Below are positions 1 through 64,000 of a DNA stretch of 64,000 nucleotides, in pieces. The translations under genes were made by a program, and so were the position numbers. Position 1 is the stretch's first letter. The number at the start of each line of letters is the position of its first letter. Below the pieces are notes generated by a model. It did no database searches. It worked only from the letters and a program-made list of their open reading frames with translations, and had not been told where the DNA came from. Origin of the DNA: Acidobacteriota bacterium (lineage in GTDB: Bacteria; Acidobacteriota; UBA6911; RPQK01; JAJDTT01); contig OZ253580.1 of NCBI GenBank assembly GCA_965263035.1, positions 3,200,001 to 3,264,000 on the forward strand. The letters are read 5' to 3'.

Positions 1-1
1 C

Positions 2-682
2 CGGCATCGGCTCCTGCGGGACCATGTGGACGTGGCCCTGCTGCGGGACGTGGTGGAGCGCCACGAGGTCCGCAACGCGGCGGGTCTGCGCTGGCTGGTA
101 CGGCGCCTGTTGGGACACGCCGGGTCGGGGTTCAGCGGGGAGAAGTTTCACAAAGCGCTCAAGTCGCAGGGAATCTCGATCGGGAAAGACACCGTGCATC
201 GGATCCTCTCCCACCTCGAGGACTGTTTTCTGGTGAGGTTGGTGTGGATGGAGTCCAATTCGGAGCGCCAACGCATGGTGAATCCGCGCAAGGCGTATCC
301 GGTCGATCCGGGTCTGATCCCGGTGTTCGATCGGACCGGACCGGCGGATTCCGGCCCCGCGCTGGAGACGGCGATACTGGTGGAGTTGGAGCGGCGCGGA
401 TTCGAGGTGACCTACGTGCGCCTGCCCGGCGGGAACGGAGCCGCCTTCCTCGCTCGCGGCACGGTCGGCGACGTCGAGCTGATACGAGTGTGTGCCGACC
501 TTTCCGATCCGGCCGCCGCGGCCCGTGAATTCCGCGGGCTCGCCGCCGCGGGCACTCGATTTCCCCGGGCCCGCAAGAGGTTGCTGGCGCTCACACGGGA
601 CCGCCTCCCCGCCGAGGCGCCGGTCGAGGTGGAGGTCCAGACCGCGTGCGAGTGGTTGCTGGAGCCGCCTCTGCCGGGGTGA
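2..682 (+). CDS. AAA_14/DUF4143-type ATP-binding protein, C-terminal part (5' end outside window)
   Basis: Frame open from base 2 (RHRLLRDHVDVALLRDVVERH). Motifs NPRKAYPVDPGL and ALETAILVELERR are typical of the DUF4143 domain. Confidence 0.8.
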   Translation, partial: RHRLLRDHVDVALLRDVVERHEVRNAAGLRWLVRRLLGHAGSGFSGEKFHKALKSQGISIGKDTVHRILSHLEDCFLVRLVWMESNSERQRMVNPRKAYPVDPGLIPVFDRTGPADSGPALETAILVELERRGFEVTYVRLPGGNGAAFLARGTVGDVELIRVCADLSDPAAAAREFRGLAAAGTRFPRARKRLLALTRDRLPAEAPVEVEVQTACEWLLEPPLPG

Positions 683-683
683 C

Positions 684-794
684 GGGAGGGGCGACTTTCT
701 TGTCGCCGACTCTTGGACTTGCCTTGTGATCGCTGGGGAGGTCGGCGGCAAGAAAGCCGCCGTTCCCATTCGGCGATTGGAAATCGCCGCTCCC
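684..794. repeat. Cluster of three REP-like palindromes (GGGAG-type): 684-708 (+), 743-767 (-), 771-794 (-)
   Basis: Read on their own strands: gggaggggcgactttcttgtcgccg, gggaacggcggctttcttgccgccg, gggagcggcgatttccaatcgccg. They lie between convergent genes. Confidence 0.7.
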
Positions 795-795
795 G

Positions 796-1749
796 TCACC
801 CCGGCGGGTTGCGGGCCAAGATCTCCTCGTAGTATGGGATGGTCCGCTGGAGTCCCTCCTTCAGGCCCACGAACGGATCCCAGTCCAGATGCCGTTCTGC
901 CCGGCCGATGTCGGGGCGCCGCCGGACCGGATCGTCCACCGGAATCAGTCCGAACCGGATCTCGGATTTCGAGCCGGTGAGTTCCAGGATCAGTTCCGCC
1001 AGCGACAGTATGGAACACTCGTGGGGACTGCCCAGGTTGACCGGTCCAGGGACCCAATCGGCGTCCATGAGTTGCTCCAGCCCCGCCACCAGATCGGAGA
1101 CGAAACAGAAGGAGCGGGTCTGGGAGCCGTCTCCGTAGACAGTCAGGGGCTTTCCCCGTAGCGCCTGGACCACGAAGTTGCTGACGACGCGCCCGTCCAC
1201 CTCCGACATTCGGGGTCCATAGGTGTTGAAGATGCGGGCGATCCTCACGTCGACGCCGTTCTGGCGCTTGTAGTTGATCATCAGGGACTCGGCCACTCGT
1301 TTTCCCTCGTCATAGCAGCTTCGAGGGCCGATGGGGTTCACGTTGCCCCAGTAGTCCTCCCGCTGCGGATGGACCAGAGGGTCGCCGTAGACCTCGGAAG
1401 TGCTGGCCTGGAGGATCCGGGCCCCGACCCTCTTGGCCAGACCCAGAAGGTTGAGGGTGCCCATGACGTTGGTCTTCACCGTCTTGACCGGGTTGTACTG
1501 GTAGTGCACCGGCGCCGCCGGAGAGGCCAGGTTGTAGATCCGGTCCACCTCCAGCAGGATCGGCTGGGTCACGTCGTGGCGGATGAACTCGAAGTAAGGG
1601 TGTTCCAGGAGAGGGAGGATGTTGCGCCGGGTGCCCGAGAACAGGTTGTCCAGACAGAGCACGTCCGCGCCCTGCCGGAGCAGCGATTCGCAGAGGTGGC
1701 TGCCGATGAATCCGGCGCCTCCCGCTACCAGTATCCGTTCCCGGATCAT
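796..1749 (-). CDS. UDP-glucuronic acid decarboxylase (UDP-xylose synthase), extended SDR family
   Basis: [41 protein letters not shown]. Start placed at MIRERILV because the upstream ORF extension runs through REP repeats. Confidence 0.9.
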
Positions 1750-1775
1750 CCTGTGACCCTCCGGTCGCGTGGACA

Positions 1776-1914
1776 CGTAGGGGCGCCCCTTTTGGGCGCC
1801 CTCCTGCTTCCCGACGGCTTCAGTATGGCATTGGTGACCGCCGGAGTCAGCAACGGTGCTTTCCGTTGCCGTTGCCTTCTGAAAATCACGTAAGGGCGCC
1901 CCTTTTGGGCGCCT
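1776..1914 (+). repeat. Two direct copies of a GTAG-type REP palindrome (1776-1802, 1889-1914)
   Basis: cgtaggggcgccccttttgggcgccct and cgtaagggcgccccttttgggcgcct. Confidence 0.75.
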
Positions 1915-1987
1915 TCTTTCGTCCTTGCCTGCCACCTTGTTTCCTTGGGAGTTCGGCGGCGAGATAACCGTCGCTCCCCGTGTCTTC

Positions 1988-1993
1988 TATAAT
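1988..1993 (+). promoter_or_regulatory. Putative -10 box (TATAAT) of uvrB
   Basis: Perfect TATAAT 8 nt before ATG 2002, with no Shine-Dalgarno sequence. Confidence 0.55.
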
Positions 1994-2001
1994 GCACGCC
2001 T

Positions 2002-4092
2002 ATGGCCGATCCAGAGGGGATCTCCTACGCGGGCGTGACCTACGGGGAGGCGGCGCCCTCCTCCGCCCGGTTCCGGCTCAGAAGTCCGTTCTCTCCCAGC
2101 CGGGATCAGGATCGGGCCATCGAGCAGTTGGTCCGGGGCATTCGGGAAGGCCGGCGCAGCCAGGTGCTGCTGGGAGTCACCGGGTCCGGCAAGACCTTCA
2201 CCATGGCCCAGGTCATCGAACGGATCAATCGGACCGCCCTGGTCCTGAGTCACAACAAGACTCTGGCCGCGCAGCTCTACCAGGAGTTCCGGAACTTCTT
2301 CCCCAAAAACGCGGTGGAGTATTTCGTCAGCTATTACGACTACTACCAACCGGAAGCGTACATCGCCTCCACCGACACCTACATCGAGAAGGAAGCCCTG
2401 ATCAACGACGATATCGACCGGCTGCGGCATTCGGCGACCCGATCCCTGTTCGAGCGCCGGGACTGCATCATCGTCTGCAGCGTGAGCTGCATCTACGGCC
2501 TGGGGTCTCCCGAGGCCTACTACGGGATGCTGCTCATGCTGAGCGAGGGCCAGCGGATCTCCCGGCAGTCGCTGCTGAGCAGGTTGGTCGACATCCAGTA
2601 CGAGCGGACTGATCTGGACCTGGCCCGAGGGACCTTCCGGGTCCGGGGGGACGTGGTCGAGGTGGTTCCGTCCTACGGGGACTACGGCATCCGGATCGAG
2701 CTGTTCGGCGACGAAGTGGACCGAATCTATCAGTTCGATCCGTTGACCGGGCAGACGCAGAAACGCCATCCCCGGATTCCCATCTACCCGCGGTCCCACT
2801 ACGTGATGCCCCAGGAGCAGCGGGAACGCGCCATGGAGAGCATCCGGGAAGAGCTGACGGAGCACCACGCCCGGCTCGAGGCGGAAGGACGTCTGATGGA
2901 AGCCGAGAGGGTTCGCCAGCGGACCCTTTTCGATCTGGAGATGATGCGAACCGTCGGCTACTGCCGGGGGATCGAGAACTATTCCCGCCACCTCACCGGC
3001 CGTCTTCCGGGGCAGTCTCCTCCCACGCTCATGGACTATCTGCCGAAGGAATCGCTCATCTTCATCGACGAGAGTCACGCGACCGTCCCCCAGGTCCGGG
3101 GCATGTACGCGGGGGACCGATCCAGGAAGTTGAACCTGGTGAAGTACGGGTTCCGCCTCCCCTCGGCTCTCGACAATCGACCCTTGAGCTTTGCCGAGTT
3201 CGAGCTCCGCCGTCCCCAGACCCTCTACGTTTCGGCCACTCCGGCCAATTTCGAGTTGGAGGAGTGCGGAGGGGAGGTGGTGGAGCAGATCATTCGGCCC
3301 ACCGGCCTCATGGATCCGGAAATCGCCGTGCGCCCGGTCTGCAACCAGATCGACGACCTGCTGGAAGAGATTCGGAGCCGTTCCGACCGGGGGGAGCGGA
3401 TCCTGGTCACCACCCTGACCAAACGAATGGCCGAAGAGTTGACCGAGTACTACACCGAGATCGGGGTCGCGGTCCAATACCTTCATTCGGAGGTGGATAC
3501 ATTGGACCGGGTCAAGCTCTTGCGGGATCTGCGCCTGGGCCGGTTCGACGTCCTGGTGGGAGTCAACCTGTTGCGCGAGGGTCTGGATCTGCCGGAGGTT
3601 TCCCTCGTGGCGGTGCTGGACGCCGACAAGGAGGGGTTCCTGCGCAGCGAAACGTCTCTGATCCAGACTTCGGGGCGGGCGGCTCGAAACGTCAACGGGA
3701 AGGTCATCATGTACGCCGACGTCGTGACCCGGTCCATGAGACGCGCCATTGAGGAGACGGGAAGACGCCGGGATCTTCAGCGCGACTACAACAACGAGAA
3801 CGGGATCACTCCGGAGAGCATCGTCAAGCCGGTGGACGCGACGCTGCTGGAGATGACCCGGCTGGACTACTATGAAATCCCGCTGGTGGCCGAGGAGGTG
3901 GACCGGTACGGTTCTGCCCAGGAGATCGAGCAGGAGATACTCAGGTTGAGCGACGACATGAGGAAGGCGGCTCAGGAGTTCGAGTTCGAGAAAGCGGCCC
4001 AGTTGCGGGATCGGATCAAGCTGTTGCGGGAAACCCATCTCCAGCTGGCAGGCGACCCGCAGGCGAACGGCCGGGGGGAGGGTGACGGATGA
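2002..4092 (+). CDS. uvrB: Excinuclease ABC subunit B
   Basis: [42 protein letters not shown]-terminal UVR coil ([12 protein letters not shown]). Confidence 0.98.
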
Positions 4093-5390
4093 CGCCCGGA
4101 CGAATCGATCCGGTCCAGGCTCCCCTCAAGGGCGAGGTCCAGGTGCCGGGAGACAAGAGCATCTCCCATCGCTACGCCCTTTTCGGGGGCATGGCCAGGG
4201 GAACGACCCGGATCCGCAATTTCTCCTCCAGCGAAGACTGTCAGGCCACCCTTTCCTGTATCGAGGCACTCGGAGTGGGAGTGGTGCGAGATGCGTCCCA
4301 GGTGGAGATCTCCAGTCCGGGATGGCGTCGTTTCACCGCGCCGGCCCGGGCGCTGGAGGTTCAGAACAGCGGGACCACCATCCGGCTTCTCTCGGCCCTG
4401 CTGGCGGCCGGACGATTCTCCTCCCAGGTCCAGGGGGACTCTTCTCTCAACCAGCGCCCCATGAAGCGCATCATGGATCCGCTGAGTCGAATGGGCGCTC
4501 GGATCGAAGCCCGGGAAGGCAGGTTCCCGCCTCTGCTGATCCAGGGCGGCCGGCTGACCGGGATCCGGTACCGGCTGCCCATCGCCAGCGCGCAGGTGAA
4601 GTCGTGCGTTTTGCTGGCCGGATTGATGGCCGAGGGGGAGACGGAGGTGGAGGAGACGGGGCCGTCCCGGGATCATACGGAGCGGGCGCTCCCCTTCTTC
4701 GGCGCCGCGCTGATGCAGAACGGAGCTCGCCTCCGGGTGCGGGGAGGCGCTCGACTCCGCGGCGTCGATTTCCGGATCCCGGGAGATTTCTCCTCCGCGT
4801 TGTTCTTCCTGGTGGCGAGCCTGCTGGTTCCGGGCAGCCGGATCGCCTTGAAGGGAGTCGGCGTCAATCCCACCCGGGCGGGTTTCCTCCCGCTGCTGGA
4901 ACAGGCCGGAATCCGAGTCGAGAGGTCCAATGCCACAGAGAACAACGGCGAGCCGGCCTGCGATCTGCAGATCCGCCCGGACTCCCAGGTCCGGAAGCAG
5001 TTTCCCAACGAGATCTCGGGAGACTGGGTGGCCCGGCTCATCGACGAGATCCCGGCGCTGGCCATTTTGGGGACCAGTCTGGAACGGGGGTTCACGGTTC
5101 GGGACGCCCAGGAGCTGCGCCACAAGGAGTCGGATCGGATCCGCTCGGTCGTGGTCAATCTGCGTCGCCTCGGAGTGGAGGTCCGCGAACTCCCGGATGG
5201 ATTCGTCATCCCTCCCGGCAGCCGCATCCGTGGCGGGGAGGTGCGGACCTTCGGCGATCATCGAATCGCCATGGCCTTCGCCCTGGCGGGTCTGGTGGCG
5301 GAGAGCCCGGTGGAATTGGATCGTCCCGAGTGCGTGGCCGTCTCCTATCCCGATTTCTTCCGGCACCTGGAGGGGGTTTGCCGCCGTTGA
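4089..5390 (+). CDS. aroA: 3-phosphoshikimate 1-carboxyvinyltransferase (EPSP synthase)
   Basis: [40 protein letters not shown]; 4-bp overlap with the uvrB stop. Confidence 0.97.
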
Positions 5391-5914
5391 AGGGTCACCT
5401 CTACCTGGTGGGGTTCATGGGAAGCGGCAAATCGACCGTGGGGCCGATTCTGGCAGAGCAGTTGGGCCGGGAGTTCTTGGATCTGGACCAGCTGATTGAG
5501 GAAGCGGAGGAGACCGACATTCCCCGGATCTTCGATCTTCGGGGAGAAGCCTATTTTCGGGAGCTGGAGACCCGTATCCTGGCGTCCGTCCAGGATCGGC
5601 GGCCTGCCGTCGTCGCGCTGGGAGGAGGGGCCTTTTCCCAGGCGCCGAACCGCGACCTGATCTTCAAGAACGGAATCGCCGTGACCCTCCGGATTCCGCT
5701 GGAACTCGCCTGGCAACGTTCCACCGAGATGGACAACCGTCCTCTGGCTCGGGATCGGCAGCAGTTCGAAACCCTGTACGTCAAGCGGCAGCCGGACTAC
5801 GATCTGGCCGATCTGAAGGTCGGGGTCTCGGGGAGGTCCCCGGAGCGGATCTGCCGATTGATCCGGGATCGTCTCGAAACGGTTCACCGGATCCCGGATT
5901 ATTCCCGCTCGTAA
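5387..5914 (+). CDS. aroK: Shikimate kinase
   Basis: LVGFMGSGKSTVG, DLD, GEAYFRELE, ALGGG, RPL. TTG start overlaps the aroA TGA; alternative TTG at 5378. Confidence 0.93.
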   Translation: MKGHLYLVGFMGSGKSTVGPILAEQLGREFLDLDQLIEEAEETDIPRIFDLRGEAYFRELETRILASVQDRRPAVVALGGGAFSQAPNRDLIFKNGIAVTLRIPLELAWQRSTEMDNRPLARDRQQFETLYVKRQPDYDLADLKVGVSGRSPERICRLIRDRLETVHRIPDYSRS

Positions 5915-6002
5915 GTGTGGACCGGGCGCCAAAATTGGACAGGGTCCTGGATTATACTTTCTGCGCCCTGCTGAAGGCGCGGACTGGCGCTGGCCTTGGC
6001 GA

Positions 6003-7565
6003 TTGGAACGGGACCGTCTACCCATGCCTATTCTGCTGATTCTCCTGCTGATTGCCTTTTCCCATCCGCTCTCCGCCCAATCGGCGGAGCTCTTCTCCAC
6101 CGAGGGGTACGAGGTGCGGATGGAATTCTGGACCGGCATTTTCACCCGGTACGGGGAGGGAGAGTACGTTCTTCACGACAAGAGCGATTTGCGGCTGGTG
6201 TACCGCGTCGTCCAGACCGGAGAACGAACGGGGAGCGCCTCCAAACGCCGCCGGCGTCAGAAGTTGCGAAATGCCAAGGCGGAGTTGCAGAGACTTCTGA
6301 GGGACCTGGCCAGAAAAGATTCGAGCCGATGGAGCGCCAAACACCGGGAGGTCGCTGACGTCGTTCGAGCCGCCGGGTACTCTATTTCCTCCCAAACCCT
6401 GAAACGCCTTTCCGGGAACATCCGCCATCAACGGGGAATCCGGGAAAAGTTTCGTGCGGGTGTGATCCGCTCCGGCAAGTATATGAAGCGGATGCAGGAA
6501 ATCTTTCGCAGTGAGGGGCTCCCGGAAGAGCTGGCCTATCTTCCCCACGTGGAGTCCAGCTTCGACGATCGGGCCTATTCCCATCGGGGGGCGGCGGGCG
6601 TCTGGCAGTTCATGCGGTCGACGGGCCGCCTGTACATGAAGATCAATCGTTCGGTGGACGAGCGGCTCCACCCCATTCGGGCCACCGAAGCGGCCGCCCG
6701 GCTGCTCAAGGACAACTATCGGAGACTGGGGAACTGGCCCCTGGCGGTGACCGCCTACAACCAGGGATCCAATGGCATTGCGAGGGCCAAGCGGCGCCAT
6801 GGCTCCGACCTTCGAGTCATCATCAAACGCCATCGGTCCCGGACCTTCGGCTTCGCCGGCCAGAATTTCTACGCCGAGTTCCTGGCAGCCATCGAGATTG
6901 GCCAAAACCCGGAAAAGTACTTCGGCTCCATTCAACCGGACGAACCGGGAAGCTTTCCTTCCGTCCGCCTCCAGGCGAACCGGCGGGTGGGTCATCTGGT
7001 GACTCACTCCGGAGTGAAGACGGCAACGCTTCGCCGGCTCAACCCGCATATCCGGCGCAGAGTTTGGCGGAGCACGGGTGTCATTCCGTCGGGAGTGGCC
7101 CTCTATTTTCCTTCCGGCAAGCGGGAGCAGGTGACGGCGGCTCTCAGGTCGGCTCCACGAGTACAGCTCGCCCAGCGGAGAGAGGTGGGTCCGGGCGAGT
7201 ACCGCGTCCGGCGTGGGGATACGCTGAGCCGGATCGCCCGCCGGTTCGGGACTTCGGTGGCTGCTCTGAGAAGGAGCAACAGCATTCGGGGAACCCGCAT
7301 TATTGCCGGAGAGATTCTCACGGTTTCGAAGGCCAATACGAAGAGCCGTACCGTCGCCAAGGCCCAGAGCCGTACCCCTCCCAGAGCGCAACGCCGTACT
7401 GTTGCCAAGACGGACAGCCCGGAGGTCTACCGGGTCCGGCGTGGGGACAGCCTCTGGGTCATCGCCCGGAGATTCGGAGTTACGCCGAGCCAGCTCCAGC
7501 GAGCCAACGGCATCCGGCGCCGCGACCACATCCACCCGGGCCAGACCTTGCGCATCCCGAAGTAG
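6003..7565 (+). CDS. Lytic murein transglycosylase (MltD-like) with signal peptide and two clear C-terminal LysM domains
   Basis: LPHVESSF, GAAGVWQFM, LAVTAYNQG, YRVRRGDTL/YRVRRGDSL. Start may be ATG 6024. Confidence 0.9.
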   Translation: MERDRLPMPILLILLLIAFSHPLSAQSAELFSTEGYEVRMEFWTGIFTRYGEGEYVLHDKSDLRLVYRVVQTGERTGSASKRRRRQKLRNAKAELQRLLRDLARKDSSRWSAKHREVADVVRAAGYSISSQTLKRLSGNIRHQRGIREKFRAGVIRSGKYMKRMQEIFRSEGLPEELAYLPHVESSFDDRAYSHRGAAGVWQFMRSTGRLYMKINRSVDERLHPIRATEAAARLLKDNYRRLGNWPLAVTAYNQGSNGIARAKRRHGSDLRVIIKRHRSRTFGFAGQNFYAEFLAAIEIGQNPEKYFGSIQPDEPGSFPSVRLQANRRVGHLVTHSGVKTATLRRLNPHIRRRVWRSTGVIPSGVALYFPSGKREQVTAALRSAPRVQLAQRREVGPGEYRVRRGDTLSRIARRFGTSVAALRRSNSIRGTRIIAGEILTVSKANTKSRTVAKAQSRTPPRAQRRTVAKTDSPEVYRVRRGDSLWVIARRFGVTPSQLQRANGIRRRDHIHPGQTLRIPK

Positions 7566-7599
7566 GTTCCGGGGCACTCGGCCAACCCAACGCCCCCAT

Positions 7600-10239
7600 T
7601 CAGCACGCGGCGCCGATCTCCTCCCGATCCGACTCGTGCTTGAAGACCGGTTCCCCCCCTTCAGGGTCCGCTTCCGCCAGAATGCGGGCGCCGTCGGTCA
7701 AGGTGCCGGAGACGATGAGCCGTGCCAGGGGATTCTCGATCCGCCTCTGGATGGCCCGCTTCAGCGGGCGGGCTCCATAGACGGGATCGTAGCCTTCCCG
7801 CACCAGTTGTATCCGGACCCTGTCGCTCAGCTCCAATGTCATCCGGCGCTCCTTCAGGCGCTGCCGCAAGAGGTCCAGCTGAATCTCGACGATCTGTTTC
7901 AGATGATCCTGAGACAGAGCGTGGAAGACGATCTGGTCGTCGATCCGGTTCAGGAACTCGGGACGGAAATGCTGGGCCAGTTTCCGGATCACGGCCTGCT
8001 TCATCCGCTCGAATTCGGCTCCGCCAAAGGCTCCCCGGCAATCCAGGATGTCGGTGCTGCCCAGGTTGGAGGTCATGATGATGATGCAGTTCTTGAAATC
8101 AACCGTCCTGCCCTTGCCGTCGGTCAGGCGGCCGTCGTCCAGGATCTGGAGCAGGAGGTTGAAAATATCGAAGTGAGCCTTCTCGATCTCGTCAAAGAGG
8201 AGCACCGAGTAGGGTTTTCGCCGCACCGCCTCGCTCAGCTGTCCCCCCTCCTCGTGTCCCACGTATCCGGGAGGGGCGCCGATCAGCCGGGCCACCGTGT
8301 GCTTCTCCTGGTATTCGGACATGTCGATTCGGATCATGGCCTGCTCATCGTCGAAGAGAGCCTCGGCCAGAGCCCGGCCCAGCTCGGTTTTTCCGACTCC
8401 CGTCGGACCCAGGAAGAGGAAGCTGCCGATGGGGCGGGCGGGGTCCTTGAGACCGGCTCGGGAACGGATGACGGCTTCGGTGACGGCTCGTATCGCCTCG
8501 TCCTGACCGACGACTCTCCGATGGAGCGTCTCATCCAGATTCAAGAGACGCTCCATTTCGCCCTCCATGAGCCTGGAGACCGGGATGCCGGTCCAACCGC
8601 TGACCACGTCGGCAATGTCTTCCTCTCCCACGTCCTCCTTCAATAGAGGCGCCGTTCCCTGCTTGCGGCCCAGCCTCTGCTGTTCCGCTTGCAGCTTCCG
8701 TTCCAGGGAAGCCAGAGTCCCGTACTTGAGCTCGGCTGCCCGATTCAGGTCGTATTCGCGCTCCGAGCGTTCGATCTGGATCTTGGTCTCCTCGATCTGC
8801 TCTCTGAGAGTTCTCAGTTGCCGGACTCCCTGCTGTTCGGACTGCCATTGCGCCATGAGCGCCGCGGCCCTGTCCCGTTCCTCGGCCAAGTCCTTCTCGA
8901 TCCGGTCCAGCCGAGCCCGGGAGCCCTTGTCCTTCTCCTTGCGCAGTGCCTCCCTTTCGATCTCCAGTTGCATCACCCGCCGTTGGGTCTCGTCCAGCTC
9001 GGTGGGCATGGAATCCATCTCGGTCCGCAGCTTGGCTGCGGCTTCATCCATCAGGTCGATGGCCTTGTCGGGCAGAAAACGATCCGGAATGTAGCGGTTC
9101 GACAGGACGGCCGCCGCCACCAGAGCCGCGTCCCTGATGTGGACGCCGTGGTGGACCTCGTAGCGTTCCTTCAGACCTCTCAAGATCGAAATGGTGTCCT
9201 CGACCGAAGGCTGGTCCACCAGGACCGGCTGGAATCGCCGCTCCAGAGCACTGTCCTTTTCCACGTGTTTCCGGTATTCGTCCACGGTGGTGGCGCCGAT
9301 GCAATGGAGCTCGCCCCGGGCCAACATGGGCTTGAGCAGGTTGCCCGCATCCATGGCCCCTTCGACCCGGCCTGCGCCCACCACGGTGTGAAGCTCGTCG
9401 ATGAAGAGGATGACTTCGCCTTGCTGTTCCTGGACCGCCTTCAGAACCGCCTTGAGGCGCTCCTCGAACTCGCCCCGATACTTGGCGCCGGCGATCAGGG
9501 ATCCCAGGTCCAGAGAGACGACTCGGCACCGTTTCAGGCCCTCGGGCACGTCGCCCCGGACGATGCGCTGGGCCAGGCCTTCCGCGATGGCCGTCTTGCC
9601 GACGCCCGGATCGCCGATCAGGACCGGGTTGTTCTTGGTTCTCCGGGACAGGACCTGCATCAGGCGGCGAATTTCGTAGTCTCTTCCGATGACCGGGTCG
9701 AGCTTCCCCGCGGTGGCCAGTTGGGTCAGGTCCCGGCCGTACCGCTCCAGGGCCTCGTACGTCGCCTCGGGATGGGGAGAGGTCACTCGCTGGCTCCCGC
9801 GAACTTCCCGAAGGGTTTGCATCAGGCGTACCCGGTTGATTCCCTGCGCCCGCAGGAGGCGTCCGGCAGCGTCTGTGTCCGCCACCATCGCCAGCAACAG
9901 GTGTTCGACGGAAACGTACTCGTCCTTGAGCTGCTTCGCTTCCTCCTGAGCTCTGCCCAGGAGCTGCGTCAAGCGCCGGGTGGCGTAAACCTGGTCGGCC
10001 GCTGCGGCGGGGCCGCTCACATTGGCGCGGCTCTGCAAATCCTGCTGCAGCCTCTGGTTCAGTTGGCCGGGGTCCACGTCCGTTTTGTTCAAAACGGATG
10101 CCGCCAGCCCTTGCTCCTGCTCCAGCAGTCCGACCAGAAGATGCTCCACATCCACCTGTTGGTGACCGAGGCTCCTGGCCACCGCCTCAGCCCGGTTCAG
10201 GCCTTCGCGAACACTTTCGGTCACACGATTCAGGTCCAT
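7600..10239 (-). CDS. clpB: ATP-dependent chaperone ClpB
   Basis: Two AAA+ modules ([17 protein letters not shown]), long coiled-coil middle domain, [12 protein letters not shown]. Start at MDLNRVT after a GGAGG RBS. Confidence 0.97.
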
Positions 10240-10447
10240 GATCTGTTCCTCCGCCGTCCGGTCTATCCCCTTATAGGATCGGGCCGTAAGCATCGCAAGG
10301 ATTCACGGACCGTGGTTCAAATTCGGTTCTCCGGCGCCGTCGGACGATGGATCCACCGTTGAGATCCATGGCTGCCCCCCGGTTTCTCGCACCCGCTCGC
10401 CGTAGTAGACTGCGCCTGTTCTACGGGACTGTGGAGCGAGGCACGAT

Positions 10448-11068
10448 ATGGCGGATAAGGACCGGGAAGGAAAATTTCAGATCACCGACCGGCGCAGCTG
10501 GCTCGAAGATGAGTCGGTCATCGATCAGTCGCGGATTCCGGAGACGCGGTATCCCTCTTACGTTGAGGAATTGAAGGCTCGAACCGAGCTGGCCGAACAG
10601 AAGCTGAAGCAGAGGCTCGAACAGCTCGAGTCCGAGAACGACGCGCTTCGCCAGCGCCTCGAACGGACCCTGGAACAGCGCCTGGACCGGTTCAAGATGG
10701 ATCTTCTGCTCCGATTTCTGGAGGTGGCGGACAATCTGGAGCGGGCGTTGGAGGCGGCAGAGAGCGGGTCCGACCTGCAAGAGCTCCGAAAGGGTGTGGA
10801 GTTGAATCTCCGGCTCTTCCTGGATCGGCTCAGGGAAGCCGGGATCGAGCCCATCGAGGTGTTGAACCAGCCCTTCGATCCCCATCAGACGGAGGCGGTG
10901 GGACTCATTCCGGTCACCGATCCCAAGCAGGATCAACGAGTCGTCGAGGTGCTTCAGAGAGGTTATCTGTACGGAGACCGGCTCTTGCGTCCCGCGAGAG
11001 CTCGAGTCGGCCGGCTGGTCGACACCGAATCCGGCGGAGAGTCCGATTCCGGCGCCAAACCGGAGTGA
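10448..11068 (+). CDS. grpE: Nucleotide exchange factor GrpE
   Basis: VADNLERAL, FDPHQTEAV, VLQRGY..GDRLLRPARARV. Confidence 0.92.
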   Translation: MADKDREGKFQITDRRSWLEDESVIDQSRIPETRYPSYVEELKARTELAEQKLKQRLEQLESENDALRQRLERTLEQRLDRFKMDLLLRFLEVADNLERALEAAESGSDLQELRKGVELNLRLFLDRLREAGIEPIEVLNQPFDPHQTEAVGLIPVTDPKQDQRVVEVLQRGYLYGDRLLRPARARVGRLVDTESGGESDSGAKPE

Positions 11069-11098
11069 CGGTCTCGCGGGAATACTGCGGGACCGGAG

Positions 11099-11635
11099 TC
11101 AATGGGCAATTCTTGCCTGCTGCCGCAGCCGTTGGGTAGCCACTCCCTTGAAGGCGTGGCAGAGAGCGACGGCCAGGGCGTCGGCCGCGTCATTCGGCTG
11201 GGGAGATTCCTCGAGCTTGAGCAGGATCCGGACCATGGCCTGAATCTCTTCCTTGGTCGCCCGCCCGGATACTGAGATCGACTTCTTGACCTCCCGCGGA
11301 GAGTATTCGAACAGCGGAATCTCCAGTTCGGCGGCGGCCAACAGGACCACGCCCCGGGCGTGCCCCAACTGGAGAGCGCTGCGGGCATTGACCGCATGGA
11401 ACACGGATTCCACGGCCACCACGGCTGGAGTGTGACGGCGGAGTACGCTCCGAAGCTCTTGGTAGATCTTCTTGAGGCGTTGCTCGAACGGGGTCTCGAG
11501 CCGGCGGTTATAACAGCGGATCGCTCCGTACTCGAGGCAACGACAGTGATTTCCGAGGACCGAGATGATCCCGTAGCCGGTGATGCGGCTACCCGGGTCG
11601 ATGCCCATGACGACGGTGGGGGAAGGAGGACCCAT
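11099..11635 (-). CDS. ruvC: Holliday junction resolvase RuvC
   Basis: MGIDPGSRITGYG, AVESVF, LGHARG, EYSPREVKK, DAADALAVALCH. Start overlaps the yebC stop. Confidence 0.95.
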   Translation of the reverse strand: MGPPSPTVVMGIDPGSRITGYGIISVLGNHCRCLEYGAIRCYNRRLETPFEQRLKKIYQELRSVLRRHTPAVVAVESVFHAVNARSALQLGHARGVVLLAAAELEIPLFEYSPREVKKSISVSGRATKEEIQAMVRILLKLEESPQPNDAADALAVALCHAFKGVATQRLRQQARIAH

Positions 11636-12387
11636 CAGGTCTTGAGAAGTGCCTCCATTTCCTGCTCGTCGATGTCGAAGTTGGCGTAGACATTCTGGAC
11701 GTCGTCGTGGTCCTCGAGGGCATCCATCAGCTTCAGCATTTTTCCCGCCATCTTGCCTGCCACCCTGAGGGAATTCTGAGGAAGCATGGTGATCTGACTC
11801 GATTCCGTGGGGATGTTGGACGCTTCCAGCTCCTGCCGCACCTGCTCGAAGTATTCGAAGGGGGTGTAGACGGCCAGGGTGTCGCCCTCGGTCTGGAGAT
11901 CGTCGGCCCCGGCGTCCAGCACGACCTCCATGAGAGTTTCTTCCGAAACCGAGTCGCTGGGAACACCGAAGTATCCCTTCTTCTCGAACATCCATAGAAC
12001 ACTGCCCGTCTCTCCCAGATTCCCGCCGTTCTTGGAAAAGATGTAACGGATCTCGGCCACGGTCCGATTCCTGTTGTCGGTCAGGGTCTCGACCAGAACC
12101 GCCACGCCACCGGGGCCGTAGCCCTCGTAGGTCACGGCGTAGAAGTTCTGACCCGGGAGTTCTCCCGTCCCTTTCATGACGGCTCGTTCGATGTTGCCGA
12201 GAGGCATATTGGCCGCTTTGGCCGTCTGAATGGCGGAGCGCAGCCGCGGATTGGCGTCCGGATCACCGCCGCCCGAACGGGCCGCCACGGTGATTTCCTG
12301 GATCATCTTGCTGAATATCTTGCCCCGTTTGGCATCCACTACGGCCTTCTTGTGCCGTATTGAGTGCCACTTGGAATGTCCTGACAT
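11635..12387 (-). CDS. yebC: YebC/PmpR family protein
   Basis: MSGHSKW, DPDANPRLR, YEGYGPGG, TDNRNRT, DDVQNVY. Confidence 0.96.
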   Translation of the reverse strand: MSGHSKWHSIRHKKAVVDAKRGKIFSKMIQEITVAARSGGGDPDANPRLRSAIQTAKAANMPLGNIERAVMKGTGELPGQNFYAVTYEGYGPGGVAVLVETLTDNRNRTVAEIRYIFSKNGGNLGETGSVLWMFEKKGYFGVPSDSVSEETLMEVVLDAGADDLQTEGDTLAVYTPFEYFEQVRQELEASNIPTESSQITMLPQNSLRVAGKMAGKMLKLMDALEDHDDVQNVYANFDIDEQEMEALLKT

Positions 12388-12459
12388 GAACGGATCTCCT
12401 AGTCGTAATTAGCAGCTATTGTAACATGGCGTCCCTGTGGGCCAGAGTCCGGGGCCTGG

Positions 12460-12618
12460 GAGCCTGCGCCGCAGAAATTGAGCTACTGCGAAAGCGGTAG
12501 AATCGGTCCATATTTCCCCGATTTCTCGGCGAATAGAACAACTATGCACCTCCAAATCGAGAAAAACCGGCCTCGATTCCCCACTTTCTCGCTACGATCA
12601 TTTCTACCGCGCAGACTC
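12460..12618 (+). mobile_element. MITE family A, copy 1 (159 bp, CTGG duplicated on both sides)
   Basis: Near-identical to three other copies. Ends GAGCCTGCGC...GCGCAGACTC; CTGG at 12456-12459 and 12619-12622. Confidence 0.9.
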
Positions 12619-12647
12619 CTGGGTCCTACCTTGGGGGGCGGGAGGTT

Positions 12648-13388
12648 TTGACCAAGTATCGTTTTGTGGTCCAGTATCGTTCCGATGGTTTCTCCGGGTG
12701 GCAGGTCCAGAAGGACCGTCCTACGATCGGTGGGACCATCGAAGCCGCGTTAGCCCGGATCACGGGTGAAACTCCCTCCGTCGTGGGCGCCGGAAGAACC
12801 GACTCCGGGGTGCATGCTCTGGGCCAGGTGGCCCACTTCAGGCTCCAGAGATCATGGCCCGTCGACCGCTTGCTGAAATCTCTCAACGGCGTTCTCCCCT
12901 CTCAGATTCGGGTGCTCCGGTTGAGCGTGGCCTCCGACTCCTTTCATGCTCAGAAGGACGCCCAACGGAAACGCTACATCTATCGCGTCTACAACGGACC
13001 CATCCTCTCTCCCTTTCTGGAGGGCAGGGTGCAACAGGTATATCGGCCCCTCTCGCTGGAGGCGATGCAGCAGGCGTCGGCACTGATCGTCGGTACCCAC
13101 GATTTCACCGGTTTCACGGCCTCGGCGTCCCAGGTCAGGAACCGCGTGCGAACCGTTTTCGTTTCCCGTTGGCAGAAGAAGGGAAGGCACTTTTCCTATC
13201 GGATCGAGGGTGAGGGCTTTCTCCATCACATGGTCCGCAACCTGGTGGGCACCATGCTCCAGATCGGACTCAAACGGAGGCCTGCCCAGGATATGATCAT
13301 GATTCTGGAATCCCGGGACCGCCGCCTGGCGGGGCCGACGGCTCCCGCGCGTGGCCTGTTCCTGGCGCAAGTGTGGTACCGGAATTGA
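12648..13388 (+). CDS. truA: tRNA pseudouridine(38-40) synthase
   Basis: FSGWQ, GAGRTDSGVHALGQ, GFLHHMVRNLVG, AGPTAPARGL. Confidence 0.96.
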   Translation: MTKYRFVVQYRSDGFSGWQVQKDRPTIGGTIEAALARITGETPSVVGAGRTDSGVHALGQVAHFRLQRSWPVDRLLKSLNGVLPSQIRVLRLSVASDSFHAQKDAQRKRYIYRVYNGPILSPFLEGRVQQVYRPLSLEAMQQASALIVGTHDFTGFTASASQVRNRVRTVFVSRWQKKGRHFSYRIEGEGFLHHMVRNLVGTMLQIGLKRRPAQDMIMILESRDRRLAGPTAPARGLFLAQVWYRN

Positions 13389-13453
13389 ATGTTCCGGCAA
13401 CCGCCCGGCCCATCCGGACGGGCTCCGACTTGTGATAGATTTACACCACCGCA

Positions 13454-14245
13454 ATGACTCCCCCCTTTGAGGATTTCACCGGTATCGTGGAACCTGGAGG
13501 CTTGGACGCCCGGTTGCTGGCGCAGCTCGATCCCCACAAGTTACCGCGGCACGTGGCCATCATCATGGATGGAAACGGGCGCTGGGCCCGGCAGCGGGGC
13601 CTGCCCCGGGTCGAGGGCCACACCGCCGGCATCAAGGCGGTTCGGGCCACGGTCGAGACCAGTGCCCGCCTCAAGATTTCGGTCCTGACCCTCTACGCCT
13701 TTTCGGTGGAGAATTGGAAGCGGCCCCTGAGCGAAGTCAATACCCTGATGGAGCTCTTGAAGGAGTATCTGCGGAAGGAGTTGCCGGAAATCCAGGAAAA
13801 CGACATCCGCTTCCATACCATTGGGCGGATCCACGAGCTGCCCCGCTCGGTCCGGAGGGAGTTGCGGCACGTGGAGCAGGAGACCCGATTCAACCGGGGG
13901 ATGAAAATGGTTCTGGCGCTGAATTACAGTGGCCGGGCCGAACTGGTGGACGCCTTCAACTCGCTGCTCCTGCAGGGCAGAACCCGGAGGGTAAGTGAGA
14001 CGGAGGTGCAGCGGAGCCTCTATACCGGCGATCTTCCCGATCCGGATCTGTTGATCCGCACCAGTGGAGAGATGCGAATCAGCAACTTCCTGCTCTGGCA
14101 GATCGCTTATTCCGAGATCTACGTCACCGACGTACTCTGGCCCGACTTCCGATCCCATCACCTGCTGGAGTCGATTCTGGCCTACCAGAAACGGGAGCGC
14201 CGGTACGGGGGGATCCGATCCCGTTCTCTGCAAGGCGCCAGATGA
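13454..14245 (+). CDS. uppS: Undecaprenyl diphosphate synthase
   Basis: HVAIIMDGNGRWA, YAFSVENWKRP, PDLLIRTSGEMRISNFLLWQ. Confidence 0.97.
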   Translation: MTPPFEDFTGIVEPGGLDARLLAQLDPHKLPRHVAIIMDGNGRWARQRGLPRVEGHTAGIKAVRATVETSARLKISVLTLYAFSVENWKRPLSEVNTLMELLKEYLRKELPEIQENDIRFHTIGRIHELPRSVRRELRHVEQETRFNRGMKMVLALNYSGRAELVDAFNSLLLQGRTRRVSETEVQRSLYTGDLPDPDLLIRTSGEMRISNFLLWQIAYSEIYVTDVLWPDFRSHHLLESILAYQKRERRYGGIRSRSLQGAR

Positions 14246-15021
14246 TCCTCCGCACCCTGAGCGTCGTCGTGCTGGCGCCGCTCGTCCTCCTGATCGTGGT
14301 TCTGGCTCCCGCCTGGTTGTTCCTGGCGTTCCTGGATCTGGTCCTCCTGATCGCAATCCTGGAGCTGTTCCAGCTCCTGGCGCCCTTGGGAGTGAGGAAC
14401 TCCGTTCCGGCGATCGTCGTGTGCCTGTTGCTTCCCTGGGTGTGGAATCAGGGAGGAGGCGCGGTAGTGGCATACGTGCTGGGGGCCTGCCTCTGCCTGC
14501 TCGCCGCGCATCTATATCGGGTCGTCAACCACCGAGACGCCCTGGCATCGGCTTCGGCCAGCCTCATGGCGCTCTTGTATCTGGGTCTACCCGTGTCGCT
14601 GCTGGCCGGGTACCGGACCAGATCCGACGAGCTGCTCATGATACTGGCCATCGTCTGGTCCTGCGATATAGTGGCTTATCTGGTCGGGACGCGTTGGGGG
14701 CGTCGCCGCATCACTCCGCGCCTGAGTCCGGCGAAGTCCCTGGAGGGATTTGCCGCCGGTCTCGCCGCCGCGCTGGCGGCGGCTCTGATTGTGGGGTACG
14801 GCCTGCTCGGCCGTTCCGATTGGGGACTGCTGTCGTTGCTGGGCGTCCTGGTGGGGTTGGCAGCCATCCTGGGGGACCTCTTCGAATCTCTCCTCAAGCG
14901 GGCCGTCGCGGCCAAGGACAGCGGCTCTTTGATTCCCGGACACGGGGGGCTGTTGGACCGGATCGACAGTCTGCTCTTCGCTTTCCCCGTCCATCATTGC
15001 CTGTCTTTTCTGCTAGGATGA
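14242..15021 (+). CDS. cdsA: Phosphatidate cytidylyltransferase
   Basis: Membrane protein with SPAKSLEG and GDLFESLLKR...KDSG..IPGHGGLLDRIDS. Confidence 0.95.
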   Translation: MILRTLSVVVLAPLVLLIVVLAPAWLFLAFLDLVLLIAILELFQLLAPLGVRNSVPAIVVCLLLPWVWNQGGGAVVAYVLGACLCLLAAHLYRVVNHRDALASASASLMALLYLGLPVSLLAGYRTRSDELLMILAIVWSCDIVAYLVGTRWGRRRITPRLSPAKSLEGFAAGLAAALAAALIVGYGLLGRSDWGLLSLLGVLVGLAAILGDLFESLLKRAVAAKDSGSLIPGHGGLLDRIDSLLFAFPVHHCLSFLLG

Positions 15022-15154
15022 TGCGCTGAGGCGGCTATCTTGGGCATTTCTTCGCGCTTGACAGCCCGCATCGATTTTCGCCCTGGACTGTTTTTCGTGG
15101 CCTGGAATCTTCAGCGCCGCGCTTGATCTACCGTCTGACGTATCCCGGACGAAG

Positions 15155-16306
15155 ATGAAAAAAATATCGATTCTGGGCTCTACGGGATCCGTTGGACGCA
15201 GCACCTTGAGTCTGGTCGGCCTGAATCCGGATCGGTTCCGGGTCGTGGGTCTGGCGGCGCGAAGAAACGCCGGTCGACTCCTTGAACAGGCCCGCAGATA
15301 CTCTCCGCTCGCGGTCGCCCTCCATGATCGGGAAAAGGCGGCCTGGCTCCGCCAGCGACTTCCCGGGACCCCGGTATTGGAGGGACAGGAGGGAGTATCC
15401 AGGCTTGCCGGCGAGTTTGATGCGGATATGATCGTGGCTGCCATCACCGGTGCGGCGGGTCTGGTTCCCACGCTGTCCGCCATCCTGGGAGGCCGAGACG
15501 TGGCTCTGGCCAACAAGGAGACGTTGGTGATGGCGGGAGAGTTGGTGATGCGGGAGGCGCGGGAGGCGCAGGTCCGTCTGTTGCCCGTCGACAGCGAGCA
15601 CAGCGCCATTCATCAGTGTCTACACGGAGAGAAGAGGGCCCAGATCAAACGGATCCTCCTGACCGCATCCGGCGGTCCTTTTTTCCGAAAATCCCTCCGG
15701 GAGCTTGGCGAGGTGACTGTACAGGAAGCCTTGAACCATCCGACCTGGAAGATGGGCCCCAAGATCACGGTGGATTCGGCCACACTCATGAACAAGGGAC
15801 TGGAGGTCATCGAGGCCCACCATCTGTTCGGCCTGCGGCCGGAGCAGGTGGAAATCGTGATCCATCCCCAATCCATGGTTCACTCCATGGTGGAGTTCGT
15901 GGACGGGGCCATCATGGCCCAATTGGGAATCACCGACATGCGGCTCCCGGTCGGTTATGCTCTGAGCTACCCGGACCGTTGCAATCTGCCGGTCCCGTCC
16001 CTGGATCTCTTCGCCTTGCCGCCGTTGGAATTCCATCCGCCGGACCCCGTAAAATTTCCCTGCCTGGGTTTGGCGGAAGCGGCGCTGCAACAGGGACGGA
16101 CCTACCCTGCGGCCCTCAATGCCGCCAACGAAGTGGCCGTCGGACTCTTTCTGGAGGGACGAATTCCTTTTCTGGACATCCCCGCCGTTATCGAGGGAGT
16201 CCTGGACCGCCACCGGCCGCGAGATCCTGAATCTCTGGAAGTCGTGCTGGAGGTGGACCGGAGGTCGCGCCGGGAGGCCCACGATCTGGCCGCGACCAGG
16301 ATGTGA
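15155..16306 (+). CDS. dxr: 1-deoxy-D-xylulose-5-phosphate reductoisomerase
   Basis: LGSTGSVG, LANKE, PVDSEHSA, MGPKITVDSATLMNKGLE, NAANE. Confidence 0.97.
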   Translation: MKKISILGSTGSVGRSTLSLVGLNPDRFRVVGLAARRNAGRLLEQARRYSPLAVALHDREKAAWLRQRLPGTPVLEGQEGVSRLAGEFDADMIVAAITGAAGLVPTLSAILGGRDVALANKETLVMAGELVMREAREAQVRLLPVDSEHSAIHQCLHGEKRAQIKRILLTASGGPFFRKSLRELGEVTVQEALNHPTWKMGPKITVDSATLMNKGLEVIEAHHLFGLRPEQVEIVIHPQSMVHSMVEFVDGAIMAQLGITDMRLPVGYALSYPDRCNLPVPSLDLFALPPLEFHPPDPVKFPCLGLAEAALQQGRTYPAALNAANEVAVGLFLEGRIPFLDIPAVIEGVLDRHRPRDPESLEVVLEVDRRSRREAHDLAATRM

Positions 16307-16455
16307 CTGTCCCGGGGCGAGAACGGGGAACCCGGGCGGGTCGAGACACGTTTGAGGATTTGAGAGTTGGAGCGGATGTCTTTGACGGTTGAGACAGGCG
16401 GTCGCGGGGACACCGATTTCCGTCCCCGGAGCCCAGTCAGAAAGGCGAGAATCCT

Positions 16456-17787
16456 TTGCAGTTGATCGGTGATTTCGGGACCACTCTGCTGGCCTTCATC
16501 TTCGTCTTGGGGGTCATGATCTTCTTCCACGAGTTGGGACACTGCGCGGTTGCCAAGTTTCTGGGCATTCGCGTCGATGTGTTCTCACTCGGATTCGGCC
16601 CCCGGCTGGTGGGCTTTCGCCGTGGCGAAACCGACTACCGGGTGAGCCTGTTGCCCCTGGGCGGATACGTCAAGATGGCCGGAGAGAACTACGATGAGTC
16701 GTTGACCGGTTCCGGCGACGAGTTCCTGTCCCGCCCCAAACGGCATCGTTTCGCGGTGGCCGTTGCCGGCCCGATGATGAACATCGTCCTGGCCGTTCTC
16801 TTGTCGGCCGCCACCTACACGCTGGGGGTCCGGGTGCTCACCTACCGGTCGGGACCGGCGGAAGTGGGGGCGGTGGCTGCCGGTTCTTCTGCGGAGGCGG
16901 CGGGCGTCCAGGTTCGGGACACCATCGTGGCCATCGATGGAGACGAAGTGTCCACTTGGCAGGAAGCCGAGATCGCCATCGCCACGAGTTCCGGGCAGAG
17001 TCTTCGTCTGACTCTGGACCGGGGAGGGAACCTGATCGAAAAACGGGTTCTGGTCACCGCGGCGTCGGACCGGGGCGATATGGGCACCATCGGCGCAGAG
17101 CCCTGGATCCCCTTCATCATCACCGGCACCATCGAGGGCTCACCAGCGGAAGCCGCAGGCCTGAAACCGGGTGACGAGATCGTCGAAGTGCAGGGAAAGG
17201 ATGGTTCGGTCAACGAACCCTCCGCGGTCTCGCCGTTCGTTTCGGAACGCGAAGGAGAGGCGTTGCTTTTCAAGCTGCGGCGGGGCCAAGAGTTCCTGGA
17301 GGCCACGATCCGGCCGGAGCAGATCGAAGGAAGGGTTCTGATCGGGGTTCAGCGAGGGCCCCCCGTCCACGTCGAGAAATATGGAATCATGGAGTCCCTG
17401 GCGCGGTCGGTCCGGAGAAACGGAGAATTGATCCTGTTGACTGGTCACATCATCGGCAAGATCGTGACCGGCAAGGCCTCCCTCAGGAGCATGTCCGGGC
17501 CCATCGATATCGCCCGCTACTCGGGAATCGCCGCTTCCGGCGGAGTGGTCCCCCTGATGGGCTTCATGGCCCTGGTGTCCCTTCAACTGGGGATCCTGAA
17601 CCTCTTTCCCATCCCCATCCTGGATGGAGGCCTCATCGCCATGTTGGCCGTCGAAGGACTCATCGGCAGGGACCTCAGCGTGAAGGTGAAAGAACGGATC
17701 TTTCAAGCCGGCTTCATTTTCCTCATCCTGCTGATGGGCGTCGTACTCTTCAACGACCTCTCCAAGAATCTGCCCTTCCTCGACTGA
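16456..17787 (+). CDS. rseP: RIP metalloprotease RseP with two PDZ domains
   Basis: HELGH, PLGGYVKM, AGPMMN, NLFPIPILDGG; follows dxr. Confidence 0.95.
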   Translation: MQLIGDFGTTLLAFIFVLGVMIFFHELGHCAVAKFLGIRVDVFSLGFGPRLVGFRRGETDYRVSLLPLGGYVKMAGENYDESLTGSGDEFLSRPKRHRFAVAVAGPMMNIVLAVLLSAATYTLGVRVLTYRSGPAEVGAVAAGSSAEAAGVQVRDTIVAIDGDEVSTWQEAEIAIATSSGQSLRLTLDRGGNLIEKRVLVTAASDRGDMGTIGAEPWIPFIITGTIEGSPAEAAGLKPGDEIVEVQGKDGSVNEPSAVSPFVSEREGEALLFKLRRGQEFLEATIRPEQIEGRVLIGVQRGPPVHVEKYGIMESLARSVRRNGELILLTGHIIGKIVTGKASLRSMSGPIDIARYSGIAASGGVVPLMGFMALVSLQLGILNLFPIPILDGGLIAMLAVEGLIGRDLSVKVKERIFQAGFIFLILLMGVVLFNDLSKNLPFLD

Positions 17788-17793
17788 TCGAGA

Positions 17794-18132
17794 TCAGTCG
17801 AAGCTGGCCACCGCTTCAGCCTCGTCTTCGAAGGTGTCGAATACGGTCAGGAGCTTGGTGATGGCCAGCAACTCTCGCGTCCTCTTGGTGAGATGGAGAA
17901 GCTTGAGCGCTCCTCCCTGATCGGCCACGTGAGTGTACGAACTCACCAGCTCGCCGATGCCGGTGCTGTCCACGGTCCGCACATCCGCCAGGTTCAAGAG
18001 TAGACTCTTCTGGCCCGATTCGACCAAACTCCGAATCGTGGTGCGGATCAGGGCGCTCTCTTCACCGATGGTGATCCTGCCCTGGATATCCAAGATCGTC
18101 ACGCCGTGTACGTTTCTGGTCCGAATGCTCAT
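17794..18132 (-). CDS. STAS-domain anti-sigma factor antagonist (RsbV/SpoIIAA-like)
   Basis: LLLNLADV..VDSTGIGEL with the phospho-acceptor Ser. Confidence 0.9.
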   Translation of the reverse strand: MSIRTRNVHGVTILDIQGRITIGEESALIRTTIRSLVESGQKSLLLNLADVRTVDSTGIGELVSSYTHVADQGGALKLLHLTKRTRELLAITKLLTVFDTFEDEAEAVASFD

Positions 18133-18142
18133 GGTTGCCTCC

Positions 18143-18589
18143 TCATCTGGTGTGTTTAAGTCTCTTACCCATTCTCACCTCGAATCCCCCCTGAGGGAGA
18201 GTGTGATAGGTCACTTCGTCCATGAAGGTATGAACGTAGAAGACTCCCCGGCCCGAGGTATTCATCAGATTCCCGGGATCCAGAGGATCCGGCACAGAAG
18301 TCTGGTCGAAGCCGATTCCCTGATCCGAAACGGCGATCAGGAGACGGTGGCGATCGATCCGGAATCGGACGCCCACCCTCTTGCTTTCATCCAGTCGGTT
18401 TCCGTGGTGAATGGCATTGGTCACCGATTCGCGCACCGACAAACAGATCCAATGGCTGGCCTCGTCATCGAACCCGGCCATGCGAGTTACACTCAGGGAG
18501 ATTTCCTGAACCAGATCGAGGAACCGGATATCGCTCCCGAATGAAACCTCGAGTTCCTTGCGAAACCCCTTTTCCGCCAGTTTACCCAC
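18143..18589 (-). CDS. Anti-sigma factor / Ser kinase (RsbW-like, HATPase_c)
   Basis: ESVTNAIHHGN, DQGIGFD, SGRGVF..FMDEV. Confidence 0.9.
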   Translation of the reverse strand: MGKLAEKGFRKELEVSFGSDIRFLDLVQEISLSVTRMAGFDDEASHWICLSVRESVTNAIHHGNRLDESKRVGVRFRIDRHRLLIAVSDQGIGFDQTSVPDPLDPGNLMNTSGRGVFYVHTFMDEVTYHTLPQGGFEVRMGKRLKHTR

Positions 18590-18622
18590 CTATTCTTGCC
18601 GTCCGCTTCCCGTTGCTCCGAA

Positions 18623-18791
18623 TCGCACTTGGCAGATGTCCCCGCCGTAAACGACCCGTGCGACATGCGGTCTGACCTGGTTGCGCCGTGCCCGCATACG
18701 AGTAGCATACGTCGAATCTGTTCCCACGTTCCGCCTGACCACCCGGGCAGACCCCGGGTTCGGTGCTGCGGGGGACTTTTACCACGAACTG
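18623..18791 (-). mobile_element. Diverged full-length copy of MITE family B
   Basis: Collinear with 45123-45446 once the family A insert is removed: ggcagatgtc / gttgcgcc / gtcgaatctgttccc / ccccgggttcggtgctgcgggggacttttaccacgaactg. Confidence 0.65.
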
Positions 18792-18913
18792 CCGGCAGCC
18801 GGAAGATAAAGATGGAGCCGAATTCTTGTCAACATCGTGCCGGGAACCGTCCGGCGACGTGACGTCCTCATCGACGAACCGACAGCTCGGTTTCAGGCTT
18901 GCCCGGGGCACTC

Positions 18914-19366
18914 TCAATAGGCGTCTTTGCGGGAGTCCACGATCAGCGTCACCGGGCCGTCGTTCACCAGCGACAGCGCCATCATGGCTCCGAAGCGGCC
19001 GGTTTCGACCACCACCCCAGCCTCCCGGAGCGCCTCCGCAAGGCGCCGGTACTCCTCACGGGCTGCGGCGGGAGGAGCCGCCCGGCTGAAGCTGGGCCTG
19101 TTCCCCTTGCGGCAGTCTCCATAGAGCGTGAACTGGGAGACCAGAAGAATGGAATGCCCCGCCTCCAGCAGCGAACGGTTCATCCTGCCGGCTTCATCCG
19201 GAAAGATGCGGAGTTGAAGGATCTTCTTCCTGATGAAAGCCAGGTCTCTGTCCGTGTCGCCAGCGCCTACGGCAACCAGAACGGCCAGACCGGGGCCGAT
19301 CCGCCCTACCGTACGGCCTTCGACTTCCACCTTGGCGTTGGATACCCGCTGGATCACGACGCGCAT
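18914..19366 (-). CDS. dtd: D-aminoacyl-tRNA deacylase
   Basis: MRVVIQRV, SQFTL, GNRPSF, NDGPVT. Confidence 0.96.
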   Translation of the reverse strand: MRVVIQRVSNAKVEVEGRTVGRIGPGLAVLVAVGAGDTDRDLAFIRKKILQLRIFPDEAGRMNRSLLEAGHSILLVSQFTLYGDCRKGNRPSFSRAAPPAAAREEYRRLAEALREAGVVVETGRFGAMMALSLVNDGPVTLIVDSRKDAY

Positions 19367-19372
19367 GGAGAC

Positions 19373-19642
19373 TCAGTGGATGGTCGGCTCCATCCCCTTT
19401 CCCCAACGTCTCCTGAGGACTCTCTCGAAACGCGGCATGAGCAACAGGTGGAAGGTGAACTCTTTGTCCGGAAACATGCCCAGGACGGCTTTCTCAGTCC
19501 GCCGGACCATCTGCCGGGCTTCGGCCAATGTCAACCTGGGGTCCTGGTACAACACGCTGAGCGTCAGATCGACCAGAAAGCGCATGCGCCTGAGTCTCCG
19601 GTTCTCCTCTTGAATCAGATCTTCGCAATCCGAAGTGGACAT
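19373..19642 (-). CDS. Hypothetical protein (89 aa, probably helical)
   Basis: Protein-like composition, 6-bp gap to dtd, promoter-like TGcTAAACT upstream. Confidence 0.7.
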   Translation of the reverse strand: MSTSDCEDLIQEENRRLRRMRFLVDLTLSVLYQDPRLTLAEARQMVRRTEKAVLGMFPDKEFTFHLLLMPRFERVLRRRWGKGMEPTIH

Positions 19643-19656
19643 TGCACCTCAGTTTA

Positions 19657-19675
19657 GCAGCCGGCGGCAAAAGTC
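19657..19675. repeat. Solo terminal repeat of MITE family B
   Basis: TA+gcagccggcggcaaaagtc versus TA+gcagcccgtggcaaaagtc at 45120. Confidence 0.6.
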
Positions 19676-19983
19676 TCGCGCCACTTCGAGGCGGCAGGGA
19701 GCGTGGGAGATTGCACAAAAACGATGCAAAATGAAGGAAGTCTTCATTTGACAGCCGCTTGAATCGTGTCTTCACAAAGTTTTCCACCGGCATTTCCACA
19801 AAACCGGTGGACAACCCGTCCCACCCGGGATCCTGGTCCCCGCTTCCGTTCGGTCACGGTGGTTTGCAACGATGGTAAAAAGGCGTAACTATACGAGACA
19901 GAGGATCCTTGGGGGCCGGAGTTCAGTGGGATGGACCTTGAAACGGAAGCAACGGGTCTGAGGACGATCGCGAGGCAAAGTCC

Positions 19984-21555
19984 GTGAAAGGCAGTCGATT
20001 CGGAGCGGCGTCTTCCTCCTTCGGGGCGTCGGACGTGGCCGAACTGGACTACCGCAGGGATATCGGCGAGCCTGGTTCGTACCCCTACACTCGGGGCATC
20101 TACCCGAACATGTACCGGGGACGTCTCTGGACCATGCGCCAATTCTCGGGCCATGGAAACGCCGAAGAAACGAATCGCCGGTATCGGTTCCTCATGGAGC
20201 ACGGACAGACCGGCCTCTCCGTCGCTTTCGATCTGCCGACCCTGATGGGTCTGGATTCGGATGATCCCCTCTCGGCGGGTGAAGTCGGAAAATGCGGTGT
20301 TGCCGTCGACTCCCTCCGGGACATGGAAGTCCTTTTCGATCGGATCGATCTGGCGCGGGTCAGCACCTCCATGACCATCAACGCTCCCGCGGCCGTACTC
20401 TTGGCCATGTACGTAGTGGCGGCGGAGAAACAGGGAGTTGCAGCCCAACGGATCCGGGGCACCCTCCAGAACGACATCTTGAAGGAGTACATCGCGCAGA
20501 AGGAGTGGATCTACCCTCCCGCCCCGTCCATGCGTCTGGTCGTGGATTCGATCCAGTTCTGCTCGCAGCAACTTCCCCGATACAACAGCATTTCCATCAG
20601 CGGGTACCATATTCGCGAAGCCGGCTCCACTGCGGTGCAGGAATTGGCCTTCACCCTGCGCGACGGTGTCGAATACGTGGACTGGTGCGTCCGCCGCGGA
20701 ATGGAGGTGGATGACTTCGCACCCCGCCTCTCCTTCTTCTTCAACTCCCACAACAATTTTTTCGAGGAGATCGCCAAGTTCCGGGCCGCCCGAAGGCTCT
20801 GGGCGCGGACCGTGAGAAACCGCTTTGGAGCTCGGAACGAACGCTCCTGGATGTGCCGGTTCCACACTCAGACCGCCGGTTGCACCTTGACCATGCAGCA
20901 GCCGGCCAACAACATCATCCGGACCACGCTGCAGGCGGTAGCCGCGGTGTTGGGAGGAACCAATTCTCTTCATACCAACGCCCTGGACGAGGCGTGGGCG
21001 CTTCCCACCGAGGAGACGGCCAAGCTCGCTCTTCGGACTCAACAGGTTCTGGCCTCCGAATCGGGTCTCACCGCGAGCGTGGACCCGGCGGGCGGGTCGT
21101 ATTACCTGGAGAACCTCACCTGCCAGGTCGAGGATCGGGCGGTGGAGTACATGGACAGGATCGACGGGATGGGAGGAATGATCAACGCCATCGAGGCGGG
21201 ATACCCGCAGCGCGAGATCCAGGAATCCTCCTACCGCGAGCAACGCGCCATCGAGAAAGAGGACCAGGTCGTGGTCGGCGTGAATCGCTTCGTCGCCGAA
21301 GAGCCGTCCCGGCCGGAGATTCTCCGAATCGGCCCGGAAGTGGAGAACGCTCAGGTCAGGAGCCTCCGGGCCCTGAGACGGGAGCGGAATGAGGTGAGCG
21401 TCAGCCGTGCGCTCCGCGACCTGTGCCGGGCTGCCGGGACCGACCAGAACCTGATGCCCCATCTGATTCATGCGGTGCGGGAATATGCCACCGTGGGGGA
21501 GATCTGTTCCGCCCTGAAGGAGGTCTTCGGGGTCTATCAGGAACCCTTGTTCTGA
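19984..21555 (+). CDS. B12-dependent acyl-CoA mutase large subunit with isobutyryl-CoA mutase signature
   Basis: [60 protein letters not shown]. Phe54 and Gln172 occupy the MCM Tyr89/Arg207 positions. Confidence 0.9.
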
Positions 21556-21568
21556 GGATTCAGACCGA

Positions 21569-21961
21569 ATGAGCAACCGAAGACTCAGGATCCTCATCGC
21601 CAAGCCGGGGCTCGACGGACACGACCGGGGAGCCAAGATCGTGGCCCGCGCCCTCCGCGATGCCGGAATGGAGGTCATCTATACGGGGTTGCGCCAGACT
21701 CCCGAACAGATCGTGCAGGCCGCCATCCAGGAAGACGTGGACGCCATCGGACTTTCCATCCTCTCGGGTGCTCACGAGCACCTTTTCAACCGGATCATGC
21801 AGCTTCTGGCCGACCAGGATGCCTTGGACATCCTGGTCTTCGGAGGCGGCATCATCCCGGACGAAGACATTCCCGGCCTCAAGGAGCTGGGTGTGGCCGA
21901 GATCTTTCAACCGGGATCCTCTACCCAGGACATCATCCGGTTTCTGAATCAGGCCGTCTGA
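21569..21961 (+). CDS. Cobalamin-binding small subunit of acyl-CoA mutase
   Basis: [10 protein letters not shown] (DxHxxG), GLSILSG, GGIIP. Confidence 0.95.
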
Positions 21962-21999
21962 CCCCGTATCGTCGAGGCGGCGGAATCGGGGAATTCCGG

Positions 22000-23028
22000 T
22001 CAACCGGACTCACGCAGGAGCGACCGCACCGCCTCCAATACGCGGGGGACGGTGATCGACCGGATGCACATGGGCTCCTGGTAGTGAAGGCAGTAGTAAC
22101 CCGGGCAGGGAATGCATGGGAGGTCGGATCGAATCAAGCGGTGGCGGGTCCCCCACGGAGACCAGACCGGGGAGTCGGAAGACCCGAAGATGACCACCAG
22201 GGGCTTGCCCAGGGCCGCGGCGATATGGGTCGTGCCCGTGTCATTCCCCAGGTAGAGCCGGCACAGGGAGGCCAGGGCGATGAACTGGTCCAGCGGAAGC
22301 GGTCCCATGAATTGGACCGAGGCCGGAGCGGTATTCCTGAGCTCCTCCAGGAGCGGCTCCTGGCCCGGACCCGCGGTGAACACGATCGGATGACCCTCGT
22401 TCTCCAGAAGCGTCGAGGTCTCCGCATACCTGGCCGGTTCCCACTGCTTGGTCTCGAACGCGGCGCCTGGATGAATCAGGATGAAACCCGCTTCGATGGC
22501 ATGCCGGGAAAGGAGTGTCCGGACCCGGTCCAGGGCCGAGGTCTCGACCGGAACCTGGAGCGGCGGTAGGGGGTCTACCTGGAAGCCAAGATGTATGAAG
22601 GGCGAAAGCTGGTGTTCGACGGTGTGGATCGAATCCTTTCCCCAGATCTGACGCGAATCGGGTACCGATCGATTGTAGAAACGGCGGCTGCGGCTGCTGG
22701 CGTAGCCGATGCGCACGGCCGCGCCCGAAAGAGCGGTGATGAGAGCGCTGGTGGTCCCGCCATGGAGGTCAACGGTCAGGTCCGGCGAGAACCTTCGGGC
22801 CGCCCGAATGGCCAAGCTCCGGGTCATGAATTTGGATCGGCCGCGGGGGATTGTAATGATCCGATCCACGTCGGGATTGTTCGCCAGCACCTCGTGAAAC
22901 GGCGCTTCCAGGAGCACGGCGACCCGCGTTCCGGGATCTCGTTTGAGGACCGTGAGAGCCGGGGTCATCAAGACCGCGTCCCCCAGAGAGCGCAGGCGCA
23001 CGAGCAGGACGCGGGAACGGCGGGTCAT
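22000..23028 (-). CDS. Glycosyltransferase family 9 (LPS heptosyltransferase-like)
   Basis: RSLGDAVL, HPGA..TKQW, GNDTGTTHIAAALG. Confidence 0.9.
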   Translation of the reverse strand: MTRRSRVLLVRLRSLGDAVLMTPALTVLKRDPGTRVAVLLEAPFHEVLANNPDVDRIITIPRGRSKFMTRSLAIRAARRFSPDLTVDLHGGTTSALITALSGAAVRIGYASSRSRRFYNRSVPDSRQIWGKDSIHTVEHQLSPFIHLGFQVDPLPPLQVPVETSALDRVRTLLSRHAIEAGFILIHPGAAFETKQWEPARYAETSTLLENEGHPIVFTAGPGQEPLLEELRNTAPASVQFMGPLPLDQFIALASLCRLYLGNDTGTTHIAAALGKPLVVIFGSSDSPVWSPWGTRHRLIRSDLPCIPCPGYYCLHYQEPMCIRSITVPRVLEAVRSLLRESG

Positions 23029-23231
23029 CCCCCGGCTTGTTCGGTCGCGGACGGACCTTCCGGCGGTTCGATGCTGGCCTCATCGATGAGCATCACCGGG
23101 ATATCGTCACGGATAGGGTAGACTCGGAAACAGGAACCGCACCTCAATCCGTTGCCGTCTGCAGTCAGGAGCACCTCGGTCTTGCATACCGGGCAGGCCA
23201 GGATCTCCAGCAACTCCGGGTTGATTGCCAT
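23025..23231 (-). CDS. Trm112/YcaR family protein
   Basis: LLEILACPVCK...C..C...YPIRDDIPVMLIDEA. Confidence 0.92.
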   Translation of the reverse strand: MAINPELLEILACPVCKTEVLLTADGNGLRCGSCFRVYPIRDDIPVMLIDEASIEPPEGPSATEQAGG

Positions 23232-23427
23232 CGGGTAAGACTACCGGCTGGGACTCGCCGGGGTCAATCCGACTCGGCCGGGGACTCCGCGGTTTCGGCA
23301 GTTCTCCCCTGAGGACGGCAATGACTGGGTGAGGCAAACAACGGCTGCGACGTGCGAGCTCCGAGAGAGTTCTCCGCTCCTCTCAAGGCCCCCAACCTCG
23401 CACGGTGCCGTTCCGGAGACTTGGCAG

Positions 23428-24185
23428 ATGAGTCGTTATACGTTCCGTGATACCGACCCGGCTGAAGTGAGACTTGCCCTTCTCGCGAAGGTCTTCGAGC
23501 CGGAGATGCGTGTGCTTCTGGCAAGGCTCCCGGAGAGACCGGTTCGGTTCGCCCTCGATCTAGATTCACTACCCGGCTTCTCATGGATGTCGTCCAACCG
23601 CAACGCGCTGTGGGAATGGATATATCCGGGAGTTACGTGCGATCGGCTCGGGCCGGATTTCCGGATCTCGAGTTCGTGGAGCACGACGTGACACAGACTC
23701 CGTTCCCCATTGAGAGCCCGGACTTCATCATTGCGCGGTTTTTGTCGACCCACCTTTCGGATCCTGAGGGCATTCTCGGAGCGTGGGCGAATGAAATGGC
23801 ACCCCGGGGTCTGGTTGCCGTCGCTGAAGTGGAGTTCATCAACATCGAACATCCCGTATTCTCGACCTATCTGTCCGTTGTGGAGAGCTTGATTGCCGAC
23901 AGCGGTGGAAAGCTCTACCTGGGACCGCGCCTGGCCGCCGCTGATCCCAAAGAGTTGCGGCGACTGTCGAGCGAGGTCTACAGGGCGCCGGTTTCTACGG
24001 GGGACGCCGCGAAAATGTTCTCGCTTAACTTGAGCGTCTGGAGGTCAGACCGTTTCGTCGTCGACAATTACGAAACCAGTTTTCTGGATGTCCTCGCCCG
24101 CCGACTCGAACAGCTCCAGGCTCAGACCTGCAGGGACAGGATCGAATGGGGGATACGCCATATTGTGTATGAACGTCTCGATTGA
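23428..24185 (+). pseudogene. Class I SAM-dependent methyltransferase, frameshifted by a deletion in motif I
   Basis: One frame reads MSRYTF...RFALDL up to 23562. Another frame from 23565 reads FTTRLLMDVVQPQRAVGMDIS...HDVT...PRG. The GxGxG loop between them is missing. Confidence 0.8.
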
Positions 24186-24271
24186 CGGAAGCACGGCGGT
24201 GACGGCCATTGTCACGAGCCGGTGACCTCATTCGGGTTGTCCCAATCTGTCATGCGAGGCGAACGGGCCGG

Positions 24272-24835
24272 TCAGCTTCCCAGTTCTGCCGTCACCAGCT
24301 TTCGGTGCCGGGCTCCCCAACTGTGCAGTCGGCTCTCGAAAAGATGGATCTGACGGACCCAGAATGAAACCGGATTCGTCCGCTTCTCTTCCTGGTCGAG
24401 AAAGTCCGACAGCCGCTTCTGATTCCGGGAGGATTTCAGGCGAAGCAGGGTCAGGTGAGGTCTGAACTTCTTCCCCTCCCGGTCGAATCCCAGTTGTTGC
24501 AACTCGAGTTCCAGGAGCTGATGCAGACGTTCCAGATCCCCCTCTCCGGTGACACCGGCCCAGACGATACGAGGCCGTTTCCGGCTGGGGAAGGCGTCCA
24601 GGCTCCGGACCGCCAGAGGGATGGGCCGGACCTGCCGCGCGCAACGGCGAATCGCGTCTCCAAGTCCGGGGACTCGAGTCTCCTCGACGTTGCCCAGGAA
24701 TCGCAGGGTCAAGTGGATGGTGGAGACCGGCGCCAGTCTGGCGTCCAGGTCCAAGGAGCCGAGGGCGGCCGAGACGGAGCTCAAGTGGTTCTTGGCTTGG
24801 GGCGGGACTTCGACGGCGATGAAGGCACGGATCAC
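24272..24835 (-). CDS. thpR: RNA 2',3'-cyclic phosphodiesterase (2H family)
   Basis: RAFIAV, HLTLRFLG, FRPHLTL. GTG start overlaps the cinA stop. Confidence 0.92.
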   Translation of the reverse strand: MIRAFIAVEVPPQAKNHLSSVSAALGSLDLDARLAPVSTIHLTLRFLGNVEETRVPGLGDAIRRCARQVRPIPLAVRSLDAFPSRKRPRIVWAGVTGEGDLERLHQLLELELQQLGFDREGKKFRPHLTLLRLKSSRNQKRLSDFLDQEEKRTNPVSFWVRQIHLFESRLHSWGARHRKLVTAELGS

Positions 24836-25380
24836 GTCAAATGCCTTCGGATCCAATCCAGGGCGATACGGCATGCGCCTGACCGGATCGCCTCGCGATC
24901 ACCCTCCAGCAGGAGTTTTCGGGCCCGGGTCTCCACGGAATCGGACAGGCCCAGATAGACCAGGCCCACCGGCTTTTCGGGACTTCCCCCGGAGGGGCCT
25001 GCGATCCCGGTCACCGAAATGCCCAGGTCGGCGCCGCTCCATTTCCGGACTCCCCGGGCCATCTGGCATGCGACCGCCTCGCTGACCGCGCCCCCTCGAT
25101 CCAAGGCCGCCGGACTCACCTTGAGATGCCGGGTCTTGAGGGCGTTGCTGTAGCTGATGATTCCGCCCCGGTAGAAATCGGAGCTGCCCGGAATGTCCGT
25201 CAAGAGCTTGCCCAGGTAGCCTCCCGTACACGACTCGGCGGTGGCGAGGGTCTTCCGCCGGCGTCTCAGCAAGCGTCCCACCACCGACTCGAGGGGCTCC
25301 TCCTCGTGGGTGCGATTCAAGGTTTTCGGCGCTGATCTCACGCCTTGCCGGGCGTCTGTCATCGACCTACGACGGAGCAA
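24832..25380 (-). CDS. cinA: CinA C-terminal domain protein (NMN deamidase, PncC-like)
   Basis: AESCTGG, GSS, YSNALK, GAVS, SVTGIAGP.GG..EKPVG; no N-terminal MoCF domain. Confidence 0.9.
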   Translation of the reverse strand: MLRRRSMTDARQGVRSAPKTLNRTHEEEPLESVVGRLLRRRRKTLATAESCTGGYLGKLLTDIPGSSDFYRGGIISYSNALKTRHLKVSPAALDRGGAVSEAVACQMARGVRKWSGADLGISVTGIAGPSGGSPEKPVGLVYLGLSDSVETRARKLLLEGDREAIRSGACRIALDWIRRHLT

Positions 25381-25840
25381 GGAAAGCGTAGACGATCCGC
25401 AGCAGCAGACCCGCGTAGAGGCCGGCGATCAGATCGTCACAGACGATTCCCATGCCTCCCCGGAGTCGTTCCACTTTCTTGATGGGATAGGGTTTCAGAA
25501 TGTCGAAAACGCGAAATGCCACGAAGCCCATGATCAGGAACGTCCACGAAAATGGAACCCAGAGCAGGCAGAAAATCTGTCCTACCACCTCGTCGATGAC
25601 GACGTGCGCAGGGTCGTGCCTGGCCTCCCGGCGGGCGACGCGTTCCGATGCCCAGATGCTGACGGGTAGAAGCAGCACGAGGGCCGCGCCGAGTTGCAGC
25701 GTGGCCGAGTCGGAAGCCCGGTGCAGCAGGGCGACGGCTCCGGCTGTGACCAGCGAGGCGAATGTCCCGGGAATGTACGGGACGTACCCAATACCGAGCG
25801 CGGTGCCCAGGGCGTTGGCAAGCCGACCGTTCTCACGCAT
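25367..25840 (-). CDS. pgpA: Phosphatidylglycerophosphatase A
   Basis: PGTFAS, DP.HVVIDEVVG, FRVFDILKP, GG.GIVCDDLIAG. Confidence 0.94.
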   Translation of the reverse strand: MRENGRLANALGTALGIGYVPYIPGTFASLVTAGAVALLHRASDSATLQLGAALVLLLPVSIWASERVARREARHDPAHVVIDEVVGQIFCLLWVPFSWTFLIMGFVAFRVFDILKPYPIKKVERLRGGMGIVCDDLIAGLYAGLLLRIVYAFLAPS

Positions 25841-26006
25841 TCTTCTCTTCCATGTCCTTCCCGGTCTGTCGGACGATTCGATATTCTCCACCCAGCCAAC
25901 GGCCCAGGTCCACGAACCTGCAGCGCTCACTGCAGAAGGGAGATTCGGGGTCATCCCTTTTCACGCTTCGTTTACAGATGGGGCACTTGGAGCTTGCTCG
26001 ACTCAT
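25833..26006 (-). CDS. yacG: DNA gyrase inhibitor YacG (57 aa; absent from ORF track)
   Basis: Manual translation MSRASSKCPICKRSVKRDDPESPFCSERCRFVDLGRWLGGEYRIVRQTGKDMEEKNA: CxxC, PFCSxRC, DLGRW. Overlaps the pgpA start. Confidence 0.93.
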   Translation of the reverse strand: MSRASSKCPICKRSVKRDDPESPFCSERCRFVDLGRWLGGEYRIVRQTGKDMEEKNA

Positions 26007-26032
26007 GTCCTGAACCTTCTATTCGAACCTGG

Positions 26033-26191
26033 GAGCCTGCGCCGCAGAAATTGAGCTACTGCGAAAGCGGTAGAATCGGTCCATATTTCCCCGATTTCTC
26101 GGCGAATAGAACAACTATGCACCTCAAAATCGAGAAAATCCGGCCTCGATTCCCCACTTTCTCGCTACGATCATTTCTACCGCGCAGACTC
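26033..26191 (+). mobile_element. MITE family A, copy 2 (159 bp, CTGG duplication)
   Basis: CTGG at 26029-26032 and 26192-26195. Confidence 0.9.
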
Positions 26192-26217
26192 CTGGCCTCC
26201 GGCGCGAACACACAATC

Positions 26218-28278
26218 TCAGATTCCGCCTGGACGCCGCAGTGAATTCAGCGAAACACGAATTTCCGCCAGTTCGGCAGGACTGGGATTCAGCCCACCAA
26301 AGCGGTTCCTATAATAGATCTCCGTCAGTCTCTGGGGCACGGTGCTCTTCAATGCGCAACTGATTCTCCCTGCGAATTCTCCGGGAGTCTCGGACCTCTT
26401 TCGGACCAGCCCCCGCCCTTCCAAAATCTGAACCAGCTCCAGATAGTAGTCGGGTATCAACGTGGAAGAACCTCGGGCCCATCTCCTGCCGGCCCAGCTT
26501 GTCCGTATTCTCCTCCAGAACCGCGGACCGGTCCGGACCAGGAGCAGTGCCGAAACCAGAACGGCCGTCGCCACGATGCCCGCCCGTTGCCAAGTGACTC
26601 CCGAGACCCACTCGGACCAGACGGCCAGTGAGCGCCGCCGCGAGCTGTCCCAGCTCTCCTTCCAGGAATCGCCCAGCGTCTGGAACAAGCCGTACTGTTT
26701 CAGGTGGTCGAAAGTCACCACATCCAGCCATGCCAGATCGATGGCATCCAGCAACTCGCGGAGAGCGGCAAGAACCGGAAGAGAGGCGACGGCGGAGACT
26801 GCCGGGGTGGCGTCGAACTCGATCCACTCCCGTCCCGGAAAATAGGCTTCGACCCAGCTGTGGGCATCCGAGTGGCGGACCATGAAGTAACCGTTCCACC
26901 GGTTGTAGTCTCCCCGCTTGAAGCCGTTGACGACCCGAGTCGGAATGCCCAATGTGCGCAGCAGGACGGCCTGGGCGGTAGCGAAATACTCACAGTGTCC
27001 GGCCCGCGACTCGAACAGGAAGTCGGAGAGCGGGTCACGGGTGGAGGCTGACGTGTTCTTGAGAGAGTACTCGTAGTTCTCCTTCAGGAACTGTTCCACC
27101 ATAAAGGCTTTGTGGATGGGGTCGGTGATTCCTGCGGTAATGCGCCGGGCCAGACGGACTACTTCCGGGTTCAACTCGGGAAGCTGCAGATAGTGTCGCC
27201 CTGGAGCCTCGACGTAGGCCGGAACGGGAGCCAGGGAGAGTTTCTCGTCTCGTGTCATCACGTCCGAGAAGATGGTGTACGTCCTGACCCCGACGTCGGC
27301 CGCCCTGAAGGACCGGTTCCCGTCCTGGAAAACGTAGGGTCCGTGGAGCCGCCCGGAAATAAGAATGATGTCCGGGAGCCCGAACAACACTCGGGTCAGC
27401 GGCTCCTGTTGGATGGTCTGGCGGATCAGGAACTCCTCCTGCCGGCGCCTGCCTGCCACCAGAAACCCCTGCAAGCGATCGTCTCGGGCGACCTGCCTGA
27501 GGCCCCGGGTACTGGACCACGTCTTTCCGTCGTAGTGATCGAAGGCGATACCCCTCCACTTCAGCCCTGGAGGCATCCGGTGCGGTGGCTTGTCCACTTT
27601 TATTCGCAACACCACCTCCTCGTTGATGAGGATCTCTCCCATTTCGCCGAGGCTCACTTTCTCGGAGAATCCGCTCAGATGGCCTGAATTGCGCTTTGGC
27701 GGCAACACTCCCAGGGTCCCCCGAGGAATGACCACGAAGATGGGGACGGAAACCAGCACCAGCAGCAGCGTAATGAGAAGGGCGGTCGAAAGATGCCCGC
27801 GCAGTGCGAGGTTGAGCCCGCGATTCTTCTCATAGGGATCCTTGCTTTCCAGCAACATGAGCACCAGCACGGCCAGGAAAAGGAAGAACAGGACCCAGAC
27901 CGGAAATGCGACGGAGATGGTGGTGGTGGATGCAATCAGGACGAAGGCAAAGGAGATGAACAGCAGCAGCAGGTAATCCCGCTTGGTACGAGTGCTGCAG
28001 AGCTTCACCAGACTGACCAGCATGAGCAGATGTGCCGTCGCGGGAACGAACGGGGAAAAGGCCACGGTGTCGACGACGAACAGGGTCAGCAGGATGCCGA
28101 AGACGATGCCTTGAACGGCGCCGTCCAGCCGGATTCGGGGCAGGAATCGAGTCGCAGCCAGGCAGGCAAGATAGCCGAGCAGCATCCCGCCGCCGATTTC
28201 GCCGGACGAGTAGAGTGTCGACACGCCCGTCACCTGTAGTCCGTAGCTGGTCAGATGCAGGGCCGTCCTGAACCGCAT
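26218..28278 (-). CDS. Membrane-anchored transglutaminase-like protein (TgpA family)
   Basis: N-terminal TM bundle; catalytic triad GHCEYFATA / AHSWVE / EFDATP; C-terminal SETPGEFA (DUF4129-like). Confidence 0.9.
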   Translation of the reverse strand: MRFRTALHLTSYGLQVTGVSTLYSSGEIGGGMLLGYLACLAATRFLPRIRLDGAVQGIVFGILLTLFVVDTVAFSPFVPATAHLLMLVSLVKLCSTRTKRDYLLLLFISFAFVLIASTTTISVAFPVWVLFFLFLAVLVLMLLESKDPYEKNRGLNLALRGHLSTALLITLLLVLVSVPIFVVIPRGTLGVLPPKRNSGHLSGFSEKVSLGEMGEILINEEVVLRIKVDKPPHRMPPGLKWRGIAFDHYDGKTWSSTRGLRQVARDDRLQGFLVAGRRRQEEFLIRQTIQQEPLTRVLFGLPDIILISGRLHGPYVFQDGNRSFRAADVGVRTYTIFSDVMTRDEKLSLAPVPAYVEAPGRHYLQLPELNPEVVRLARRITAGITDPIHKAFMVEQFLKENYEYSLKNTSASTRDPLSDFLFESRAGHCEYFATAQAVLLRTLGIPTRVVNGFKRGDYNRWNGYFMVRHSDAHSWVEAYFPGREWIEFDATPAVSAVASLPVLAALRELLDAIDLAWLDVVTFDHLKQYGLFQTLGDSWKESWDSSRRRSLAVWSEWVSGVTWQRAGIVATAVLVSALLLVRTGPRFWRRIRTSWAGRRWARGSSTLIPDYYLELVQILEGRGLVRKRSETPGEFAGRISCALKSTVPQRLTEIYYRNRFGGLNPSPAELAEIRVSLNSLRRPGGI

Positions 28279-28282
28279 TGCG

Positions 28283-29557
28283 TCAAATCCGCAAGTAGTC
28301 TATGGCCACCGATCCTGGCGGGACCCAGCGGTGGCCCGCGGCAACCACGATGCCGTTTCGCGCCGCCGTATGCTGGAAGGTTTCCGGGTGGCGGCTCACT
28401 GGCTGGACCAGCGCCAGACACTCCATGAACCTCTCGTAGCCGTTCCTGCGGCCGTCGACGCGGACCAGGGTCTCTCCGCACGTGAAACGGAACTTTTGAC
28501 CCATCCGCCAGTAATGGTCTCCCAGGGCCGCCACGCAGGAGACCCCCTTCTCGAACTGTTCCAGGCTGCGGGGAGAGAAATCATTCAGATCGGGATGAAA
28601 CGTCAGATCGATCAGGTTCTGATTCTCGGCGACGAAATCCCGGACCATGAGCTGATCCAACTTGGCCGTTGATTTCCAGTCCACCAGGCGGGCGCTGTCA
28701 CCGCTCTGGTAGCCTCGGATCCCGTAGAGGCTGTCACCGTGGCCTCTCAGGTTCAGGGCCTCCGCCCCTTGTAGCTCGGGATAGATGAAGAACAGGGTCT
28801 GCAGATTCATCAGCGCGGGGTAGACCAGGATGGAGCCTTGGGTCCGCAGCATTCTCTTGCGATGAAAGAGGCCGAAGGGGAATCTGGTGCCGAGCTCGAA
28901 GCCATCGACCGGATAGGAACCGCGGCGGCGGAACAGGCACTTCAGGTTCAACTTCAGGTCGGAGCGGACACCGATATAGGGAAAGACCTTCTCGCGGGTA
29001 AAGAAATCCGTCGCCGGTTCCGGATCCTGCTCCCGGTTCTGGCGGCCTCTCAGCTTCAGCGCGAAGGACGGGATCCAGCGCTTCAGGTTGTGCAGAGTGA
29101 CAAAACAGGTGGCGGTGTCCTGGGCCCGGATCGTCTCCGGCACGCTGATGCTCACCTTCAACCCGTGCAGGACCAGCGCTGACAGCAGTCCCGAAACCAG
29201 CAGCGCGGCCAGGAGAAGGGAGAGCAGGAGAACCAGCAGGTTGTTGCCCGAGTTCATGGAGGAGAATCCCATCACGGTCACCAACAGCAGGAAGAAGGCT
29301 CCTCGATGGGTGATGGACAGCGTGGGAATCCTCTCCCGCAGATCCCTCCGATAACGGGACAAGACGTAGGGCGCCAGCGTCACGGCGGCCAGAGAGGCGA
29401 AGATCAGCGAAACCAGGGCCAGAAAAGCCGCGGTATGGCTCTGACCGGTCCGGCGCGCCAGGGCGCTCAGGGCGGCCAGCATCGCCGCGGACACCAGTAG
29501 AATCAGTGGCCAGACGATTTCTCCCTGGGCCCACTTCAGCTTGAGCCGCCGAATCAT
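28283..29557 (-). CDS. DUF58 domain protein with N-terminal TM segments
   Basis: RRRG, TRFPFGLF, LVYP, IRGYQSGDSARLVDWKSTAK; start overlaps the moxR stop. Confidence 0.88.
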   Translation of the reverse strand: MIRRLKLKWAQGEIVWPLILLVSAAMLAALSALARRTGQSHTAAFLALVSLIFASLAAVTLAPYVLSRYRRDLRERIPTLSITHRGAFFLLLVTVMGFSSMNSGNNLLVLLLSLLLAALLVSGLLSALVLHGLKVSISVPETIRAQDTATCFVTLHNLKRWIPSFALKLRGRQNREQDPEPATDFFTREKVFPYIGVRSDLKLNLKCLFRRRGSYPVDGFELGTRFPFGLFHRKRMLRTQGSILVYPALMNLQTLFFIYPELQGAEALNLRGHGDSLYGIRGYQSGDSARLVDWKSTAKLDQLMVRDFVAENQNLIDLTFHPDLNDFSPRSLEQFEKGVSCVAALGDHYWRMGQKFRFTCGETLVRVDGRRNGYERFMECLALVQPVSRHPETFQHTAARNGIVVAAGHRWVPPGSVAIDYLRI

Positions 29558-30516
29558 CAGACCGGGACCTCGACCTGGTCCACAAGATCCGCAATGATCG
29601 ATTCGGCTTCCTGGGTCTTTTCCAGAGGCGACGCATGTCTGGGACTGACCAGCACGCGGTGGGAAAATACGGGCACCACCAAACGCTTGACATCGTCCGG
29701 GATGCAGTAGGACCTGCCCTGGAAATAGGCTAGCGCCTGAGCCGCCCGATACAGGAACATGGCGCCCCGGGTGCTTACTCCCAGGGCCAGGAGTTCGCAC
29801 TCCCGGGTGGCCCTCACCAGTGTCATGAGGTATCGCAGGAGCGTTTCTTCGAACCGCACTTCCTGAACCTCTTCCTGTCCCCTCATGAGATCCTCGGTGC
29901 TGATGACCGGATCGAGATCAGAGGTCTCATACCCTCCCTGCGAGCGCAGAATCTCCATTTCGTGAGACTCGCTGGGGTAGCCCATGGAGATGCGCATTAG
30001 AAACCGGTCCAACTGGGACTCCGGAAGCGGATAGGTTCCGTGGTGTTCGGTCGGGTTCTGGGTGGCGATCACCATGAAAGGCTGAGGCAGCAGGTGGGTG
30101 TGGTTGTCCACCGTGATCTTCGCCTCGCTCATGGCTTCCAGCAGAGCGCTCTGAGTCCTGGGGGTGGTTCGGTTGACTTCGTCGGCCAGCACCACGTTGG
30201 CAAACAGCGGGCCCGGCCGAAACTCGAAGTCCCGGTGCACCTGGTTGAAGACCGAGATCCCGGTGAGGTCCGAAGGGAGCAGATCACTGGTGAATTGGAT
30301 GCGCTGGAAGCGGCAGTCGACGGAACGCGCCAGAGCGTGAGCCAAGGTGGTCTTGCCGACGCCGGGGACGTCCTCCACCAGCATGTGTCCCCGGGCCAAC
30401 AGCGTCACCACCGCCAGCTCCACGACGTCGGATTTGCCCTTGATGACTCGTTCCACCGAGTACTGGAGGGCCTTGAATCTCTCCGTCAGACTGGCGATTC
30501 CAGCACCGTTTGACAC
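29557..30516 (-). CDS. MoxR family AAA+ ATPase
   Basis: EDVPGVGKT, RIQFTSDLLPSD, LADEVNR..PRTQSALLEAM, ATQNP.E..GTYPLPESQLDRF. Confidence 0.96.
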   Translation of the reverse strand: MSNGAGIASLTERFKALQYSVERVIKGKSDVVELAVVTLLARGHMLVEDVPGVGKTTLAHALARSVDCRFQRIQFTSDLLPSDLTGISVFNQVHRDFEFRPGPLFANVVLADEVNRTTPRTQSALLEAMSEAKITVDNHTHLLPQPFMVIATQNPTEHHGTYPLPESQLDRFLMRISMGYPSESHEMEILRSQGGYETSDLDPVISTEDLMRGQEEVQEVRFEETLLRYLMTLVRATRECELLALGVSTRGAMFLYRAAQALAYFQGRSYCIPDDVKRLVVPVFSHRVLVSPRHASPLEKTQEAESIIADLVDQVEVPV

Positions 30517-30528
30517 GGGCGTATGATA

Positions 30529-30547
30529 GCAGCCCGCGGCGAATATC
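30529..30547. repeat. Degenerate solo terminal repeat of MITE family B
   Basis: TA+gcagcccgcggcgaatatc. Confidence 0.5.
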
Positions 30548-30662
30548 GCTGAGTTCCGGCGGACGTCGCCGTTCCCCGGTCACAGGCTCCGGCAGCCGCC
30601 GTGGCCAAGGCCGGCCACGAGGGCCGCCCCTGCCGATCATGCCGGTTCCGGTCCCGGCGGCG

Positions 30663-31682
30663 TCAGGTGAAGAGGGTCTTCTGCGAGGTTGTCGCTTCGA
30701 GGCCCAGATGGGAGTAGGCCAGGGGGGTGGCCACGCGGCCCCGAGGAGTTCGGGCAAGGAAGCCGATCTGAATCAGGTAGGGCTCGTAGATGTCTTCGAT
30801 GGCGATCTTCTCCTCGCTGATGGCGGCGGAGAGGGTGCTCAGGCCGACGGGGCCGCCGTCGAATCTTGCGATGATGGTGTCCATGAGCTTGCGATCGATC
30901 TCGTCGAAGCCGAACCGGTCCACGTTCATGAGTTCCAGTCCCCGGCAGGCGATGTCCCGAGAAATCTTTCCGTTGGCCCGCACCTGGGCATAATCGCGGA
31001 CCCGTTTGAGCAGGCGGTTGGCGATCCGTGGTGTGCCTCGGCTCCTTCGCGCCACCTCCGACGCTCCTTTGAGGTCGATCTCCACGCCCAGAAGTTCCGC
31101 GGAACGGCGGATGATGGAGACCAGGCTCTCGACGTCATAGAAGTCGAGTCGCTGTATGATCCCGAACCTTCCCCGGAGTGGAGAGGTGAGCAGACCGGTG
31201 CGGGTCGTGGCCCCCACCAGCGTGAACCGGGGTATGTCGATCTTGATGGAACGGGCGCCCGGGCCTTCGCCGATGATGATGTCGATCTGAAAGTCCTCCA
31301 TGGCCGGGTATAGAATCTCCTCGATGGCGGGATGGAGCCGATGGATCTCGTCGATGAAGAGAACGTCCTTGTCTTCCAGGTTGGTGAGAATGGCGGCCAG
31401 GTCCCCTCGTTTCTCGATGGCGGGGCCGGAAGTGGAGCGAAAGGTGACCTCAAGTTCATTGGCGATGACGTGGGCCAGAGTCGTCTTTCCCAGACCGGGA
31501 GGCCCGAAAATCAGAATGTGGTCCAGTGCCTCGCCGCGGCGGCGGGCAGCCTCGATGCCGACGGAGAGCCCCTCCTTGACCTGGTCCTGACCCACGAAGT
31601 CGCGCAGCCGGCGAGGACGGAGATTGGTCTCGTAGAGGACCTCTTGTTCCTGATGCTGAGGATTCATGAGCCGATCCTGCAC
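30663..31682 (-). CDS. ruvB: Holliday junction branch migration helicase RuvB
   Basis: [39 protein letters not shown]. Confidence 0.98.
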
Positions 31683-31755
31683 CGGTCAATTCCTCTGAGA
31701 CTCGGCTTCCGCCGGCAATTTTCCGCTCTGCTTCATTCCCGGTTCCACCCGCCGG

Positions 31756-32352
31756 TCACCTGGAGATCTTGCGCAACGTGCTCCTGAGCAGATCCTCGAA
31801 GCGATCGGGGCTCTCCTGCTTGAGCACCTGGGTGACGGCCTTCTCCGCGATTCTCTTGACATAGCCCAAGTTGACCAGGGCGGAGACCACGTCTTGCCGT
31901 AGTCGGGCCGGAACCCCCGAAATGCTTACCGTCTCCACTGGCGGCGCCAAATCCTGCAGCCGGTCGCGCACCTCCAGGACGATCCGTCCCGCCGTCTTCT
32001 TGCCCACGCCGGGGACGGCGTAGAGTCGAGCCAGGTCCTTGGCCGCGACGGCCTCCAGAAATTCGTCGACCGGCATTCCCGACAGGATGGCAATTCCCAG
32101 TCGAGGGCCGATGCCCGATACCTGGATGAGGCGCGTGAAAAGCTCCTTCTCTCTGACAGTGGAGAAACCATACAGACTGAGCTGATCCCCTTTCGCGTGA
32201 GTGTAGATTTGCAGGGTGACAGCGTCGGACTCGGAACCCAACTCGTAGTAGGTCGAGAAGGGGATGTGAACCTCGTATCCGACTCCGCGAACGTCCACGA
32301 TGATGCGGCCGGCCGACTTTTCCGCGAGGACGCCTGTAAGGCGAGCGATCAT
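31756..32352 (-). CDS. ruvA: Holliday junction branch migration protein RuvA
   Basis: GVGYEV, LYGF, VSGIGP, VPGVGKKTA, ALVNLGY. Confidence 0.96.
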   Translation of the reverse strand: MIARLTGVLAEKSAGRIIVDVRGVGYEVHIPFSTYYELGSESDAVTLQIYTHAKGDQLSLYGFSTVREKELFTRLIQVSGIGPRLGIAILSGMPVDEFLEAVAAKDLARLYAVPGVGKKTAGRIVLEVRDRLQDLAPPVETVSISGVPARLRQDVVSALVNLGYVKRIAEKAVTQVLKQESPDRFEDLLRSTLRKISR

Positions 32353-32367
32353 CTGCTGATTATACCG

Positions 32368-33141
32368 TCAGGCCGGAAGCTGCGAGTCCCGGACCTCTGG
32401 ACCGGTAGCGGATTTGCGGTCTTGGAGGCCGCGGTCCATCTCGGCCAGGATCTTCCGGGCTTGCGCCAAGGGATCGGCGGCGTCGCGGATGGGCCGTCCC
32501 ACGACCAGATAGTCGGCGCCGTCCCGGACCGCACGATAGGGAGTGACCACGCGTTTCTGGTCGTCGAGCCGATCCCCGCCGAGTCGGATGCCGGGGCAGA
32601 CGAGGACCGGACCTCGACCCAACTCCCGGCGCAGCCTTCGCACACTCCGGCCGGAGCAGATCAGTCCATCGCAGCCGTTGGAGACCGCAGTCCGGGCTCT
32701 CCACTCGACGTAGTCCTCCAAATCCCGGAACCGTCCTCCCGAACCCAGGCCAACGTTGTCTCGCAGGTCCTGGGCATCCACACTGGTCAGCAGGGTGACG
32801 CAGAGCACCTGTAGCCGAGACCCGCTTTTCCCCTCTCGAGCGGCCGCCGCTCCGGCTCCCGTGTCGTGAATGGTGATGAAGCGGGCGCCCAGCCGCGAGG
32901 CTGCGGCGACGGAACGGCGCATGGTCGCCGGTATGTCGTACAGCTTGAGGTCCAGGAAAACGTCCTGTCCCTCCCGGACCAGCCACCGCACCAGACCCGG
33001 CCCCTCCGAAACGAAAAGCTCGAGCCCCACCTTGAAGAAGCCCACGGAGGGGCGCAACGTGGCAACCAGGGCCTCGGCCTCGGCCCGGCTTCCCACATCC
33101 AGGGCGAAAATGAGCCCCCTCTCCGACGCGCCGGGACTCAT
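32368..33141 (-). CDS. pyrF: Orotidine-5'-phosphate decarboxylase
   Basis: ALD, FKVG, FLDLKLYDIPAT, VTLLTS, PGIR, DDQKR, VVGRPI. Confidence 0.94.
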   Translation of the reverse strand: MSPGASERGLIFALDVGSRAEAEALVATLRPSVGFFKVGLELFVSEGPGLVRWLVREGQDVFLDLKLYDIPATMRRSVAAASRLGARFITIHDTGAGAAAAREGKSGSRLQVLCVTLLTSVDAQDLRDNVGLGSGGRFRDLEDYVEWRARTAVSNGCDGLICSGRSVRRLRRELGRGPVLVCPGIRLGGDRLDDQKRVVTPYRAVRDGADYLVVGRPIRDAADPLAQARKILAEMDRGLQDRKSATGPEVRDSQLPA

Positions 33142-34241
33142 AGGGAGAGCAGGGGATTCTCTCGATTCTCCAGCGGGAGTTTGACGGGGCCTCCCTGGCG
33201 CTGGGACTCGAAGGCCGCCACGATCATCTCGGTGGCGCCGCGAGCCTCGTAAACGTTGCCCAGAGGGTCGCGGTCCTCCTCGATGGCCCGGATCAGATCT
33301 TCGGCGATCCAGACGTTTCCCGGGTGCGCGCCTCTCTTTTCCAATGGCTCCGGTTTGCCGACCCCGGTTGTGCTCACGCTGGTCCACTTGGAGCCGGTCC
33401 TGCCCGGCGACCACGCCGAGTCTTCCAGCAGGTGCACGTCGGGGACTGGGCCGGTGTAGGTTTCAAGCAGTCCTTTGGACCCCCGGATCGTGAGGCCGAA
33501 ACGAGTCGGTCTGCCGGCCGCGTTCCGGTGGCTCGAAAAATAGGCGCCCGCGCCGCTCTCCATGCCGTACATGGCCTCCACCCGGTCTCCGGCCAATGCG
33601 CCGATACCTTCGGCCCCGTCTACCACGTCAGCACGGGTCACCGGGCGTCCGTTCCGGGTGACCCGGGCGTAGCACCAGAGGGCGTTTCCCCCGAAAATAC
33701 GCATCAGGTCGAAGATGTGCGTCCCCAGGACCCACAAGTCCTCGCCGCCCCCTCGACGGTCCTCTTTGCCGCGGCCGCAGAATTCCAGAACCCGGCCCAG
33801 ACGTCCCTCGGCGATCAGGTCCTTCATCACCTGGATCTTGGGGCTGTAACGAGTCTGGTGGGCGATGGCCAGCTTGACGTGGGAACGCTCGCAGGCCTCC
33901 ACCATGGCGTCCGCCTCGGCCAGAGTGCGGCACATGGGCTTTTCCAGGAAGATGCTGGCTCCGAGCTCGGCGCAGGCCAACACCATGTCGTGGTGGCAGT
34001 CCAGCCACCGGGGAGCCACGCTCACGATCTGAGGACGTTCCTGCCGCAACATCTCCCGGAAGTCCGAGTAGCCGGCCTTGACGCCCAATCGTTCGGTCGC
34101 CTCCCGGAGACCCTTCTTGTCTTCATCGGCGACAGCGATCAGCTCCGCCTGGTCCACTGCCAGCCAGACCGTGTCCAGGCCGTGCCCATAGTTACCTCGG
34201 TTGGTCCGGCCGATGACGGCGACCCGGTATTTTTCGCTCAT
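33138..34241 (-). CDS. Gfo/Idh/MocA family oxidoreductase
   Basis: N-terminal Rossmann fold, LEKPM, GG.DL...GTH..D. Confidence 0.9.
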   Translation of the reverse strand: MSEKYRVAVIGRTNRGNYGHGLDTVWLAVDQAELIAVADEDKKGLREATERLGVKAGYSDFREMLRQERPQIVSVAPRWLDCHHDMVLACAELGASIFLEKPMCRTLAEADAMVEACERSHVKLAIAHQTRYSPKIQVMKDLIAEGRLGRVLEFCGRGKEDRRGGGEDLWVLGTHIFDLMRIFGGNALWCYARVTRNGRPVTRADVVDGAEGIGALAGDRVEAMYGMESGAGAYFSSHRNAAGRPTRFGLTIRGSKGLLETYTGPVPDVHLLEDSAWSPGRTGSKWTSVSTTGVGKPEPLEKRGAHPGNVWIAEDLIRAIEEDRDPLGNVYEARGATEMIVAAFESQRQGGPVKLPLENRENPLLSL

Positions 34242-34283
34242 AGTCTCACCTCACAGAACAGGTTGGGGATAACGTCGATCTTA

Positions 34284-34445
34284 ACAGTCCGTGGTGAAAG
34301 TCTCACGCAGCACCGAGACCGGGGCTGCGCCCGCCGGACAGGGCGCTCTGAGGGAGCATACCGGGAGTACGTGACCGAGGAGCAACGCAGTCCGCGCACG
34401 ATGCAGACCCGGTCGAATGCCGTGACGACTTTCGCCACGGGCTGT
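34284..34445 (+). mobile_element. MITE family B, intact copy (about 160 bp, in a TTAA context)
   Basis: TIRs acagtccgtggtgaaagtc ... gactttcgccacgggctgt; TA (ttaa) on both sides; homologous to 45122-45447. Confidence 0.85.
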
Positions 34446-34454
34446 TAACAGTTG

Positions 34455-34473
34455 GCAACCCGTGGCAAAAGTC
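34455..34473. repeat. Extra family B terminal repeat next to the intact copy
   Basis: gcaacccgtggcaaaagtc. Confidence 0.55.
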
Positions 34474-34597
34474 GACTCGCCGTCGTCGCCGGACCGGCGG
34501 GCCAGGTTCTCCTCTGGCAAACTGTTGCCGGTAGGGCTAACCTGATGAACCACGCCCGGGACGATATTTCCGCGTCTCATCGGGTGGTTCGTGAATC

Positions 34598-36139
34598 GTG
34601 GAGTCGCAGATGGGGTATGGTGCGGGCAGGTGGGGGGCTTGGCTGCTCCTGGGGCCTGTCCTGGTTGCGGCGGAACCCGCCTGGTGCCAGGAGCCGGCTT
34701 CCAACGCCGGTTCGGGGCCGCCGCCACGATTCGACTTGTCTTCAGCTTCCGGCCCTGAGTCCCGTCCGTCGCCCCTGGAACTGCTGCGCAAAGCGATTCT
34801 CCAACTCCGGCAGCTTCCCGACTCCAACCGCCGCGTGAAACGTTCGGTCGGCGACGTCGTGGAGGCCATCTCCGAAAGCCTGTCCCACCACGGAGACAGC
34901 CTTTACCTCGATGGAAGGCAGATCCGTTCGTATCCGGATGGAAAGAGGGTCTTCAAGTACGGCAAACGGGCACTGAGCCGGATCCAGCGGGGCTTCAATT
35001 CGGTGCGCGGGAACCGCGAGGTCCAGTCGGTCTTCGTGCGGGTGGCAAAGAATCTCCTCGAGGCTCAGACCGAGATCGCACGGGCCTCCATCGAGGCGGC
35101 CCAGCGGTTGAGCGCCATCGGTCTGGCGGACGAATGGCAGGTGGAAAGAGCCCTTCGGGAATTGGAGAGAGCCGGCCGGCACGATGATTCCAGGAAGGCC
35201 ATGGATGCCCTGAAGAAGGCCTGGGAGGTTTCACAGCAGGCGGTGCGCCGGCAGAGCCTGGCGGTCATGGCCTTCCGGGACTCTCCCGATCCGTTTTCAC
35301 CGGAGCTGGCAACCAGCATTCTGTCCATCACTTTCAAGATTCTGGCCCAGGGACACTATTCGCTGGGCTATGTTCGCGTAATTCAGGATCCGGCCAGTGG
35401 CGAGGTGATCCGGTTTTTGAACAATCGTCCCTGGGACGGCACGGACGGAACAGGACGCATGGTGCCCGACGGGAGCTATCCCTATCTGGCCTTCGGTCAG
35501 CTCACGAGGCTGACGGTGTACGACCGGCGCCGGGGGAGGATTTCTGTGCGCAAGCCGAGTGAGTATCGAGCCGCATCGTTTCCCATCACCGGAACCGTCA
35601 TGGTGGACGGCACGCCGCCCGTGCTCCAGGTCGAGACCACTCCCCCGCCGAACCGCCGCGGCTGGCACAATTCGGACGTGACCGTTTCGTTCAAGGCGCG
35701 AGACAACCTGGCCGGGTTGGCCAGTGTGAGTCCCGACCTGCAAATCACGACCGAAGGCCCGGTTCGGCGCCTGAGGGGTATGGCCGTCGATCGGGCGGGA
35801 AACAGCACTTCCCTGGATCTGGAAGTCAAACTGGACAAGCAGCCACCCTCGATCGAGGTGACGTGGCCCACGACGGGGTCCCGGCTGGAAGAGGGGGGCC
35901 TCAGGTTGACGGGGGTGGTTCGAGACGCGCTCTCCGGGGTCGCCCAAGTGACTTGCAACGGACAGCCGGTCCGGTCTCGGGGCACGGAGTTCAGCTGCGA
36001 CCTGCGGCTCCGGGAGGGAGAGAATCAAATTCGAGTGGAGGCAGTCGATCATGCGGGAAACGACGCGTTGGCCTCGATTCGGGTGCACGGCCTGTCGCCC
36101 GCCGCGGCGGCGGGGCATTTCCCTGCCGGAAGGGAATAG
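34598..36139 (+). CDS. Secreted hypothetical protein with a helical N-domain and several Ig-like domains
   Basis: Signal-peptide-like N-terminus; SPDPFSP/WDG/PDGSY (FlgD-Ig-like); GWHNSDVTV, AVDRAGN, LDKQPP, LREGENQI, AVDHAGN. Confidence 0.7.
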   Translation: MESQMGYGAGRWGAWLLLGPVLVAAEPAWCQEPASNAGSGPPPRFDLSSASGPESRPSPLELLRKAILQLRQLPDSNRRVKRSVGDVVEAISESLSHHGDSLYLDGRQIRSYPDGKRVFKYGKRALSRIQRGFNSVRGNREVQSVFVRVAKNLLEAQTEIARASIEAAQRLSAIGLADEWQVERALRELERAGRHDDSRKAMDALKKAWEVSQQAVRRQSLAVMAFRDSPDPFSPELATSILSITFKILAQGHYSLGYVRVIQDPASGEVIRFLNNRPWDGTDGTGRMVPDGSYPYLAFGQLTRLTVYDRRRGRISVRKPSEYRAASFPITGTVMVDGTPPVLQVETTPPPNRRGWHNSDVTVSFKARDNLAGLASVSPDLQITTEGPVRRLRGMAVDRAGNSTSLDLEVKLDKQPPSIEVTWPTTGSRLEEGGLRLTGVVRDALSGVAQVTCNGQPVRSRGTEFSCDLRLREGENQIRVEAVDHAGNDALASIRVHGLSPAAAAGHFPAGRE

Positions 36140-36141
36140 GA

Positions 36142-37404
36142 ATGCGCGTATCTCTTCCTTGCCTGCCTCGATGGTTGTTCCCGTTTTTCCTGGGGATTCC
36201 GTTCTACCTGCCGCTGCCGGCGGAGACGGGAGGAGAGGATTGGCCCCGGTTCCTGGGTCCTCGGGGAGACGGCAGCTCAAGCGAGACGGGCTTGCTGGAA
36301 GGTTGGTCCGAAGAGGGTCCGCCCCTGGTCTGGGAACGGAGGCTGGGGCAGTCGTTCAGTCCGCCCGTGACCTCTGCCGGCCGTATCGTCGTATTTCACC
36401 GGGTTCGGGGCGAGGAGATCGTGGAGTGTCTCGAAGCCGGGACTGGCCGTCCCATCTGGAAGCAGCGATATCCCACTCGCTATCTGGATCGTTACGGTTA
36501 CAACAACGGCCCCCGATCCTCCCCAGCCATCGACGGGGACCGTGTCTACACCTTCGGGGCCGAGGGAAAGCTCACATGCCTGGACTTTTCCTCCGGTCGA
36601 ATCCTCTGGCAGCGTTGGATCAACCGAGACTACCGCGTCCCCCGGAACTTTTTCGGCGTCGGTTCGGCGCCGGTGGTCGAAGGGAATCGAATCCTGCTGA
36701 ATGCGGGCGGCGACGGCGCGGGTGTCCTGGCGGTGGAAAAGAACTCGGGTGAGACCATCTGGAAGACCGGCGATGACGAGGCGAGCTACTCAACGCCGGC
36801 CGTCGTCGATCTGGACGGACGCCGAGTCGCCATGTTCTTGACCCGGGGGGGCTTCCTGGCGGTGGACGCGACGAACGGCCGGGAACTGTACCGCTATCCT
36901 TTCCGTTCCCGCAGCTATGAATCGGTCAATGCCGCCACGCCGGTCGTGGTGGGCAACCACGTCTTTCTCTCGGCGACTTACAATACGGGAGCCGTTCTGC
37001 TGGAACTGGGTTCGCAAGGTGTGGCGGAAGTCTGGCGGGACCGGCTGGCGATGCAGAATCACTGGGCCACGAGTCTCTACCGGGACGGTTACCTGTATGG
37101 AGTGGACGGCCGGCACGAGGGACAGGCCAACCTGCGTTGCATCGAGCTTCTGACGGGTGCGGTTCGCTGGAAATCACCTCGGGGCCTGGGCCGATCCAGT
37201 TTTGTCCTGGCCGAGGGTCGACTCATTCTGTTGGGGGAGCGGGGAGATCTGGCTCTGGTGGAACTGAGTCCGGACTCGTATCGAGAGAAGGCTCGTGCAC
37301 GGGTTCTGACCTACCCCTGCTGGGCTCCACCCGTTCTCTCCCACGGGCTTCTCTATCTTCGCAACGAAATCCGTCTGATCTGCCTGGATATGAGAAAGAA
37401 GTGA
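36142..37404 (+). CDS. PQQ-like beta-propeller repeat protein
   Basis: DWPRFLGP, GPRSSP, repeated G..lW blades, CWAPPV..G.LYLR. Confidence 0.85.
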   Translation: MRVSLPCLPRWLFPFFLGIPFYLPLPAETGGEDWPRFLGPRGDGSSSETGLLEGWSEEGPPLVWERRLGQSFSPPVTSAGRIVVFHRVRGEEIVECLEAGTGRPIWKQRYPTRYLDRYGYNNGPRSSPAIDGDRVYTFGAEGKLTCLDFSSGRILWQRWINRDYRVPRNFFGVGSAPVVEGNRILLNAGGDGAGVLAVEKNSGETIWKTGDDEASYSTPAVVDLDGRRVAMFLTRGGFLAVDATNGRELYRYPFRSRSYESVNAATPVVVGNHVFLSATYNTGAVLLELGSQGVAEVWRDRLAMQNHWATSLYRDGYLYGVDGRHEGQANLRCIELLTGAVRWKSPRGLGRSSFVLAEGRLILLGERGDLALVELSPDSYREKARARVLTYPCWAPPVLSHGLLYLRNEIRLICLDMRKK

Positions 37405-37545
37405 ACTGTTCTTTCTCCCGCTCGAAATGAATCCCGGGAGATCGCCGCACCTGGGACCGGGGCGGGGGGCGCCCCTGCAGCTCCCGGCGCAGGTCCCGTT
37501 CTTGCGCGACGTGGGACTCTCGGCACCGGCTGGTATACTCCCGCC

Positions 37546-38751
37546 GTGATCCGGGCCCTTCAGGTCAGCAAGGTCTACAGGTCCTACCCGGGTCCATTCG
37601 CCCTGTTGCGGGAGATCATTTCAGGGAGACCTTCCCATCGGTCCTTCGCGGCCCTGGAATCGGTCAGCTTTCAAGTACGACGCGGTGAAGGTTTCGGCAT
37701 CGTCGGCAACAACGGAGCAGGGAAGTCGACCCTGCTCAAGATATTGGCCGGGACCTGCGCTCCCAGCGGCGGAGAAGTCCATCTCCAGGGCCGAGTGGCC
37801 GCGCTTCTGGAATTGGGCGTCGGTTTCGACCCGGAGTTTACGGGACGGCGCAACCTCTATTTCGGGGGCACCCTGGCCGGTTTTTCCAGGGATGAGATCG
37901 CACGCCGCGAGTCCGAGATCATCGATTTCAGTGGTCTTGGCGACGAGATCGATCGACCGGTCAAGACCTACTCCGCGGGCATGATGCTGCGACTGGCCTT
38001 CTCCCTGGCGACCAGTTTCGAGCCGGATGTCCTGATTGTCGACGAGGTCCTGGCCGTGGGAGACGGTGAGTTCCAGCGCAGGTGTCTTGATCGTATTCAG
38101 GGTCTCCGGGATCGGGGCTGCACTGCCGTCCTATGCTCCCACGCCCTCCATCAGATAGAGACCTTCTGTTCCCGAGCCCTCTGGCTGCATCGGGGGCGGG
38201 TCCAGGCGATGGGTTCAAGCCGCGAGGTGGTCGGGCGATACCGTGAGTTCTGTCAGACCGGAAGCCGGGAGTGGGATCCGGTTCAGGCCCAGGCGGCCGG
38301 TTCTCGAAAGATCTGCTGGATCGAGGATGTCAAGCTCGAACGTCCCCGGACCGGACCTTTCCGGACTGGCGAAAGTTTGAAGTTGGACGTTTCGGCCCGC
38401 TTTCTCCCCGAGTTCCACGGGACTCCCGGTCTGGGGGTCGCCGTGGTGCGAGACGATGGAGTTGTCGTCTACGTCACCAGCACTGTCTTCGACGGCGTCC
38501 CGCTCCGGAAGGCCGGCCCCGGTGAATACCATGCCAGAGTGGTCTTTCCTCGCTTGGCTCTGCTCGAAGGCCGCTACTACTTCAACGTCGTGGCCACCGA
38601 TACCGCAGGTCTCCAGTCCTACGATCTGGCCGAGAAGAAGGAACCCTTCTCCGTTACCCACAGCGGTTCCGATTCGGGTCTTCTGCAGCTACGGATGGAA
38701 TGGGGGCTAGGAGCCTGCGCGGCAGAAATTGATCTACTGCGAAAGCGGTAG
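37546..38751 (+). CDS. Polysaccharide ABC exporter ATP-binding subunit (Wzt-like, with C-terminal domain); last 13 codons come from a MITE
   Basis: GNNGAGKST, PVKTYSAGM..RLAF, DEVLAVGD..FQ, CSH; Wzt_C-like tail. Confidence 0.88.
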   Translation: MIRALQVSKVYRSYPGPFALLREIISGRPSHRSFAALESVSFQVRRGEGFGIVGNNGAGKSTLLKILAGTCAPSGGEVHLQGRVAALLELGVGFDPEFTGRRNLYFGGTLAGFSRDEIARRESEIIDFSGLGDEIDRPVKTYSAGMMLRLAFSLATSFEPDVLIVDEVLAVGDGEFQRRCLDRIQGLRDRGCTAVLCSHALHQIETFCSRALWLHRGRVQAMGSSREVVGRYREFCQTGSREWDPVQAQAAGSRKICWIEDVKLERPRTGPFRTGESLKLDVSARFLPEFHGTPGLGVAVVRDDGVVVYVTSTVFDGVPLRKAGPGEYHARVVFPRLALLEGRYYFNVVATDTAGLQSYDLAEKKEPFSVTHSGSDSGLLQLRMEWGLGACAAEIDLLRKR

Positions 38752-38869
38752 AATCGGTCCATATTTCCCCGATTTCTCGGCGAATAGAACGACTATGCAC
38801 CTCAAAATCGAGAAAATCTGGCCTCGATTCCCCGCTTTCTCGCTACGATCATTCCTACCGCGCAGACTC
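38711..38869 (+). mobile_element. MITE family A, copy 3 (159 bp, CTAG duplication)
   Basis: CTAG at 38707-38710 and 38870-38873. Confidence 0.9.
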
Positions 38870-38925
38870 CTAGGAGAGAAAAGAGGAAAAAGGAAAGAGG
38901 AGAGAGAGAAGAGGAGGAGTGGGGA

Positions 38926-40983
38926 GTGAGGAACTCCGCCGCCGAACGGGTACGTAGCGAAGATCTCATCGCCCTGGGGTTGAAAACTCCGGAAGCCCGG
39001 CGGCTATCGTCGGAAGTGAACCGTCTGTTGGGCACTTGCTCCTCCGTCGAATGCTGGCGACGGATCAGTGGCGGCCTCCTGAGTCCGGCTCATCCGTTCC
39101 CGGTCCACCAGCTGCTGCACAGGACTGTGTTCGACAACGAGCGCGAGACGGGCCCCCCGCCCATTTTCGTCCCGGCGCCGGATTCCATCCAGGAATCGAA
39201 CCTGGCGCGAATCCAGGAGCAACTGGGTCTGGATTCGTATGCCGAACTTCACTCCTGGACCGTAGTGAACCGCTCCGGGTACTGGGAGTTGATGATCCGG
39301 CATCTGGGGATCCGGTTCCGGACTCCGCCGGTCCGGATCCTGGATTCGACACCCGATGTGGAAAACGTGAGGTGGCTGCCCGGCGCCAGACTGAACATCG
39401 CCGAGAGCTGTTTTGACCGTGGAGCGGAACCGGCCGTCGTTTATCAGAGGGAGGGGGCGCCCCTTTCCAGTCTGACTCGGAAGGAGTTGGACTCGCTGTC
39501 GAACCGTGTCGCCAACGCGCTTCCCCTCCTGGGAGTGGATCGGGGTGACTCGGTTGCCATCGACATGCCCATGAACGTCGAGGCCGTGGCCATCTATCTG
39601 GGTATCATCAAGGCGGGTTGTGTGGCGCTGACCATAGCCGAAAGCTTTTCCGCCCCGGAGGTCCGGACCCGGCTCAGAGTCGGAGAGGCCAAGGCCCTCT
39701 TTACCCAGGACCGGATTCTGCGCGGTTCCCGGGAGCTTCCCCTTTACACCAGGATGACGGAGGCCGGCGCGCCGGTGACGGTGGTGGTGCCGGCCCAGGG
39801 ACGTCTCTCCGAGCCGCTGCGGGAGGGAGACCTGTCGTGGGATGATTTCCTGTGTGACAACGATGTTTTTCAGGCGGTGGCGTGCGATCCCGACGACGCC
39901 ATCAACATTCTCTTCTCCTCGGGGACCACGGGTGAGCCCAAGGCCATTCCGTTCACCCACCTGACCCCCATCAAGTGCGCCGCCGACGGATGTCTGCATC
40001 AGGATATTCGGGAAGGAGACGTGGTGGCATGGCCCACCAGCTTGGGATGGATGATGGGACCCTGGTTGATCTATGCTTCCCTCATCAATGGAGCCACCAT
40101 CGCTCTCTTCGACGGCATTCCCACGTCCAGGTCGTTCTGCGAGTTCGTGCAGGATGCGAAAGTGAACGTTCTGGGGGTCGTGCCCACTCTGGTCGGGGCT
40201 TGGCGGGCCGGAGGCTGCGCGGAAGGACTCGACTGGTCCTCCGTCAGGGTCTTCACCTCCACGGGAGAGTGCTCGAATCCCGACGACATGCACTATTTGA
40301 CCTCCAGGGCGGGGTACCGGCCGGTGGTCGAGTATTGCGGCGGAACCGAGATCGGCGGCGCCTACATCACCGGCACCGTGGTGCAAACTTCCGTTGCCTC
40401 AGCCTTCTCGACGGCGGCTCTGGGCATGAGTCTGACCATTCTGGATCGGCGTGGCGACGAGTCCGATCAGGGTGAGATTTTCATCGTTTCCCCCTCCATC
40501 GGGCTCTCCACGCGCCTGTTGAACCGAAACCACCATCGGGAGTATTTCGCCGGGACGCCCCAGGGGCCGGGAGGGATCCTGCTGCGGCGTCATGGAGATC
40601 GGATGGAGCGGCTCGACAATGGTTACTACCGGGCGCAGGGGCGAATCGACGACACCATGAACCTGGGTGGCATCAAGGTGGGGTCGGCAGAGATCGAACG
40701 AGTCTTGAATCGGGTGCCGGGGATCGGAGAGACGGCGGCTGTGGCGGTCTCTCCTCCCGGTGGAGGCGCGACCCGGCTGGTGGTCTACGTCGTCCTTGCC
40801 ACGCCGGATCCGGAGTTCGGCGAGGAGGGACTCTTACGGATTTTTCAGAGGGCGATTGCGGATCGGCTCAACCCCCTTTTCAGGTTGCACGATGTGAAGG
40901 TGGTCCGACAAATGCCCCGCACCGCCTCCAACAAGATCCTGCGGCGGCAGTTGCGTTCCCGATATTCGGGGCCGGACTCGTGA
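38926..40983 (+). CDS. Acyl-CoA synthetase (AMP-binding), resembling the plant AAE17/AAE18 subfamily
   Basis: ILFSSGTTGEPKAIP, WPTSLGWMMGPW, EYCGGTEIGG, GRIDDTMNLGGIK, PRTASNK. Confidence 0.88.
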   Translation: MRNSAAERVRSEDLIALGLKTPEARRLSSEVNRLLGTCSSVECWRRISGGLLSPAHPFPVHQLLHRTVFDNERETGPPPIFVPAPDSIQESNLARIQEQLGLDSYAELHSWTVVNRSGYWELMIRHLGIRFRTPPVRILDSTPDVENVRWLPGARLNIAESCFDRGAEPAVVYQREGAPLSSLTRKELDSLSNRVANALPLLGVDRGDSVAIDMPMNVEAVAIYLGIIKAGCVALTIAESFSAPEVRTRLRVGEAKALFTQDRILRGSRELPLYTRMTEAGAPVTVVVPAQGRLSEPLREGDLSWDDFLCDNDVFQAVACDPDDAINILFSSGTTGEPKAIPFTHLTPIKCAADGCLHQDIREGDVVAWPTSLGWMMGPWLIYASLINGATIALFDGIPTSRSFCEFVQDAKVNVLGVVPTLVGAWRAGGCAEGLDWSSVRVFTSTGECSNPDDMHYLTSRAGYRPVVEYCGGTEIGGAYITGTVVQTSVASAFSTAALGMSLTILDRRGDESDQGEIFIVSPSIGLSTRLLNRNHHREYFAGTPQGPGGILLRRHGDRMERLDNGYYRAQGRIDDTMNLGGIKVGSAEIERVLNRVPGIGETAAVAVSPPGGGATRLVVYVVLATPDPEFGEEGLLRIFQRAIADRLNPLFRLHDVKVVRQMPRTASNKILRRQLRSRYSGPDS

Positions 40984-41019
40984 TCAGGAATCCGTGCACA
41001 TGCAGGAGACCGGCGCATC

Positions 41020-42813
41020 ATGACGTTTGAGATCGCCTTCATGTTGGGCTTGATTGCGGTCGCGCTGGTCGTGTTCTCGCTGGAGATCTTTCCCATTGAA
41101 GTGACGGCGGTCGCTCTCCTGGGAGTCCTCTTGGTCACTGGAACCCTCACTGCGGAACAGGCCGTTTCGGGGTTCAGCAACAAGGCGGTGGTCACCATAG
41201 CCGCCATGTTCCTCCTGAGTCACGCCCTGGTGAAGACCGGTATTCTGGAGGTGGCCGCCGATCGGCTCAGTCGCCGGGTGGGGACCCGGAAATGGCTGGG
41301 AATGTGCATTTTCCTGGGCGTGGCCGGTATTCTCTCCGGGTTTCTGAACAACACTGCGGTGGTGGCGGTCTTCATTCCCCTGGCCATCAGCCTGTGCCGC
41401 CGGTTCCACCTGAGTCCCAGCAAGGCCCTTATCCCACTCTCCTTTGCCTGCATGGCCGGCGGAACCCTGACCTTGGTGGGGACCTCCACGAATCTGATCG
41501 TCAGCTCCGTCGCTGAGAGGGCCGGTCAGGCTTCTTTCGGAATGTTCGAGTTCTTTCCTCTGGGTATCTTGCTGTTGGGCGCCGGACTGATCTACGTCTG
41601 TCTCCTCTCCCGGCGCCTTCTCCCCTCCCGCTCCACCCCCGTCTCCCTTGCCGGGAACTACCACATGGGCGCCTACCTCACCGAAGTCCGGGTCCGGGAG
41701 AAGTCGAAACTCGCCGGAAGGACCTGCCTGGAAGTCGGCATGAACAAGCATTATGACATCATCGTGCTGTCGATCCTGAGAGGCGGTCAGCATGTCTCCC
41801 ACAATATTCGAAACGAGCGTCTCGGAGTCGGCGACATCCTTATCGTCCGCGGGACCATCGACAACATCTTCCGGCTGCGAACGGAATTGGGGCTGGCCCT
41901 GCTCTCGGACATCAAGCTCAACGATCGGGAATTGGCCCGGGAAGGGCAACTCATGGCCGAAGGCCTGGTCACCCGCACCAGCTCCCTGATCGGCAAGACC
42001 TTGAAGGAAGCCGACTTCCGCCAGCACTATCGGGCCTTCGTGCTGGCCGTCCGGCGCCATGGGGAGATCTTGAGGAACAAGATTTCAAATATCCCCTTGC
42101 GTTTTTCCGACACGTTGCTGATGTTGGCTTCCCCCGACAGGCTCGACGATCTTCGACGTTCCGATGACCTCATCGTCATCTCCCAGGTCGATCTCCACAT
42201 CAGAAGAGGCCGCCTATGGTGGTTGGTCCTCGTCCTGATTCCGGTGATGGTGGTCCTGGCCGCCCTGGGCGTGATGGAGATTCTGAAGGGAGCCTTTCTG
42301 GCGGTGGTGCTGCTCCTTTTTCTTTCCATTCTCTCTCCGCAGGAGGCCTACCGGTCCATCGACTGGTCGGTCGTGGTCCTGATCGCGTCGTTGATTCCCG
42401 TGGGCGAGGCCATGGTCGAAACCGGCACGGCCGGCTACATCGCCGACCAGATCCTGATTGTGGTCTCGCTCTTCGAGGGGTCGGACCTGGCCCCCTACGT
42501 AGGAGTGGGGCTGATCTACCTGGTCACCTGCGTCCTGACTCAGGTGGTGTCCAATGCGGCCACCGCCGTCTTGATGCCGCCGGTGGCTCTGAGCCTGGCT
42601 GCCGCCTTGGGCGTGGACGCGAGACCCTTTCTGATGGCGACCTGCTTTGCCGCGTCGTCGGCGTTTCTCACCCCCATGGGCTACCAGACCAATCTCATGG
42701 TCTATGCACCGGGAAACTACCGGTTCCTGGACTACACTCGATTCGGCGGTCCCTTGAGTCTGGTCTTCTGGGTCATGGCGACGGTGTTCATTCCCCGATT
42801 CTGGCCGTTCTAA
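41020..42813 (+). CDS. SLC13/DASS permease with two TrkA-C domains
   Basis: SGFLNNT, GGTLTLVGTSTNL, VSNAAT, TPMGYQTN, GNYRFLDY. Confidence 0.9.
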   Translation: MTFEIAFMLGLIAVALVVFSLEIFPIEVTAVALLGVLLVTGTLTAEQAVSGFSNKAVVTIAAMFLLSHALVKTGILEVAADRLSRRVGTRKWLGMCIFLGVAGILSGFLNNTAVVAVFIPLAISLCRRFHLSPSKALIPLSFACMAGGTLTLVGTSTNLIVSSVAERAGQASFGMFEFFPLGILLLGAGLIYVCLLSRRLLPSRSTPVSLAGNYHMGAYLTEVRVREKSKLAGRTCLEVGMNKHYDIIVLSILRGGQHVSHNIRNERLGVGDILIVRGTIDNIFRLRTELGLALLSDIKLNDRELAREGQLMAEGLVTRTSSLIGKTLKEADFRQHYRAFVLAVRRHGEILRNKISNIPLRFSDTLLMLASPDRLDDLRRSDDLIVISQVDLHIRRGRLWWLVLVLIPVMVVLAALGVMEILKGAFLAVVLLLFLSILSPQEAYRSIDWSVVVLIASLIPVGEAMVETGTAGYIADQILIVVSLFEGSDLAPYVGVGLIYLVTCVLTQVVSNAATAVLMPPVALSLAAALGVDARPFLMATCFAASSAFLTPMGYQTNLMVYAPGNYRFLDYTRFGGPLSLVFWVMATVFIPRFWPF

Positions 42814-42854
42814 GGCCGTACTTGACTTGGCCGCGAACTTCCCGGAGGTCCTCA

Positions 42855-45122
42855 ATGCGCGTCCGTAGAAACTGTGGAGTCGTATTTCTGATCCTGTGGT
42901 GCGGTTGGCCTCCGGTCGAGAGCGCTCCGGAGAATCCTCCGGGGATGTTGGGATTTTCCCCCGGTGCGGTCGAGGAGCAGCGGCGCCTGGAATCCAAAAT
43001 GGACGCTGCCCTGGATCCGGCGCAGATTGGAGACTGGATTCGAAGACTCAGTTCCCGCCCGCACCATACCGGTTCCCCCAAGGGCCGGGAAAATGCCCAA
43101 TTCATGGTTTCCCTGTTTCGCTCCTGGGGGTATGAGAGCTGGTTGGACGAATACCGGATCCTCTTTCCGACACCCAAGCTCCGCCGGTTGGAGATGCTGG
43201 AGCCCACGCCTTTCCGTGCCCGCCTGGTCGAACCCGCGCTGGCGGAGGATTCCACCTCCAACCAGTCGTCGGAGCAGTTGCCCGCCTACAACGCCTATTC
43301 GCCGGACGGGGAGGCGACCGGCCAGCTGGTCTACGTCAACTACGGGATACCGGCCGACTACGAGCAGCTGGAGCGCCGGGGCATCCAGGTCAAGGACCGG
43401 ATCGTCATCGCCCGCTACGGTGGTTCCTGGAGGGGGCTCAAGCCCAAGCTGGCGGCCGAGCAGGGAGCGCTGGCCTGCATCATCTATTCCGACCCCAGAG
43501 ACGACGGATACTTCCAGGGTGACGCCTATCCCAGGGGTCCCTTTCGCAGTGAAGATGGAGTGGAGAGGGGATCGGTGCTCGACATGCCGATCCATCCCGG
43601 CGACCCGCTGACCCCCTTCACGGCGGCGACCGAGGACGCCGACAGATTGTCCCGAAGCGAAGCGCCCACGCTGCCTCGAATTCCGGTCCTCCCCATCTCC
43701 CATGAAGACGCCCTGCCCCTGCTGAGTGCCCTGGAGGGTCCGGTGGCTCCTCCCCACTGGCGCGGCGCCCTGCCCATCACCTACCACCTGGGTCCGGGTC
43801 CGGCCACGGTGCGCCTCAAGCTGGAGTTCAACTGGGACCTGGTTCCCGCCTACAACGTCATCGCCAAGCTGGAAGGCCGAGAAGAGCCGGATCAGTGGAT
43901 CCTCCGCGGGAACCATCATGACGCCTGGGTCCACGGCGCCAGGGACCCGGTGAGCGGCGTGGCCGCCATGCTGGCCGAGGCCCGAGCGGTGGCCAGCCTG
44001 ACCGAAGACGGGTGGCGTCCTCGCCGCAGCATCGTTTACGCCGCCTGGGACGCCGAGGAGCCGGGTCTGATCGGCTCCACCGAGTGGGCGGAGGAGTACG
44101 CCGACGAGTTGAAGGAAAAGGCCGTCGTTTACGTGAACAGCGACTCCAATGGCCGTGGGTTCCTGAGTGCCGGAGGCTCCCACAGCCTGGAGACGCTGGT
44201 CAACCAGGTCGCGAGGGACGTCGATGATCCCCAGACGGACCTGAGCGTCCTGCAGCGTGCCCTGGCCCGGCGAACGGTCTCCATCGATCCGCTACCGCTG
44301 GCACCGGTGGAGCGGGTGAAGCTGGGAGCCTTGGGATCGGGTTCCGACTACACTCCGTTTCTCCAGCACCTTGGAGTCGCCAGCCTCAATCTGGCTTTCG
44401 GCGGCGAGTCCCCCCAGGGCTCCTATCATTCCCTCTACGACTCCTTCGACCATTACCGCCGTTTCATGGATCCGGGATACCGCTACGGCGTCGTCCTGGC
44501 CCAGGTGGCCGGCAGAACCGTGCTTCGGCTGGCCAACGCCGAGATACTGCCGTTGGAGTTCACTCGCCTGGCTGCCACTTTGGAGGGTTATCTGAAAGAG
44601 GTCATGGATCTGGCCGGCGAAATGCGCCGCGGAACCGAAGCCCTGAACCGTTGGATTCTGCGCGGATATCTGAAGGCGGCATCAGATCCGACCCAGACTT
44701 ACGTGGCTCCGGCGCCTCAGAACGCCGTTCCCTTCGTCAACTTCGCGCCGCTTCGAAACGCCATGGCCGGGCTTCAGGCCAGCGCCCGCAAGTATGCCGA
44801 GGCTTACGGCCGGTTCGCGTCCGCAGGCATGCTTCCAGAGGCGGAACGGTTGAAGCTGAATCGGATCCTGATGGGACTGGAGCAGAAATTCGCCCACCCG
44901 GAAGGGCTGCCGGAGCGCCCCTGGTACCGGCACCATATCTATGCGCCGGGCTTCTACACCGGCTACGGCGTCAAAACCCTGCCCGGAGTTCGAGAGGCCA
45001 TCGAGCAACGGAAATGGGAACAGGTAGAGGCCCAGATCGAACGGGCGGCCGGCTTGATCCGGGCCTACTCCGGCGAGGTCGAGCGGGCGGCTAGTTTGCT
45101 GGCGTCCCGTCCTTCACGTTAG
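42855..45122 (+). CDS. M28 metallopeptidase (glutamate carboxypeptidase II-like; PA and TFR dimer domains)
   Basis: YVNYG, GNHHDAW, DPVSG, WDAEE.GLIGSTEW, GSGSDY, YHSLYD, RPWYRH. Confidence 0.92.
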   Translation: MRVRRNCGVVFLILWCGWPPVESAPENPPGMLGFSPGAVEEQRRLESKMDAALDPAQIGDWIRRLSSRPHHTGSPKGRENAQFMVSLFRSWGYESWLDEYRILFPTPKLRRLEMLEPTPFRARLVEPALAEDSTSNQSSEQLPAYNAYSPDGEATGQLVYVNYGIPADYEQLERRGIQVKDRIVIARYGGSWRGLKPKLAAEQGALACIIYSDPRDDGYFQGDAYPRGPFRSEDGVERGSVLDMPIHPGDPLTPFTAATEDADRLSRSEAPTLPRIPVLPISHEDALPLLSALEGPVAPPHWRGALPITYHLGPGPATVRLKLEFNWDLVPAYNVIAKLEGREEPDQWILRGNHHDAWVHGARDPVSGVAAMLAEARAVASLTEDGWRPRRSIVYAAWDAEEPGLIGSTEWAEEYADELKEKAVVYVNSDSNGRGFLSAGGSHSLETLVNQVARDVDDPQTDLSVLQRALARRTVSIDPLPLAPVERVKLGALGSGSDYTPFLQHLGVASLNLAFGGESPQGSYHSLYDSFDHYRRFMDPGYRYGVVLAQVAGRTVLRLANAEILPLEFTRLAATLEGYLKEVMDLAGEMRRGTEALNRWILRGYLKAASDPTQTYVAPAPQNAVPFVNFAPLRNAMAGLQASARKYAEAYGRFASAGMLPEAERLKLNRILMGLEQKFAHPEGLPERPWYRHHIYAPGFYTGYGVKTLPGVREAIEQRKWEQVEAQIERAAGLIRAYSGEVERAASLLASRPSR

Positions 45123-45447
45123 CAGCCCGTGGCAAAAGTCGTCGCGGCATTCGACCGGGTCTGCATCGTGCGCGGACTGCGTTGCGCCTCGGTCACATAG
45201 GAGTCTGCGCGGTAGAAATGATCGTAGCGAGAAAGTGGGGAATCGAGGCCAGATTTTCTCGATTTGGAGGTGCATAGTTGTTCTATTCGCCGAGAAATCG
45301 GGGAAATATGGACCGATTCTACCGCTTTCGCAGTAGATCAATTTCTGCGGCGCAGGCTCATAGGGTCGAATATGCTCCCTCACCGCGCCTTGCCCGGCGG
45401 GCGCAGCCCCGGTCTCGGTGCTACGCGGGACTTTCACCACGGACTGC
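45122..45447 (-). mobile_element. MITE family B copy interrupted by family A copy 4
   Basis: 45122-45200 and 45364-45447 match the reverse complement of 34284-34445; TA at both ends. Confidence 0.85.
45201..45359 (-). mobile_element. MITE family A, copy 4 (159 bp, inverted, ATAG duplication)
   Basis: ATAG at 45197-45200 and 45360-45363. Confidence 0.9.
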
Positions 45448-46815
45448 TATGACGTCGTGGAGGACCTTGCCTCCCACGTCGGTGAGGCGAAAATCCCTCC
45501 CGCTGTAACGATAGGTCAATCGCGTGTGGTCCAATCCCAGGAGATGCAGGATCGTGGCATGCAGGTCGTGGGGATGGACAGGATCTTCCACGGCCTTGTA
45601 TCCGAAATCATCGGTGGCGCCGTAAGTGCAGCCACCTCGAATTCCACCTCCGGCCAGTAGCGTGCTGTAGCCGTACACGTTGTGGTCGCGGCCCTTTCCG
45701 ATCTTCTCCAGGCCGCTGTTCTGGATCATGGGAGTGCGGCCGAACTCGCTGCCGACGATGACCAGGGTCTCCTCGAACAGGCCGCGCAACTTCAGGTCAT
45801 GGACCAGGGCGGCGATGGGACCGTCCGCTACCCGGGCCAGCCTGCGGTGGTCCTGGATGTCGTCATGGCTGTCCCAAGGTTGGGAGCTTCCGTAGAAGAC
45901 CTGGACCATTCGAACTCCCTGCTCCACCAGTCGAAGGGCCATGAGGCAGCCGCGGCCGAAGTCGCTGTCGCCGTACCTTGAGCGTGTGGACTCCGTCTCC
46001 CTGGTGATGTCGAAGACATGGGGTACTTCCATCTGCATCCGGAAGGCCACTTCCATGGCGGCGATGCCGGACTCCAGTTCCGGCTGGTGACCGAGACGTC
46101 CCAGATAGGAGCGGTTGAGTTGGGTCAACAGAGCCAGTTGCCGCTCCTGCTCGCGGGGGAGCAACCTCTGGTTCCGAACGTTCTGGACCAGCTTTTCCGG
46201 CGACGTCTCGCTGTTGCGAACGTGGGTCCCCTGGTAGGCGTTGGGAAGGAAACCGGAAGACCAGAGGGGAGGGCCCACGATGGGATTACCGGGACACAAC
46301 ACCACGAACCCAGGCAGATTCTCGTTCTCGGAGCCCAGTCCGTAGGTGATCCATGAACCCATGGAGGGGTGACCGGGGAGTTGGTGTCCACAACTCATGA
46401 GGAGAAGGGAGGGCTCGTGATTGCCGATGTCCGAATGCATGGAGCGGATGACGCAGAAATCGTCGATGGAATCGCCCACTCGCGGGAAGATCTCCGAGAT
46501 CGGGATTCCGCTCTCGCCGCAGCGGCGAAATCCAAAGGGAGATCTCATCAGGGTGCCCGAGGCCCGGTCGGTCCTGACTTTGGGGCCGGGGAGCGGTTCG
46601 CCGTGGTGGCGAGCCAACGCCGGTTTGGGGTCGAAGGTATCGACCTGGGAAAGACCGCCATTGAGGAAGAGAAAGATGACGTGCTTGGCCCGGGGCGGGA
46701 AATGGGGATTCCGGAGGGACAGAGGCTGGTCGCGGGATGGTTCTGCCAGGAGACTGGACATTCCCACCGTACCGAACCCGGTCCCCATGAGAGACAGCAG
46801 CTCACGTCGGTTCAT
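45421..46815 (-). CDS. DUF1501 domain protein with a Tat-like signal
   Basis: MNRRELL, AKHVIFLFLNGGLSQVDTFDPKP, WDSH, EFGRTP, GRDH, DLHATILHLLG. Confidence 0.9.
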   Translation of the reverse strand: MNRRELLSLMGTGFGTVGMSSLLAEPSRDQPLSLRNPHFPPRAKHVIFLFLNGGLSQVDTFDPKPALARHHGEPLPGPKVRTDRASGTLMRSPFGFRRCGESGIPISEIFPRVGDSIDDFCVIRSMHSDIGNHEPSLLLMSCGHQLPGHPSMGSWITYGLGSENENLPGFVVLCPGNPIVGPPLWSSGFLPNAYQGTHVRNSETSPEKLVQNVRNQRLLPREQERQLALLTQLNRSYLGRLGHQPELESGIAAMEVAFRMQMEVPHVFDITRETESTRSRYGDSDFGRGCLMALRLVEQGVRMVQVFYGSSQPWDSHDDIQDHRRLARVADGPIAALVHDLKLRGLFEETLVIVGSEFGRTPMIQNSGLEKIGKGRDHNVYGYSTLLAGGGIRGGCTYGATDDFGYKAVEDPVHPHDLHATILHLLGLDHTRLTYRYSGRDFRLTDVGGKVLHDVIAVRGESPA

Positions 46816-46910
46816 GTTGGGCTCCTCCCAATCCAACGGTACAAGAATCTTCCCGGATCGTCAGTACCGCGCCGTTCATTTCCGACCATCCCCGGCTGGT
46901 TTCGTCCATC

Positions 46911-49625
46911 TCAGTTCACCGAACTGAACTCGCTGGACGCCAACAACATTTGAGCGTATTTGGGCCAGGGATCTTTTTCTCCCTCCAGATATTCCAGACC
47001 CATGCGGATCTCGTCCGGTTCCGGGGGACGCCCGTACAACAGGCTGTAGGCCCGCCGGATCCGGGCTCGGCCGCCTTGGGGCGACTCTCTGGCCAGGCGC
47101 CTGGCCAGGGCTTCCGCCTGCTCCATGACGAAGGGGCTGTTCAGAAAGAAGAGCCTCTGCATGGGGCCGACGGTGACGGATCGTCGATCGCTGTGGGCAT
47201 TGGGATCGGGAAAATCGAACAGGGCCAGGGTTCGGTCGGGTTGAGTCCGGCTGACGGTGGCGTACAGAGTACGGCGCCGGTGTTTTTCGTCCAGTGGGGC
47301 CGGCGGTCCGCCCGGCTTCCGATCCAGTTTCCCCGACACGGCCAGAATCGTGTCCCGCAAGGCTTCCGCATCCAGCCTCGGGACCGGGTTCATCCGCCAC
47401 AGAAGCCGGTTTTGCGGATCCTTCTCGAAGTTCTCCTGCCGGTGCCGGCTACTCATGGCATAGGTGGACGACAGCATGATCTCCCGGTGGAGCTGTTTGA
47501 CGGACCATCCGCTTCGAATGAAACGCGCCGCCAGATAGTCCAGCAGCCGGGGATGGCTCGCCGGTTCTCCCAATCTTCCCAGATTGCTTGGCGTCGGGAT
47601 GATCCCGCTTCCAAAGTGGTGCTGCCAGATTCGATTGACCATGACTCGCGCGGTCAGGGGATTCCGGGAATCGGCAATGGCTCTCGCCAACTCCAGGCGG
47701 CCACTGCCGCCGCCGAAGTTTTTGGGTGTCCCGTCGCTCACAATGTGGAGGAATCGTCTGGGAGCCACCTCTCCCAGGTTCTTCTTGTCGCCCCGGATGG
47801 CGATTCGGAGATCCTCCGGTTTCTCCTGATCCTGATAGCTGTGGAGAAAGGGATAGGGCTCGGGCCCCGACTCCTCCAGACGCTTCAGCTCGGCACGCAT
47901 CCGGTCCAGGTGACCCTTCCAAACGGGGCTGAGAAAGCGATCGATCTCCAGCCCCTCTTCCGCGCCGTAGTAGAAAACTCCACCCGGGAACCTGAAGCTC
48001 CCTCTGGGATGGGGCTCCGACGCCAAATCTCTCCACAGGTACCACTTCTCCAGGTCAAGGAACTCCAGGTTGGTGAATTGACGGGTGCCCTGGTCGGCAA
48101 CTCCTTTGGCCCCGCCCAACTTCACGTAGTTTCGATCCTCGATGGCCTTCTTCTCGGAGTCGACGGCCAACACCACGTCCTGAAAGCGGCGCGAGAGATC
48201 GTTCACCTTTTGGAGAATTCCTCCCTGGCTCCGCAGCTCTTCCCATTCGCGAAGGTACGGGTGTTCCAGATCCGTTCGCCCAAGATACTTGACCCAGCGC
48301 TCCAGAATCTCCGAGTCCAGATCTACCGACGGCGGCAGTGGGTTCTCCTTCATCACCTTCCAGGCGGCCACCATGTAGTCGGAGGTCCGTCCCATCAGGA
48401 TTTCCGCCAGTTGCTGCGACTGAGACTTGATGAAGGCCTGGATCGCTTCCTTCTGGGCGTTGATCCGCTCCTGGCTCTTCTTGTAGGCCTGGACGATGGA
48501 GTCGGCCACCAAGGGGTGTTCCGCGGCTTTGCTACTGGTGAACACACCCTTCAGGGAATAGAAGTCCTGGGTGGGGATGGGATCGTACTTGTGGTCGTGG
48601 CAGCGGGCGCACCCCACGGTCAGTCCCAGAAAGGTTCGGGCCGTCACGTCCACCAGATCGTCCAGGTTGGGAGCGACGACGAGGAAGCCCAGGCCCGCAA
48701 GCAATTCCTCCCGGACTTCGGGCGGCAGTTGATCGGCCGCCACCTGGGCCAGGACGAATTGATCGTAGGGCAGATCCCGGTTGAAAGCCTCGACCACCCA
48801 ATCCCGATAGCGGAAGGCGTTGGGATAGGGAGTGTCTGTCCGGGCTCCCAATCTGCCGTCGGAATACCGGGCGAGGTCCAGCCAGTGCCGGCCCCAACGC
48901 TCGCCGTAGTGACGGGAGCCGAGGAGTCGCTCCACGACCCGGGAGAATGCGTTCGGGGAGGTGTCGCCGACGAAGGCCTCCACCTCTTCGGGCGTGGGCG
49001 GAAGTCCGATCAGGTCGAAGCTGGCTCTCCGGATGAGCGTTCGCCTGTCGGCGGCCCCGACGGGAGCCAGACCCTCTTTTTCCAGTCTGTCCAGGACGAA
49101 ATAATCGATGGGGCTTCGAGGCCGGGAGGTGGAGGTCACCGGGGGAGGATTCGTCACCTGAAGCGGCCGGAGCGACCAGAAGGCACGCTGTTCGGGGGTA
49201 ACGGTGTAAGTGGCGGCCGGCGCCGAGGCGATCAGCTTGTCTCCGGTATCCGGCCAGACCGCTCCGGCGTCGATCCAACTGCGTAGATCCTCGACCTTCT
49301 GGTCGCTGAGTTTCCCCTGGGGCGGCATCTGCAGCTGCTCATGGGTGTGGGAGACGACCCGGATCAGAAGACTGGCGGCGGAGTTCCCCGGTCGGATGGC
49401 GGGGCCTGAACTCCCTCCGCGAACCAGTTCCTCCCGCGAATCCAGTCGAAGATCTCCCTTTCGGGCGCTGGTGTGACAGGCGTAACAGTTTTCGGCCAAC
49501 AGGGGCCGAATGCGCAGCTCGAAGTATTCGGCGGCGACCGGATCGGAGCCGCACAAAGGCAGAGCCGAAGCCAGCCAGGTTCCGATCGCCAGTAAGACCC
49601 GAATGATCATGGGTTTGAATGCCAA
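46911..49625 (-). CDS. Planctomycete cytochrome c / DUF1549 / DUF1553 (PSD1) protein
   Basis: CYACH, YGERWGRHWLDLARY, CARCHDHKYDP, NPLTARVMVNRIWQHHFG, HPRLLDYLA. Start may be ATG 49610. Confidence 0.92.
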   Translation of the reverse strand: MAFKPMIIRVLLAIGTWLASALPLCGSDPVAAEYFELRIRPLLAENCYACHTSARKGDLRLDSREELVRGGSSGPAIRPGNSAASLLIRVVSHTHEQLQMPPQGKLSDQKVEDLRSWIDAGAVWPDTGDKLIASAPAATYTVTPEQRAFWSLRPLQVTNPPPVTSTSRPRSPIDYFVLDRLEKEGLAPVGAADRRTLIRRASFDLIGLPPTPEEVEAFVGDTSPNAFSRVVERLLGSRHYGERWGRHWLDLARYSDGRLGARTDTPYPNAFRYRDWVVEAFNRDLPYDQFVLAQVAADQLPPEVREELLAGLGFLVVAPNLDDLVDVTARTFLGLTVGCARCHDHKYDPIPTQDFYSLKGVFTSSKAAEHPLVADSIVQAYKKSQERINAQKEAIQAFIKSQSQQLAEILMGRTSDYMVAAWKVMKENPLPPSVDLDSEILERWVKYLGRTDLEHPYLREWEELRSQGGILQKVNDLSRRFQDVVLAVDSEKKAIEDRNYVKLGGAKGVADQGTRQFTNLEFLDLEKWYLWRDLASEPHPRGSFRFPGGVFYYGAEEGLEIDRFLSPVWKGHLDRMRAELKRLEESGPEPYPFLHSYQDQEKPEDLRIAIRGDKKNLGEVAPRRFLHIVSDGTPKNFGGGSGRLELARAIADSRNPLTARVMVNRIWQHHFGSGIIPTPSNLGRLGEPASHPRLLDYLAARFIRSGWSVKQLHREIMLSSTYAMSSRHRQENFEKDPQNRLLWRMNPVPRLDAEALRDTILAVSGKLDRKPGGPPAPLDEKHRRRTLYATVSRTQPDRTLALFDFPDPNAHSDRRSVTVGPMQRLFFLNSPFVMEQAEALARRLARESPQGGRARIRRAYSLLYGRPPEPDEIRMGLEYLEGEKDPWPKYAQMLLASSEFSSVN

Positions 49626-49733
49626 ATTACCAGTGCCCTGGAGAACCTGTCAACGGGCGGCGAGGAGTGAGAAACGGCAGGATGGCAGGTTCGGGAACGA
49701 CCTCCGGAGTCGTCCGCGTCCACTACGGCCGGG

Positions 49734-50651
49734 TCAGACCGCTGCGGTGATCCGGAGCTTGGGAACGTTCACCATCACCTTGGACCCGGGAGGAACGCTG
49801 GAGATGATCCAGACGTTTCCACCGATGATGGAGTCTCGACCGATGACCGTGTTGCCTCCGAGAATGGTGGCCCCGGAATAGATCACCACGTTGTCCTCAA
49901 TGGTGGGATGGCGCTTCTTCCCGCGGGCTGCGGCGGCCCCTTCGGGAAAGCTCAGCGCCCCCAGCGTCACACCCTGGTAGAGCTTGACGTTATTTCCGAT
50001 CTCGGTGGTCTCGCCGATGACGACGCCGGTGCCGTGATCGATGAAGAAGCGGCGGCCGATGAGAGCGCCGGGGTGGATGTCGATACCCGTTTCGAGGTGG
50101 GCATACTCGGTCATGATCCTGGGAATCAACGGTACGTTGAACCGGGTCAGCTCGTGGGCGACCCGGTAGACGCTGATGGCCTTCATGGCGGGATAGCTGA
50201 GAATGATCTCGTGGGTGCTCCTGGCCGCCGGATCGCCGTCCATGGCAGCCTCCAGGTCCAGTCCCAGGAGACGCCGGAGCCGCGGCAGCAGCTGGAGGAA
50301 CCTCAGGCAGAGTTCTTCCGCACGCTCCTCGCTTCCGGCCGACTCGGCCCCGGATTCCAGGCGCAGCGCCTTGCGGATCTCCTGTGAAAGCCGACGGTAC
50401 ACCACGTCCACCAATTCGCCGAGGTACTGCTCCACACCACGTTCGGTGACCGAAACGTGCCCGAAGTAGCCGGGGAAGAGGATCATTCGAATCTTTCCCA
50501 GGACCTCCACCACCACCCGTTCGTTGGGGAAGGGCGTCTCCCCCAAGTGCTGGAGCTTCAGACTGTTGTCCCGGTAGGTGCCGGCGACCTCTTCGACGAT
50601 CTTGGAAAGGGAGTGGCCACCTGGGGTGGTGGCGACGAATTTGGAACCCAT
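49734..50651 (-). CDS. cysE: Serine O-acetyltransferase (EpsC/CysE)
   Basis: [39 protein letters not shown]. Confidence 0.92.
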
Positions 50652-50810
50652 GACCCTGAATCCTCGCCGACAGTCTACTACGGCCTCGCGATCGCTGTCA
50701 GGATGTGGTCTCAGCTCGGGCCAACCGCGGTCAGGAGTGGCCGGTCCGGAGCCGCAGCGGCAGCAGCCTTCGTCTTGTCAGGTTGGAGGGGCCGGACTAT
50801 GATCCGTTCC

Positions 50811-51977
50811 ATGTCCGAATTCGGTTCGCCGCCACCGCCCTTGACGGAATTGTCTGAAGCGGAATTGCTGTTTCGAGAAGCCGTCTCCGACTTCGCCCAG
50901 AGTGAGGTCCGGCCACTGGCCGCCGCCATGGATCGAGACGGAGCCTTCCGGCCTGAACTCCTGCGACAGTTCTTCCAACTGGACCTTATGGGAATCGAGA
51001 TCCCCGTGTCCCTGGGTGGAGCCGGCGCCAGTTTCTTCATGTCCATTCTGGCGGTGGAGGAGCTGAGCCGGGCGGATGCCTCGGCCGGAGTCGTCGTGGA
51101 CGTCCAGAACACCCTGGTCAACAATGCTCTCCTGCGATGGGGAACGCGGTCCCAAAAGGAGCGGTATCTGCCCCGCATGGCCTCGCGGTGGGTGGGGGCC
51201 TATGCCCTTTCGGAGGCAACCTCGGGCAGCGACGCCTTTACCATGGCCGCCCGGGCCTCCAGGCAGGGCGACCGGTACGTTCTCAATGGCCATAAGCTGT
51301 GGACCACGAATGCGGCGGAAGCCGATCTCTTCATCGTCTTCGCCAACGCGGCTCCCGAGAAGAGGTACAAGGGCATCACCGCCTTCCTGGTGGAGCGGGA
51401 ATTTTCCGGATTCCGCGTCGGAAAGAAAGAGGACAAGTTGGGCATTCGCGCTTCGTCCACCTGCGAGCTGATCCTGGAGGATTGCGCCGTGCCCGCGGAA
51501 AACGTGCTGGGAAAAGAGGGTGTCGGCTACAAGGTCGCCATCGAGACTCTGAATGAAGGCAGGATCGGAATCGGCGCCCAGATGATCGGCTTGGCCCGGG
51601 GCGCCCTGGACCATGCCGTGGCCTACTGTCGAGAGCGGGAGGCGTTCGGCAAGCCCATCGGACACTTCCAGGGGGTCCAGTTCTCGGTGGCGGAAATGGA
51701 GACGGAATTGGAGGCGGCGAGACTCCTGGTCTACAACGCGGCACGTTTGAAGGACGCGGGCAAGGCTTTCCTGAAGGAAGCGGCAATGGCCAAATACTTC
51801 AGCTCCAGGGTCGCCGAGAAGATCACGTCCCGGGCGATCGAGATTTTCGGAGGCTATGGCTACTCGCGGGATTATCCGGTGGAGAAGTATTTTCGGGACT
51901 CCAAGATCGGGTCCATCTACGAGGGCACGACCCACATGCAGCTTGCCACCATCGCCAAGCAGGTCCTCAACCCGTAG
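50811..51977 (+). CDS. Acyl-CoA dehydrogenase (short/branched-chain-like)
   Basis: LMGIEIP, DVQNTLVN, ALSE..SGSDA, KLGIRASST, GRIGIGAQM, KIGSIYEGT. Confidence 0.93.
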   Translation: MSEFGSPPPPLTELSEAELLFREAVSDFAQSEVRPLAAAMDRDGAFRPELLRQFFQLDLMGIEIPVSLGGAGASFFMSILAVEELSRADASAGVVVDVQNTLVNNALLRWGTRSQKERYLPRMASRWVGAYALSEATSGSDAFTMAARASRQGDRYVLNGHKLWTTNAAEADLFIVFANAAPEKRYKGITAFLVEREFSGFRVGKKEDKLGIRASSTCELILEDCAVPAENVLGKEGVGYKVAIETLNEGRIGIGAQMIGLARGALDHAVAYCREREAFGKPIGHFQGVQFSVAEMETELEAARLLVYNAARLKDAGKAFLKEAAMAKYFSSRVAEKITSRAIEIFGGYGYSRDYPVEKYFRDSKIGSIYEGTTHMQLATIAKQVLNP

Positions 51978-52007
51978 CGCCGCCGCCCCGGACTAGTCGT
52001 CATTTCC

Positions 52008-53099
52008 ATGGAAAAGCTGGAACTACCGGTTCCTCTAGCCATTTTCTGCCGGGATCTGCTGCGCTGGTACCAGCGGCACCGGCGGGATCTTCCCTGGCGC
52101 CGCCGGCTCGAGCCCTACTCGGTCCTTTTGGCCGAAGTGATGCTCCAACAGACCCAGGTGAAGACCGTAGTTCCTTACTATCAGAGGTTCCTGAAGCGCT
52201 ATCCCACGCTGGAAGATCTGGCCGAAAGCGACGAGGAGGAAGTCCTTTCCCTCTGGTCCGGACTGGGATACTACCGCCGGGCCCGAAATCTCCGCCGGGC
52301 GGCGCAGCAGATCCGCGACTGCCATGGCGGAGTGTTTCCTCGGACTTACGAGGAGATCATCCAGTTGCCTGGAGTCGGCCGGTACACGGCCGGAGCCGTC
52401 CTTTCCATCGCTTACGGACAGCCCCTGCCCATCCTGGACGGCAACATCCGAAGGCTCTTCGCCCGCTACCTCAAAATGGACGGTGTCTCCTCTGGAGACG
52501 ATTCCCCGCCGCTGTGGGACCTTCTGACCCGCATCAGCCGCTTTGCAGCGGCCCGGAAGGAAGTGTCCGATCTGAACCAGGCCCTCATGGAACTGGGTGC
52601 CCTGGTCTGCACGCCGCGTTCGCCGAGTTGCGGGCGTTGTCCGCTGGAGGGGAGTTGTCTTGGATTAGGGGCCGGAGTGCAGGAGAAGCTGCCTCTTCCC
52701 CGCGCCCGCCGTGCTGTGAAGCGGCTGAGCTACGCGGTGGCGGTGGTCTGTCTCCGGGACCGATTCCTTTTGGTCCGGAACCAGGACAGTGAATTCCTGG
52801 AGGGGATGTGGGAGTTTCCCCGGATCCCGGTCAAGGACCGGGACTTGAGGGCCGAAGTGCTGGAGGAGGCCTTCCATCGGAAGCTCGGCTTGTCGGTTAC
52901 CATATGCGGCTTACTGAAGCCGGTTCGTCATCAGATCACTTTCCGGCGGCTCACCCTTCATCCGGCTGTGGGCACGCTCCGGACGGGCACGCCTCCGTCC
53001 GGTCTGGTTTGGGCCGATCCTGGCGGTGAGCGCTCCGTTCCGATCTCCTCGTACGTGGCCAAGATCGCAAGGCTATACCGCCGGGAACACGAGTTGTGA
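52008..53099 (+). CDS. mutY: A/G-specific adenine glycosylase
   Basis: RDLPWR, EVMLQQT, WSGLGYY.RA, LPGVGRYTAGA, DGN, CX6CX2CX5C. Confidence 0.95.
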   Translation: MEKLELPVPLAIFCRDLLRWYQRHRRDLPWRRRLEPYSVLLAEVMLQQTQVKTVVPYYQRFLKRYPTLEDLAESDEEEVLSLWSGLGYYRRARNLRRAAQQIRDCHGGVFPRTYEEIIQLPGVGRYTAGAVLSIAYGQPLPILDGNIRRLFARYLKMDGVSSGDDSPPLWDLLTRISRFAAARKEVSDLNQALMELGALVCTPRSPSCGRCPLEGSCLGLGAGVQEKLPLPRARRAVKRLSYAVAVVCLRDRFLLVRNQDSEFLEGMWEFPRIPVKDRDLRAEVLEEAFHRKLGLSVTICGLLKPVRHQITFRRLTLHPAVGTLRTGTPPSGLVWADPGGERSVPISSYVAKIARLYRREHEL

Positions 53100-53136
53100 C
53101 CCCGGGGAGAACCTTCTCGTGCGTCCTCGAGCACGC

Positions 53137-55290
53137 TCAGTTCAGGCCGCGGCGGACCAGCAACGAGGCCGCGTCCGGTTCGCGGCCCCGGAAGGCCCGG
53201 TAGAGAGGCATGGCCTCCCGGCTGCCTCCTTTCGACAGGATCATCCGGCGGAAGCGATCTCCGTTCTCCCGTGTCAACCCACCGTTCTCCTTGAACCATT
53301 CCACGGTATCGGCGTCCAGCACCTCGCTCCAGATGTACGAGTAGTATCCGGCCGAGTAGCCGCCGCTCCAGATGTGCGAAAAGTAGGTACTGCGGTAACG
53401 TGGAGGCACCGTATCGAGCGCGACACCGGCCTCGGCCAGTACGGCCTCCTCGAAATCGGTCACACTCTCGACGTTGGGTGCTTCCTCGGCCGTCAGTTGG
53501 TGCCACGCCTGGTCCAGCAGAGCGGCGGCCAGATACTCGGTCGTGGCGAATCCCTGGTTGAATCTCTCGGCGGCCAACATCTTTTCCACCAGTTCCATGG
53601 GCATCGACTCCCCCGTCTGGTGATGGACGGCGTAGTTTTTCACCACCTCCGGCCACGTGGCCCACATTTCGTTGATCTGGGAGGGGAATTCGACGAAGTC
53701 GCGAGGCACGGAGGTTCCGGAGAAATAGGGGTAGCGCACCGAGGAGAAGATGGCGTGGAGGGCGTGGCCGAACTCGTGAAACAGCGTCTCCACCTCGTCG
53801 AAGGTCAGCAGTGTCGGCTCCCCGGCGGGTGGCTTCGGGACGTTCATGTAGTTAGCGGCCACCGGCCTGGTCCCCAGCAGTTCCGACTGGGAAACGAACG
53901 AACTCATCCAGGCGCCGCCCTGCTTGGAGGGACGGGCATAGAGGTCGACCAGAAAGAGCGCAAGCGGCTCGGCACCGGCGTCGAGCACGTCGAACACCCG
54001 CACGTCCGGGTGATGTGTGGGTAGCTCGGTTCTCTCCCGAAGGCTCATCCCGTAAAGCCGGTTCGCCGCGTAGAAAACGCCCTTTTGCAAGACGTTGTCG
54101 ATCTCGAAGTAGGGTCGAAGCTGAGCTGTGTCAAAGGCGTATCGCTCCCTGCGAACCTTCTCCGCGTAATAGGCCCAATCCCATGCGGCCAGCGGATGGC
54201 TTTCGCCGCCGCCGTCGATCATGGCCTGCAACTCCCGAGCCTCCCGCGAAGCGTTGGCGGCCGCTGCCGCCGCCAGTTTGGAGAGGAACCGGTTGACCGC
54301 CTCGACGGTCTTCGCCGTCTGCCGTTCCAGGCTGTAGGCGGCATGGTTGGGATAGCCGAGGAGCACCGCCCGTTCCGCCCGAAGCTTGGCGGAGCGGGCC
54401 ACGATGCCTCGATTGTCGAACTCGCCGCCCCGGCTGCCGCGGGCCTGAGACGCCTCCATGATCCGTTTCCGCATCGCGCGATCCCGTATCCACGTCAAGG
54501 GCGGCTGACCACTGGTGTTCCGGAGCGCAACCAGGAACTTCCCCTTCAGGTCGCGGGCCGCCGCCGCATCTGCCGCCGCTTCGATTTCGTTCTCCGAGAG
54601 TCCATCCAGTTGTTCGCGTGAGGGGACGACGACGGCCGACTCGTTGACTTCAGAAAGCACGTTCTGGCTGAAACGCGTATCCAATTCGGCCAGTTCGACG
54701 TTGATCTGCTGGAGTCGTGCCTTGTCGGAGTCCGAGAGCCGCGCTCCCGCGCGTACGAAGTCGATGTAATACTCCTCGATCAGCCGCCGCGACTCGTCAT
54801 CGATATCCAGCGTCCGCCGCCGGCCGTACAAGTCCCGGACCCGCTCGAACAGCTTGAGGTTCAGCAATATGCGGTCTCTGTGGGCGGAAAGCTTCGGAGC
54901 CATCTCGCTCCGGATCTCCTCCAGCTTGTCGTTGGTGTGGGCGGCCACCAGATTGAAGAAGACACTTCTGACTCGTCTGAGCATCCGGCCGGAACGCTCG
55001 AGTTCAACCAAAGTGTTTTCGAAGCTGGGAGGCTCCGTCTGGTTGGCGATGGCATTCGCCTGATCCAGGTGCCGGGCCATTCCCTGCTCGAAGGCGGGCC
55101 GGTAGTCTTCCTCGTCGATTCGATCGAACTGTGGGTATTCGAAGGGTAATGGACTCTCGGTGAAGAAGGGGTTCTCATCCATGGCAATCGTAGTCTCGTC
55201 CTTGGTCATTTCGGGTTCCGAACGCGAGCACGAGGTGAGCAGCACCACCAGCGCCGCGGCAATTCCAACCTGGAATCTTCCCAGCCCCAT
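53137..55290 (-). CDS. dcp: M3 family peptidyl-dipeptidase Dcp, lipoprotein-like N-terminus
   Basis: FHEFGHALH, RDFVEFPSQ, PRYRSTYFSH, GYSAGYYSY.W; LTSC lipobox. Confidence 0.92.
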   Translation of the reverse strand: MGLGRFQVGIAAALVVLLTSCSRSEPEMTKDETTIAMDENPFFTESPLPFEYPQFDRIDEEDYRPAFEQGMARHLDQANAIANQTEPPSFENTLVELERSGRMLRRVRSVFFNLVAAHTNDKLEEIRSEMAPKLSAHRDRILLNLKLFERVRDLYGRRRTLDIDDESRRLIEEYYIDFVRAGARLSDSDKARLQQINVELAELDTRFSQNVLSEVNESAVVVPSREQLDGLSENEIEAAADAAAARDLKGKFLVALRNTSGQPPLTWIRDRAMRKRIMEASQARGSRGGEFDNRGIVARSAKLRAERAVLLGYPNHAAYSLERQTAKTVEAVNRFLSKLAAAAAANASREARELQAMIDGGGESHPLAAWDWAYYAEKVRRERYAFDTAQLRPYFEIDNVLQKGVFYAANRLYGMSLRERTELPTHHPDVRVFDVLDAGAEPLALFLVDLYARPSKQGGAWMSSFVSQSELLGTRPVAANYMNVPKPPAGEPTLLTFDEVETLFHEFGHALHAIFSSVRYPYFSGTSVPRDFVEFPSQINEMWATWPEVVKNYAVHHQTGESMPMELVEKMLAAERFNQGFATTEYLAAALLDQAWHQLTAEEAPNVESVTDFEEAVLAEAGVALDTVPPRYRSTYFSHIWSGGYSAGYYSYIWSEVLDADTVEWFKENGGLTRENGDRFRRMILSKGGSREAMPLYRAFRGREPDAASLLVRRGLN

Positions 55291-55377
55291 CACGGTAATG
55301 CTACCGCAGTGTTGATCCTGGGTTCACCAAAGGAAGCCGAGAGCGAAGCTGAAGAACCCTTGGGTCAGGAACGGGAC

Positions 55378-55455
55378 AATTGTATTATCATTCTTATTAA
55401 GAACGAAATAATAGGATATTCATTTATACTAGAAATGAATATCCTGTATTATCGT
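55378..55455. promoter_or_regulatory. AT-rich promoter/operator block with a 13-bp perfect inverted repeat
   Basis: aggatattcattt (55413-55425) / aaatgaatatcct (55433-55445); TATTAT at 55447-55452. Confidence 0.6.
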
Positions 55456-55460
55456 GTTCC

Positions 55461-56696
55461 ATGCGAACGAAAAGACAGAGATTCCGGTGGCTCACCACTC
55501 GGCTGCCAGCTGGGGACAAGCGCCGTCTGGTGGTTCTGACCGGAGCGCGCCAAACTGGAAAAACGACTCTGGCCCGGTATCTTTACAGCGACCTGCGGTA
55601 TTTGAACCTGGACGCGATCGAGGAACGGGAGGCGGTGCGCGCCTTACGCAGCGGCAGTTGGGGCCGCGTTGTTGGCGCAGCCGTGATCGATGAGGCGCAA
55701 AAGGAACCCGGCGTCTTCGACAAGGTGAAACTGGCATACGATGAGGGACATCTGTCGTTCTCGGTCCTGCTGGGCTCGTCCCGCATCCGGGAGTCGCTGG
55801 CCGGCCGGGCGTTCGTTTACGATCTATGGCCGCTCACTGCCTCGGAAGTGCGGTTCGCCTTCGACGTCACTCCGCCCCGTCCGCTGTTCGATCGGCTCAT
55901 CACTGGTCCGGAATCGTTCTCGGAGATCCTGGGCGAAGAACCGCCGCGGCTGCTGGGTGACGAAGCGACGTCACGCTTTGAGGCAATCGACCATCTCAGT
56001 GCCTGGGGCGGGATGCCCGAGCTCCTGTCGCTGGACGACGATGATAGGCGCGAATGGCTGCGCTCCTACCAGCAGACGTGGCTCGAGCGTGATCTCGCCG
56101 ACTTGACCCGCGTGTCCGATCTGCTGCCCTTTCGTGCCCTGCAGAGGCTGGCCATGCTCCGCACCGGCCAACTTCTCAACTATGCAAAGTTGGGTCGCGA
56201 CGCTGCCGTCAGCGCCGCCACGGCCCGCCGTTACCTGGAGTACCTGCGTCTGTCTTACCAAGTCGAGCTGCTGCAGCCGTATGCCCGCAACCTCACCAGC
56301 TCGACGGTGAAAAGCCCCAAGCTCTACTGGATGGACCTGGGTCTGCTGCGCCAGGGGACCGGTTTCTGGGGTGAGATCACTGGACCCCTGTTCGAGACAC
56401 TGGTCGTATCCGAGGCGCGCAAGTGGATCGACACCCTCGGGCGTGACGCGATGCTGTGGTTCTACCGCACGCGCTCGGGGCGAGAAGTCGATCTGCTGGT
56501 CACGACCGCCGCCGGCGTCATCGGTGTCGAGGTGAAAAACCGCACCCGGGTTGGGAGGGTCGACTGCTCCGGCCTGCGCGTGTTGCGAAAGGCGTTGGGA
56601 CACGAGTGGATCGGCGGTCTGGTCGTCCACCGCGGGGAGGATCTGGTGGAGTTGGAACCGAGCCTTTGGGCGATCCCGGTCCACAGGCTCTTCTGA
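55461..56696 (+). CDS. AAA_14 + DUF4143 ATP-binding protein
   Basis: GARQTGKTT, IDEAQ, LGSS, ESLAGR, GGMPE, KSPKLYWMDLG, FETLV, EVDLL..VEVK. Confidence 0.92.
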   Translation: MRTKRQRFRWLTTRLPAGDKRRLVVLTGARQTGKTTLARYLYSDLRYLNLDAIEEREAVRALRSGSWGRVVGAAVIDEAQKEPGVFDKVKLAYDEGHLSFSVLLGSSRIRESLAGRAFVYDLWPLTASEVRFAFDVTPPRPLFDRLITGPESFSEILGEEPPRLLGDEATSRFEAIDHLSAWGGMPELLSLDDDDRREWLRSYQQTWLERDLADLTRVSDLLPFRALQRLAMLRTGQLLNYAKLGRDAAVSAATARRYLEYLRLSYQVELLQPYARNLTSSTVKSPKLYWMDLGLLRQGTGFWGEITGPLFETLVVSEARKWIDTLGRDAMLWFYRTRSGREVDLLVTTAAGVIGVEVKNRTRVGRVDCSGLRVLRKALGHEWIGGLVVHRGEDLVELEPSLWAIPVHRLF

Positions 56697-56757
56697 ATCG
56701 TGGCGCCGTCGAGATCTCCCGGAATCGGCCCCCCATTTTCGGACCAACGGTTGAAGC

Positions 56758-57897
56758 ATGGTCCAAGCTCTTCGAGGAGTGTCCCCACCCCCGAAATCGG
56801 TCGGCAATTCCCGGACCCGGATGATTTTCAAGAACCCGACACGATATCTGCAACCGGCTGGTAAGATGGTGAAGCTTGATAGCAGCCTGGAAATGCGGAT
56901 GCCGGCCTCTATGACCTGTCTTCGAATCGGCGCACTGTCGCGACCGTTCCTCCTGAGCGCGCTCTGCTCGTTCGGTTTGCTGCTGGCCTGTCTGGTCGTC
57001 GAAGCTCAGCGTGGGGGTCCGCCCCGGCGGCTGGAGAACCCGAAAGACCTCACGCTCCCCAACAAGTCCCGGCTGGAGTTTCGAAGCTACCGATCCTCCG
57101 CCCTGGGGTTGGATGCGGATTACAGCGTCCTGCTCCCGCCGAGCTACGATGAGGAATCGGACAGGAAATTTCCCATCGTCTATTTCCTGCATGGATTGAA
57201 CAACGACCACACGAGTTGGGCGACCCCTCGCTACGGGGATCTTCCGGCCCGCATCGACCTCCTGATGAGCCAGGGGAAGTTACCCCATTTCGTCATGGTC
57301 CATCCCGACGGCCAGAACAGTCTCTACACCGATTCTCCTGACGGGACCGGGAGCTACGAGAGCTACATTCGCGGCGATCTGGTGCAGGAGATGCAGGAAC
57401 GGTACAGGGTTCGGGCCGATGCCGCGGGCCGCGCCATCGGGGGAGTGTCCATGGGTGGGTACGGCGCGCTCAAGATCGCGATGAAGCACTCCGGACTCTA
57501 CGCCTCGGCCGCCGGAGTTTCCCCCATCGTGTTTCTGGGCGAGGATCCCTTTGTGAGCCTCCGTTCCAACCCTTCCCGCAGATCCGCATACTTCCTCCGT
57601 CTGGTGGAAAAGGCCTTCGGCAACCCCATGGACCAGGGCCATTGGAAGCAGAACAGCCTGGAAGTGCTGGCCCGAACCGTCTCCTTGGCCGGCCTGAATC
57701 TCTATTTCTCGTATGGTACCGCCGACCGTTACAACCGCCTTTTCCCCATGGAACAAGGTGTCAAGTCGCTGGCACGCATTCTCCGGGAGCGGGGGATCTC
57801 CCACCAGTGCATGATCTTCGAGGGAGAGCCGCACGGGTGGGAACTCGTGGCGGGCCATCTGGAGGAGACGCTTGCGTTTCTGACCCAGACCTTTTGA
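56758..57897 (+). CDS. Alpha/beta hydrolase-fold esterase, probably exported (true start likely further downstream)
   Basis: LLPPSY, YFLHG, GGVSMGGYGA, H.W; hydrophobic signal-like segment. Confidence 0.85.
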   Translation: MVQALRGVSPPPKSVGNSRTRMIFKNPTRYLQPAGKMVKLDSSLEMRMPASMTCLRIGALSRPFLLSALCSFGLLLACLVVEAQRGGPPRRLENPKDLTLPNKSRLEFRSYRSSALGLDADYSVLLPPSYDEESDRKFPIVYFLHGLNNDHTSWATPRYGDLPARIDLLMSQGKLPHFVMVHPDGQNSLYTDSPDGTGSYESYIRGDLVQEMQERYRVRADAAGRAIGGVSMGGYGALKIAMKHSGLYASAAGVSPIVFLGEDPFVSLRSNPSRRSAYFLRLVEKAFGNPMDQGHWKQNSLEVLARTVSLAGLNLYFSYGTADRYNRLFPMEQGVKSLARILRERGISHQCMIFEGEPHGWELVAGHLEETLAFLTQTF

Positions 57898-57930
57898 TCC
57901 GGAGTCGGTGACCGGCAATTCCAGCGGCAG

Positions 57931-58974
57931 TCAGGACGGATCGCGGTCCAATCGAAGCACCACCTTTCCGAACTGGCGTTGAGACTGCAGGTGCTCCAGG
58001 GCAGCGGAGGCATCTTCAAAGTCGAAGCTCCGATCGATACAGGGGAGGAGTTTTCTCCGGCCCAAAAGCCGTACGATCTCGGCAAACTCTTGCTGGTTAC
58101 CCATGGTGGAGCCGAGAATATCGATCTGCTTCCAGAAGATGAGGCGGATCTCGGTGGCCGGGTTGGGTCCGGTGGTGGCCCCACAGGTCACGATCCTGCC
58201 TCCCTTTCGGACCATCTTGAGGCTCTGAAGCCAAGTCGAGGCGCCCGGGCCCTCCACCACCAGATCGACGCCTCGCCGATTCGTATTCCGGAAAACCTCT
58301 CTGGCCACGTCGCATTGGGTGTAGTCGTAGCAAAAGTCGGCCCCCAGCCGGCGAGCCTGCTCGAGCTTTTCTGAAGAGGAGGAGCTGACCCAGATGCGCG
58401 CCCCCGACAGCTTGGCGATGGCCAGGGCCGCGGAGGCGACGCCTCCCCCGATCCCGTGTATGAATACGTCCTCCCCCGGCTTCAACCGGCCTCGGGTGCA
58501 GACCATTCTCCATGCGGTCAGATTCACCAGCGAGAAAGCCGCCGCCTCCTCGAAGGTCACACCATCGGGAATCCGGGCCAGATTGCGGGCGGGGGCCGCA
58601 AAAAATTCGGAATAGACCCCGGGGCCGTGCTCTCCGACCAGACCGTAGCGGGCACAGAGACTCTGTTCACCGGCCTGGCAGAACTCGCATTCCGTACACC
58701 AGATCCCGGGATTGAGCATGACCCGGTCCCCGGCCTGGAGACCCTCCACCCCGGCGCCAAGTTGGCGGACCACCCCGGCGGCATCCGAGCCCAACACGTG
58801 GGGCAACTGCTGCTTGATACCCGGAATGCCCTCCACGACGAACAGGTCCAGATGGTTCAGGGCCGCGGCACGGGTCTCCACCAGCACCTCGCCTCTGCGG
58901 ATTCGGGGTGTGGGGACATCGTCAATCCGGACCTGGTCCAGGGTTCCGTGTCGATGGATCACGACGGCTTTCAT
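57931..58974 (-). CDS. MDR family zinc-binding oxidoreductase
   Basis: AALNHLD, LGSDAAG (no catalytic-Zn GHE), structural-Zn CX2CX2CX7C, GIGGGVA, FGKVVL. Confidence 0.9.
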   Translation of the reverse strand: MKAVVIHRHGTLDQVRIDDVPTPRIRRGEVLVETRAAALNHLDLFVVEGIPGIKQQLPHVLGSDAAGVVRQLGAGVEGLQAGDRVMLNPGIWCTECEFCQAGEQSLCARYGLVGEHGPGVYSEFFAAPARNLARIPDGVTFEEAAAFSLVNLTAWRMVCTRGRLKPGEDVFIHGIGGGVASAALAIAKLSGARIWVSSSSSEKLEQARRLGADFCYDYTQCDVAREVFRNTNRRGVDLVVEGPGASTWLQSLKMVRKGGRIVTCGATTGPNPATEIRLIFWKQIDILGSTMGNQQEFAEIVRLLGRRKLLPCIDRSFDFEDASAALEHLQSQRQFGKVVLRLDRDPS

Positions 58975-58995
58975 GAGATCGATTTCCTGCAGAGG

Positions 58996-59823
58996 TCAGG
59001 GGTGATAGTAAGGTTTACGCAGCAGACGGGCCTTGGTCTCGTCGGTCGCCGCCCTCCGCATCAATTCGGGAGACGCCTCGCATCCCGGCCAGTCCACCAT
59101 GTAGGAGGGGCCGTACTGATACAGCAGCCAGAGCTTCGACTCGGTGCGGGACCTTTTCATGCAGTGGGAAATGCCCTCGCTGAAGATCACGGCGGAGCCC
59201 GCAGACAGGGGGAGATCCTTCAAGGTCGCAACGCTCTCGGGAGGACGCCGCCCGTAGGGGTGCGGGTAATTGCTCTTGTGACTGGAAGGAATGACGGAAA
59301 AGGAACCCTCTCCGCTCCCGGTGTCGCCGAGGGCAATGAGACAGGAGACCAGCAGGCAGCGGAACTCGCCGTCGATGAAACAGCGATACCGCGTGTAGCG
59401 CCGGGGGTCGGCGAGGCCGCCCTGAGAGATATGCCCTGAGATTCCGGGTTCGCGAACGATGGCGCGGGACGAGACCAGGCGAATCTGATCTCCCCAGATG
59501 AGCTGCTGCATGGCCTGGACCAGCCGCCCGTGGACGAACGCCTGTTCCAGTATCCCGCCGCCCTCGACGACGTTGAGAAGCTCGGCCTCGGGGCCGTTGC
59601 GGCGAAGCGTCACGTGGTCCGGGGGGCTGAAGAGACTTCTCTCGACCTGCCGGGAGGCTTCGCGGACCTGTCTGGAGCTCAGGAAGTCCTCCAGGATCAG
59701 GTAGCCCGTGATGTCGAAACCGTATCGCTCTTCGTCCGTCAGATACGCGACGCCGGTCCCGGTCTGAAAGGGCCGGATGTTCTTCTCTTCCTCTCTCTGC
59801 TGATAGAGCCTCGTTTCGACCAT
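58996..59823 (-). CDS. PhyH-fold Fe/2OG oxygenase-like protein with a degenerate metal site
   Basis: YGFDITGYLILEDFLS, F.VIPSSHK, AGSAVIFSEGISH; no proximal HxD. Confidence 0.8.
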   Translation of the reverse strand: MVETRLYQQREEEKNIRPFQTGTGVAYLTDEERYGFDITGYLILEDFLSSRQVREASRQVERSLFSPPDHVTLRRNGPEAELLNVVEGGGILEQAFVHGRLVQAMQQLIWGDQIRLVSSRAIVREPGISGHISQGGLADPRRYTRYRCFIDGEFRCLLVSCLIALGDTGSGEGSFSVIPSSHKSNYPHPYGRRPPESVATLKDLPLSAGSAVIFSEGISHCMKRSRTESKLWLLYQYGPSYMVDWPGCEASPELMRRAATDETKARLLRKPYYHP

Positions 59824-59837
59824 GACTTCCCGTTCGG

Positions 59838-60665
59838 CTAACCGGATTCAGATGCGCGAAAGGGCGAAAGATTGAAACCTGGCGCCGATTCGAAGGGCTG
59901 CGGTCCCTGGACCAGTTCCAGTTGCCGTGGCGTGGCCCGCTCCTCGAAACCGGTCGCGGTCTCGATCTGATCGTCCCACGCCGCCTGGAACGAGGGTGCG
60001 TAGGAAGCGAAGATGGTGCGCCGGATCTTCCGGCTCCGATTCCTGACGGCGCCATGAGTCAGGTCCTCGGAGAAGATGACCGCGTCACCCGCCCGGCAGG
60101 GACAGGTCTGAACCAGGGGATGGTTCTCATCGGGATTCTCCAGATGAAGGGGGCTCGCAAAATTTCCCTTGTGACTTCCCGGAATCACGGCGAACGCTCC
60201 CTCGTGCACGTCCACATCCGTCAGGGCATAACCCACCTTGACGCTCACGCATTCGAAGCGGCTCCGATTGTAGGCGAATTCACTGTAGGAGAGGAGCTCC
60301 GAGTAACCGTGGTGAAAGACGGTGGCCCGGCCGGGACAACGGGACAGGAGGTGCAGAGCGTCAAGTCGGATCGGAACCGAGATCATGGCCTCCATGTAGG
60401 GCAGCACCGCGGGCCAATCGATGAGTCGCTCGAAGACTCCCCCGTATTTGAGCAGGGTGCAGGAATAGTCGCGGCACCCGGTAGAACCGGCCGGTTCGTC
60501 CGGGTAGTAGCTCCGGGTCAGCCCGATGGCGCGGATCTCGTTGTCGGACAGGGCTTCCAGCTGGTCCAGCTCCCGGTTCAACTCGTCCACGAGACTCGGG
60601 GGGAGAACTCCCGGAAAAATGAGGTGGCCATTGAGGTCAAAGAGATAGGTCTCTTCAGGGGTCAT
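59838..60665 (-). CDS. PhyH-fold Fe/2OG oxygenase with an HxG motif (candidate halogenase)
   Basis: YLFDLNGHL, FHHG, F.VIPGSHK, AGDAVIFSEDLTHG, RR. Start placed at MTPEET. Confidence 0.85.
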   Translation of the reverse strand: MTPEETYLFDLNGHLIFPGVLPPSLVDELNRELDQLEALSDNEIRAIGLTRSYYPDEPAGSTGCRDYSCTLLKYGGVFERLIDWPAVLPYMEAMISVPIRLDALHLLSRCPGRATVFHHGYSELLSYSEFAYNRSRFECVSVKVGYALTDVDVHEGAFAVIPGSHKGNFASPLHLENPDENHPLVQTCPCRAGDAVIFSEDLTHGAVRNRSRKIRRTIFASYAPSFQAAWDDQIETATGFEERATPRQLELVQGPQPFESAPGFNLSPFRASESG

Positions 60666-60816
60666 TCCGGCAATTCTCCAGTCTGGATCGGGAATACGAT
60701 TCTGGCCACGGTCACCGCCGGGGTGTCTCCAACGCCCGGATTCTAACACTTCCGATCCTTCCATTTCCCCAGCTTCGGCCGGGCCTGGTCAACAACCCGG
60801 TTAGAATAGGCGCGGC

Positions 60817-61932
60817 ATGGAAAACCTGGCTCATTCACTGGTGGGGGTGGCTCTGTCCCGGGCCGGGTTGGGAAGAAAGACCCCCTACGGCGCCACGTCG
60901 CTGGTGGTGGCTGCGAACCTGCCGGATCTGGATATCGTCGTGAGTTGGTGGGGCCCGCTCCACTATCTCCACCATCATCGGGGCGTGACCCATTCGGTGT
61001 TGGGCGTCCTGGTGCTGGCCCTGGCGTTTTCCCTGTTGCTCAAGTTTCTGGCCCGGTTCCGATCCGGAGACAAGACGTTTCCATTCGGTCCTCTCCTCTT
61101 GAGCGTCACCCTGACCCTGGTCAGCCATTCCCTGCTGGACTGGACCAATTCCTATGGCATCCGTCCCTGGCTGCCGTTTTCCGGGAAGTGGTACTACGGC
61201 GATCTGGTTTTCATCGTGGATCCCTACCTCTGGTTGATTCTGGGAGGAGCCGTATTCCTGACGGCCCGACGAACACGCGTGACGCGCCCGGTGTGGATCG
61301 CGGTTGTGGCCTTCATCTGCTTCTTGTTGCTGAAAAATGCGGAGGTTCGGCCCGACGGAGCCGTAGTGGCCGTGGTCTGCTTGTCGGCGATGGCCTTGAT
61401 CCTGATCCTGAAGAGGCAGCGGGCGGTCTGGAGTGGTTCCCTTAACGTCTGGGCTCTGGCCGGAGTCGCGGCCTACTGGGTCCTATTGTTGGCCTCTCGG
61501 ACCTTGACGTTGGCAGCAGCGGCTCCCGCCATCGCTCGAGCATATCCGCAGGTGCGGGCGGAGGAGCTGAACGCGCTGCCCCGCTTGGCCAATCCGTTGA
61601 GTTGGGAGGTCCTATGGCAGGATCGGAAACGGATCCATGCCTGGCGAGCATCCGTGTCGGGAGGGGAGCCGGGGAGAAGCCAGGTGCTTGAGAGACATCT
61701 GGACCATGATGCGGTCCGAGCCGCCCTCGCCACTTGCCCCGGACGCGTAATGGCGGGTTTCGGTCGGCTTACTTTCTACGATGTGATACCGGAACCGGAC
61801 CGAATACTGGTCCTGGCCCGGGATGCCCGGTTCGCTCGATTGCAGACTTCCGGATTCGGTGTCGTCCCCATACCCCTGAGTCGCGACCTCTCGCGAAGCC
61901 TGAGCCCATTGGCCTGTCCGTGCCAGGATTGA
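60817..61932 (+). CDS. Membrane metal-dependent hydrolase (YdjM/DUF457-like)
   Basis: NLAHSL, NLPDLD, HHRGVTHS, SHSLLDWTN.YG, FIVDP. Confidence 0.88.
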   Translation: MENLAHSLVGVALSRAGLGRKTPYGATSLVVAANLPDLDIVVSWWGPLHYLHHHRGVTHSVLGVLVLALAFSLLLKFLARFRSGDKTFPFGPLLLSVTLTLVSHSLLDWTNSYGIRPWLPFSGKWYYGDLVFIVDPYLWLILGGAVFLTARRTRVTRPVWIAVVAFICFLLLKNAEVRPDGAVVAVVCLSAMALILILKRQRAVWSGSLNVWALAGVAAYWVLLLASRTLTLAAAAPAIARAYPQVRAEELNALPRLANPLSWEVLWQDRKRIHAWRASVSGGEPGRSQVLERHLDHDAVRAALATCPGRVMAGFGRLTFYDVIPEPDRILVLARDARFARLQTSGFGVVPIPLSRDLSRSLSPLACPCQD

Positions 61933-61945
61933 GGTGGATGACATC

Positions 61946-61972
61946 CGTCGGGGCGACCCTCGTGGTCGCCCT
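61946..61972 (+). repeat. GTAG-type REP-like palindrome
   Basis: cgtcggggcgaccctcgtggtcgccct between convergent genes. Confidence 0.6.
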
Positions 61973-62007
61973 GGGTTCAGGATACGCAGGCTGGAGCGCA
62001 GAACGAG

Positions 62008-63003
62008 TTAACGCGCCTTCTCTTCGCGCAGCTTCCTGGTGAGCGCCGGCACGATCTCGACGAGGTCACCGACGATGCCATAGTTGGCCAGGTTGAAGAT
62101 GGGAGCGTCGGGGTCGGTGTTGATGGCGACGATGTTGGCCGAGTTCCTCATTCCCACCACGTGTTGAATGGCGCCGGAGATGCCGCAGGCAATGTACAGG
62201 CGGGGTGCCACCGATTGGCCGGAGCTGCCGATCTGGCGGTCCCGTTCCAGCCACTCGCTGTCGACGGCCGCCCGGCTGGCGCCCAACTCGGCTCCCAGGA
62301 CCTCTGCCAGTTCCTCCAGGAGACGCAGGTTTTCCTTTCGCTTGATGCCCCGGCCTGCGGCCACGATCATGTCCGCCTTGGTCAGGTCCACTTTCTCCTT
62401 CACGGCGCCGACGGTTTCCACGACGGTGCGGCGATGGGCCAGTCCCGAAAGATCGACGGTCCGTTCCACCACAGTGGCATCGCCCTCCAGCAGGTCGTTG
62501 CCGGCGCCGGCTCCCGACTGAAACGTGGCGATCCAGGGATGCGGAGACCGGACCCGAACATCCGCATTGATTCGATTTCGAAACATCTGGCGGACGAAGA
62601 TCATGCTCTCGCCGTCGATTCTGCAGTCGATGCAGTCCGTCACCAGTCCGCACTTCAGGGACGCGGCCAGCTTGGGGGCCAGATCGATGTTCTGGTAGCT
62701 GTGACCCATCAGGAAGGCCAGGGGACGGTCCTGCGCCAGCACCTGGGTCAGGGCCTGACAGTGGGCGTCCGGGTCGTACCCGTCGAATCTCTGGTCAGAG
62801 ACAACCAGGGCCGCATCGACCCGCATTTGGGCCACCTGGTCCACCGGGGACCGGTTCGGTCCGCAGAGGAGCAGTGCTTTGACCCTTAGTCCGTGCGAGT
62901 GCCCGAGTTGCTGAGCCAGGGCAAGAGTTTCCCGGGAGAGGGTGTCCACTCGTCCATTGGAGTGGTCCAACAATACGTAGATCTCACCCGGCATCTTTTT
63001 CAC
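62008..63003 (-). CDS. etfA: Electron transfer flavoprotein alpha subunit
   Basis: GRG, GASRAAVD, QIGSSG, YIACGISGAIQH..GM, AINTD..APIF. Confidence 0.96.
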   Translation of the reverse strand: MKKMPGEIYVLLDHSNGRVDTLSRETLALAQQLGHSHGLRVKALLLCGPNRSPVDQVAQMRVDAALVVSDQRFDGYDPDAHCQALTQVLAQDRPLAFLMGHSYQNIDLAPKLAASLKCGLVTDCIDCRIDGESMIFVRQMFRNRINADVRVRSPHPWIATFQSGAGAGNDLLEGDATVVERTVDLSGLAHRRTVVETVGAVKEKVDLTKADMIVAAGRGIKRKENLRLLEELAEVLGAELGASRAAVDSEWLERDRQIGSSGQSVAPRLYIACGISGAIQHVVGMRNSANIVAINTDPDAPIFNLANYGIVGDLVEIVPALTRKLREEKAR

Positions 63004-63061
63004 CGCCGTATTCTGACCGCGCGCCTTTCGGAACCCTTGCCTTTTGCCCGTGCGGGGGAAT

Positions 63062-63080
63062 GGGGGACATAATGTCCCCC
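63062..63080. repeat. Perfect palindrome between etfB and etfA
   Basis: gggggacat-a-atgtccccc; no U-tract. Confidence 0.5.
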
Positions 63081-63086
63081 CTCCTA

Positions 63087-63869
63087 TTACAGAACCTTTG
63101 CCTCTCGTCTGAGCCTGTCCACCAGCGTCGAGGCGATTTCATCCGGTGTGCCCTCGATCATCTCCGCCTTGCTGGTCTGTTCCGGGAAATAGAGGCGTTC
63201 GATCTCCAAGTGAGGCATGGAAGAGAAGTCCAACTCCAGATCGCCCAACTCGATCTTCCGGATTTCCTTGCGCCTGGCCTGCATGATTCCCCGCAATGTC
63301 GCATAGCGGATCTGAGAGATTCCGGCCTGGATGGTCAAGACGGCCGGGAGGGGAATCTCGACCCACTCGAACCATCCGCTTTCCATCTCCCGGAGGGCCC
63401 TGACGCTTCCTCGATCCATTTGGACCTGGACCTGCATGACGATGGTGGCGTGGGGAAGGCTCAGGAGGTGGGCCAGCATGGGCCCCGTCTGCGCGTAGCC
63501 GTAGTCGTCGGATTGAGTCCCGGTCAGGATCAGGTCATATTCCTGGTCCCGCAAAACCTTCTCCAGGGCCGCGGCGACCCGGTAGGGACTCGAAAGCTCA
63601 CGCTCCCGGTCCAGGATCAAGACGCCTCGATCGGCCCCCATGGCCAGACCCTTGCGCATCGATTTCTCCGCTTCGGCCCGGCCGGCGGTGAGCAGGACCA
63701 CCTCCCCTTGATGCTGTTCCTTGAGCTTCAGAGCCTCCTCGAGGGCGTACTCGTCGCATTCGCTGATCTCGTGGGTGACTTCCGCATTCCCGATCCAGGA
63801 AGAATCGGGCGACAGTTCATAGCGGGTGTCTCGACTGGGAGTTTCCTTGAGGCAGGTGACGACCTTCAT
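63087..63869 (-). CDS. etfB: Electron transfer flavoprotein beta subunit
   Basis: MKVVTCLK, DEYALEEAL.LKE, LAMGAD, G.QS.D, RYATL.GIM.A. Confidence 0.95.
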   Translation of the reverse strand: MKVVTCLKETPSRDTRYELSPDSSWIGNAEVTHEISECDEYALEEALKLKEQHQGEVVLLTAGRAEAEKSMRKGLAMGADRGVLILDRERELSSPYRVAAALEKVLRDQEYDLILTGTQSDDYGYAQTGPMLAHLLSLPHATIVMQVQVQMDRGSVRALREMESGWFEWVEIPLPAVLTIQAGISQIRYATLRGIMQARRKEIRKIELGDLELDFSSMPHLEIERLYFPEQTSKAEMIEGTPDEIASTLVDRLRREAKVL

Positions 63870-64000
63870 TTCCGGAACAGTCTTTCGAACATCTCCCGGG
63901 GTTCCAACGGCCGCTCCCTTACCGAAGTGGTCGCTTTCTCCAAAGCCGTTCGAATCTCGAAGAACCGGCAATCGTTACGGTCGTTCTTGTTGGCAACTCT

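Follow-up and report, generated by a model that had tools for sequence, protein, structure and literature searches.

A PhyH-fold protein with an H-X-G iron motif in an Acidobacteriota bacterium is probably a HygX-type oxygenase

Introduction

An HxG or HxA motif in a PhyH-fold protein is a widely used mining signature for radical halogenases. Such a motif, H118-H119-G120, is encoded by a gene (gene A) in a 64,000-nucleotide stretch of DNA from an Acidobacteriota bacterium, called the window here. A preliminary description of this DNA proposed that gene A may encode a stand-alone radical halogenase; as an alternative, it considered an oxygenase with a non-canonical third iron ligand, such as the Glu in the segment FSEDLTH. 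The question raised by this locus is which of these two enzymes gene A specifies.

In the Fe(II)/2OG halogenases (SyrB2, CytC3, WelO5 and BesD), which have the H-x-G/A proximal motif in common with gene A, Ala or Gly usually replaces the carboxylate ligand, no replacement carboxylate is present, and the iron binds halide at the vacant coordination site, according to the excerpted text of PMC8407142. The same H-X-G is found in HygX of Streptomyces hygroscopicus, an oxygenase that converts hygromycin C to hygromycin B in vitro via formation of an orthoester; in the excerpted text of a 2026 review (PMC13374393), its iron motif is described as H-X-G...E-X3-H, with the acid relocated, Gly at its old place, and Lys137 filling the gap.

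Results and Discussion

Gene A carries a conserved H-x-G motif

The translation of gene A begins MTPEETYLF, and the same frame extends upstream to 60764 as a longer alternative ORF. A start at 60764 was rejected in view of the orthologs, which open at MTxEE: an equivalent start was found in 8/8 full-length orthologs translated from their loci (ATG in seven, GTG in locus L008), and we therefore place the start of gene A at 60665. The coordinates of gene A, of its two downstream neighbors and of the codons discussed below are collected in Table 1. An ORF at 59015-60055 on the minus strand, which overlaps both gene A and gene B, was taken as spurious (GC3 of 0.50, compared to 0.73-0.80 in the neighboring genes listed, a set made up of genes other than A and B); the G+C content of the window is 62.4%.

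Table 1. Positions in the window of gene A, its downstream neighbors and the codons of its putative iron/2OG site
Feature	Coordinates	Strand	Basis
Zn-dependent alcohol dehydrogenase-family gene (Zn-ADH)	57931..58974	minus	Pfam ADH_N / ADH_zinc_N
Gene B, 275-aa paralog of A, candidate auxiliary subunit	58996..59823	minus	BLASTP E 2e-21, 28% identity to A
Gene A, 275-aa PhyH-fold, HygX-like putative Fe(II)/2OG oxygenase	59838..60665	minus	ORF and translation, Pfam, PDB matches
R215 (CGG, 60021-60023) and R216 (CGC, 60018-60020)	60018..60023	minus	R215 = distal His +11
H204 (CAT), putative distal His ligand	60054..60056	minus	Invariant in alignments A1 and A3
E200 (GAG), Glu of FSEDLTH, candidate relocated carboxylate ligand	60066..60068	minus	Aligned to Glu in NEALMHG of HygX
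K143 (AAG), counterpart of the gap-filling HygX Lys137	60237..60239	minus	Aligns with K137 in YVKAL
H118 (CAC, 60312-60314), H119 (CAC, 60309-60311) and G120 (GGT, 60306-60308): putative proximal His ligand, then Gly at the canonical Asp/Glu place	60306..60314	minus	Alignment with HygX H102-G103-G104

The residues that had been reported for gene A hold up on closer inspection. The codons of H118-x-G120, of H204 and of the downstream Arg pair (R215/R216) were read directly, and all of these residues are invariant, together with K143 and E200, in 22/22 orthologs with 37-96% identity. Likewise, the neighboring gene B does keep the Glu, as described, with both E216 and H220 in its segment FSEGISH. 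The H-x-G in gene A is a conserved feature and not a chance substitution. R215 is at position +11 from the distal His, which we take to be the place of the Arg responsible for binding 2OG by its C5 carboxylate.

The same arrangement extends well beyond the orthologs. An acid (Glu or Asp) occupies the E200 column in 39/39 rows of alignment A1. We also examined 276 domain segments of the wider family, which were cut from the proteins found in word-seeded and profile searches and aligned to the family HMM. In 217 of these, the columns of H118, G120, E200 and H204 read H,G,E,H (206 segments) or H,G,D,H (11 segments); Arg is present at the R215 column in 252/276, and Lys at the K143 column in 114/276. 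Another Glu of gene A is conserved as well, namely E123 in the segment HHGYSELL, of which HygX shares the SELL; E123 could also be an iron ligand, and was counted against the assignment to E200.

HygX is the closest relative of known structure

The PhyH fold that had been assigned to gene A is confirmed both by Pfam (PF05721; E 9.3e-18 for gene A, 3e-10 for gene B) and by structural comparison of its AF2 model, in which the mean pLDDT is 86.5, the pTM is 0.85, and the 10-residue blocks that contain the site residues score from 87 to 96. In a Foldseek search of this model against the PDB, chains of the PhyH-type HygX filled ranks 1-10 (best E 1.8e-19, TMq 0.68, 26% identity), with identities to gene A of 25-27%. 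HygX (4XC9/4XCA/4XCB/4ZPI) was similarly the best PDB match of gene A by phmmer (E 1.5e-13), as well as that of the family profile (8.7e-31), followed by DhiD (1.4e-16), human PhyH (4.9e-14), SyrB2 (7.8e-9, at rank 18) and CytC3 (2.6e-6).

Pairwise alignment places H102, G104, K137, E202, H206 and R217 of HygX on H118, G120, K143, E200, H204 and R215 of gene A, such that the HygX segments LHGG, YVKAL and NEALMHG correspond to FHHG, SVKVG and SEDLTHG. (Residue numbers in HygX were counted along the chain, and this count reproduces the Lys137 of the literature.) Thus, gene A and HygX have in common the PhyH-type double-stranded beta-helix fold, an H-X-G that replaces H-X-D/E, a Glu four residues ahead of the distal His, a Lys on the neighboring strand and an Arg at position +11 from the distal His. 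By homology to the E-X3-H of HygX, a homolog with 26% identity, E200 would be an iron ligand, and the Glu of FSEDLTH would indeed serve as the non-canonical third ligand that had been offered as an alternative. Gene A differs from HygX in having H119 where HygX has Gly, and in the presence of a degenerate paralog beside it, a kind of partner that is not mentioned for HygX in the literature excerpts consulted.

The canonical PhyH hydroxylases (human PhyH, 2A1X; EctD, 3EMR/4MHR; PHYHD1, 2OPW) match PF05721 and possess the distal His and the Arg, as does gene A; their matches to the family profile range from E 1e-7 to 1e-14, compared to 1e-31 for HygX. However, PhyH and EctD carry HxD, as PHYHD1 presumably does, and lack a Glu at -4 relative to the distal His. 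In the printed alignments, this residue is Pro in PhyH, Ser in EctD and Gly in DhiD. Since none of these aligned canonical relatives has Glu at -4, the E-x3-H appears to accompany the HxG. To our knowledge, an HxG with a compensating acid at -4 has so far been documented only for HygX. We note that the HMMER family-profile alignment sets the HHG of the family four residues before the HQD of human PhyH; because the alignment to canonical members is ambiguous at this point, the placement of G120 at the "Asp position" rests on HygX and on the review. A PHYHD1-type 2'-O-methyl nucleoside demethylase (PMC12709175) was also considered as an identity for gene A and set aside; it is a distant match to the family profile of A (E 1.3e-7).

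Gene A probably oxygenates and does not halogenate

There are several reasons to entertain the idea that gene A encodes a free-standing Fe(II)/2OG radical halogenase, in which G120 opens a chloride or bromide site as in SyrB2, WelO5 and BesD. Gly is found in place of Asp/Glu in H118-H119-G120, and SyrB2 and CytC3 are detectable as remote relatives of gene A in the same Pfam superfamily (profile E 7.8e-9 and 2.6e-6, respectively). Moreover, the 45 window ORFs scanned with Pfam contain no PP-binding, NRPS or PKS domain, in agreement with the earlier remark that no carrier protein is encoded nearby, and a halogenase of the free-substrate type would fit this absence. Nevertheless, we consider this reading very improbable. 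An invariant Glu stands at the third-ligand position of HygX, which, judged by homology, would supply the replacement carboxylate that halogenases do without, and the site of gene A is therefore probably not vacant. HygX, with the same H-X-G, is an oxygenase, and its E-value with the family profile is better than that of SyrB2 by 22 orders of magnitude. The NCBIfam model for chlorinating enzymes, TIGR01762, gives gene A 12.4 bits, far below its cut-off of 226.3, so that gene A falls outside the SyrB2-type clade by sequence. The PDB matches listed at E <= 10 (31 of 31 for phmmer, the best 60 of 65 for the profile) include neither WelO5 nor BesD. Finally, gene A has no biosynthetic cluster around it. 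If E200 does coordinate the iron, the three protein ligands would leave no iron site for halide, and ferryl oxidation would therefore be expected, not chlorination. A bolder reading, with a hemilabile E200 and halogenating activity after all, is much less likely and we give it very little weight. Thus, the stand-alone halogenase is not supported, and the alternative raised in the preliminary description is the better reading because of the conserved E200 at the third-ligand place of HygX: gene A, as judged from its sequence, is probably an ordinary oxygenase and no chlorinating enzyme.

How far the relationship to HygX reaches is a separate matter. HygX is the best match of gene A by both sequence and fold, and the two have all site residues in common, including the Lys; one could therefore imagine a true ortholog of HygX, with orthoester formation in a pathway of the orthosomycin or aminoglycoside type. 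However, their identity is just 25-27%, and the genes in the window are of the housekeeping kind (MutY, M3 peptidase, EtfAB, RuvABC and UvrB, by Pfam across the 45 ORFs), with no glycosyltransferase, glycoside, orthosomycin or aminoglycoside cluster around gene A. The neighbors of gene A also vary between loci. Furthermore, a word-seeded search yielded 155 relatives of gene A at E <= 1e-3, and a profile search of 1.84 billion representatives yielded 12,884 at E <= 1e-3, 3,018 at E <= 1e-10 and 468 at E <= 1e-30; the last of these sets, counted in representative clusters, is far broader than the orthosomycin producers. Family members occur in Acidobacteriota, Poribacteria, Spirochaetia, Latescibacterota, Chloroflexota and cyanobacteria. 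We therefore give orthology in this strict sense almost no credence.

While the metal-site variant itself is already known from HygX, it is new that such a site defines a large and as yet uncharacterised family of bacterial proteins beyond the orthosomycin clusters; such a family is not described in the titles and abstract openings of the papers on this enzyme among those listed by a full-text search for "HygX".

A degenerate paralog accompanies gene A

Gene B lies downstream of gene A, with a spacer of 14 nt, and its best PDB match is likewise HygX (profile E 7.5e-19; Foldseek ranks 1-10 for a model with pLDDT 74.8, in which residues 135-155 fall below 50). We examined the columns of the gene A site in the orthologs of gene B. 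E216 and H220 are invariant in 10 B orthologs. In contrast, the column of H118 in A contains Gln in 9/10 (Q134 in gene B itself) and Gly in 1/10, and the column of R215 contains K, D, H or Q, with Arg in 0/10. Thus, the metal/2OG site of gene B reads as degenerate, without the proximal His and without the 2OG-binding Arg. The B orthologs are conserved in other respects, with a mean column identity of 64% in the 10-row alignment and with the B-specific motifs ADPRRYxRYR, YQYGPSYMVDWPGC and PYYHP.

Of 80 loci kept from genome contigs, nine (L001-L009) contain an ortholog of A with at least 55% identity. These come from Acidobacteriota, Spirochaetia, Poribacteria, Candidatus Versatilivorator and one unclassified MAG, and in 9/9 the next gene downstream is an ortholog of B, with 47-90% identity. 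In the other 71 loci, whose family members have 29-38% identity, no B ortholog was found, and the few nearby family-related matches have 25-28% identity. In addition, the representative library includes ten two-domain proteins (490-580 aa) that join a second family domain to a strongly A-like one; in 7/7 of those in which the second domain was readable, among the ten, His is missing from its H118 column.

A precedent for such a pair exists in the fungal TlxI/TlxJ heterodimer of talaromyolide biosynthesis, in which, according to the excerpted text of PMC12141560 (PDB 7VBQ), a paralog without the 2OG Arg serves as an auxiliary subunit. As in the locus examined here, a PhyH-fold catalytic gene is found beside a paralog that has lost the 2OG-binding Arg, and both Tlx chains are detectable as relatives of A with the profile. 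The systems differ in that TlxIJ belongs to fungal secondary metabolism and has a canonical catalytic subunit, while the pair here is bacterial and HygX-type; moreover, gene B, as a candidate auxiliary subunit, is also without the proximal His.

We predicted the complex of A (alignment A3) with B (alignment A2), and obtained ipSAE scores of 0.54, 0.54 and 0.60, compared to 0.00 for the best of three controls, an outcome that is rated as weak support; contacts agree between runs to at least 56%, and the pLDDT of the partner is at least 85. The mark used for ipSAE is passed by 116/157 solved complexes and by 2/215 mismatched pairs, a calibration that holds only roughly for predictions from custom alignments such as these, and scores of 0.60 or below include 18/157 solved complexes along with both mismatched pairs that passed. 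Since TlxIJ and same-fold dimers have already been solved, the A-B score may reflect likeness to these, and we counted it neither way.

An A-B heterodimer is plausible because of the pairing in 9/9 loci, the degenerate site of B, the two-domain proteins and the precedent of TlxI/TlxJ. In its strongest form, the proposal is that the heterodimer is obligate, with A as the HygX-type catalytic subunit and B as a pseudo-oxygenase, in a two-gene module that is found in at least four phyla and acts on a common substrate outside secondary metabolism; this we hold only tentatively, as a possibility that has somewhat less than even chances. A competing view, to which we assign a rather low probability, is that A acts alone as a homo-oligomer, and that B is an independent enzyme with non-2OG chemistry, co-inherited with A via one pathway. 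B is more strongly conserved than might be expected for a mere scaffold, its E216, H220 and near-invariant Gln could still make a metal site, and the more distant family members (30-38% identity, from L010 onward) do without a B ortholog, all of which speak for such independence. The strict adjacency of A and B in the ortholog loci, with the short spacer seen here, argues against it, as do the complete absence of Arg from the 2OG-binding column of B, the fusions in which the second domain, where readable, lacks the His of the H118 column and, as far as the excerpted source describes it, the TlxI/TlxJ heterodimer.

A proposed mechanism for gene A and its implications

Taking these results together, we think it likely that gene A is a functional HygX-type Fe(II)/2OG oxygenase, with its acid relocated to another strand, at E200, and without chlorinating activity, and that it probably works with B. 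In such an enzyme, the 2-His-1-carboxylate triad would be rewired but unchanged in composition, with Fe(II) held by H118, E200 and H204. The 2OG would chelate the iron, R215 would anchor its C5 carboxylate, and K143 would project into the space freed by G120. Activation of O2 would then generate a ferryl species, which would abstract hydrogen from a substrate bound in a pocket that is widened at G120 and lined by K143; either rebound or cyclisation would follow, resulting in hydroxylation or, as in HygX, in oxidative cyclisation. Gene B might shape this pocket or stabilise A, as a non-catalytic partner like TlxI for TlxJ.

These observations have consequences for the search for halogenases, in that the HxG signature is misleading by itself: in a large family, HxG is combined with Glu/Asp at -4 from the distal His. 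A filter that requires no acid at this position would strip such false positives from halogenase searches. Better candidates for halogenases are those two-domain relatives in which the A-like domain has no acid at either of the two positions. The second new result is that the closest sub-clade of this family travels as a pair of genes, one putatively catalytic and the other degenerate, although the idea of an auxiliary paralog is itself already known from TlxIJ. The conserved A-B pair offers a tractable bacterial system in which to ask why 2OG oxygenases recruit degenerate paralogs. If an obligate A-B heterodimer were to prove true, it would represent the first counterpart of the fungal TlxIJ type in bacterial primary metabolism, and would provide a function for a large branch of the PhyH superfamily that is as yet unstudied.

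Neighborhoods of the A-B pair

The best relative of the window is L001, a contig from the MAG of an uncultured member of the Acidobacteriota; it is 96% identical and collinear with the window over EtfB, EtfA, YdjM, A, B, Zn-ADH, an esterase, an AAA/DUF4143 gene and the M3 peptidase. Beyond A and B, the neighbors differ between loci: L002 has a PfkB kinase and an enolase-superfamily gene; the Poribacteria have HPr kinase, GFO/IDH/MocA oxidoreductases and a 3-keto-disaccharide hydrolase; and the Spirochaetia have further PhyH genes. These neighborhoods suggest a loose carbohydrate flavor, with nothing conserved beyond A-B, and our guess is that gene A acts on a small polar molecule, which may resemble a carbohydrate.

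In the window, a spacer of 21 nt separates B from the downstream Zn-ADH gene, and YdjM is divergent to the minus-strand run of A, B and Zn-ADH. The Zn-ADH gene is possibly co-transcribed with A and B, but its association with them is lineage-specific. Among the loci, it adjoins the A-B pair only in L001 (90% identity). L009 has an ADH-family gene that is 26% identical and located ~1.7 kb downstream of the pair, and L004 has one that is 27% identical, ~5.6 kb away on the opposite strand.

Halogenase-like signatures in two-domain relatives

Among relatives of gene A, the HygX-like PhyH-fold oxygenase, we found ten proteins of 490-580 aa, none of them from the window, in which a second family domain is joined to a strongly A-like domain. 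In all seven of these second domains that could be read, the column of A's proximal His (H118) holds no His. In seven of the ten proteins, drawn from P0125, P0126, P0131, P0136, P0176, P0191, P0252 and P0268 and leaving out P0128 and P0124, the A-like domain combines H-x-(G/S/N/T) with Gly or Ser at the column of A's inferred carboxylate ligand (E200), and thus neither known position holds a carboxylate. Judged from sequence, these carboxylate-free domains bear a more genuine halogenase-like signature than that of gene A.

Gene A itself has a second near-invariant Glu, E123, which may be a metal or substrate ligand; it lies in HHGYSELL, and the same Glu is present in HygX, the orthoester-forming oxygenase, within GGNSELL. 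In gene B, the adjoining paralog, the most conserved B-specific stretch, QGGxADPRRYxRYR, coincides with residues 135-155, which have pLDDT < 50 in the predicted model; this stretch may become ordered only upon binding of a partner or ligand.

Genomic surroundings

We noted additional PhyH-family genes 3-5 kb away from the A-B pair in Spirochaetia loci L003 and L004, which suggests that these oxygenases form local clusters there. The 346-aa ORF overlapping A and B is probably spurious; its GC3 is 0.50, compared to 0.73-0.80 for real genes nearby. The window also encodes two DUF4143-containing ATPases and a PSCyt1/PSCyt2/PSD1 plus DUF1501 gene pair; genes for these two proteins characteristically occur together in genomes of Acidobacteriota and of Planctomycetota-like bacteria.

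Positions of features in the window and in Spirochaetia loci
Feature	Position	Strand	Remark
E123 codon, gene A	60297-60299	-	within HHGYSELL
Gene B	58996-59823	-	
346-aa ORF	59015-60055	-	other frame
PSCyt1/PSCyt2/PSD1 (904 aa) + DUF1501 (471 aa)	45421-49625	-	domain scan
DUF4143 ATPase, first	26-682	+	window-edge ORF, DUF4143 part only
DUF4143 ATPase, second	55461-56696	+	full-length, AAA_14 + DUF4143
Further PhyH-family gene	L003:12977-13954	-	
Further PhyH-family gene	L004:12571-13323	-	
Further PhyH-family gene	L004:13320-15245	-
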